Shown here: positions 1 to 33,000 of the stretch, one piece after another
How the letters are laid out: the number at the start of each line of letters is the position of its first letter
Position numbering within the stretch: the stretch's first letter is position 1
Assembly: GCF_016432865.1 (NCBI RefSeq)
Contig: NC_067402.1
Span: 200,167,001-200,200,000 of the forward strand
Source: Antechinus flavipes
Lineage: Eukaryota
DNA length: 33,000 bases
Reading direction: 5' to 3'
Program-made: the position numbers and the translations under genes
Notes under the pieces: model-generated
Seen by the model: the letters and a program-made list of their open reading frames with translations, nothing else
What the model was told of the DNA's origin: nothing
Database searches by the model: none

Positions 1-748
1 TTTAAATTTCACCACTTTACCTCTGAATGTAGTAATAGGCTTTTGTAATCTGAGTCTATGTCTTTGCAAAGGTTTGAAAATAAATGACTGTTAAAAGGAT
101 GGAAATATTTATGTATATATATATATATACTCATATGCACATACATATATAGAGATATCTGTAATCATACCTATATATACATATGTATTCACATATATCT
201 CTATTAAAGTTATACACTTACTTGTCCTCTGTTTTTCTGAAGGTGGATAACATCATCCTTTCTAGATCCAAGTCTTTCCATATTTTTCTAAATCCAACCT
301 AAAACCAACTCATTTCCTATGTTACAGCAATATTCCAATCTTATACTATTTAATTGTTTTGAATAGCCTAAAACAGTATTAATATGGCTGACATATAATG
401 TACATTTCTCTCTTTTGACTAACCCTTTTTTAACTTTGTCTGATATCAATGATTACTACCCCTACTTTTTTTAAAAAATAAATTCTACTTCTGATTATTA
501 TTATTGTGGTTGTATATGTCTTTTGTTTCCTGTCCCTGCTAACTCTTCTACTTTACTTTTTACTTCTAACTTGCCCTACTATTACTTAACCAAATATCCC
601 TCCCATTTTTCCTCCTTCTACCTTTTCCCTTCTCCTTTATCCATTCCTTTATTCACCTTATCCCATTCCTATCCATCTATGCACCCTTATATACCCTACC
701 TCATCTTGTTCCCTCTCCCATTTATTTCTTTATAAGTTTTGGAGAGTT

Positions 749-886
749 NNNNNNNNNNNNNNNNNNNNNNNNNNNNNNNNNNNNNNNNNNNNNNNNNNNN
801 NNNNNNNNNNNNNNNNNNNNNNNNNNNNNNNNNNNNNNNNNNNNNNNNNNNNNNNNNNNNNNNNNNNNNNNNNNNNNNNNNNNNNN
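749..886. other. Assembly gap (138 N)
   Basis: Run of N inside the low-complexity spacer of copy A. Confidence 0.99.
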
Positions 887-1530
887 ATCCCCTCCTCTCC
901 CTCAGACCTTCCCTCACCACCCTGCTTACATATATATATATATAAATGTATGTATTGTTCACTCTTTAATTCACTCCCAATATAAGTAGGATTTTTAGAA
1001 CTACCAGTTCTCCTCCTTCATCTAATTTCTCTTTACAGTATTCCAAAACCTGCGAGGTTTTTTATTGTAGCCACTAATAGGTCTTATATGATTTTAATTG
1101 TTGCTCCGGCATATTTGAACTTCGTTGTTGTTGCTTGTAAAATTATCTCTGATCTGGAGGTTTCAAAATTTAATTTCTGTTAATTTTCCTCATAAGATCT
1201 CTTTCAAATGGTGATAGGTGATTTTTTTTTCTATTTCTACTTTCCCCTTTTGTTCTAACACTTCAGAACAATTTTCTATAATTATTTTTTATATCTAGAT
1301 AATTTTTTGTTCATAGTTTTCAGGTAGTCCAATTATTGTTATATTTTCTCCTCTTGATCTGTTCTCCAGGTCTGCTTATTTTCTTATGAGATGTCTCAAT
1401 TCACTTCTATTTTTTTCCATTCTTTATATTTTGTTGTATTATTTTTTGGTCTCTTGTAACTTTACTGACTTCCCCTTGCCTGATTCTAATCTTCAAAAGT
1501 AATTTTCTTCCTTAAGACTCTTTTTTGTTC

Positions 1531-1536
1531 CAGTTG
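1531..1536 (+). repeat. Left 6-bp target-site duplication of the ERV (CAGTTG); right copy TAGTTG at 5920-5925
   Basis: 5/6 identical hexamers directly abut the TG start and CA end of the provirus. A 6-bp TSD is typical of betaretroviruses. Confidence 0.85.
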
Positions 1537-1933
1537 TGTAAAGGTTAAAAAGCCTCTAGAAGCAAAGAATGCAGTTCAAGGCATGTGGGCGGACCTGAGG
1601 GATGAGAGGTACTGAGGTGCAGGTGAGTCCTACCTGGAGGTGGGACATAGCCCCAGGAAGCGGTGTCTGATCCAGGTATCATATCTCCCTCCTTAGTGAT
1701 CTCAAAGCCTAGCACACCTCTCTCCTTCTTCTCGGGCCAATCCCATTATGCCAGGTTCCTAGAGGACCTCCCCTTTCCCCAGAACCTCAGGGGGATGTGC
1801 TATCTAAGAATAAAGTTCTCTTTTGCTTCACCCCTACCTCCTGGTGGTCTGTCTCTGTGGAATCCAATGAACAGGCATTAAGAGCAGCTCAAAGAGGAGC
1901 TACCAGATTAGAGTAGTCCATAGGGGCATAACA
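1537..1933 (+). repeat. 5' LTR (397 bp)
   Basis: Starts TGTAAAGG, ends CATAACA and aligns to 5472-5919. CCAAT at about 1737 and AATAAA at 1809-1814. Lacks the TATAAA seen in the 3' LTR. Confidence 0.97.
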
Positions 1934-1935
1934 AG

Positions 1936-1953
1936 TGGCGCCCAACGTGGGGC
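1936..1953 (+). other. Primer-binding site, tRNA-Lys(CUU; Lys1,2)
   Basis: TGGCGCCCAACGTGGGGC is the 18/18 complement of the tRNA-Lys(CUU) 3' end, 2 nt after the LTR. Confidence 0.95.
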
Positions 1954-2041
1954 AATTTTGTCTAAGACCTCCCCTTGTAGCAGGCCTACAGGTGGGAAGA
2001 GAGACAGAACTCTGCTCTAGAGTGAGAAGAAAGTTAGGAAA

Positions 2042-3113
2042 ATGGGACAGATTGTTGTGAGGGTCCCAGACCAGGAGGTACCAGGGAAAGAAGCTTATAG
2101 AATAGTAAAGCAAGCAGAATTGGAAATGGATTTTAAAAAGTGGGAGGTAGTAGATAGTCAGATGGCTTCCTATGATAAGGAAACTCTGGGAGCCATCCCA
2201 GAAGGGCATCAAGTGATTGGGAGCACTTTAAGAGGTACAAGCCGCAATACATTAAAAGTAGATAATGAAGTGCAAATGGAGAGTCATAAAACAAATGAGG
2301 GTTGTAAACCAGCCCTCATGGGGACCAGCCATGCTCATAAAATGGAGCTGGCGGAAGTTATCTGTGGGAAAGAACCAGGAAATAAACAGAAAGATGAAGG
2401 AGGTGGATGTGACGTGAAAGAAGGAAGAGGTAGTGAGGAAGAAGCAGGAGGTGGATATGACAGAACAGGAAGGGGCAGGGGTAAGATGAGTAATGAGAAA
2501 GTAAACAGAGAGACATATGACCTTGAGGAAAAGGACAGTGATAAGACGAGGGAGGAGAAAGCAAACAGAGGGAAGGTCGCCTCCTTCTCCAAGGCATGGC
2601 CTTCTCCCTCATCCCCCACCTTCCCTGAGGAGATATGTCTCCCGTCAGCTCCCTCTGCACCCCTCTGTGAAGGCTTTGGAAATTCCCAGACAAGTTTAGG
2701 ACAAATAATACAGAAAGCTGGAAAGTATAAAAGAAATGAGGATCAAATGCAGTATAATGCAGCAGTATAGCAGCTGTGTCCCAATGTACCCAAAGAGCAT
2801 TTAGCAAAATTCAGGCTTCTGGAAAGCAGAGGCCCTCGATGACTAAAATTAAACAGGGCCCAGATGAACCTTTTCCTGATTTTGTGGCCCGCCTACAGGC
2901 AGCTGTTGAGAGGTCAGTGGGCAGAGAAACCTCCAGCCTCCTTGTACAGAAATTGGCAGGGGAGAATGCTAATAGTACTGCCAGAAGGCCATTCTCACTG
3001 TACATGGGGAAGCTGGCCTGAAAGAGATGATAAAGAGATGTGAGGATTCTGGCTCTAGTGCCTTTCAAATGGATGTCCTTGCAGCTGCTATATCTACAGG
3101 GGTTGCAGCAAAA
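2042..3113 (+). pseudogene. gag: gag remnant: MA and spacer with PSAP motifs, CA C-terminal domain; CA N-domain and NC deleted
   Basis: MGQ start in strong Kozak context (aaaATGG). PSAPSAP at 2642-2662, DQMQYN, MHR IKQGPDEPFPDFVARL and LAGENANS(T)CQKAI. Stop at 2768-2770, frameshifts near 2774 and 2980. No CCHC knuckles. Confidence 0.92.
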
Positions 3114-3308
3114 GATCTGCCCTGGCAGTTTGCAGACAAACAGGGGGTATTCCAACCCCTGGGGGTCTCAATTCTCAGCTACAATCAATGGGGCAGGGAT
3201 ATATTGAAGGCTTGTGGGGCCTCAGTTTATATACTCCCTCCACAGGATTTTAAATTGGGGTCATTGGGTTTTGGGGCACCACCTTTCAAATCATACCCAC
3301 ATCATTAA
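3114..3308 (+). pseudogene. pro: pro remnant (protease C-terminal part only), fused in frame to gag
   Basis: FQPLGVSILSYNQWGRDILKACG matches the retroviral protease N-x-WGRD-x-L motif. No DT/SG active site and no dUTPase motifs. Confidence 0.8.
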
Positions 3309-5175
3309 CGTGGAAACCTAACACCCCGGTTTGGGTGCCCCAGTGGCCTTTCTCAGCTTACAAAGCCCAAGCCTTATGTGGAATTATGCAACAACAGTTG
3401 AAGGCCGGACATATAGAACCAATGTCCAGCCCATGGAATAGCCATGTATTTATTATAAAGAAAAAATCTGGGAAACTCAGAATGCTAGTGGACCCCAGAG
3501 CTATTAATGTTACTATCGAACCTATAGGAGCCCTACAATCTGGCATGCCATCTCCTAACCTAGTACCCACCGGCTGGCCAGTTACAGTAATAGACATACA
3601 AGATAGTTTCTTCTCCATCCCTCTAGCCCTAGAGGAGAAGAAAAGATTTGCTTTTACTATTCCCTCTATAAACAATGCAGGGCCTGATCTGCATTACCAA
3701 TGGAAAGTTCTCCCCCGAGGGATGTGTTGTAGCCCCACTTTGTGTACATAGCGCAAGTGCTAGAACCAATTAGGAAGGCGTGGCTTCATGCCATGATACT
3801 GCATTATATGGATGATATACTGTTACCAATGAGCAATGGGAAAGACTTCTCTGCCTTGCTTAGAGACCATAAGCATTCTCACTCCACATGGAGTGATGGT
3901 AGCCCCAGAAAAGAGCCAACATAACTATTCCATCATTTACCTGGGACTCTGCATGGGGACTTCTGCAGTTACTCATCAGATACCTAACTTACCCTTAGAC
4001 AAGGTGAATACTCTGAACCTATTTCAGAAACTGGTTGGACAAATTCAGTGGTTAAGGGCTTGTGCCCTTATTCCTATTTCTTTGATGCAACCTTTATATG
4101 ACATCTTAAAAGGATGTAAGAGATACCCAGAGCCCATTAATATCCTATCAGACAGAGTATATGCTGTCCAAGTGCTCAGAGGCATTGAGGATGCTGTCCT
4201 ACAGCCTCAGAACTCTTCAATTGCTGACCTCCTTGCTGACTTGTAGCTGATTTTACAGACTAGGAAACATCCCATTTACATCCTATATGGATACTCTCAC
4301 CAATGCGGTGTAGGAGGCATATTTGCTGGCAATGAGGTGGTGGATTGTGCTTTACACTGTTCCCTTCTCACGGTCATCACACCCCCTGAGTGTGCCCGTG
4401 ATTTTCTTCACTTACCCGGTAATTCTCTATGTCACCTTTATGGCCTCACCTGTGAACAAGCCCAACGAATAGGAAAGCAGTGTGTTAATTTCTCCTTCCT
4501 CTACCTAGTAAAGGAGTTAATCCCTGGGGTTTATTCCCCAATGATTTGTGGCAAATGGACGTGACACATGTGGGCCATGTGGCCGTCCAGATTTGCATTG
4601 ACACCTTTTCTAGATTCCTTTGGGCCACAGTGCCTTTCCATGAGAACATTCCTCCAGTCATTAAACATTTGTATTGTTGCTTCTCCTTTCATGGAGTTCC
4701 TAATACCATAAAGACCAATAATGGGCCAGCTTATACCTCTAAACAGCTGGCCACCTTCCTCGCCACATTTATCATTAAACATGTTACAGGGATTCCCTAC
4801 AACCCACAGGGTCAGGCCCCAGTGGAACAGGCCCATCATACTCTGAAGGCCACCCTTCTTAAACAGAAAGGGAGAGGAAGTAGACAGAATCCCCGATGGC
4901 CCACACAGATGCATGTGGATAAGACCTTATATACTTACAATTTTATGTGCCTGGATAGGGATACCAGAAAACTAAGCTCCATGAAAACTGCGCTTCAAGT
5001 GCCAGAGAACATTCAAAAGGTCCTTTGTAAGGACGAGGAGGGACATTGGCAAGGTCCATCCTTAGTACTTTGGAGAGGGCTGGGATATTTATGTCTTCCA
5101 GATCCTGACAGGGAAGGCTGCTGGATTCCAGAAAGAAGGACAAGGAAAGTTGCCCCTATTAAAAACAGGATCTGA
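3254..5175 (+). pseudogene. pol: pol remnant: RT, partial RNase H, integrase
   Basis: LTWKPNTPVWVPQWP, SPWNS, QWKVLPRG, YMDD (3805-3816), TLNLFQKLVG, PINILSD, GVNPWGLFPNDLWQMDVTH and GIPYNPQGQ. Frameshifts near 3745, 3835 and 4495, stop at 4244-4246. The second IN catalytic Asp is Asn (KTNNG, AAT 4717-4719). Confidence 0.96.
3266..3272 (+). other. Candidate pro-pol -1 ribosomal frameshift heptamer G GGU UUU
   Basis: X XXY YYZ pattern in the correct phase of the pro frame. The -1 frame is the pol frame, open from 3254. Confidence 0.55.
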
Positions 5176-5241
5176 AATAGAAGAAAAGGAGATGACCCAG
5201 GAGATGCCCAAAACAGCGCCATAGCAGAGAGATGACTACTC

Positions 5242-5631
5242 TTGCCAGACTGGCTTAGTGATTGGATCCAATATACTTCCTTTCCCATCCCCTTCTCTTG
5301 TATCCCATGGGCTCTATGTAGCCATTTTTGTATTGTTGCTTCTTTTGCTTTTACCTACTTTGCTAGGATGCTTTATATGTATTCTTTAAAAAATTCTTTA
5401 GAGGTGCATATGAAGAGTTTCTCATTTTTCAACATGAGAACATTTGATCTTATTAATAAAAGAGGGGGAGATGTAAGGGTTAAAAAGCCTCTAGAAGCAA
5501 GGAATGCAGTTCAAGGCATGTGGGAGGACCTGAGGGATGAGAGGTACCGAGGTGCAGGTGATTCCTACGTGGAGGTGGAGCATAGCCCCAGGAGGCGGTG
5601 TCTGACCCAGGTACCACACTTTGAGAGGTAG
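5242..5631 (+). pseudogene. env: env remnant: TM membrane anchor and cytoplasmic tail reading through the PPT into U3
   Basis: DWIQY, a hydrophobic stretch, then INKRGGDV. This resembles the recalled MMTV TM end (DWTQY...KKKGGNA). SU and the TM ectodomain are absent. Confidence 0.65.
5458..5471 (+). other. Polypurine tract
   Basis: AAAAGAGGGGGAGA immediately before the 3' LTR TG. Confidence 0.93.
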
Positions 5632-5670
5632 TGCTCTCAAAGCCTAGCACTCCATTCTCTTTCTTCTCAG

Positions 5671-5754
5671 CCAATCCCATTATGCCAGGTTCCTAGAGGA
5701 CCTCCCCTTCTCCCAGAACCTCAGGGGGGTATAAATATGCTATCTAAGAATAAA
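5671..5754 (+). promoter_or_regulatory. LTR core promoter and poly(A) signal: CCAAT 5671-5675, TATAAA 5730-5735, AATAAA 5749-5754
   Basis: Motifs are in the expected order. AATAAA only 14 nt after the TATA box implies a U3-located signal and a very short R, as in MMTV/MPMV-type LTRs. Confidence 0.7.
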
Positions 5755-5822
5755 GTTCTCTTTCGCTTCACCCCTACCTACTGGTGGTCTGTCTCTGTGG
5801 GATCCAGGTTGGTGCCTGAAGA

Positions 5823-5831
5823 CAGGTAAGT
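5823..5831 (+). promoter_or_regulatory. Consensus splice donor CAG|GTAAGT in U5 of the 3' LTR
   Basis: 9/9 match to MAG|GTRAGT. It lies in a 42-bp block missing from the 5' LTR. Confidence 0.55.
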
Positions 5832-5919
5832 GTGGCCTAGCTGTGCCATTGACAGATGGGCATTAAGAGTAGCTCAAAGAGGAGCTACCAGGTTAGAGGT
5901 AGTCCATAGGAGCATAACA

Positions 5920-6835
5920 TAGTTGGTTGACTTTCTTTTCATAGTCTTGATTTTCTTCTATTTGTATTTGCTTTCAGTTTTTCCTCAGTCTCTCTCATTT
6001 GACTTTTTTGGGGAGAAGGGTTTGGATTTTTAAGTTTAATTTAGGGTTTTTTCCCTTTTTTAAGGCAATTGGGATTGTTACTTGCCCAGGATCACACAGT
6101 TAATAAGGGTCAAGTATCTGAGGCTGGATTTAAACTCCTCTTTTGATTTTTAAAGTCTTTTTTTAGTTGTATAAATTCTTTTTGGTCAGGTCATCATTCG
6201 TTGTTACTCTTGGGATAGAAGACGCTTTTAAAAAAAAAAAAAACTTCACTATCATCCTTTAAAGATGAACCTTGGTCTTCCCCATTCCCATAGTAACTTT
6301 GTATGATTGGGTTTTTTTTCTTTGTCTGATCAATTAAAAAAAATTGTTAGTATAATTACCTCTAATCCTAGATGGAGGGGATATTGCCTCTGGCTTCTGG
6401 TCTTCCTTCAGTTCTCACCTGGAACCCCAAACCAAAAACACTATCCTCCTCTAAGTGCCTACAAATAGAAGCTTCTTTGTCCCACTGCTTCTGCACATAA
6501 ACTGGTTCCTTCTCACCTAGGACAACACAGCTGAACCTGGCGCTCCTTATCAACAGAGGCTACCTCAATTTGCTCCTACTCAAACACCCAACGCCCCATA
6601 CTATCTAGGAAAAGTTCTTGTGGCTGAAATCTAGGCTTCCTTCCAACCCAGCCAACTCCAGAATTCACTGCTTCTTGTTTCAGGAGAACTAGCCTGGAAG
6701 TGTTTACACTTTACAGGAGTTAAAACTCAATCCTTACATCTTTCTTCAGATCTTCTATTGACCCCAAATACCACTGTTCTGACTCAACTCCTATTTATTT
6801 TTAGCTGCTCTGTATTTGCCCTTCCCAGAAAGGAA
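5920..6835 (-). mobile_element. HAL1-like copy A: 5' part (ORF1 N-half and 5' UTR)
   Basis: The rc of 5921-5943 is tatgaaaagaaagtcaaccaact, as at 21139-21160. The rc of 6570-6790 aligns with the 5' UTR at 30240-30470. Confidence 0.75.
6050..6140 (-). mobile_element. WSINE1-type CORE-SINE fragment
   Basis: T-tail followed by aggcaattggga...acttgcccaggatcacacag...ctgaggctggatttaaactc. Confidence 0.75.
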
Positions 6836-6848
6836 ATGGAAGTTGAAA

Positions 6849-8250
6849 AATAGTCAATGACTATAGCAATCTAGTATTTGACAAACCTAAAGATTCCCAG
6901 TTTTGGGGATAAGAATTCACTATTTTACAAAAAATGCTAAGAAAATTGGAAATGAATATGGCAGAAACTAGGCATTGACCCTAGTATATACCAAGATAAA
7001 GTTGAAATGGGTTCATGATTTGGACATAAAGAATGATATTATAAACAAATTAGAAGAACATAGGATAGTTTACCTTTCAGATATGTGGAGGAAGAAAGAG
7101 TTTGCGACCAAAGAAGAACTAGAGATCATTATTGATTACAAAATGGATAATTTTGATTATATTAATTTAAAAAGTATTTATACAAACAAAACTAATGCAG
7201 ACAAGATTAGAAGGGAAGCAACTGGGAAAATATTTTTATATTCAAAGGTTCTGATAAAGACCTCATTTCTAAAATATATAGAGAACTGAGTCAAATTTGT
7301 AATAGTTCAAACCATTCTCCAATTTATAAATAGTCAAAGGATATGAACAGACAATTTTCAGATGAAGAAATTGAAACTACTTGTAGTTATATGAAAAGGT
7401 GCTCCAAATCACTATTGATCAGAGAAATGCAAAGTAAGACAACTCTGAGATACCACTATACACCTGTCAGATTGGCTAAGATGATAGAAAAAGATAATGA
7501 CAAATGTTGGTTGGAGGGGATGTGGGAAAACTGAGACACTGATACATTGTTGGTGGAATTGTGAACGGATCCAACCATTCTGGAGAGCAGTTTGGAACTA
7601 TGCCCAAAAGGCTATCAAACTGTGCACATCCTTTGAAGCAGCAGTGTTACTACTAGGCTTATATCCCAAAGAGATCTTAAAGAAAGGAAAGGATCTATAT
7701 GTGCACGAATGTTTGTGTCAGCCTTCTTTGTAGTGGCCAGAAACTGGAAACTAAGTAGATGCCCATCAATTAGAGAATGACTGAATAAATTGTGGTATAT
7801 GAATGTTATGGAATATTATTGTTCTATAAGAAACGACCAACAGGATGATTTCAGAGAGGTCTGGAGAGACTTACATGAACTGATGCTGAGTGAAATGAGC
7901 AGAACTAGAACATCATTGTGCATGGCAACAAGACTATATGATGATCAGTTCTGATGGATGTGGCTCTTTCAACAATGAGATGATTCAAACCAGTTCCAAT
8001 TGTTCAGTGATGAAGAAAGCCATTGACACCCAGAGACAGAGAGCTGTAGGAACTGAGTGTGGACTACAACATAGCATTCTCATTCTGTTGTTTGCTCGCA
8101 TTTTGTTTTCTTTCTCTCTTCTTGATCTGATTTTTTTTGTGCAGCAAGATAATTATATAAATATGTATACATATATTGTATTTAACATATTTAACATGTA
8201 TTGGACTACCTGCTAGTTAGGGGAGGAGGTGGGAGGAAGGAGGGGAAAAT
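6849..8250 (+). mobile_element. 5'-truncated LINE-1 (ORF2 C-terminus and 3' UTR), degenerate
   Basis: ORF2 peptides MNRQFSDEEI, CSKSLLIREMQ.KTTLRYHYTPVRLA and CGKTETLIHCWW. Marsupial-type 3' UTR. Confidence 0.93.
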
Positions 8251-8574
8251 TTGGAAAAGGTTCGTTCTAATTTAGAAACTGGGGAAAAGAATGAAAGAAG
8301 TTAATATTTCAAATTCTATTAAAATGGAAACATTCCCAATGACACCTGGAAGTTACAAGAACTAAGAATGTCACTTACCTGGAATATACACATCAACCAT
8401 TGGTTAGAAGTAATTTAGATCTGACATTTTCTCCACTAGTTTGTATTAGATTAGTAGATAAGGCAATCCATGATTAACTTATTCTTATGCTTTTCCCATC
8501 TTCTAATTATTCTGGGCATCTTCAACCACCCTTTAATTCCTTTTGCGATCATTGCTCTGCTTTGGGAATCCTTT

Positions 8575-8750
8575 GAGTATGGTGTAGTGGCTTGCCAATC
8601 AGAAGACAGAGGTCTAAGTTCCAGTTCTAGTACTAACTGACTATATTTCATGAACAATCATTTCATCTCTCAATTTCCTCATTTAAAAAAATGACAGGAT
8701 TTAACTAGATCGTATCTAAGGTTATATCTAACGCTAATACTCTTGATTTT
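8575..8750 (+). mobile_element. MIR-type SINE, old
   Basis: tggtgtagtgg head and tctcaatttcctcatttaaaaaaatg core. Confidence 0.55.
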
Positions 8751-10699
8751 GTGGCTTTGCAGTCTGAAAATGTTCATTAATTTGGATGATTTATTACTTT
8801 AATATACTTTAAGGAAGCCAATCAATTTAAATTATGGCAGGAAATCTTTTCATATGCCTTTCAAATTACACCGTGCAGCTAATTATAAACTATTCATAAA
8901 GCTGGTCCTAATGTTAATAAGCAGGACTCTGCTAATTGGATAATAAAGGGATTCATGATGGGGGGTGGGGCAGGAAAAGGAGGAAAGTTGTGTATTTCCC
9001 TTACTTGGATTTAATCTAGGTTGGAAAATAATTTCCTCTTGGTAATCTGGCCCTTTCCTCTCACCAGCTATTTCCTTTTAATCCACTAACTGCCAGGGTC
9101 ACCATGATTTCTGAAACAGGAAATCCAAAAGAAAAGCTCAGAAGGTTTTGTCAACCATTTTTTGCCCAATACTTCATAAAGCAAGTTGCCAAACAAGCTT
9201 ATATTTAAGACACAATTCAAAGAAGCATAACCATAGATATAGGGCAAACAGCCCAGGTAAACAACATCAAAGCGTTCTCCTCTGTCTTTTTCTCCTTCCT
9301 TTTGACACACTCAAATCAATGACCATATTAGAAGGGGCATATTAATAGTATTAACTCAAAGACTTGAACATTCCTTGCTTTTATATGTTGCCCACTGGCA
9401 GCTTTGGAATAGGAGTGAGACTGATATCCACTGTAGACCTTTTGGCAATAAATGCTGCCATCATGTTCCCAAAGTTAAGTTACTGTGCTTTTCCTGCTTA
9501 TGGCAAGGAAAAAAGTGCCCTGAAAGAATTGAAAGGAACCATGAGCAAGTTTTTTTTTTTTTTTAAATTTCCCCTGACTATCATATAGCAAAAGTTGACC
9601 TAAAACAATGGTTTCCACTAACATTTCCCAAAGGTCATGTTCCAGTATTACCAAGTAGTTGAGGGAGAAGAGATGTGGGAAACAAGCCCGCATCTTGAAT
9701 CCCCAAAAAGCATGCAATTTACATGTTTGCATTCAATATGTAATCTATTTTCTAGAAGTTTTTAACCTGGCACGTTATTCTTCTGTCACTGATGATTTTT
9801 ATCATTCTTATTCCTTCTCCTTGGGACGTGATCCTCTATTGACTTATAGTCTCCACACTATAGAGATACAACAGAAAGAGGAAAAACCTGTGAGGATTAA
9901 AGAACTAAAAGATTGAAAACAAGCTTATGAAATCAATTTTCACCACAAGAAATCTTAGACATCATCTAGTTTGAACATGTTCTCTTTGGGAATTGTATCC
10001 CTGAAAAGTCTATTTAGGGCACAGAGGTTGATGGATGATACGAGCAAAGTGTAGGCTCTGTTTGGAAGGGGGCCATTTACATTTCATCTGGTGAGAGGCC
10101 AGCCACTAACCCTTGTGGGAAAAAAGATTTTTGGAACACTCAAATGGGAGGAGTAAGAGAGAGCCAGAGAATAGACAAAAGAGAGAGCGAAAGAAAAATA
10201 TTGATATAGTGCCAGTAGACATTCAACAGCTTCCCTTAATTCCTTCTGTTAATAACAAAATCCCCACTCTGCTCTTGAAGCACTTTGTAAATATGAAAAG
10301 TTCAGCATTGTAGTACTAGAAAAACAACATTTCTTTGACTAAGATTCCACTAGAATAATTTGAGAAACAAGGTCATCTTTCGGACATCAAGATTTTAGCC
10401 TTCATCCTACTGACAAGCCAGCATGGGAACTGGGAAACTTAGATTTGTACCCCTCAGGATTGCAGGTGAGAATAAAGGTTCTTAGGTAAATAGGTACTCA
10501 AAATGGTTTTTGCTTGACTTAATCCTTTGTTCTGTAAATATTCTTTCGTCATTCTTGAGTAAACAGTCATCTTATTATTTCATGCTATCAAATTTTAATT
10601 GCCTTTTGAGAGGTTCAGAGAAAATTGAGAGTTTGAGAAAACTCTTGAGAAAAAACTTGAGAAAAGTAGTTTTGAACACATCATAGATCCCAAAATATA

Positions 10700-10810
10700 A
10701 ATTGAGATATTGATAGGCCCCTGGAGATCTGGTCCAACAACTTTCTTTTATAGATGAGCAAATCCAGAGAGGTTCTAGTAGAAGTTAGAATTTGAACTCC
10801 AGATCCAGGG
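10700..10810 (-). mobile_element. MIR-type SINE fragment
   Basis: ttttatagatgag...agttagaatttgaactccag core remnant. Confidence 0.45.
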
Positions 10811-10892
10811 CCCTAGATGACAAACTCAAATAAAATTTAAGATTTATGTAAGTACCTGGGCACTACACCTCATTTTATAAAATTAAGTCCTT

Positions 10893-13138
10893 CACAGACA
10901 TGATACTGATACCTAAATCAGGTAGGATGAAAACAGAGAAAGAAAATTATAGACCAATTTCCTTAATGAATATTGATGTAAAAATGTTAAATAACATATT
11001 AGCAAAGAGATTACAGAAAGTCATCCCCAGGACCAATGACCAAGTAGAATTTATAACAGGAATGCAGGGCTGATTCAATATTAGGAAAACTATTAACATA
11101 ATTGACTATATCCATAACCAAACTAACAAAAAACCTTATGATTACCTCAATAGATGCAGAAAAAGCATTTGATAAAATACAACAAAAAAAATTTCCATCC
11201 ATTCCTATTAAAAACACTAGAGAGTATAGGAATAAATGGACTTTTCCTAAAAATGATCAGTAGTATCTGGTTAAAATCATCAGCAAGCATCATATGCAAG
11301 GAGGACAGACTAGAATCATTCCCAGTAAGATCAGGGGTGAAACAAGATTGCCCACTATCACCATTACTACTCAATATTGTATTAGAAATGTTAGATTTGT
11401 CAATAAGAGAAGAAAAAGATATTAAAAGAATTAGAGTAGGTAATGAGGAAGCCAAATTATTACTCTTTGTAGATGATATGATGGTATACTTAGAGAACTT
11501 TAGAGAATCAACTAAAAAACCACTAGAAACAATCCACAACTTTATCAGGATACAAAATAAATCCACATAAATCATCAGCATTTTTATATGTTATCTACAA
11601 AGTCCAGCAGCAAGCGATACAAAGAGAAATTCCATTTAAAATAACTGTCAATAACATAAAATATTTGGGAGACTACCTGCCAAGGCAAAGTCAGGAACTA
11701 TATGAACACAACTACATAACACTTTCCACACAAAATCAAATTTAAACAATTGGAAAAATATCAAGTGCTCGGGTAGACTAAGAATATATAATAAAAATGA
11801 CAATACTACCTAAATTAATCTACTTATTTAGTCAATCAAGAAAGTATTTTACTGATTTAGAAAAAAAATAATAACAAAGTTCATCTGTAAGAACAAAATT
11901 TCAAGAATTTCAAGGGAATTAATGAAAAAATTGCAAATAAAGGTGGCCTAGCTGTACCAGATCTAAAACTATATTATAAAGTAATGGTCATCAAAACCAT
12001 TTGGTACTGGCTAAGAATTTTACATTCAAGAGTTCTGATAAAGACCTCATTTCTAAAATATAAAGAGAACTGACTCAAACTTATAAGAATTTGATAAATG
12101 GTCAGAGGATATGAACAGACAATTTTCAGATGAAGAAATTGATATCACTTCTAATCATATGAAAAGGGGTTCTAAATCACTGTTGATCAGAGAAATGCAA
12201 ATTAAGACAACTCTGAGGTACCACTACATACCTTTCAGATTGGCTAAGATGAGAGGAAAAGATAATGATAAATGCTGGAGGGTATGTGGGAAAACTGGGA
12301 CACTAATACATTGTTGGTGGAATTGTGAATGGATCTAACCATTCTGGAGAGCAATTTGGAGCTATGTTCAAAAAGTTATCAAACTGCATACCCTTTGATC
12401 CAGCAGTGTTACTACTGGTCTTATATCCCAAAGAGATATTAAAGAAGGGAAAGGGACCTGTATGTGCAAAAATGTTTGTGGCAGCCCTTTGTAGTGGCAA
12501 GGAACTAGATACAGAATGGATGCCCATCATTGGAGAATGGCTGAATAAATTGTGGTATATGAATGTTATAGAATATTATTGTTCTGTAAGAAATGATCAG
12601 CAGGATAATTTCAGAGAAGCCAGGAGAGACCTACATGAACTGATGCTAAGTGAAATGAGCAGAATCAGAAGATCATTGCAAACAACAACAAGAAGATTAT
12701 ACAATGATCAATTCTGATGGATTTGGCTCTTTCCAACAATGAGATGACTGATGCCAGCTCTAATTGTTCAGTGATGAAGAGAGCCATCTACACCCAGAGA
12801 GAGGCCTGTGGGAACTGAATGTGGTTCACAACATAGCATTTTTACTTTTTTTTATTATTGTTTGCTTGCATTTTATTTTCTTTCTCATTTGTTTCCTATT
12901 TGATCTGATTTTTCTTGTGCAGCAAGATAATTGTATAAATTGGTATGCATATATTGGATTTAACATATATTTCTACCATGTTTGACATTTATTGAATTAC
13001 TTGCTATCTAAGGAAGGGGGTGGAAAAAGGGAGGGAATTGGAATACAAGATTTTGCAAGGGTTAATGTTGAAAAATTGGTTTAATGTTGAAAAATTATTG
13101 ACGCATATGTTTTGAAAACAAAAAAACTTTAATTAAAA
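10893..13138 (+). mobile_element. 5'-truncated LINE-1 (RT domain to 3' end) with an internal deletion near 12017 and a 14-bp TSD
   Basis: RT peptide CPLSPLLLNIVLE...LFVDDM (ORF 11154-11570) and an A-rich tail. TSD AAAATTAAGTCCTT at 10879-10892 and 13139-13152. Inserted into a MIR core. Confidence 0.95.
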
Positions 13139-13494
13139 AAAATTAAGTCCTTAAGGTGATAATTGACTTTGCCGAGTTCACATAGAAAGCAAATAGAGTC
13201 CGAGGATGTTCAAGTTAGAAACAGAGAAGGCTGTGCCAGGATGCATGCATGTTTATTATTTGGCTATGAATACAATTTAAAAAAACTTTATCTTAATGCA
13301 AATATTAAAGAAACTGTTATATAATTTGGTGGGAAAATCCAAACCATTTATCTTACACATTTGATAAAAGTTCCCAAAGCTGTATTTGTGAATCTAGAGA
13401 TTCCTGGAAAATGGATTTGATATGACCCTCTTTGCCATATAACTAATATGTATAAAAGAGGCATGAAAATTATGAGTCTTATAAGGAAGTAACG

Positions 13495-14170
13495 CCATCA
13501 CTGGAGCTCACTGAGTAGGACATGATCAGATCTATTGTTTAGAAAAATCTTTTTGGCAGCAAGTAGGGCATGGATTGGAGAAGAAAGAGATTTGAAGCAG
13601 AGAAACTTATTAGAAGGTTATTACAGTAACCGAAAAGGGATATAATGGCAGCTTGAAGTACGGTTGTAGCTATATGATTGATGGTAAAAAGACATATTTT
13701 ATTGATATTGTTGCTCAGTCACATTTGACGCTGTGATCCCATTTTAGGGTTTGGGGGCAGAAATACTAGCATGAATTATTGTTTCTTTCTCCGCTCATTT
13801 TACAAAGGAGGAACTGAGGCAAGGAGGGTTAAGTGACTTCCCCAGTCATAGCTAGTAAGTGTCTGAGACCAGACTTGGACTCAGGAAGATGAGAGTTCCT
13901 AATTCCAAGCCCAGTAGACTAGATATTGTGCCATTTAGTGCCATAGGAACAAACATATATACATATATATGTATATGTATTATATTTTGAAGGTAAAAAC
14001 AAGACGATACAGCAATGGATTAGAAATGTGGAGTGAATCACAAGTCAAGTGAATGTGGAATCAAGGAAGACATTGAAAGTGAGAGCTGGAAGGACTGAGA
14101 AAATGGTGGTCTTCTTGACACTAATGAAAAATTTGGGCTGGAAGAGTGTTTATAAGAAATGATAAGATAT
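13495..14170 (-). mobile_element. LINE-2 fragment, interrupted by MAR1
   Basis: GA-rich L2 antisense pattern (catgatcagatct...gcagagaaacttattagaaggttattacagt...). Confidence 0.6.
13708..13942 (-). mobile_element. MAR1-type marsupial CORE-SINE
   Basis: ttgttgctcagtc tail and ctcattttacaaaggaggaactgaggc...gttaagtgactt...gtgtctgagaccagacttggactcagg. Confidence 0.8.
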
Positions 14171-14263
14171 GGGGTTTCTATATGACCTCTTACCAGTCAT
14201 TTTCCCATGCATTATTTCTACATAGTCCTTTTTTCCCTGCACTGAGTCAAATACCACTGGTAA

Positions 14264-14797
14264 TGTTGAGGTCTAAATTTGGGGTACTTAAATGAAATTA
14301 GGGTTTAGTTGAGGTCTAGTAGCAGGTTTGGGGTACAGGGAGTCAAATGGAGCTCCCTTGCAATCCCCCTGGATTTGGCGCAAGGATATGGTGGTAAATG
14401 AGGTCTAATAGTGGTGGGACTCCCCAATAAAGGCATTTATTGGCCCAAGAGCTAGATTGATAAAAGAGGTTTATTATTGGGCTTGGAAGAAAGGAGATAG
14501 GTGAAGGTAGAGATAAGGAGGGCACCAGACAGAGGGTCCAGTGGATAGAGGGTCCTCACATGGCTAGCATGTTTGGGACCTCTGCAAAGAGGGGCTCCCA
14601 ATGTGTCCCTTTTATAATAGGAGATTTAGCTAGAGAGGCTTTTTGGGTGTAGCCCCAAAGATGGCTCCGATGTGGGTGGGGCTGGGACAGGTCCGGATCT
14701 TCTATTGGAATACAAAAGGACCAGGATTTGTGAGTTAAAGAGTAATTACATTAACTAGGAGCGGGTGGGAATCTAAAAAGGAATCTTTCCCACATCA
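14264..14797 (-). mobile_element. Solo LTR (534 bp), ERV1-like 4-bp TSD
   Basis: TG...CA ends with GTAA on both sides (14260-14263, 14798-14801). On the minus strand, CCAAT (14704-14708), TATAAAA (14610-14616) and AATAAA (14470-14475) occur in the correct order. Confidence 0.85.
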
Positions 14798-15449
14798 GTA
14801 AAGGTTTCAGACTGAAAGTACAGGTTGTGACTTGCTCTCTACTCCCAGCATTAGCACACATGTCTGTGTCAAGCGGCTACCATAGCACAGGCTTCAAACT
14901 TTGTTACCTGTGCCTCCCCTCCCCTCCCACAATCTACCTTGGATCAGGTGCTCAATCTCTCCTTCAGTGGTGCTATTTATTTCCAATAGGAGAATTATGA
15001 ACAATAGACTCATCAGGTTATCTGGGTCAGCATGCTCTGTGTAGTCAATTATCTTAGGGCTCATCATTCATTCCCTTCCATCTTCAAAATCTGAATCAAG
15101 ATTGATTTTTTTCCCAGCCTAAAATTTATTGCAAATGTCTCCATCAGGTATCTCATGCCTAAGTACTTTATATTCTGTGATATCATCCAAATGTTTCCCA
15201 GAAATAATCTTCGGAGTGTTGACAGTTCTCTAGTAATAGATTTCCCCCCTTCCAATAAAAATGTTGTACAATCTAACCTATGACTTTGGCTGACTCATTC
15301 AGGATTACATAGCACTGTATTTATTCTCTTTATCCTGAAGGAGCTTGCATTGATCACAAAGTTTAAGATCTTTGTATAGACTACATGGGAATCAGATAAG
15401 CAGTGTGCTACAATGACCTAGTCAACAAAAAAAACATGTCTTTTCTCTT

Positions 15450-16800
15450 TGTCAGTCAATAAGCATTTATTTTACAATTTGCCAAATACTGTGTTCAGTG
15501 CCTGGACTACAATTAGAAACAAAAAGAATATAAGCTTCTCCCTCAAAGAGCTAACATTTTTATGGATAATGCAATACATAAAAGAGGAGCTGAAAAGTGG
15601 GGTAGAGGGAAGAAAGTACAGAGGGAAGAAGGTACTTGCATGAGAGTATGTGGCTAAATCTAGAGAATGAATTCAGTCTTTCTTCAAAATAAAAGGTCTG
15701 GAAAGAACTCATCAGTGGGAGAAGGGGCCAATTTTACCTTCTTATCTCATCCCAGGTTTCAAGAAGTAAATGTTGATATTTTCTCATAAATTACAACATA
15801 ACATTTTTTTTTATTATTTAACCAATAATCTGTGCCCCACCCCAGCTTATAAAATATTATTTATTAAAGAAATCAGAGAAACTTTTCTGCCATAAGCTTA
15901 TCTTCATCTCTATATCCATATGAAATTCCCTAATCCCATAGATTAGGATCTGTGCTCAAAGAAACCTGTTTCTCTAAGTTACTAGCTTTTCAAATCATCA
16001 AAAGTACAACAAACAAATAATTATAATACATCTATGAATAGAACATCACATCTAACCAACATGGCTCAGTTTTGGAAATGTAGTTCCAACATTTAACTCT
16101 CTTAGAATGGCAGACAAAGATTCTTAAGAATTTTCTTCATAATGTTCTTTGAAAGATAAAAGTTAAATTCTTTTCTTTTAGGATCTTACCTTTTCTATTT
16201 TTTCTCCTTAACTCAATCTTCAGGATAGAAGTTTTCTTGGTCCATAATCTCTGTTCTTCATTTAATCTCTCTCTAGCCATCAAGGTTAATCTCCATTTCC
16301 TTATATAATTAAGCCATATTCCTAATATTTCATTTCAATATTCCAAGCATGGGGAATAGTCCAAATGAAAAGTCATATAGATAGGAGAAAGAATATCATC
16401 TATAGGCAATAGCAGTGAATAGAAAGATGCTGTAAGAGGGAGCAATAGGTAATGTCTATGAAATTGGGCTGGAGCCAGATTGTAAAGCATTTTAAATGCC
16501 ACTGAGAGTTCGTATTTTAACCGAGAAGTAACAGAAAGCTTCAGTTTGGCAAGTCTGTGGAAGATGGACCAGGGAGGGGACAGATGTGATATAAATAAAT
16601 CAATTAGGAGAGTAATCTAATAGTCCAAATAAGAGATGTTAAAGGTACAGGCAAAGGGGGTAGCCATGTAAGTGAAGAAAAGGAGACAGATGGTGGAGAC
16701 ATAGTGGAAGTAGGGTTGAAAAGATTGGCAATTGATTAATGATGGATGAGATGCGAGAAGCCCTGAAGAGTCAAATAACTCTAGGACAGTTATTTGAACC
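15450..16800 (-). mobile_element. LINE-2 fragments (3' tip about 15450-15560; body about 16380-16800)
   Basis: gtcagtcaataagcatttatt...gtgcctgg tip and ggagccagattgtaaagcattttaaatgcc body. Confidence 0.6.
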
Positions 16801-17152
16801 ATACATGGCACTTGGGAAACTATGTATGGACTTTACAAAGCAAACAGTCGAGATCAACTTGTTTCTTTTCTTAAGTTGGAGGAAAATTAGTATAGCATCG
16901 TAATAAGTCTTCTGCTACAAGAGATTGTGATCTCTCATGTCTCCACCGGGTGGCAGGGCACTCAAACTACAGGTCCAGGTGGTGGAGCTGTTTAAAATCC
17001 ATGCTGAGCAAGGAAATTAAATGGTATAAAGTACTGGCTCTCTGCTAAAACCTTCCCATTTACAGGACACAGGCAATCAACATGTCTCAGTCACACTTAA
17101 AAAACATGCTCATATCTATTTCGCTTACAACTTATTTTAAAGAAAAAATCAG

Positions 17153-17745
17153 ATCCCCAAAGGGCTATAAAACTATACATATCCTTTGGCCCAGCAGTGC
17201 CATTACTGGGTCTGTATCCCAACGGAATCATCAGGGAGGGAAAAGGACTCTCATTGCAAGAATGTTTGTAGCAGCTTTTTTTGTGGTAGCAAAGAATTGG
17301 AAAATGAATGAATGTCCATCAACTGGGGAGCGGTTGAGCAAGTTGTGGTATATGAAAATAATGGAATATTGTTGTTCTTTGTATAAAAAATGATGAACAA
17401 GCTGATTTTAGAAAGTCCTGCAAAGATTTACATGAACTGAGATTGAGCAAAACAAGCAGAACCAGGAATACATCATACACAGTAACAGCAAGATGGTGCG
17501 ATGATCAACTATGAAAGACTTGGTTCTTCTCAGCAGTTCAGTGATCCAAGGTAATCCCAATAGACTTTGGATAGAAAATGCCATCTGCATCCAGAAAGAA
17601 CTATGGAAACTGAATGTAAATCAATACATGCTATTTTCACTTTTTTTTTTTCCTCTTGTGGTTTTTCCTTTTTGTTCTGATCTTTTTTCTCCCAACATGA
17701 TTCATAAAAAAATGTGTATTTAAAAAGTTAATATACATGTATAAT
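17153..17745 (+). mobile_element. LINE-1 3' end (same subfamily as 21623-22160)
   Basis: ORF2 tail MFVAAFFVVAKNWK...CPSTGE.LSKLWYM. The 3' UTR shares tgatcaactatgaaagacttgg with 21905-21927. Confidence 0.9.
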
Positions 17746-18844
17746 CAGAAAAAATAATAAAACAATTAATTTTTTAAATAAAAGAAGATTAGCAAAAATC
17801 TCTTCTAGGTGACTTGATCGATGAAGCAATGGGGGTCACTGGAGAAGTGAAAGATTTTGTTTCCCTGAGAATAATGCATTAAAAAAATTATCTAAATGCT
17901 GTCACCATGAAAATAACCTAAAATAAGGATAAAAACTACACTGTAGTGATGAAGGCACTTATGTTTTTTGAGGCATTCATTTTTAAAAGATGGTATAACC
18001 TGGACTTTTGAGGATGCCCAGTTTGTTAAAAAGATGGGTAGGGTAGCCCCCTTTGATTGGTCACTGAATCTTTAAAACTGGTGAGACCAAGGTAGTCTCT
18101 CTCTTCCCATCATTTTTTTGGGCTGCACTTTCATATCTGCAATCCTCCTGGATCATCATGACTCACACGGCTACATACCTGTCCATTTCCCACTACCTAA
18201 AACTGAGAACAAATAATGCAGAACAGAAACAAACATCTCCAGGACTATTTCTTTGGAGCCTGGGTAAAAGGAAAGGCAAATCCCTCCCTTCTCATCAGTT
18301 CAGTACATGGTTATTCATGCTGAGCAAAGCAAATAAGAGTTACAGAAAAAGAGTCTGGCCAAAAAAAAAAAAAATGATGAAAAGAGAGGGCCAACTTTGC
18401 CTCACAAATTTTAAAGACTTATCCATGCAGCGCCCTTATTTTCAGCCAAACCAGGTATACTCAAAGGACCAGGTTATATTAGCCAAAACAAAAGTGAAAG
18501 AAAAATTGATCTGCGCTTGAAAGGTGGTGGTTTCCCCTCAGAAGTCTTCAAGCAGAAGCTTAAAGCTGATCCAAGGCTGAAGAGCAATGGATTTCCAAGA
18601 TTTTCTTTTTTCTGTTAGAATAAAGAAAATCAAGAAAACAATCATAATTGAGATTCTTTCAGTGAGAGGTCAGAGTGACCAAGAGATTGTAAAATTATTC
18701 ATTCTAGTATAGAGCTAGAGAAGGGAAAATTGAGCATTCAGGCTGGTAAATGTCCATTAGATTCTTTCAGTCTGACTTTTCCTGGAGCAAGATTAAAAAG
18801 GTACTCAGTGTTGGGGCAAAAAAATGGGAATAGATAAACAATAA

Positions 18845-19680
18845 ATACATCAACTAATAAGCATTAATTAAACATCTGTAGCCAAAGGATCTGGGTTCTT
18901 ATTATGGGAGCATTGGGACAAAAAGAACAATAATATGGTACCAAAAATAACTTCATTGAATTGATATAAGCTCATGTTTCTAACAGCAGAGAGGAAAATG
19001 CTGTAAAGACTGGAAAACCAGTTGCCTGAAGGGAAACTTGAGGCTTCAATAAACCTAACTAGGGTGTTGTCTTTAATGCAAACTTCCCCTGAAAATGCAA
19101 TCTAAAGATTTAAAAGTCCCTAGGCTATTATAGATAAAAAATGCACCTGGATGGATTTATTCTACTACCTGGCTGTTCAAGTGTTGTGTATAATTCCTTT
19201 GGAATTATATCATATATATGGGTGTGCTCCTTGTGGCAATAGGAAGCCACTAAAATCTATACAATCAGCATGTAACATGGCCAATCAGATCTATGCTTAA
19301 AGAAAGTCTCTCTGACAAGTGGGGGATAGACCAGAGCAAGAAGGAGACTTGAGCAAAGAGTACAATTAGGAGATCGCTGTAATAGTATAGGCTGGAGGTG
19401 ATAAGGCCCTGAACTAAATGGTGGTGTGATTTGTAAAAAGGGGGAGATTGCTGAATAAATAGATATGGCAAGACTCAGCATCTGATTTCATATACAGGCT
19501 TAGGGAGGAAGAAGAGGTAAGAAAGATAATGAGGTTGTTTTAGGGAAATAGGGAAGTTTAGAAAAGTTGTGGATAATGAGGAAAAATAACAAATTTTGTT
19601 TTGGGGTATATTGAATCTGAACTTCCTATAGCACACACAAGTGGTGATGAGTACTGAAGTTCTGAAAAGTCTAGGGCTGG
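18845..19680 (-). mobile_element. LINE-2 pieces, left part (continues at 24850-25200 and 25535-25720)
   Basis: L2 3' tip at about 18845 and body at about 19250-19680, ending agggctggata. The consensus resumes at 24855 (catatagatctggaagtcatc). Confidence 0.65.
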
Positions 19681-19831
19681 ATAGGAGAGGATTCCTGGAA
19701 CACGGTAGAGTAAGTCAGAAAATTTTCAGCTCTCCAAATTTCCTCCACAGAAAAAAATAGAACATTGCCTCAGAAATAACATAGAAGAGCAGAAGTAATC
19801 AAAAATCAAGATAAAGCAGTTGATATCTCTT

Positions 19832-20352
19832 TTTACCTTTTTAAAAATTAAATCTTTTTATTTTTTAAAACATATGCATGAATAATTTTCAACATTCACC
19901 CTTGCAAAATCTTGGGATCCAACTTTTTTCCCTCTCTTCCCTCCATCCCTTCCCCGAGATGGCAAGCAATTCAATATATGTCAAATATATGTCAAAAAAC
20001 AGCAATTCTTCTATACATATTTCCACAAATATCATGCTGCACAAGAAAAATCAGATCAAAAAGGAAAAAAGTGAGAAAGAAAACAAAATGAAAGCAAACA
20101 ACAACAAAAAGAATGAAAATGCTATGTTGTGATCCACACTCAGTTCCTATAGTTCTCTCTGTGGGTGTAGCTGATTCTCTTTATAACTGAACATTTGGAA
20201 CTGGCCTGAATCCTCTTGTTGCTGAAGAGAGCCTTGTCCATCAGAATTGATCATCCTATAGTCTTGTTGTTGCCATGTGTAATGATCTCCTAGCTCTGCT
20301 CATTTCATTTAGCATCAGTTCATGTAAGTCTCTCCAGGTATCTCTGAAATCC
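19832..20352 (-). mobile_element. LINE-1 3' end inserted in the copy B 5' UTR
   Basis: T-rich start and an antisense L1 3' UTR. TSD core AAGCAGTTGAT at 19814-19824 and 20353-20363. Confidence 0.88.
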
Positions 20353-22397
20353 AAGCAGTTGATCACTTAAGACAACCAAAGAAAATCCTAGGAAAGACCT
20401 GACCTTCAGGGGCAGAGGTTCTGCCATAATGAAGAGGAAATGTTTAGTCTAGGTGCAGAATCAACAAACAACAAGCTCTGGGGGCAGCTTCAGGCTTAGA
20501 AATGTCCATCTCTCAGACAGTGTGGGGTTCTGATGGTGGAGGAGAAAATTGAAGGACCTTCCCCTGTGGAGGGATGCTAAGCATAGCTGTGTTAACTAGA
20601 CACATCCATCCTGGGACAGACTGCAACTGCCTGGGAGAAAGAGGTACCGCCATCTGGGCAGTGCAGTAGCAGAGGGGCAAGGACTCTGGTGGCCGTGGGC
20701 ACCTGCAGGTGAGCAGAGTCCCTGGTTTCATTTGCAGGGAAGGGAGGACAACTGTAGTCTGCAGCCACCAGAGGGATTGCAGGAAATAAAATCCTAAGTA
20801 GGAACAGAACAGAAGGACCTGAGTCTTGGGGCATTATTCTCCTTTCTTCATAGAAGTCTAGAACCGAATCTCACTAATAGTTGCTAAAAATAAAATAAGA
20901 AAACCAAAAATAATTAGCAAAAAACCGTAGATAGCTACTATGGTGATAGAGAACACCAAGGTTTATATTCAAAGGAAGATACTAAAGCTAAAAAAGCCAT
21001 TGCTTTCTTTTCCCGTAAAAAATATCAAATGGTCCTGATTTTAAAAAGAATTCTGGGAAAAACTAAAAAAGAGTTTTAAAAACCAAATAAGAAAAATTGA
21101 GGAAAAATGAGGGGAAAATGGAGCAATACAAGAAAATTATGAAAAGAAAGTCAACCAACTTAAAATAGAGAAACAAAAACTTAAGGAAGAAAATCATTCC
21201 TTGAAAACTAGAATTGGGTAAAAGAAAGCTAATATATTCTAAGACACAAAGAAATAAAACAAAAACAAAAGAATGAAAAAATAGAAAAGAATGTGAAACA
21301 TCAGAAAAACAATGGATCTGGAGGACAGATCAAGGAGAAATAATATAAAAATAGTCAGGTTGCCAGAAAATTGTGATTTAAAAAAGACTCTTGTTACAAT
21401 ATTACAAGAAATTATAAAGGAAAAAGGAGTTCTAAAACAAAAAGGCAAAACAGAAATAGAAAAAAATCCAACAATCATCACTTGAAGGACTTTCCAGGAA
21501 GAAAATTTTCAAGAATATCATAGCCAAGTTTCAGAGCTCCCAAGTTAAGAAGAAAATATTGGAAGCAACAAGAAAAAAACTATTTAAATATTATGGAGCT
21601 AAAATTAAGATTACACAAGACCATGCAAAAGAAATTTTAAAGGAGGGAAAAGGACACATATGTGAAAAAATATTTGTAGCAGCTTTTTTTTGTGATAATA
21701 AAGAATTAGAAAATGAGTAGATGCTCATCAATTGGGAAATGGCTGATAAGTTGTGGTATATGAAGATAACAGAATATTATTGTTCTATAAAAATGATGAA
21801 CAAGCTAATTTTAGAAAGGTCTGGAAAGATTTACAAATACTGATGCCAAGCAAAGCAAGCAAAACTAGGAATACATCATATTTAGTAACAGCAAGAATGT
21901 ATTATGATCAACTATGAAAGACTTGGTTTTTCTCAGTGGTTCAGTGTTCAAAGCAATCCCAATAGTCTTTGGACAGAAAATGCCATCTACATCCTGAAAA
22001 AGAAATGAATGTAAATCAACACATGTTATGTTCACTTCTTTTTTCTGTTGTTTTTTTTTTTTAATCTCTTCCATGGTTTTTCCCTTTTGTTCTGATTTTT
22101 TTTCTCTCACCGTGATTCATAAAGTAATGTGTATTAAAAATAAATTTATTAGAAAAAAATTATTAAAAAAGACAAGTAATCTCTATTTTGATTGAATGCT
22201 CAATTAAAAACCCAAAATATATTAAAATGAAAAAAAAAAAAAAAAGAAGAGTATCCTTTGTCCATCTTTGACCAGATTGAAAGGAGAGTATTTAAATAAG
22301 GAATGATTGTTTTCAGGAAGATAGTTTCTCTAACTTACTATTGTTCTTTTTGGTAATTTAGCTTAATAGGTAAATTAAAGCTATATACCTTTGTTTC

Positions 22398-23326
22398 TTT
22401 TTTTAAAAATAAATATTTTATTTTATTTATTAAAGCTTTTTATTTACAAAACATATGCATGGGTAATTTTTCAACACTGACCCTTACAAAACCTTCTGTT
22501 CCAAATTATCCCTTCCTTCCCTCCACCCCTTTCCCTTGATGGCAGGTAGTCCAATACATGTTAAATGTGTTAAAATATAAGTTAAATCCAATATATGTAT
22601 ACATATTTATACTGTTATCTTGCTTCACAAGAAAAACTGGATCAGAAGGAAAAAAGAAAAATTGGGAAGGAAAACAAAATGTAAGCAAACAACAACAGAG
22701 AGAGTGAGAATGCTATGTTGTGATCCACCCTCAGTTCCCACAGGCTTCTCTCTGGGTGTAGATGGCTCTCTTCATCACTGAACAATTGGAGTTGTTTGAA
22801 TCATCTAATTGTTGAAGAGAGTGATGTCCATCAGAATTGATCATCATATAGTCTTGTTGCTGTCATGTACAATGATCTCCTGGCCCTGCTCATTTCACTT
22901 GGCATCAGTTCATATAGGTCTCTCCAGGCCTCTCTGAAATCATCGTTGATCATTTCTTACAGAACAATAATATTCCATAACATTCATATACCACAATTTA
23001 TTCAGCCATTCTCCAATTAATGGGCATCCACTCAGTTTCCAGTTTCTGGCCACTACAAAAAAGGCTGCCACAAACATTTTTGCACATACAGATCCCTTTC
23101 CCCCTTTCAAGATCTCTTTGGGATATAAGCCCAGTAGTAACACTTCTGGGTCATAGATTTGATAGCTTTTTGAGCATAGTTCCAAATTGCTCTCCAGAGC
23201 TATTGGATCAGTTCACAATTCTACCAACAATGTATCAGTGTCCCAGTTTTCCCACAACCCCTCCAACATTCGTCATTATCTTTTCCTGTCATCTTAGCCA
23301 ATCTGAGAGGTGTGTAGTGGTATATA
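22398..23326 (-). mobile_element. LINE-1 3' portion (ORF2 tail and 3' UTR), antisense, nested
   Basis: Antisense ORF2 peptide EILKGGKGSVCAKMFVAAFFVVARNWK. TGTTTC on both sides (22392-22397, 23327-23332) with a TTTC|AA target. Confidence 0.9.
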
Positions 23327-23336
23327 TGTTTCAAAA

Positions 23337-23414
23337 GAAGAAGAAGAAGAAGAAGAAGAAGAAGAAGAAGAAGAAGAAGAAGAAGAAGAAGAAGAAGAAG
23401 AAGAAGAAGAAGAA
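23337..23414 (+). repeat. (GAA)26 microsatellite
   Basis: 78 bp of uninterrupted GAA. Confidence 0.98.
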
Positions 23415-24849
23415 CTTATGTAATATATATACTATATACAGTGAAAAAAAAGATTACACAAGACCTCGCAGCCTTGGAATGCCATATTTTGTACAAATAT
23501 ATCTGGAGTTATGACCCAGAGTAACATACCCAGAAAAGTTAAATATAATCCTGAATGGAAAACAAAAGGACATTTAACAAACTGAAAGACTCTTTTTTTT
23601 AAAAAAGTGAAATTGTGTAGGAAGAGATATAAAGGAGCAATTACCTCATAAAAATGAGGTGAAAAAGGATAAACTGATAGAGAAGAAGTTAGTAGAAGGG
23701 AAGGATGGGTAGTAATGAAATCTCATTCTCATTGAGAATGGGTTAATGAGGGAACAACATATATATCTAGAAAGGTATAAAAGTCTTTTACATTCAGAAA
23801 GGAATAAAAAGACAAGGGGAACATTTGGGAGAAAAGAATAAGGTGGGAATTCTTAGAGAGGGGGATAAGTTAAGGAATAGGAAAGCAAAGTAGCAAGTGA
23901 AGTAAAATAGAGAAGTGAGGAGGAATAGGAATTAGGTGAGAAGGCTAGTGTGGGGAAATTAGGAAAGAGGAAAATAAACTAGTAATTATAGCTTAGAATG
24001 TGAATTGAATGAATTCATGCCTAAAATGGAAACAGTAGATTGAAAATTTGATTTCAATAATATGTTGCTTTCAGGAAATGTTATAAAAATGAGAGATACA
24101 CACAAACATAAAATAAAAATCAGGAATAGAATTTATTGTATTAAAAAACGCAGGACTAATCACGATCTCAGACAAAGTTAAAGCTAAAATAGGTTTAATC
24201 AAAAGAGAAAAAATAGAGATACCACATTATATGCCAGCCATATTTATTAATATTGTTTTACAATATTTTAACATAACAAGACAGTATAAGATTGGAATAT
24301 TGCTGTGGTGTAAGAAATGATGAGCCAGTGGATTGAAAAAAATATAGAAAGACTTGGACTTATAAAGAAGGATACTATTCACTATCAGAGAAACAAAGGA
24401 CAACTGGAAATAAGCATAGTATTATTTACATATATTTGTATGAATGTCTCTGTGTGTATATATGTACATGATTATAGACATCTGTGTATGTGTATGATGT
24501 ATGTATATAGATATATTTTGTATATCTATATACCTGTCCATCTATCTATTTATCTACATATACATATCGGTGCTTAATTGTAGCCCTCTTTGGGAGGGGA
24601 AGAGAAAGGGGGGAAAATAAAGAAAAATTTGCAAAGCAGAGAACAAAAGAAAACCTACAAGAGAACAAAAAAAAGATGGACAGCTCTGAACACAATGTGT
24701 ATTATTTATTATATAGACTTTGTTGAAATGGAAGTTTATTGCTTTATATTTTGAATCTTCTCATGTTCTTCTGTGCACATGACAATTTTTTCTTTTTTTT
24801 TCTATTTACACTTAAAATAAAATAAATCCAACTTTTTTTAAAATTAAGA

Positions 24850-25720
24850 CTGAACATATAGATCTGGAAGTCATCTTCCTAGATATGAAAATTAAAGGCA
24901 TGGGAATTGATGAGGTCACCAAGCAAGAAAGTACAGAGTGAGAATAGGGATCAGTACAGAGTGGGATATATTCATAGGTAGGAAGGTATGGATGATGAGA
25001 GCCTGAAAAGTAGACAGAAAAAAAAAGTAATAACAATAGTAATGTGTCATGAAAACCCAAAGATCTCTAGGAAGAGAGAATGTTAGAGTCAAATTACAGC
25101 AGAAAGGCTAAAAAGGATGAGGCTCAAGGAAAGACTAGAATATTTGACAATTAAGAGAGCAATGGAAACTTTAGAGAGAGATGATTCAGTCAAGTGATAA
25201 AATAGCAAGGTACCCTGAGCAGCATGTGCAAATCTAATCACTTCTCCCAGCTTCAGTGGAAACAGCTCACTATCTTAATCCCAGGAATCCTTGGAGTAAC
25301 AATACTCCCTCATCACTGGCCTTGCTCCATCAGCAATGATCCAGGAAAGCAACCATTGGATGCAAACTGACAAATGCTTCTATACGTACGGCAGTCCTTG
25401 AATACCTGGAAAATAATGTTCTTGACACCAAAAGTCCTTAATATTGTCAAATGGTTCATCATCAGAAGCACAGGTAGTTTTATCCATGGAATAGCCATTA
25501 AGTACATGGTTCCCCCAATCACAGCCCCCTGAAAGGAGTGTGGTTAAGGAAGAGAGGAGAGTCATAAGATGATAATTTGAGGGTATGGAAGAATCTAGTG
25601 AAGATTTTTTAAAGATGGAGGGAAGTTGGGCAGTAAATGAGTAAAATGTAGTAAAATGAGAAACTGAACAGTAGAGAGATAATAGAGATGATTGAGGAGA
25701 AGATTAAGAAGGAATGAATG
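24850..25720 (-). mobile_element. LINE-2 continuation, interrupted by an unassigned segment at about 25205-25530
   Basis: gatctggaagtcatc...gaattgatgaggtcacc and later gaagattttttaaagatggag follow the recalled L2 consensus order. Confidence 0.6.
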
Positions 25721-25967
25721 GGGAAATGAAAAGAAAATAGTCCATCTCTTCATCAGATACTGGAGTAAAGAAGTGGGACTGAGGGGTGATATTAAGTGTA
25801 TTGTTTAGCTAGGAAATTAAAGGACTGAATTTTCTAGCCAGTCTTAATTTGGAGGTACATGCTACTATTTGGTTTCTTTTTAATAATGGAGGGAGATGAT
25901 GATGGAGTCATAGTTGTATCTAAGAATTCTGACTATTTAGATTCTGCAGAGAGTCATAAAGATGAGA

Positions 25968-26377
25968 TGTTGTTAGTCGATCATTTCAATCATGTCTAAC
26001 TCTTCATGACCCCATTTGAGGTTTGTTTGACAAAATGGTCTGCCGTAGGGCAGCTAGATAGAGCAATAAATAGAGCAATAGATAGATTACCTGCTCTGGA
26101 GTCAGGAGGACCTGAGTTCAAGTCTAGCCTCAGATATTTAATACTTACTAGCTGTGTGACCCTACACAAGTCACTTATCCCCAATTGCCTCTCAAAATAA
26201 ATAAATAAAATGATTTTCCTTCTCCAGCTCATTTTACAGATGAGTAATCTGAGGCAAACAGGGTTAAGAGACTTGGCCAGAGTCACACAGCTAGTAAATG
26301 TCTGAGACCAGATTTCTAACTCAACTCTTTCTGACTCCAACCCTGGCGCTCTATTTACTTACTACACCACCTAGCTG
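25968..26377 (-). mobile_element. MAR1-type SINE, interrupted by WSINE1
   Basis: tgttgttagtc...gaccccatttgagg tail and ccttctccagctcattttacagatgag...gtcacacagctagtaaatgtctgagacc. Confidence 0.85.
26048..26210 (+). mobile_element. WSINE1-type SINE
   Basis: gggcagctag...ctggagtcaggaggacctgagttcaag...ccccaattgcctc followed by an (AAAT)n tail. Confidence 0.88.
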
Positions 26378-26489
26378 AAATAATTTAGGATTTAATCAAT
26401 TATCTAGGATGAAAGCAGAAGAAAATCACTAACAGGTAAAGTTAGGAATATTCCTTCCTACTAATGATCCACTGCTTTAGACCTATTTT

Positions 26490-26935
26490 GTTACCTTCTT
26501 TTTTAGGAAAAAAAATTATCTCTTTTATTTTCATAACATCTTTTCCCCAAAATATTTCTGTCCTTCTCTCTTCCTCTAGAGAGCCAGTTTTTGTAACAGA
26601 GGATAAAAATGAATGGGAGAAAAAATCAAAATTAATCAACATATCAATTGATCTTGACAATATACATCTAGTGTTCCACACTTAAAATCTCTTAAGAACA
26701 GAGGGAGGCATGTTTTCTTATCTCTTCAGAGTCAGCATTTTATCATTATAATTATGTAGCATTCATTTTTCTTTCTGTTATTCCACTTTCATTTATATCA
26801 CTAAAGTTATTGTTTTCTTGGTTCTGTGTACTTCACTTTGCATCAGTTGATATAACTTCCCATGCTTCTGAGTAGAGTTCATATTCATTGTTTCTTACCA
26901 TACAATAAAAAGTATTTTAATATGTTTAGGATCTT
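26490..26935 (-). mobile_element. Old LINE-1 3' UTR fragment
   Basis: cttcactttgcatcagttgatataacttcccatgc resembles the antisense L1 3' end seen at 20300-20340. Confidence 0.55.
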
Positions 26936-27094
26936 TCTATCTTCAGTGGTTCCCTTCAAAAAGTTTAAGGCATATTTCTCCCTTTTCCAGTTCTCAGGAT
27001 GCTACTTTCTGGTACTGGTGAACTTTGAGGAGAAAACTGATTCAGATTTGTACAGATTCTAATTATTTATACAAATGCCTTATCTACATTTGCT

Positions 27095-27520
27095 CTGTCA
27101 GTCAAACAAATAATCCATAAGCACATATTGGCTCCCAATATGTGTCAATCTGTGGAGGACTCTGGAGATAAATAAAGTAAAAGAATCCTTGTTCCCAAGG
27201 AGTTTAAAATCTAGGAAGGGGAGAGATTTACAGATATATACAAAATAGAAACAAGATAATTCTGCAAAGGTATTAACATGGGAGGAGAGATTGGAAAAAT
27301 TCTTGTCATGCTTGAACTAGGCCGTGAAGGAATTTAAGGATTCCAAGAGACAGAGATGACTAAGGAATGCATTTCATAGTCAGTGCAAAGAAATATACAG
27401 GGACGATAGAGTGCCACATATGAAGAACAATAAAAAGGCCAGTTTAACTGGATTATTGAGTACATTGAGGAAAATAATGTATAATAAGTCTGAAAAGGTA
27501 GGTTGGAGCTAGTTGTGATG
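27095..27520 (-). mobile_element. LINE-2 3' fragment
   Basis: gtcagtcaaacaaat tip, ccttgttcccaaggagtttaaaatctag and aaggccagtttaactgga...aaggtaggttggagctag. Confidence 0.6.
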
Positions 27521-27919
27521 GACTGTAATTGGCTGTATGTGTGACAGTGTGGAGAAGACAATAACTCTAAGATTGTGAACTCAGGTGACTTCTGGTCAGA
27601 TACCATAGCCCATCATCTTTGTATCTCTTTTAAGTGCTTGATAATATTTCTCAATAAAAGATGTCCTTATTACTGACCTTGTTTTAAATCTAATGCCTTA
27701 TCTTGATCCAAGCTGCTATCTCAGGACTCAGCCTGAAGGGTCCTTTTTTTTTGAACCTGACTATAATTCCAATTAATCCCACCAAAATGACTCGAGTTAG
27801 AATTCCTTCCTCTCTTGGTCACTGAGTCTGTTGATAGTATATATTTGAAAATTACCTTCCCCAAGAGACTGTACCTCAGACTATATTTCAAAGCCAGACA
27901 GAAATAAAAATCCATATCT

Positions 27920-28115
27920 CAAGATCTTCCACTGCATTCAGAGCCATCACCAGTTGTCCAGTTCTATTCATATCTAGCTATTGCACCCAGAGGTTTCTGG
28001 AGAAGAGAGTGAGTTTGCCCAGTCCTGTCTCATTCACTTGCATGTCATGGTATCACCTCCCTGATGCCATGGTCCTCTTCTACAGTGAAGAACAAACAAG
28101 AACAACAATTTCAAC
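27920..28115 (+). mobile_element. Marsupial SINE 3' end (WALLSI/RTE-tail type, family uncertain)
   Basis: ttcacttgcatgtcatggtatcacctccctgatgccatggtcctcttc...gaacaaacaagaacaacaa. An antisense tip of the same family lies at about 32126-32170. Confidence 0.55.
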
Positions 28116-29279
28116 CATCTCTCCCCTTCATGAATTACAAAATAATAATGCTAATAACAACTGGAAAATGCTTCAAAATATATTACCTCATTTGATTCTT
28201 AAAACATGCAAAAAAAGCAAGTACTATAAATATTGTTAGTCCTTTTTTAAAGATGGGAGACTTAGATTAAATGACTCCAATGGACAAAAAGCTAGAAAGT
28301 GTCAAAATAAAGATTTGAATCCCAGAGTTGAATGTGCTTGAAAACCTGTTTTGAAGGGATCACTTAGGAAATTTTTGAATATGCCAAGCTCATCACTCAA
28401 AAGATCTTTAAAATAAATATGCTAATGGCATCTGGGAATAGGATGCTCCTGCCCCCAGATTTTGTGGTAATGAAGAAACAGCTGTGAATCAGCCATGATG
28501 AAGGGCAAAGGGGATGGAGGTGAAAGTAAAAATTTGCACAAAATCCATCACTCATGCTAACTATCAACCAACTCACAACTATCTTTAACTAAGCAAGATA
28601 TCTAAGAGTAATTAGACACAATAATAATAATCTTTCTATTGTGCTGAGAAGAATGAATATTAGATGAGGAAGTGATGACCTTGACCTGCTGAGGAAGGGG
28701 TCCCACATACTATACCTAAAGAACAATGAGATTTCAAAAAAGGTATATCTTTCTGAAGGACAGAAGCCACTTTTATATCACAGAAGGTCTTAAAAAAGAA
28801 AAGAAAAGGGATAATACTATTGAAAAGCTGTCATCCAGATAAGAAATGAATGATCGAAACAAAAATGACACTGCTACTCCTCCAGTTCTTTTTCTTTAGA
28901 CACTTGGTGAGTCATTTTACTGCTTAGTACATCAGTGACATTTGGAAAGTACATTGCAAACCTTAATGTTCTATAGATATGCTACTTGTTGTTTCTTTTA
29001 TTTCCTCTCTCTAGAAATTATGGATAATTTGCTTCAAGTCACTTCTTAATTTCTCACTCTGGCACCAAACCAACTAATCTAATCCCTGTTTCCCATGATA
29101 ATTCTTCAAATATTTGAAAACAACATCATTTCCTCCCTTACCTTTCTTTAAATGTCCACTTCCTTCAACTGATCTGGTTATCCTCCTTTGGACATATTAT
29201 CATTCATTAACCTCAGATTTTTCATAGTATATGTCATACAAATTCTCTTTCTCCCACTTCCAGCATCAAAAACTTGGGA

Positions 29280-29980
29280 GGCTCCAGCATGAACCAAACC
29301 TAATAATTGAAATTCAGTAGTGATAAATACAAGGTATTAACCTAAAAAAAAAACTTTGTTAGTACAAGATAGGGTAAGTATGATTAGAAAGCAATTTTTC
29401 TGAAAATCTAAGGTTTGGGTTGGTAAAAATCAACATTGTGATATAATAGCCAAAAATGTTAACAAGAATAACTAGATTTGCATTTTAAGGTTTACTAAGA
29501 ATTTTGTATATGTCTATCTCATCATATCATATATGAGATATACATATCTCATTTGATCTTCACAATAATACTGGAAAGTAAGCATTATTATTGCTGTTGT
29601 TGTTATGATTATTATCCCCATTTTACATATAAGTTGAGACAAATAGAGCTTATATAACTTGTTTAAGGTGACATAGTACTTACTGTCCAAAGCAGAATTC
29701 AGATTTAAGTCTTTCTGATTTCCAGTTCTGACTCCCACGTCTATCCTAACCTGATCTTCAGCTCCATGAAGGGAGAAATAATTTCCAGAAAGGAGAATGT
29801 GAAAATCTTTCTGTACTCTGCCTTTACCAACTCATATTAGAGCATTGTGTTCAGTTCTGCAAGTTATCATTTTTAAAAGATATTGCTTTTAAAAAGTCAT
29901 GCTTTAAAAAAATATTCAGATAATCAGATGATTATCTGAAGCATGTCCAAAGGAAAAAATCAGAATGATACTAGGATAAA
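29280..29980 (+). mobile_element. CR1/L3 LINE fragment, interrupted by a MIR at about 29540-29740 (-)
   Basis: tgaaattcagtagtgataaatacaagg...agtacaagat and tgtactctgcc...gcattgtgttcagttctg match the recalled L3 consensus. Confidence 0.6.
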
Positions 29981-30126
29981 AAATCATAGATTCCTATTGT
30001 CCCCAACCTGAAGTGACTTGCCTCAGATCACACAGGTAATACATAAGACTTTAAATTCAATATTCTTTCCCGTGTGAAAATCCTTGAGGTTATGTGCTAT
30101 AAAGTCTAGTTGAAGAAACTAGTACT

Positions 30127-32455
30127 GAGGGAGGATTCTAGGAAGATAACAGAGTAGGTCAGAAAATTCAAAGCTTTTCAGATTTCCTTCACAAATAAGG
30201 CAAAACTGTTCCTCGGGTCTGACATATGGTGGTTAAAAAATATACAAGTTGAGGCAGAACAGTGGTCCTCCTGGGACACTAAGAGAAGATCCAAAGAAAA
30301 ATTGAAGTCTGGCCTCAGGCTAATTTCATTGAAACAAGTTGAATGAAACATTCAATTTCATTGAAATCCTGGTAAACCCAGGATTGGGAGATTGTCTAGG
30401 GCCCAACCAGAGGAATTACCACATCCCAGATAGTTTTGGGAGTTAGGTGTCTGAATGGAGAAAATTGAGAGAATCCCTGCTTAGGAACCTCAGGCCCAAG
30501 TGAACCACACAGATTCAGCCCTGGGAGTGCTCAGTTTGGGGTTCCAGATCACAGGAGAGAACTGAAGAAGGATCTGAGGACAGAGGTACCATCATCTCAC
30601 AACCCTCTCCATCTTCAACCCCATCACAGGATGGGAAGTGATTACACTAACAATCTTAAAAAAAAAAAAAAAAATGATTGGGCAAAGGAGAAAGAACTCA
30701 AATATAGAAAAATACTATGGGGATAGGGAAGATCAGCATTCAGCTTCAGAGGAGGATATTGAAGTAATAAAGTCTCTCCTACCTCAAAGAGTAATGTCAT
30801 TTGCCCTCCCTTCTCCCTCCCCCCGCAAATTCATAGGATATAAAAAAGACTTTTAAAATCAAATCAGAGAGATAGAGAAAAAAGTCAAAGCAAACAACCC
30901 AAGAAAAACAAGAAAATTGTGAAAACAAAGTCAATCAACCAGAAAAGAGTCTTAAGGAAAAAAGTGACTCTTTGAAAATTAGAATTGAGCAAAGAGAAGC
31001 CAATGAGACCAATATATAATAAAACAAAATATAAAGATTTATGAAAAAACAGAAGAGAGTGTGAGGCACCTCGTAAGAAAAATAGATCTAGAGAAAAGAT
31101 CAAGAAAAGGAAACAAAAATAATTGGACTATCTGAAAGCTATGACCAAAAAAAAATAATAATACAGATACAATAATACAAGAAATTTTTTTTTTAGAAAA
31201 AAAAAATCCACCCATCACCACCTGAAAGAGATTCTACAAGGAAAGCTAATAGGAACATCATTGCTAAATTTGGAAACCCTCAGATCAAAGAGAAAATTAT
31301 ACAAAGAACACCAAAAACAAAAAAAAAAATTCAAATATCTTGGAGCCACAATCAGAATCACACAAGATTTATCAGCAGCTACAAAAAAAAACTGCTGGTC
31401 CTACAATACTATATATCAACAACAAAAATAACTATAGATGCAGTTAAAATGTTATATGTAGCAAAATTAAAGTAATACTGAACAAAAAGAATGGACATTC
31501 AATGAGTTGCCAGATTTTCAGTATTTTGTTGAAAATAAACCTGAACTTAATCGAAAATTTAACATGTAAGAGTTAACATCAAAGACTAATTTCAAGGGAC
31601 TTGATAAGAGCAAGCTATGTTTTATATGTGGAAATATAAGCCATATGTTTAAGATTGTCACTAGTAATTGGATAGCTCAAAAGAAAAAGTAGGGTTGAAT
31701 ATGATGTGATTCTAAAAAGTAAAACCTTATAGTAAAAGGCAAAAACATTATATGAATGAAGTGCAATAGCAAGAATTAACACAAAGGAATTAGATGGGGG
31801 AAGAGGAATCCTACTCACAGTTAAAGAGGTGGATGTGAGGTAAAAGGGGAATAATACATTTATATCTGGAAGAATATACAATTCTAAAATTTGTACAGAA
31901 ATAAGAGGGGGAAGAAATAGAATAAGGCAGGGTATAGAAGAGTGTGTAGATGAATGGAAATGGGGTAAAGTGTGTAGATTAATAGGAATGGGATAAAGAG
32001 GGAGGGAAAGGGTATGGGGAATTAATAAGGAAGGGCTCCTCTGTGAGGTAGGGGTAGGGAAAGTGGGGTTAAGTAATAGTAAGGCAGGCTAGGGGTAAAA
32101 GTAAAGTAGAAGAATTAGCAGAGATTCTTGCTATTCATCCTTTATTTTCTAAGAGAACCATGACATCAGGCATTACATAACAAGGATAGGAAACAAGAGT
32201 CATACACAAACACAATAATAGTGATGAAGAGTAGAATTTATTAGAAAAAAAGTGAAGTTAGTAATCATTGATCTTGGACAAAGTCAGAGTTAAAAAAGAG
32301 TGTCAAAAGAGAAAAATTTATATTATATGTCAGCTATATTGATATTATTTTTGATCTATATATATATATGTGTGTATGCTTTTGTATACTTATATATAAT
32401 GTATATATATTATATATATTTATCTATAAATATATCCATACTTAATATAGCCTCT
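30127..32455 (+). mobile_element. HAL1-like copy C (about 2.3 kb, nearly uninterrupted)
   Basis: 5' end gaggattctaggaagataacagagtagg, ORF1 remnant (IEKYYGDREDQ; ORF 30638-30856), purine-rich spacer, EN remnant with junction tattatatgtcagcta (32321-32336) and TA-rich UTR. Confidence 0.8.
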
Positions 32456-32781
32456 ACTATTATGAACAGCCTGCTCTTCTGTTATGAGCAATCTACAGAG
32501 TTATAGGAACACAATATCCAAAGTACAAAGTGTTTTGTTTAGATTGAGTTTGGGGAAAGAACACAATTCTTAAGTTAGCCAGAGATGCAATTTTTTTCGT
32601 CCTTAACATATTTTTTATGTGAAACAAAGAAGTTTTAATAGGAGAGAACATGATAAGAGAATGATAAGAGATCATGATAAGAGAAAATCATTACTGGCCT
32701 TTATGTTTCTTTATTGCTACTGACTCAGTAATGGCCAGAAGGCAGTTTTCTCCTTTACAGAATGAGATGCTTGGATTAGAT

Positions 32782-32895
32782 CAGGGCTTGTTAAACTTTT
32801 TCCATTGGTGACCCTTTTGCACCTAAGAGATTTTTACATGACCTTAAATATATAGGTACATAAAATAGATGTACAAATCAAACATTTACTGATAA
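32782..32895 (+). mobile_element. hAT/Charlie-type non-autonomous DNA transposon end
   Basis: Starts CAGGGCTTGTTAAAC (hAT-like TIR) after GATTAGAT, a Charlie-like nnnTAGAn target. The second TIR is not seen. Confidence 0.45.
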
Positions 32896-33000
32896 TAAAT
32901 CATAATTTTGCACATTCAAAAGTATCTTTTCAACTCTAAATTTATAATCCTAAATGATGATATTATAATGGCATTTATCCTTAAACTAAAATCTCAGATC

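Follow-up and report, generated by a model that had tools for sequence, protein, structure and literature searches.

Results

The analysed window, a stretch of 33,000 nucleotides from Antechinus flavipes, contains an integrated LTR provirus at 1537-5919, recognised by paired LTRs, a primer-binding site (PBS), a polypurine tract (PPT) and a short target-site duplication (TSD), all of which had been listed in the initial annotation and were located; every feature described here lies on the + strand. The 5′ LTR (397 nt, 1537-1933; poly(A) signal at 1809) and the 3′ LTR (448 nt, 5472-5919; TATA box at 5730, poly(A) signal at 5749) both have TG...CA ends and a U3-R-U5 layout and differ by substitutions at 29 of 388 aligned columns (K2P 0.08; LTR-LTR distance 7.5%). 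The accompanying claim that every cis element had been kept went too far, since neither the TATA box nor a 45-nt block of the 3′ LTR is found in the 5′ LTR. The 18-nt PBS (1936-1953), which we take to be of the tRNA-Lys1,2 type, is identical in eight of ten full-length betaretrovirus-type reference records and is followed by a short leader (1954-2041) that, judging from its sequence, likely holds a putative packaging signal. The PPT lies at 5458-5471, and the two 6-bp TSD copies (1531-1536 and 5920-5925) agree at five of six positions, with one mismatch. At 3.54 kb the interior is, as claimed, unusually short compared with the 7.4-10 kb of the reference records; the copy is decayed, with several frameshifts and stops and a CpG observed/expected ratio of 0.17.

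The coding remnants are collinear pieces of gag, pro, pol and env. The 5′ part of gag (2042-2719) comprises an MGQ start, the matrix, an acidic spacer and PSAP late-domain-like motifs; the matrix is not intact, as 22 aa are missing near 2125 relative to the wombat protein P0071, with the frame kept. It is followed in frame, after junction 1, by the capsid C-terminal domain with its major homology region (2720-3104), which carries two small frameshifts, and, after junction 2 and in the gag frame, by the C-terminal half of the protease (3105-3308). An X XXY YYZ slippery heptamer at 3266-3272, its register matching the step from the pro frame to the pol frame, is a predicted candidate -1 frameshift site; the stem 3′ of it was not significant (z = -1.7; 14 of 200 shuffles were equally good). 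The fingers, palm (YMDD) and thumb of the reverse transcriptase (RT) extend over 3254-4114 with two small frameshifts, the C-terminal half of RNase H follows in frame after junction 3 (4115-4370), and the integrase (4371-5235) spans its zinc-finger region, core and C-terminal domain, but is disrupted by a frameshift and a premature stop and is changed at one catalytic position. The description of the interior as slices of each gene with no complete enzyme is thus not accurate: the RT fingers, palm and thumb and the integrase retain their full extent, and small frameshifts, stops and substitutions are all that interrupts them. After junction 4, the frameshifted segment 5236-5471 is labelled as a remnant of env (the membrane-spanning part and cytoplasmic tail of TM) from its position and from weak, shuffle-tested local alignments, in which the hydrophobic tail resembled four of five B-type TM tails (shuffle p 0.003-0.05) and none of four D-type tails; tblastn with ten reference env ORFs returned nothing matching 5236-5471.

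Homology to wombat ERV proteins was used to map the deletions, and the four large ones previously placed at about 2720, 3113, 4113 and 5235 were confirmed there. At junction 1 (about 2719) the alignment passes from aa 147 of wombat Gag P0070 to about aa 262, so that about 115 aa of the capsid N-terminal domain are gone. Junction 2 (about 3104-3113) joins aa 392 of P0070 to the protease C-half and removes the nucleocapsid together with the 5′ part of pro, about 855 nt relative to reference L001; the region of pro in which a dUTPase would be encoded falls within the deleted segment. Junction 3 (about 4114) leads from aa 54 of wombat Pol P0001 to about aa 257, removing about 200 aa of the RT connection and the N-terminal half of RNase H, and at junction 4 (about 5236) the end of Pol is followed by the hydrophobic tail, most of env being gone. 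Across junctions 1, 2 and 3, within gag, pro and pol, homology runs on without a change of frame, and the two sides of junction 1 share an Ala/Gly-coding overlap, which suits a template jump. The matrix gap at about 2125 is a fifth gap beyond these four.

The nearest proteins found are those of wombat ERVs (A0A4X2KGN5 and A0A4X2JQZ3 for Pol, A0A4X2M4F1 for Gag), closest in the Pol pieces (59-67% identity) and the capsid C-domain (76-78%). Unlike the provirus, they keep the capsid N-domain, the nucleocapsid and the RT connection/RNase H, and we regard them as representing, in another family, the intact parent lineage rather than the helper itself. Identity to reference Pol proteins is about 40%, and 65 of 66 protein-search hits carry retroviral integrase-type domains, the named ones being ERVK/beta-like with 36-63% identity. 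By its Pol, its gag-pro-pol order in separate frames, its Lys-type PBS and its 6-bp TSD, the provirus is classed as a class II (beta-like) ERV. The earlier label "betaretroviral" is better read in this sense: in an integrase tree of 26 rows the provirus groups only with the wombat ERV proteins (99/100), on a long branch, with the deeper forks open. Protein searches at near lengths with the gag 5′ ORF matched none of 108 candidates, a HMMER library search with this ORF gave four hits (P0070 and P0071, which are informative, and two of low complexity), and none of 49 candidates matched the RT-thumb/RNase H fusion at E≤0.001. Metagenome contigs yielded no match to a 23-nt junction 1 pattern; among the 52 loci of an integrase scan of such contigs there was no close relative, and blastn gave only short patches of 64-93% identity. 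Among viral contigs, only ten distant reference genomes matched. No paper describing the provirus was found in a literature search whose coverage lay outside subscription papers, Repbase and Dfam.

Recurrence of the junctions was surveyed in Logan contigs of four sequencing runs with four species labels, with 31 records displayed out of about 26,900 pieces. Nine displayed records were informative at one of the four junctions, and eight of them crossed it: junction 1 in X19 rec18 and X3 rec25, junction 2 in X3 rec26, junction 3 in X1 rec6, and junction 4 in X17 rec12 and rec13 and X3 rec29 and rec30. The matrix gap is also crossed (X1 rec1). The crossing contigs extend at least 31 nt to either side of the junction and differ from the window by 10.3-15.3%, compared with 2.5% (X17) and 5.7% (X3) for orthologous-looking flank contigs, which identifies them as paralogues; junction 4 is represented in two runs by two overlapping, separate contigs, each at single-copy depth. 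Finding the same junctions in diverged copies argues that the deletions were copied and not acquired at this locus. Confinement of the junctions to this locus, fixed beforehand as the refuting outcome, was not what we found: all four are crossed in diverged contigs.

The ninth informative record, X19 rec20, has an alignment that starts at 4115, is preceded by 195 loose letters and is 18% diverged, as an undeleted relative would be; it thus looks like a relative without the junction 3 deletion. Together with the deleted domains kept in wombat P0070 and P0001/P0067, it suggests that intact relatives existed. Median summed depth over the interior, which is not a copy number, was 120-204 times the single-copy flank depth in the four runs (51-137 times in the lowest bin). 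At the LTR start, 34-55 contigs per run carried unrelated flanks (agreement 0.38-0.41), which indicates many insertion sites. Loose ends at LTR flanks may derive from solo LTRs or undeleted members. Under each of seven organism labels, 16-43% of sampled 31-mers of the provirus were present, absence from the 1-Mb records X23 and X24 carrying no weight. Contigs on the element were shorter than about 500 nt and none of those displayed contained two junctions; no displayed contig in the four runs joined the 3′ LTR to its flank. Other copies share further deletions, from about 2914-2921 to 3363 (four runs) and from 4710 to 4810 (three runs).

Discussion

We conclude with considerable confidence that the provirus is an old member of a marsupial class II ERV lineage that is present in many copies and likely spread non-autonomously by means of an intact relative's proteins. 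Judged from sequence, the capsid N-domain, the nucleocapsid, the protease N-half, the RT connection/RNase H N-half and most of env are missing, and the same disabling deletions are found in independent copies (eight of nine informative displayed contigs, four runs). Because each of the four deletions turns up again in diverged copies from other species, the lineage likely spread in deleted form; the helper-dependent lineage proposed in the initial annotation is thus supported by recurring junctions, paralogue divergence and a depth of about 100-fold. Without a capsid N-domain, a nucleocapsid and a protease, and with half of RNase H gone, the element would not have been able to assemble or mature particles alone, and its RNA would have been packaged, reverse-transcribed and integrated by the proteins of a putative intact helper; loss of env would suggest mainly intracellular germline copying. 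The deletions may have arisen stepwise, through RT template jumps over rounds of replication. The LTR divergence of about 8% corresponds to roughly 13-27 My, and amplification would have taken place at about that time, probably in the dasyurid ancestor.

It is highly improbable that a single insertion simply decayed or was later copied by segmental or centromeric duplication, with orthologues as the cross-species matches. The copy is indeed old and decayed, and non-replicative amplification at centromeres has been reported for the marsupial ERV KERV. Against this, the crossing contigs diverge more than the flanks and more than the provirus's own LTRs, one run holds two distinct contigs across junction 4, depth is about 100-fold with many distinct LTR flanks, and the provirus has a TSD of its own. 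Nearly as hard to sustain is the view that a spliced subgenomic RNA was integrated, or a processed copy made by L1, with introns posing as deletions. Spliced endogenous forms are reported for other betaretroviruses (PMC11998498), and the kept frame would suit exon joins. However, two complete LTRs with TG...CA ends, the TSD and the absence of a poly(A) tail mark an insertion by a retroviral integrase, env splicing normally removes gag-pol whole and not in pieces, and the overlap at junction 1 suits a template jump. An unlikely but more serious alternative is a mosaic swarm of defective elements, in which deletions of separate origin spread by recombination of co-packaged RNAs and the four-deletion form is one combination. 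No displayed contig spans more than one junction, and reassortment of the deletions by recombination within a mosaic family fits as well; the contig without the junction 3 deletion and the further deletions shared between runs in other copies also accord with it, and spread of a deletion by template switching has been proposed for canid ERV-Fc (PMC6407205). The window's junction state in eight of nine informative displayed records speaks for a dominant multi-deleted form instead, as does the absence of any junction among the 24 best-supported loose ends (3,417 others lie beyond these).

Mouse ETn/MusD and VL30 and the deer-mouse non-autonomous ERVK resemble the lineage proposed here: they are LTR elements that depend on a helper, have intact cis signals and were amplified to hundreds of copies (PMC6466679, PMC10089650); in these, coding sequence is mostly replaced or lost, whereas the provirus keeps about 3.2 kb, ordered and in frame. 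In canid CfERV-Fc1(a), as in our element, a disabling deletion (of env) is shared among copies, and disabling changes common to proviruses are an accepted sign of trans-complementation (PMC6407205); that group is gammaretroviral and younger and has one main shared deletion. Mouse IAP IΔ1 is another close system, an env-less class II ERV mobilised in trans, in which an internal deletion joins gag in frame to downstream genes and the fusion reportedly works in cis (PMC6466679). Both keep the reading frame across internal deletion, but IAP IΔ1 has one 1.9-kb deletion and the provirus four or five separate ones, and the provirus retains the RT polymerase and integrase and is old, inactive and of an unrelated marsupial lineage.

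By analogy with IAP IΔ1, an in-frame fusion may have been translated and may have aided its own RNA into helper particles, a suggestion that we make tentatively. The fusion would consist of the matrix remnant, late motifs and capsid C-domain, and then, after one -1 frameshift, RT and integrase; three frame-keeping cuts may mean that the broken protein still mattered. Somewhat better than even are the prospects of the simpler account, in which replication in deleted form was real, the frame was kept by chance or by codon-phased microhomology, and selection acted on nothing but size and cis signals, as in ETn or VL30. The probability of three in-frame junctions is about 1/27 before any bias, a figure noticed post hoc with n = 3; codon-phased microhomology could favour in-frame deletions without selection, and non-coding non-autonomous ERVK families are common (PMC10089650). 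Set against it are the matrix gap, a fourth deletion in frame, the pro/pol slippery site still in register, and the parts that survive (the membrane-targeting start, the late motifs, the capsid dimer domain, RT and the integrase), which are those that a co-assembling fusion would use. The fullest version of the fusion proposal is doubtful: an undescribed marsupial ERV parasite, its four to five successive deletions kept in frame by selection, whose minimal fusion rode on helper Gag, pulled its own RNA into particles and outnumbered the helper across a marsupial family.

Five class II ERV clades of Australian marsupials, MEBrv 1-5, have been defined on elements longer than 6 kb, with 24.6% of devil ERVs left unclassified, and MEBrv 3, which is without env, amplified in Dasyuridae (Harding et al. 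2024, PMC11334065). Our comparison with these clades was by eye and covered the LTR starts, Pol of MEBrv 3 and 5 and the end of MEBrv 4 env. The LTR matched none of the LTR starts of the MEBrv 1-5 representatives; neither the MEBrv 3 nor the MEBrv 5 integrase has the short WQMDVTH-to-DTFS spacing that the provirus has in common with the wombat proteins; the end of MEBrv 4 env differed; and MEBrv 1 and 2 have a gamma-type env, unlike the provirus.

The provirus adds a marsupial class II non-autonomous ERV of a kind that surveys of elements longer than 6 kb would miss. Rodents have supplied most of the known non-autonomous ERVs. The lineage may explain part of the unclassified ERV load in dasyurid genomes, and its nested deletions, as rare shared markers, can serve to order subfamilies and to trace host phylogeny. 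If the keeping of the frame was selected, it would offer another test, independent of the first and much older, of a cis-translation advantage for defective retroelements. Should the element indeed have been a parasite acting through its fusion protein, its deletions would amount to a natural scan of the retroviral domains needed in cis, and the strategy of IAP IΔ1 would have arisen independently outside mice.

Results

The provirus occupies 1537–5919 of the window, with TG...CA-ended LTRs at 1537–1933 (5′) and 5472–5919 (3′), a polypurine tract (PPT) at 5458–5471, 6-bp flanks that agree at 5/6 positions and a primer binding site (PBS, 1936–1953) identical to that of 8/10 full-length betaretrovirus-type records. 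The LTRs differ by 21 transitions and 8 transversions over 388 aligned columns; the resulting K2P distance of 0.08 corresponds to an age of 13–27 My at assumed neutral rates of 1.5–3e-9 per site per year. A TATA box and a 45-nt block of the 3′ LTR are absent from the 5′ LTR; since one template gives both LTRs at integration, this is likely a later loss in this copy. An assembly gap (138 N, 749–886) lies 650 nt upstream.

Pfam matches were obtained for six of the ten ORFs submitted (capsid C-domain, RT, RT thumb, integrase core, integrase C-domain and, weakly at E 0.02, a protease fragment), and the nearest proteins to the coding parts were from wombat. Mapping against wombat Gag (P0070) and Pol (P0001), the reference betaretrovirus-type record L001 and the end of Pol homology at 5232 places four large deletions where the initial annotation had named them. 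At the first junction, J1, the P0070 alignment ends at aa 147 (~2719) and restarts at ~aa 262, so that ~115 aa of the capsid N-domain are missing. It then reaches aa 392 at ~3104, where the P0070 zinc knuckles would start; from ~3105 (J2) the same ORF runs on into the protease C-half, with ~855 nt absent relative to L001. At J3, P0001 aa 1–54 align up to 4114 and the alignment restarts at ~aa 257, thus ~200 aa of the connection and RNase H N-half are missing. After 5232, near J4 (~5236, env), follows a hydrophobic tail with weak likeness to B-type TM (shuffle p 0.003–0.05 with 4/5 B-type tails; 0/4 with D-type). On the 5′ side of J4, another frame overlaps the end of pol (5175–5235) and may correspond to a lysine/glutamate-rich env signal-peptide start, which it resembles. 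Relative to wombat Gag P0071, 22 aa of the matrix are missing near 2125. Both the RT fingers-palm-thumb region and the integrase retain their full extent; the earlier description of mere slices of each gene was thus too strong. This copy was damaged later by roughly five small frameshifts, by premature stops at two places and by a change at one catalytic position of the integrase. In the gag spacer (2312–2421), a replacement of 108 nt by 121 other letters, common to three runs, points to subfamily variation.

When a run index was probed with 357 sampled 31-mers, 16–43% of them were present in 22 of the 24 listed runs (seven organism labels, ~2.3–4.5 Gb each). Contigs from four of the 22 (X1, X3, X17 and X19; four labels) were placed on window 1935–6300 at 80% likeness. 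Median summed interior depth was 120–204x that of single-copy flank contigs, which we read as of order 100, summed depth being no copy number. Unrelated flanks begin at the LTR start on 34–55 contigs per run, solo LTRs possibly among them. Junctions were counted on 31 displayed records out of ~26,900 pieces, a set skewed to long, hence diverged, contigs and outside which lie 3,417 further loose ends. Nine were informative at one of J1–J4, and eight cross, aligning over 31 nt or more on either side without any large insert, each covering a single junction: J1 in X19 and X3, J2 in one X3 contig, J3 in one X1 contig, and J4 twice each in X17 and X3. One more record, extending past J1 by only 13 nt, was left out. 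Contig record rec1 of X1 crosses the matrix gap. X19 rec20 (18% diverged) aligns from 4115 onwards and carries 195 loose letters 5′ of that point, the pattern expected of a relative undeleted at J3.

The window differs from the crossing contigs by 10.3–15.3%, against 2.5% (X17) and 5.7% (X3) for flank contigs, for which values come from these two runs; the crossing contigs are therefore paralogues. Nor are they later duplicates of this locus, because their divergence exceeds that between this copy's LTRs. Rather than occurring at this locus only, all four junctions are crossed by diverged contigs, in line with the helper-dependent lineage proposed initially. Other copies carry further deletions at ~1–2x single-copy depth (~2914–2921 to 3363 in four runs, 4710 to 4810 in three), which likely represent orthologous loci of old date or small subfamilies and are usable as markers.

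Homology continues in one same frame on either side of J1, J2 and J3. J2 fuses two naturally different frames and thereby removes the gag/pro frameshift; an X XXY YYZ heptamer (3266–3272) stands in register between pro and pol, the stem downstream being not significant. Three in-frame joins would arise by chance with a probability of ~1/27 (~1/81 counting the matrix gap), a post hoc argument, and microhomology may be a source of bias towards such joins.

The 26 rows of the integrase tree are the window ORF, 21 of the proteins retrieved and 4 reference loci; another two loci that were tried yielded no row. The window ORF groups with the pair of wombat proteins alone (99/100) along a long branch, with deeper forks open. 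The element is class II and beta-like, nesting inside the genus Betaretrovirus not being implied by this tree.

A short high-copy repeat, probably a fragment of a SINE, lies in the 3′ flank (6080–6137); in each run, 54–76 contigs have loose ends at individual positions there. The window is L1-dense: L1-like 3′ ends number at least six and lie on both strands (+ strand, 7323–8259, 12091–12972, 17153–17725 and 21581–22140; − strand, 20003–20351 and 22496–23323), whose families D10 and D20 resemble, by eye, L1 of a Tasmanian devil record. The wombat matches indicate a marsupial host, and this L1 likeness makes it probably a dasyurid.

Discussion

Essential domains are missing, the PBS, PPT and LTR ends are intact, the deletions are shared, copies are many and undeleted relatives exist. 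Because the element alone would be incapable of assembling or maturing particles, its RNA would have been packaged and copied in trans by Gag and Pol from an intact relative; disabling changes held in common are an accepted mark of such trans-complementation in the available text of PMC6407205. The deletions would likely have arisen through RT template jumps, and the sides of J1 overlap in an Ala/Gly-coding stretch. The predicted product would combine a matrix remnant, late motifs and the capsid dimer domain, one frameshift adding RT and integrase.

The accessible part of PMC6466679 describes, for the mouse non-autonomous element IAP IΔ1, an in-frame gag-pol fusion with reported cis action and a need for Gag and Pol in trans. 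Both elements have an in-frame fusion across a deletion; by analogy, a cis-acting role of the fusion here is proposed only tentatively. The mole ERVK protein P0050, in which Gag domains are fused straight to integrase, is possibly another in-frame gag-integrase deletion product.

According to the available text of Harding et al. 2024 (PMC11334065), the marsupial betaretrovirus clades MEBrv 1–5 were built from elements over 6 kb, and 24.6% of devil ERVs are unclassified. By eye, our element matched none of the five MEBrv representatives in the regions compared, namely the LTR starts, the Pol of MEBrv 3 and 5 and the env end of MEBrv 4. The elements in the accessible portions of PMC4408412, PMC5711953, PMC11128018 and PMC10089650 differ from it. 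No published description was found in the literature searched; Repbase and Dfam, outside that scope, may contain it.

In summary, the locus very probably represents a genuine class II ERV lineage that is old, multi-copy and helper-dependent. The kind of element is already known; the lineage is absent from the sources searched. Frame-keeping at J1, J2 and J3, as seen in the alignments, is a new observation here, and this unusual run of deletions is directly testable on assemblies.

Follow-up and report, generated by a model that had tools for sequence, protein, structure and literature searches.

A decayed provirus of 4,383 nt, env-less and betaretrovirus-like, lies at positions 1537-5919 of the window (the whole 33,000-nt stretch of DNA analysed here), and all five scored coding deletions of at least 40 nt that it carries preserve the reading frame. 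The proviral anatomy, the frame at each deletion join, the multi-copy nature of the family and the lack of most of the present breaks across that family at large are established directly. To account for the frame-keeping deletions we propose that a non-autonomous lineage was filtered for an open gag-pro frame, in the manner of mouse IAP 1-delta-1 elements, an explanation that we consider evenly poised between right and wrong.

All features of the provirus read on the + strand. It is bounded by a 6-bp target-site duplication, of which the left copy (1531-1536) matches the right copy (5920-5925) at five of six letters. The LTRs have TG..CA ends and differ at 31 of 390 aligned columns (7.9%); relative to the 3′ LTR (5472-5919, placed by LTR comparison), the 5′ LTR (1537-1933) lacks ~45 nt and a further 6 nt holding a TATA-like box. 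A primer-binding site, which we take to be of the tRNA-Lys type, occupies 1936-1953. The gag remnant (2042-3104) retains matrix, an acidic/proline region, the end of the capsid N-domain, the capsid C-domain and the spacer, and is broken by 1-nt frameshifts at ~2769 and ~2976. It is followed by the C-half of protease with a slippery-like pro/pol site (3105-3253) and by the pol remnant (3254-5235), which encodes RT, thumb, the C-part of RNase H and integrase and is interrupted by frameshifts at ~3746 (7 nt), ~3862 (2 nt) and ~4487 (10 nt) and by stops at 4244 and 5173. Nearly all of env is gone; a likely remnant (5192-5457) has a hydrophobic, membrane-anchor-like tail. A polypurine tract stands at 5458-5471. 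The protease and pol frames are separate (pro in frame 3, pol in frame 2, that is, -1 to pro), with the slippery-like site at 3245-3251 and a pol-frame stop at 3251-3253, and the gag/pro shift site has been deleted. Pfam matches cover the capsid C-domain, RT, RT thumb, integrase core and integrase C-domain, with a weak match to the protease C-half. The best structure match of the ORF at 3836-4246 is 7sr6 (‘Polymerase’, E 1e-11), presumably HERV-K, and HERV-K-named Gag chains are among the top structure matches of a wombat Gag relative (P0005). Judged by its LTRs, primer site, polypurine tract, frames and closest solved proteins, the provirus appears to be a betaretrovirus-like (class II) endogenous retrovirus.

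Its interior is matched by 2,811-3,632 contigs per run in four genome-scale runs from four organisms, and summed contig depth over the interior is in the thousands, against ~20-80 for single records; because contig numbers and summed depth are that high, we regard the family as multi-copy, depth not being equal to copy number. No further copy or solo LTR of the family was found in the 33,000-nt window, viral contigs held neither a relative of the provirus nor a match to the pattern of its gag-protease join, and none of 52 loci in metagenome contigs was close in DNA (best 74-77% over 60-89 nt). Protein searches returned one protein for the ORF at 3836-4246, no match for the gag ORF against longer proteins, and four matches in the search with representatives, two of them low-complexity non-relatives. 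The closest named relatives are wombat Gag and Pol (UniRef A0A4X2M4F1, A0A4X2KGN5 and A0A4X2JQZ3), which are gene predictions, not proviral DNA, and show 59-78% identity over stretches of capsid, RT thumb, RNase H and integrase; from these relatives a marsupial host seems likely.

An earlier reading of this DNA, made from the sequence only, had described three large deletions that keep the frame, each inside an ORF. The ORFs are where it placed them (2042-2770, 3027-3308 and 3836-4246) and are fragments cut by later frameshifts, and the three deletions are indeed in frame; the list was incomplete, missing deletions in matrix and in the integrase linker. The capsid deletion (join 1, 2719-2720) and the pol deletion (join 3, 4114-4115) could be sized against the wombat proteins, which are undeleted at both. 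On the two flanks of join 1 the window aligns in frame 2 to P0005, of which residues 148-262 are missing: 115 codons (345 nt) have gone, comprising most of the capsid N-domain, and Pfam Gag_p24 at P0005 172-296 lies mostly inside the loss. One residue is common to both sides, and the alignment is gap-free for ~29 codons upstream and for 16 downstream, up to the frameshift at 2769. At join 3, residue 54 of wombat Pol (P0001) meets residue 258, in frame 2 on either side; 203 codons (609 nt), encoding the thumb end, the connection and the first third of RNase H, are absent, and the gap-free flanks extend over 54 and 124 codons. Neither join has a masking indel beside it. Undeleted copies place join 3 at a codon boundary (third/first positions), with loose ends at 4114 and 4115 in eight contigs each from runs X3 and X6. 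These loose ends, 4114 behind the join and 4115 ahead of it, meet edge to edge, so that no exact repeat is seen, and the two sides encode similar residues (three of seven identical). Among the 24 loose ends listed (1,983 further) none falls at joins 1 and 2, to which we attach no evidential weight. Join 1 is bridged by X3 record 10 (41 differences in 314, with 23 gap letters; the exact position of the join in that record was not seen) and join 3 by X8 record 27 (41 differences in 334). An assembly artefact was rejected as the full account, given these bridging records in other runs and the lack of any N in the element.

Join 2 (3104-3108) fuses the gag spacer in frame to the C-half of protease. 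In frame 3, Gag homology extends as far as 3104 and protease homology takes over from ~3105, with pol coming next at -1; the zinc knuckles, upstream pro and the protease N-half are missing, a loss that comparison with MEBrv 5 by eye puts at ~0.85 kb. The part upstream of protease, where a dUTPase would be looked for, falls within this loss. Protease is matched weakly (E 0.56 to M-PMV protease, beginning at its residue 64; E 0.02 to Pfam RVP, short of the cut-off). The pro side of the join is bounded by a contig with another deletion, whose match resumes at 3108; just ahead of 3108 that contig carries letters nearly repeating those on the gag side of join 2. The fusion of gag to the pro frame inside ORF 3027-3308 was thus correctly recognised from the letters, while its position, ~3104-3107, is a few codons to the left of the one proposed. 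A protein search with the protease part gave no close protease relative, and join 2 is therefore in frame by its flanks and not sized modulo 3. None of the 29 records listed (13,812 further) bridges it.

Three smaller deletions also keep the frame. The one in matrix (2138-2147) removes a net 72 nt, seen as a gap of 22-24 codons against P0006 and P0007 and, in three runs, as a joint from 2138 to 2147 that has 80 letters between its ends. A 12-nt deletion at 2211-2212 corresponds to a 4-codon gap against P0005 and to a loose end at 2211 in 10 contigs. The integrase linker (4964-4968) has lost ~15 codons (~45 nt), as judged from a 15-residue gap against P0001 and P0002 and from loose ends at 4965 and 4967 in 6-9 contigs. 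A short spacing of integrase motifs was also considered as a deletion and rejected, the wombat protein being spaced alike. Compared with relatives and family contigs, the coding DNA carries 13 indels, of which eight are in frame (72, 12, 345, 3, join 2, 609, 3 and ~45 nt, one of the 3-nt gaps being defined by the wombat protein alone) and five are not (1, 1, 7, 2 and 10 nt); the tally leaves aside the env gap and the acidic part of gag, which is variable, neither of which could be scored. In-frame events make up 5/5 at 40 nt or more, 6/8 at 6 nt or more, 3/8 below 40 nt and 8/13 overall. With the 40-nt threshold chosen after the data had been seen, 5/5 has a probability of 0.004 at an in-frame chance of 1/3, 0.010 at 0.4 and 0.031 at 0.5; for 8/13 it is 0.035 at 1/3 and 0.10 at 0.4. 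Frame played no part in the choice of the matrix and integrase-linker gaps, and the frame-keeping pattern, as read from these alignments, seems somewhat stronger than first reported.

How strong it is depends on the null. The figure of about 1 in 27 given earlier for three in-frame deletions by chance is too small. We took identical k-mers at least 40 nt apart in the retained coding DNA and asked what share falls in the same codon phase: 0.36 for k=3, 0.37 for 4, 0.41 for 6, 0.54 for 8 and 0.63 for 9 (41 pairs only). Leaving out the low-complexity stretch gave 0.36-0.57 overall and 0.37-0.51 for 4-8 nt. Because repeats in coding DNA are in phase above 1/3, deletions guided by short repeats are biased toward the frame; with a null of 0.37-0.54 for repeats of 4-8 nt, three of three joins in frame has a probability of 0.06-0.13 at p = 0.4-0.5. 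Hints of such guidance are the similar residues at join 3, the residue common to the sides of join 1 and the near-repeat at join 2.

The main competitor of a translation filter is accordingly a neutral one, in which deletions arose between short in-phase repeats, by reverse-transcriptase jumps or host repair, and chance and the choice made in scanning did the rest, with no selection on frame. We consider this a serious possibility, though on balance we lean against it. The rise of the in-phase share from 3 to 9 nt, the similarity or near-repeat at all three joins, the in-frame joints at single loci elsewhere in the family (below) and the high neutral rate of medium deletions in the LTR pair all speak for it; 5/5 still has P 0.03 at p = 0.5, the abutting loose ends of join 3 show no exact repeat, and the small deletions of the same copy are in frame in only 3/8.

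Deletion joints in other copies give a sample free of the scan's picking, and they repeat the frame pattern. Joints were scored by arithmetic on their places, and only those with a known number of letters between were used. The first list held 20 joints (174 further), from which those marked ‘between: not known’ were excluded; the second held 12 (51 further), of which two were excluded (an end outside coding DNA; a backward jump) and two merged. Six of nine events are in frame (P 0.042 at 1/3, 0.10 at 0.4), or six of ten with one replaced segment. Two joints, 2183-3108 and 2914/2921-3363, are in-frame fusions of gag to protease (from matrix) and to RT (from capsid). Each scored joint comes from a single contig per run, with a depth close to that of one locus, and those recurring across organisms are probably orthologous loci. 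The 6/9 result fits mutational bias as well as selection, because a deletion present at one locus may never have met a filter. A large-deletion scan of the 52 metagenome loci yielded one event, in three near-identical loci and in frame, too few for a control.

The ages of the deletions bear on the same choice. The records that bridge joins 1 and 3 differ from the window by 12-13%, compared with 7.9% for the LTR pair (one-sided Fisher p 0.018 and 0.035), and 24 other long single-piece records differ by 11-18% (median 14%), three two-piece records having been excluded. Divergence above that of the LTR pair and within the range of the other records suggests that the bridging records, X3 record 10 and X8 record 27, are probably paralogues and that the deletions at joins 1 and 3 predate the last round of copying. 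Among the 29 records listed (13,812 further), joins 1 and 3 have one bridging record each, none carries two joins together, and the matrix and integrase gaps have no bridging record. Join 3 and the matrix, 12-nt and integrase gaps all have undeleted counterparts. Scaling from the losses of ~45 and 6 nt in the 5′ LTR, ~8 (1-28) neutral deletions of at least 6 nt are expected in the interior. The matrix (72-nt) and integrase (45-nt) gaps may thus date from after insertion, since the neutral LTR rate suffices for them; for the three gaps above 300 nt the post-insertion neutral route is less likely.

Under the translation filter, an env-less family would have copied itself inside cells, and template jumps of reverse transcriptase would have made the deletions. 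The deleted RNAs would have borrowed Gag and Pol from intact copies, as helper-dependent elements, and those still translating a Gag-protease fusion that ends near the normal pro stop would have been favoured, the advantage arising through RNA stability (escape from nonsense-mediated decay) or through a cis action of the fusion of the kind reported for IAP 1-delta-1. After insertion the provirus would have decayed neutrally. Such a filter would best explain joins 1 and 2, and luck or microhomology may have had a share in join 3 and in the two medium deletions. It is less apt for an open pol frame, which is harder to explain by decay since few ribosomes enter pol. In its favour, join 2 puts gag in the pro frame, as in the gag fusion of IAP 1-delta-1. 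Selection on translatability itself, as the sequence-only reading proposed, has a precedent in the cis effect of that mouse element; that such selection, rather than in-phase microhomology and chance, made the pattern is no more than plausible.

In the mouse, a 1.9-kb deletion in IAP 1-delta-1 creates a gag-pol fusion; Gag and Pol are needed in trans, and the fusion is reported to aid retrotransposition in cis (PMC6466679, PMC7411935). The window element resembles IAP 1-delta-1 in being env-less and class II and in having lost an internal segment so that gag runs on in frame into a gene further downstream, the protease match being weak on its own. It differs in that IAP 1-delta-1 is a young, active family with one deletion, whereas the window holds an old copy with five frame-keeping deletions, two of them in pol, from which the capsid N-domain and zinc knuckles are gone. 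For an avian alpharetrovirus, one study describes a mechanism by which an early gag stop costs retroviral RNA its stability (PMC4764554); the mechanism was shown there and would apply here by analogy only. We found no published account of serial frame-keeping deletions in a marsupial element, in a search mostly outside the subscription literature. A translation filter is of a kind already known from the mouse element, and the five-deletion marsupial case would plausibly be a further instance.

Should the filter be real, translation would act in cis not just in one mouse element but in a distant marsupial lineage as well, and its role would be measurable from genomes alone by the frame of shared versus private deletions. 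If it is not, the case serves as a warning that in-phase microhomology lifts the null well above 1/3, so that such proviral patterns are weaker evidence than they appear. A broader form of the idea, that a marsupial lineage shrank serially under selection for an open frame across gag-pro-pol, with no working protein left and translatability as the selected trait, seems unlikely to us. Pooling the large gaps of the provirus with the joints of other copies gives 11/15 deletions in frame; if gag-pro-pol translatability was selected, a family-wide excess of in-frame deletions is expected.

The present stops and small frameshifts had been read as later decay, and most or many of the other copies lack them. 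Almost all contig depth disagrees with the window at the stops near 3252 and 4244, and many contigs are without the frameshifts at 2769, 2976, 3745-3748, 3862 and 4489. Changes private to the window fall at codon positions 1/2/3 in the ratio 16/10/10, counted at the 36 coding places among 40 listed (794 more), and third positions are not in excess (p 0.81). On its own branch the provirus shows no trace of protein-level selection, which fits neutral decay. This codon-position spread argues against a Gag kept by the host but does not separate the two leading readings, the translation filter and the neutral one. Host-kept Gag restriction factors exist (Fv1, enJSRV), and a 242-codon gag frame is still open from an ATG, so a chimeric or truncated Gag retained for a trans job, such as blocking related viruses, deserved consideration. 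With five frameshifts, several stops, private changes spread as above, a 5′ LTR without a TATA-like box and, in protein searches, no relative of the 242-aa product beyond ordinary Gag pieces, we find it highly improbable, and the earlier suggestion of a trans-acting chimeric Gag finds no support. The one copy in the window is dead, with no function evident. The notion that the gaps are introns, in a provirus copied from spliced RNA, we hold to be just as implausible: splicing is often frame-keeping and spliced retroviral RNAs can be copied back, but the wombat codons bordering the join 3 gap cannot give GT..AG ends, and we know of no betaretroviral pattern with five introns inside gag and pol.

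Marsupial betaretrovirus-like clades have been described as MEBrv 1-5, of which MEBrv 3 (7.3 kb, with a trace of a gamma-type env) lost env and multiplied like IAP (PMC11334065). The window element shares the loss of env with MEBrv 3, has the same primer-binding site, by eye, as the MEBrv 1 representative, and, again by eye, resembles MEBrv 5 over capsid and the end of pol; in a comparison by eye only, its LTR is unlike those of MEBrv 1, 3 and 5, with no match to the last 585 nt of the MEBrv 3 representative. Four short motifs of the window are absent from the supplement text of that article, a weak result with lines split in blocks of ten, and the main text has no discussion of deleted subfamilies (‘deletion’ occurs twice, both times in a general sense).

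About 220 nt separate the end of pol from the polypurine tract, and this env gap is bridged by four of the 29 records listed, in three runs. The env deletion might also be frame-keeping; a search for a reference gave none, with no Pfam match for 5236-5628 and no Atlas match for 5225-5386. An ATG overlapping the end of pol is in frame with the membrane-anchor-like stretch (5192-5389), with one stop between, and a Trp-rich stretch at 5236 lies in another frame than that stretch. The acidic, purine-rich part of gag (2300-2600) exceeds its counterpart in the wombat protein by ~39 codons, and its length differs from copy to copy. In the 5′ LTR, a block of ~17 nt near 1680-1700 has been replaced, not point-mutated, and the absent ~45 nt, which like the absent TATA-like box belong to the stretch 1794-1875 (compared with 5728-5860), hold, in the 3′ LTR, a consensus-like splice donor (~5819-5832). 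Among the metagenome loci, L047 (2347-2397), L048 and L049, 98-99% alike, belong to an unrelated beta-like element whose integrase, compared with P0002, has lost ~360 nt in frame; a ~119-nt tandem duplication is further present in L048 and L049. Elsewhere in the window, a run of N occupies ~749-886, and mutually related repeat fragments in both orientations lie at 6900-8260, 12000-12970, 17150-17730 and 20000-23330, which by resemblance we take to be likely LINE-1 3′ ends. The provirus itself seems to sit inside a reversed LINE-like fragment.
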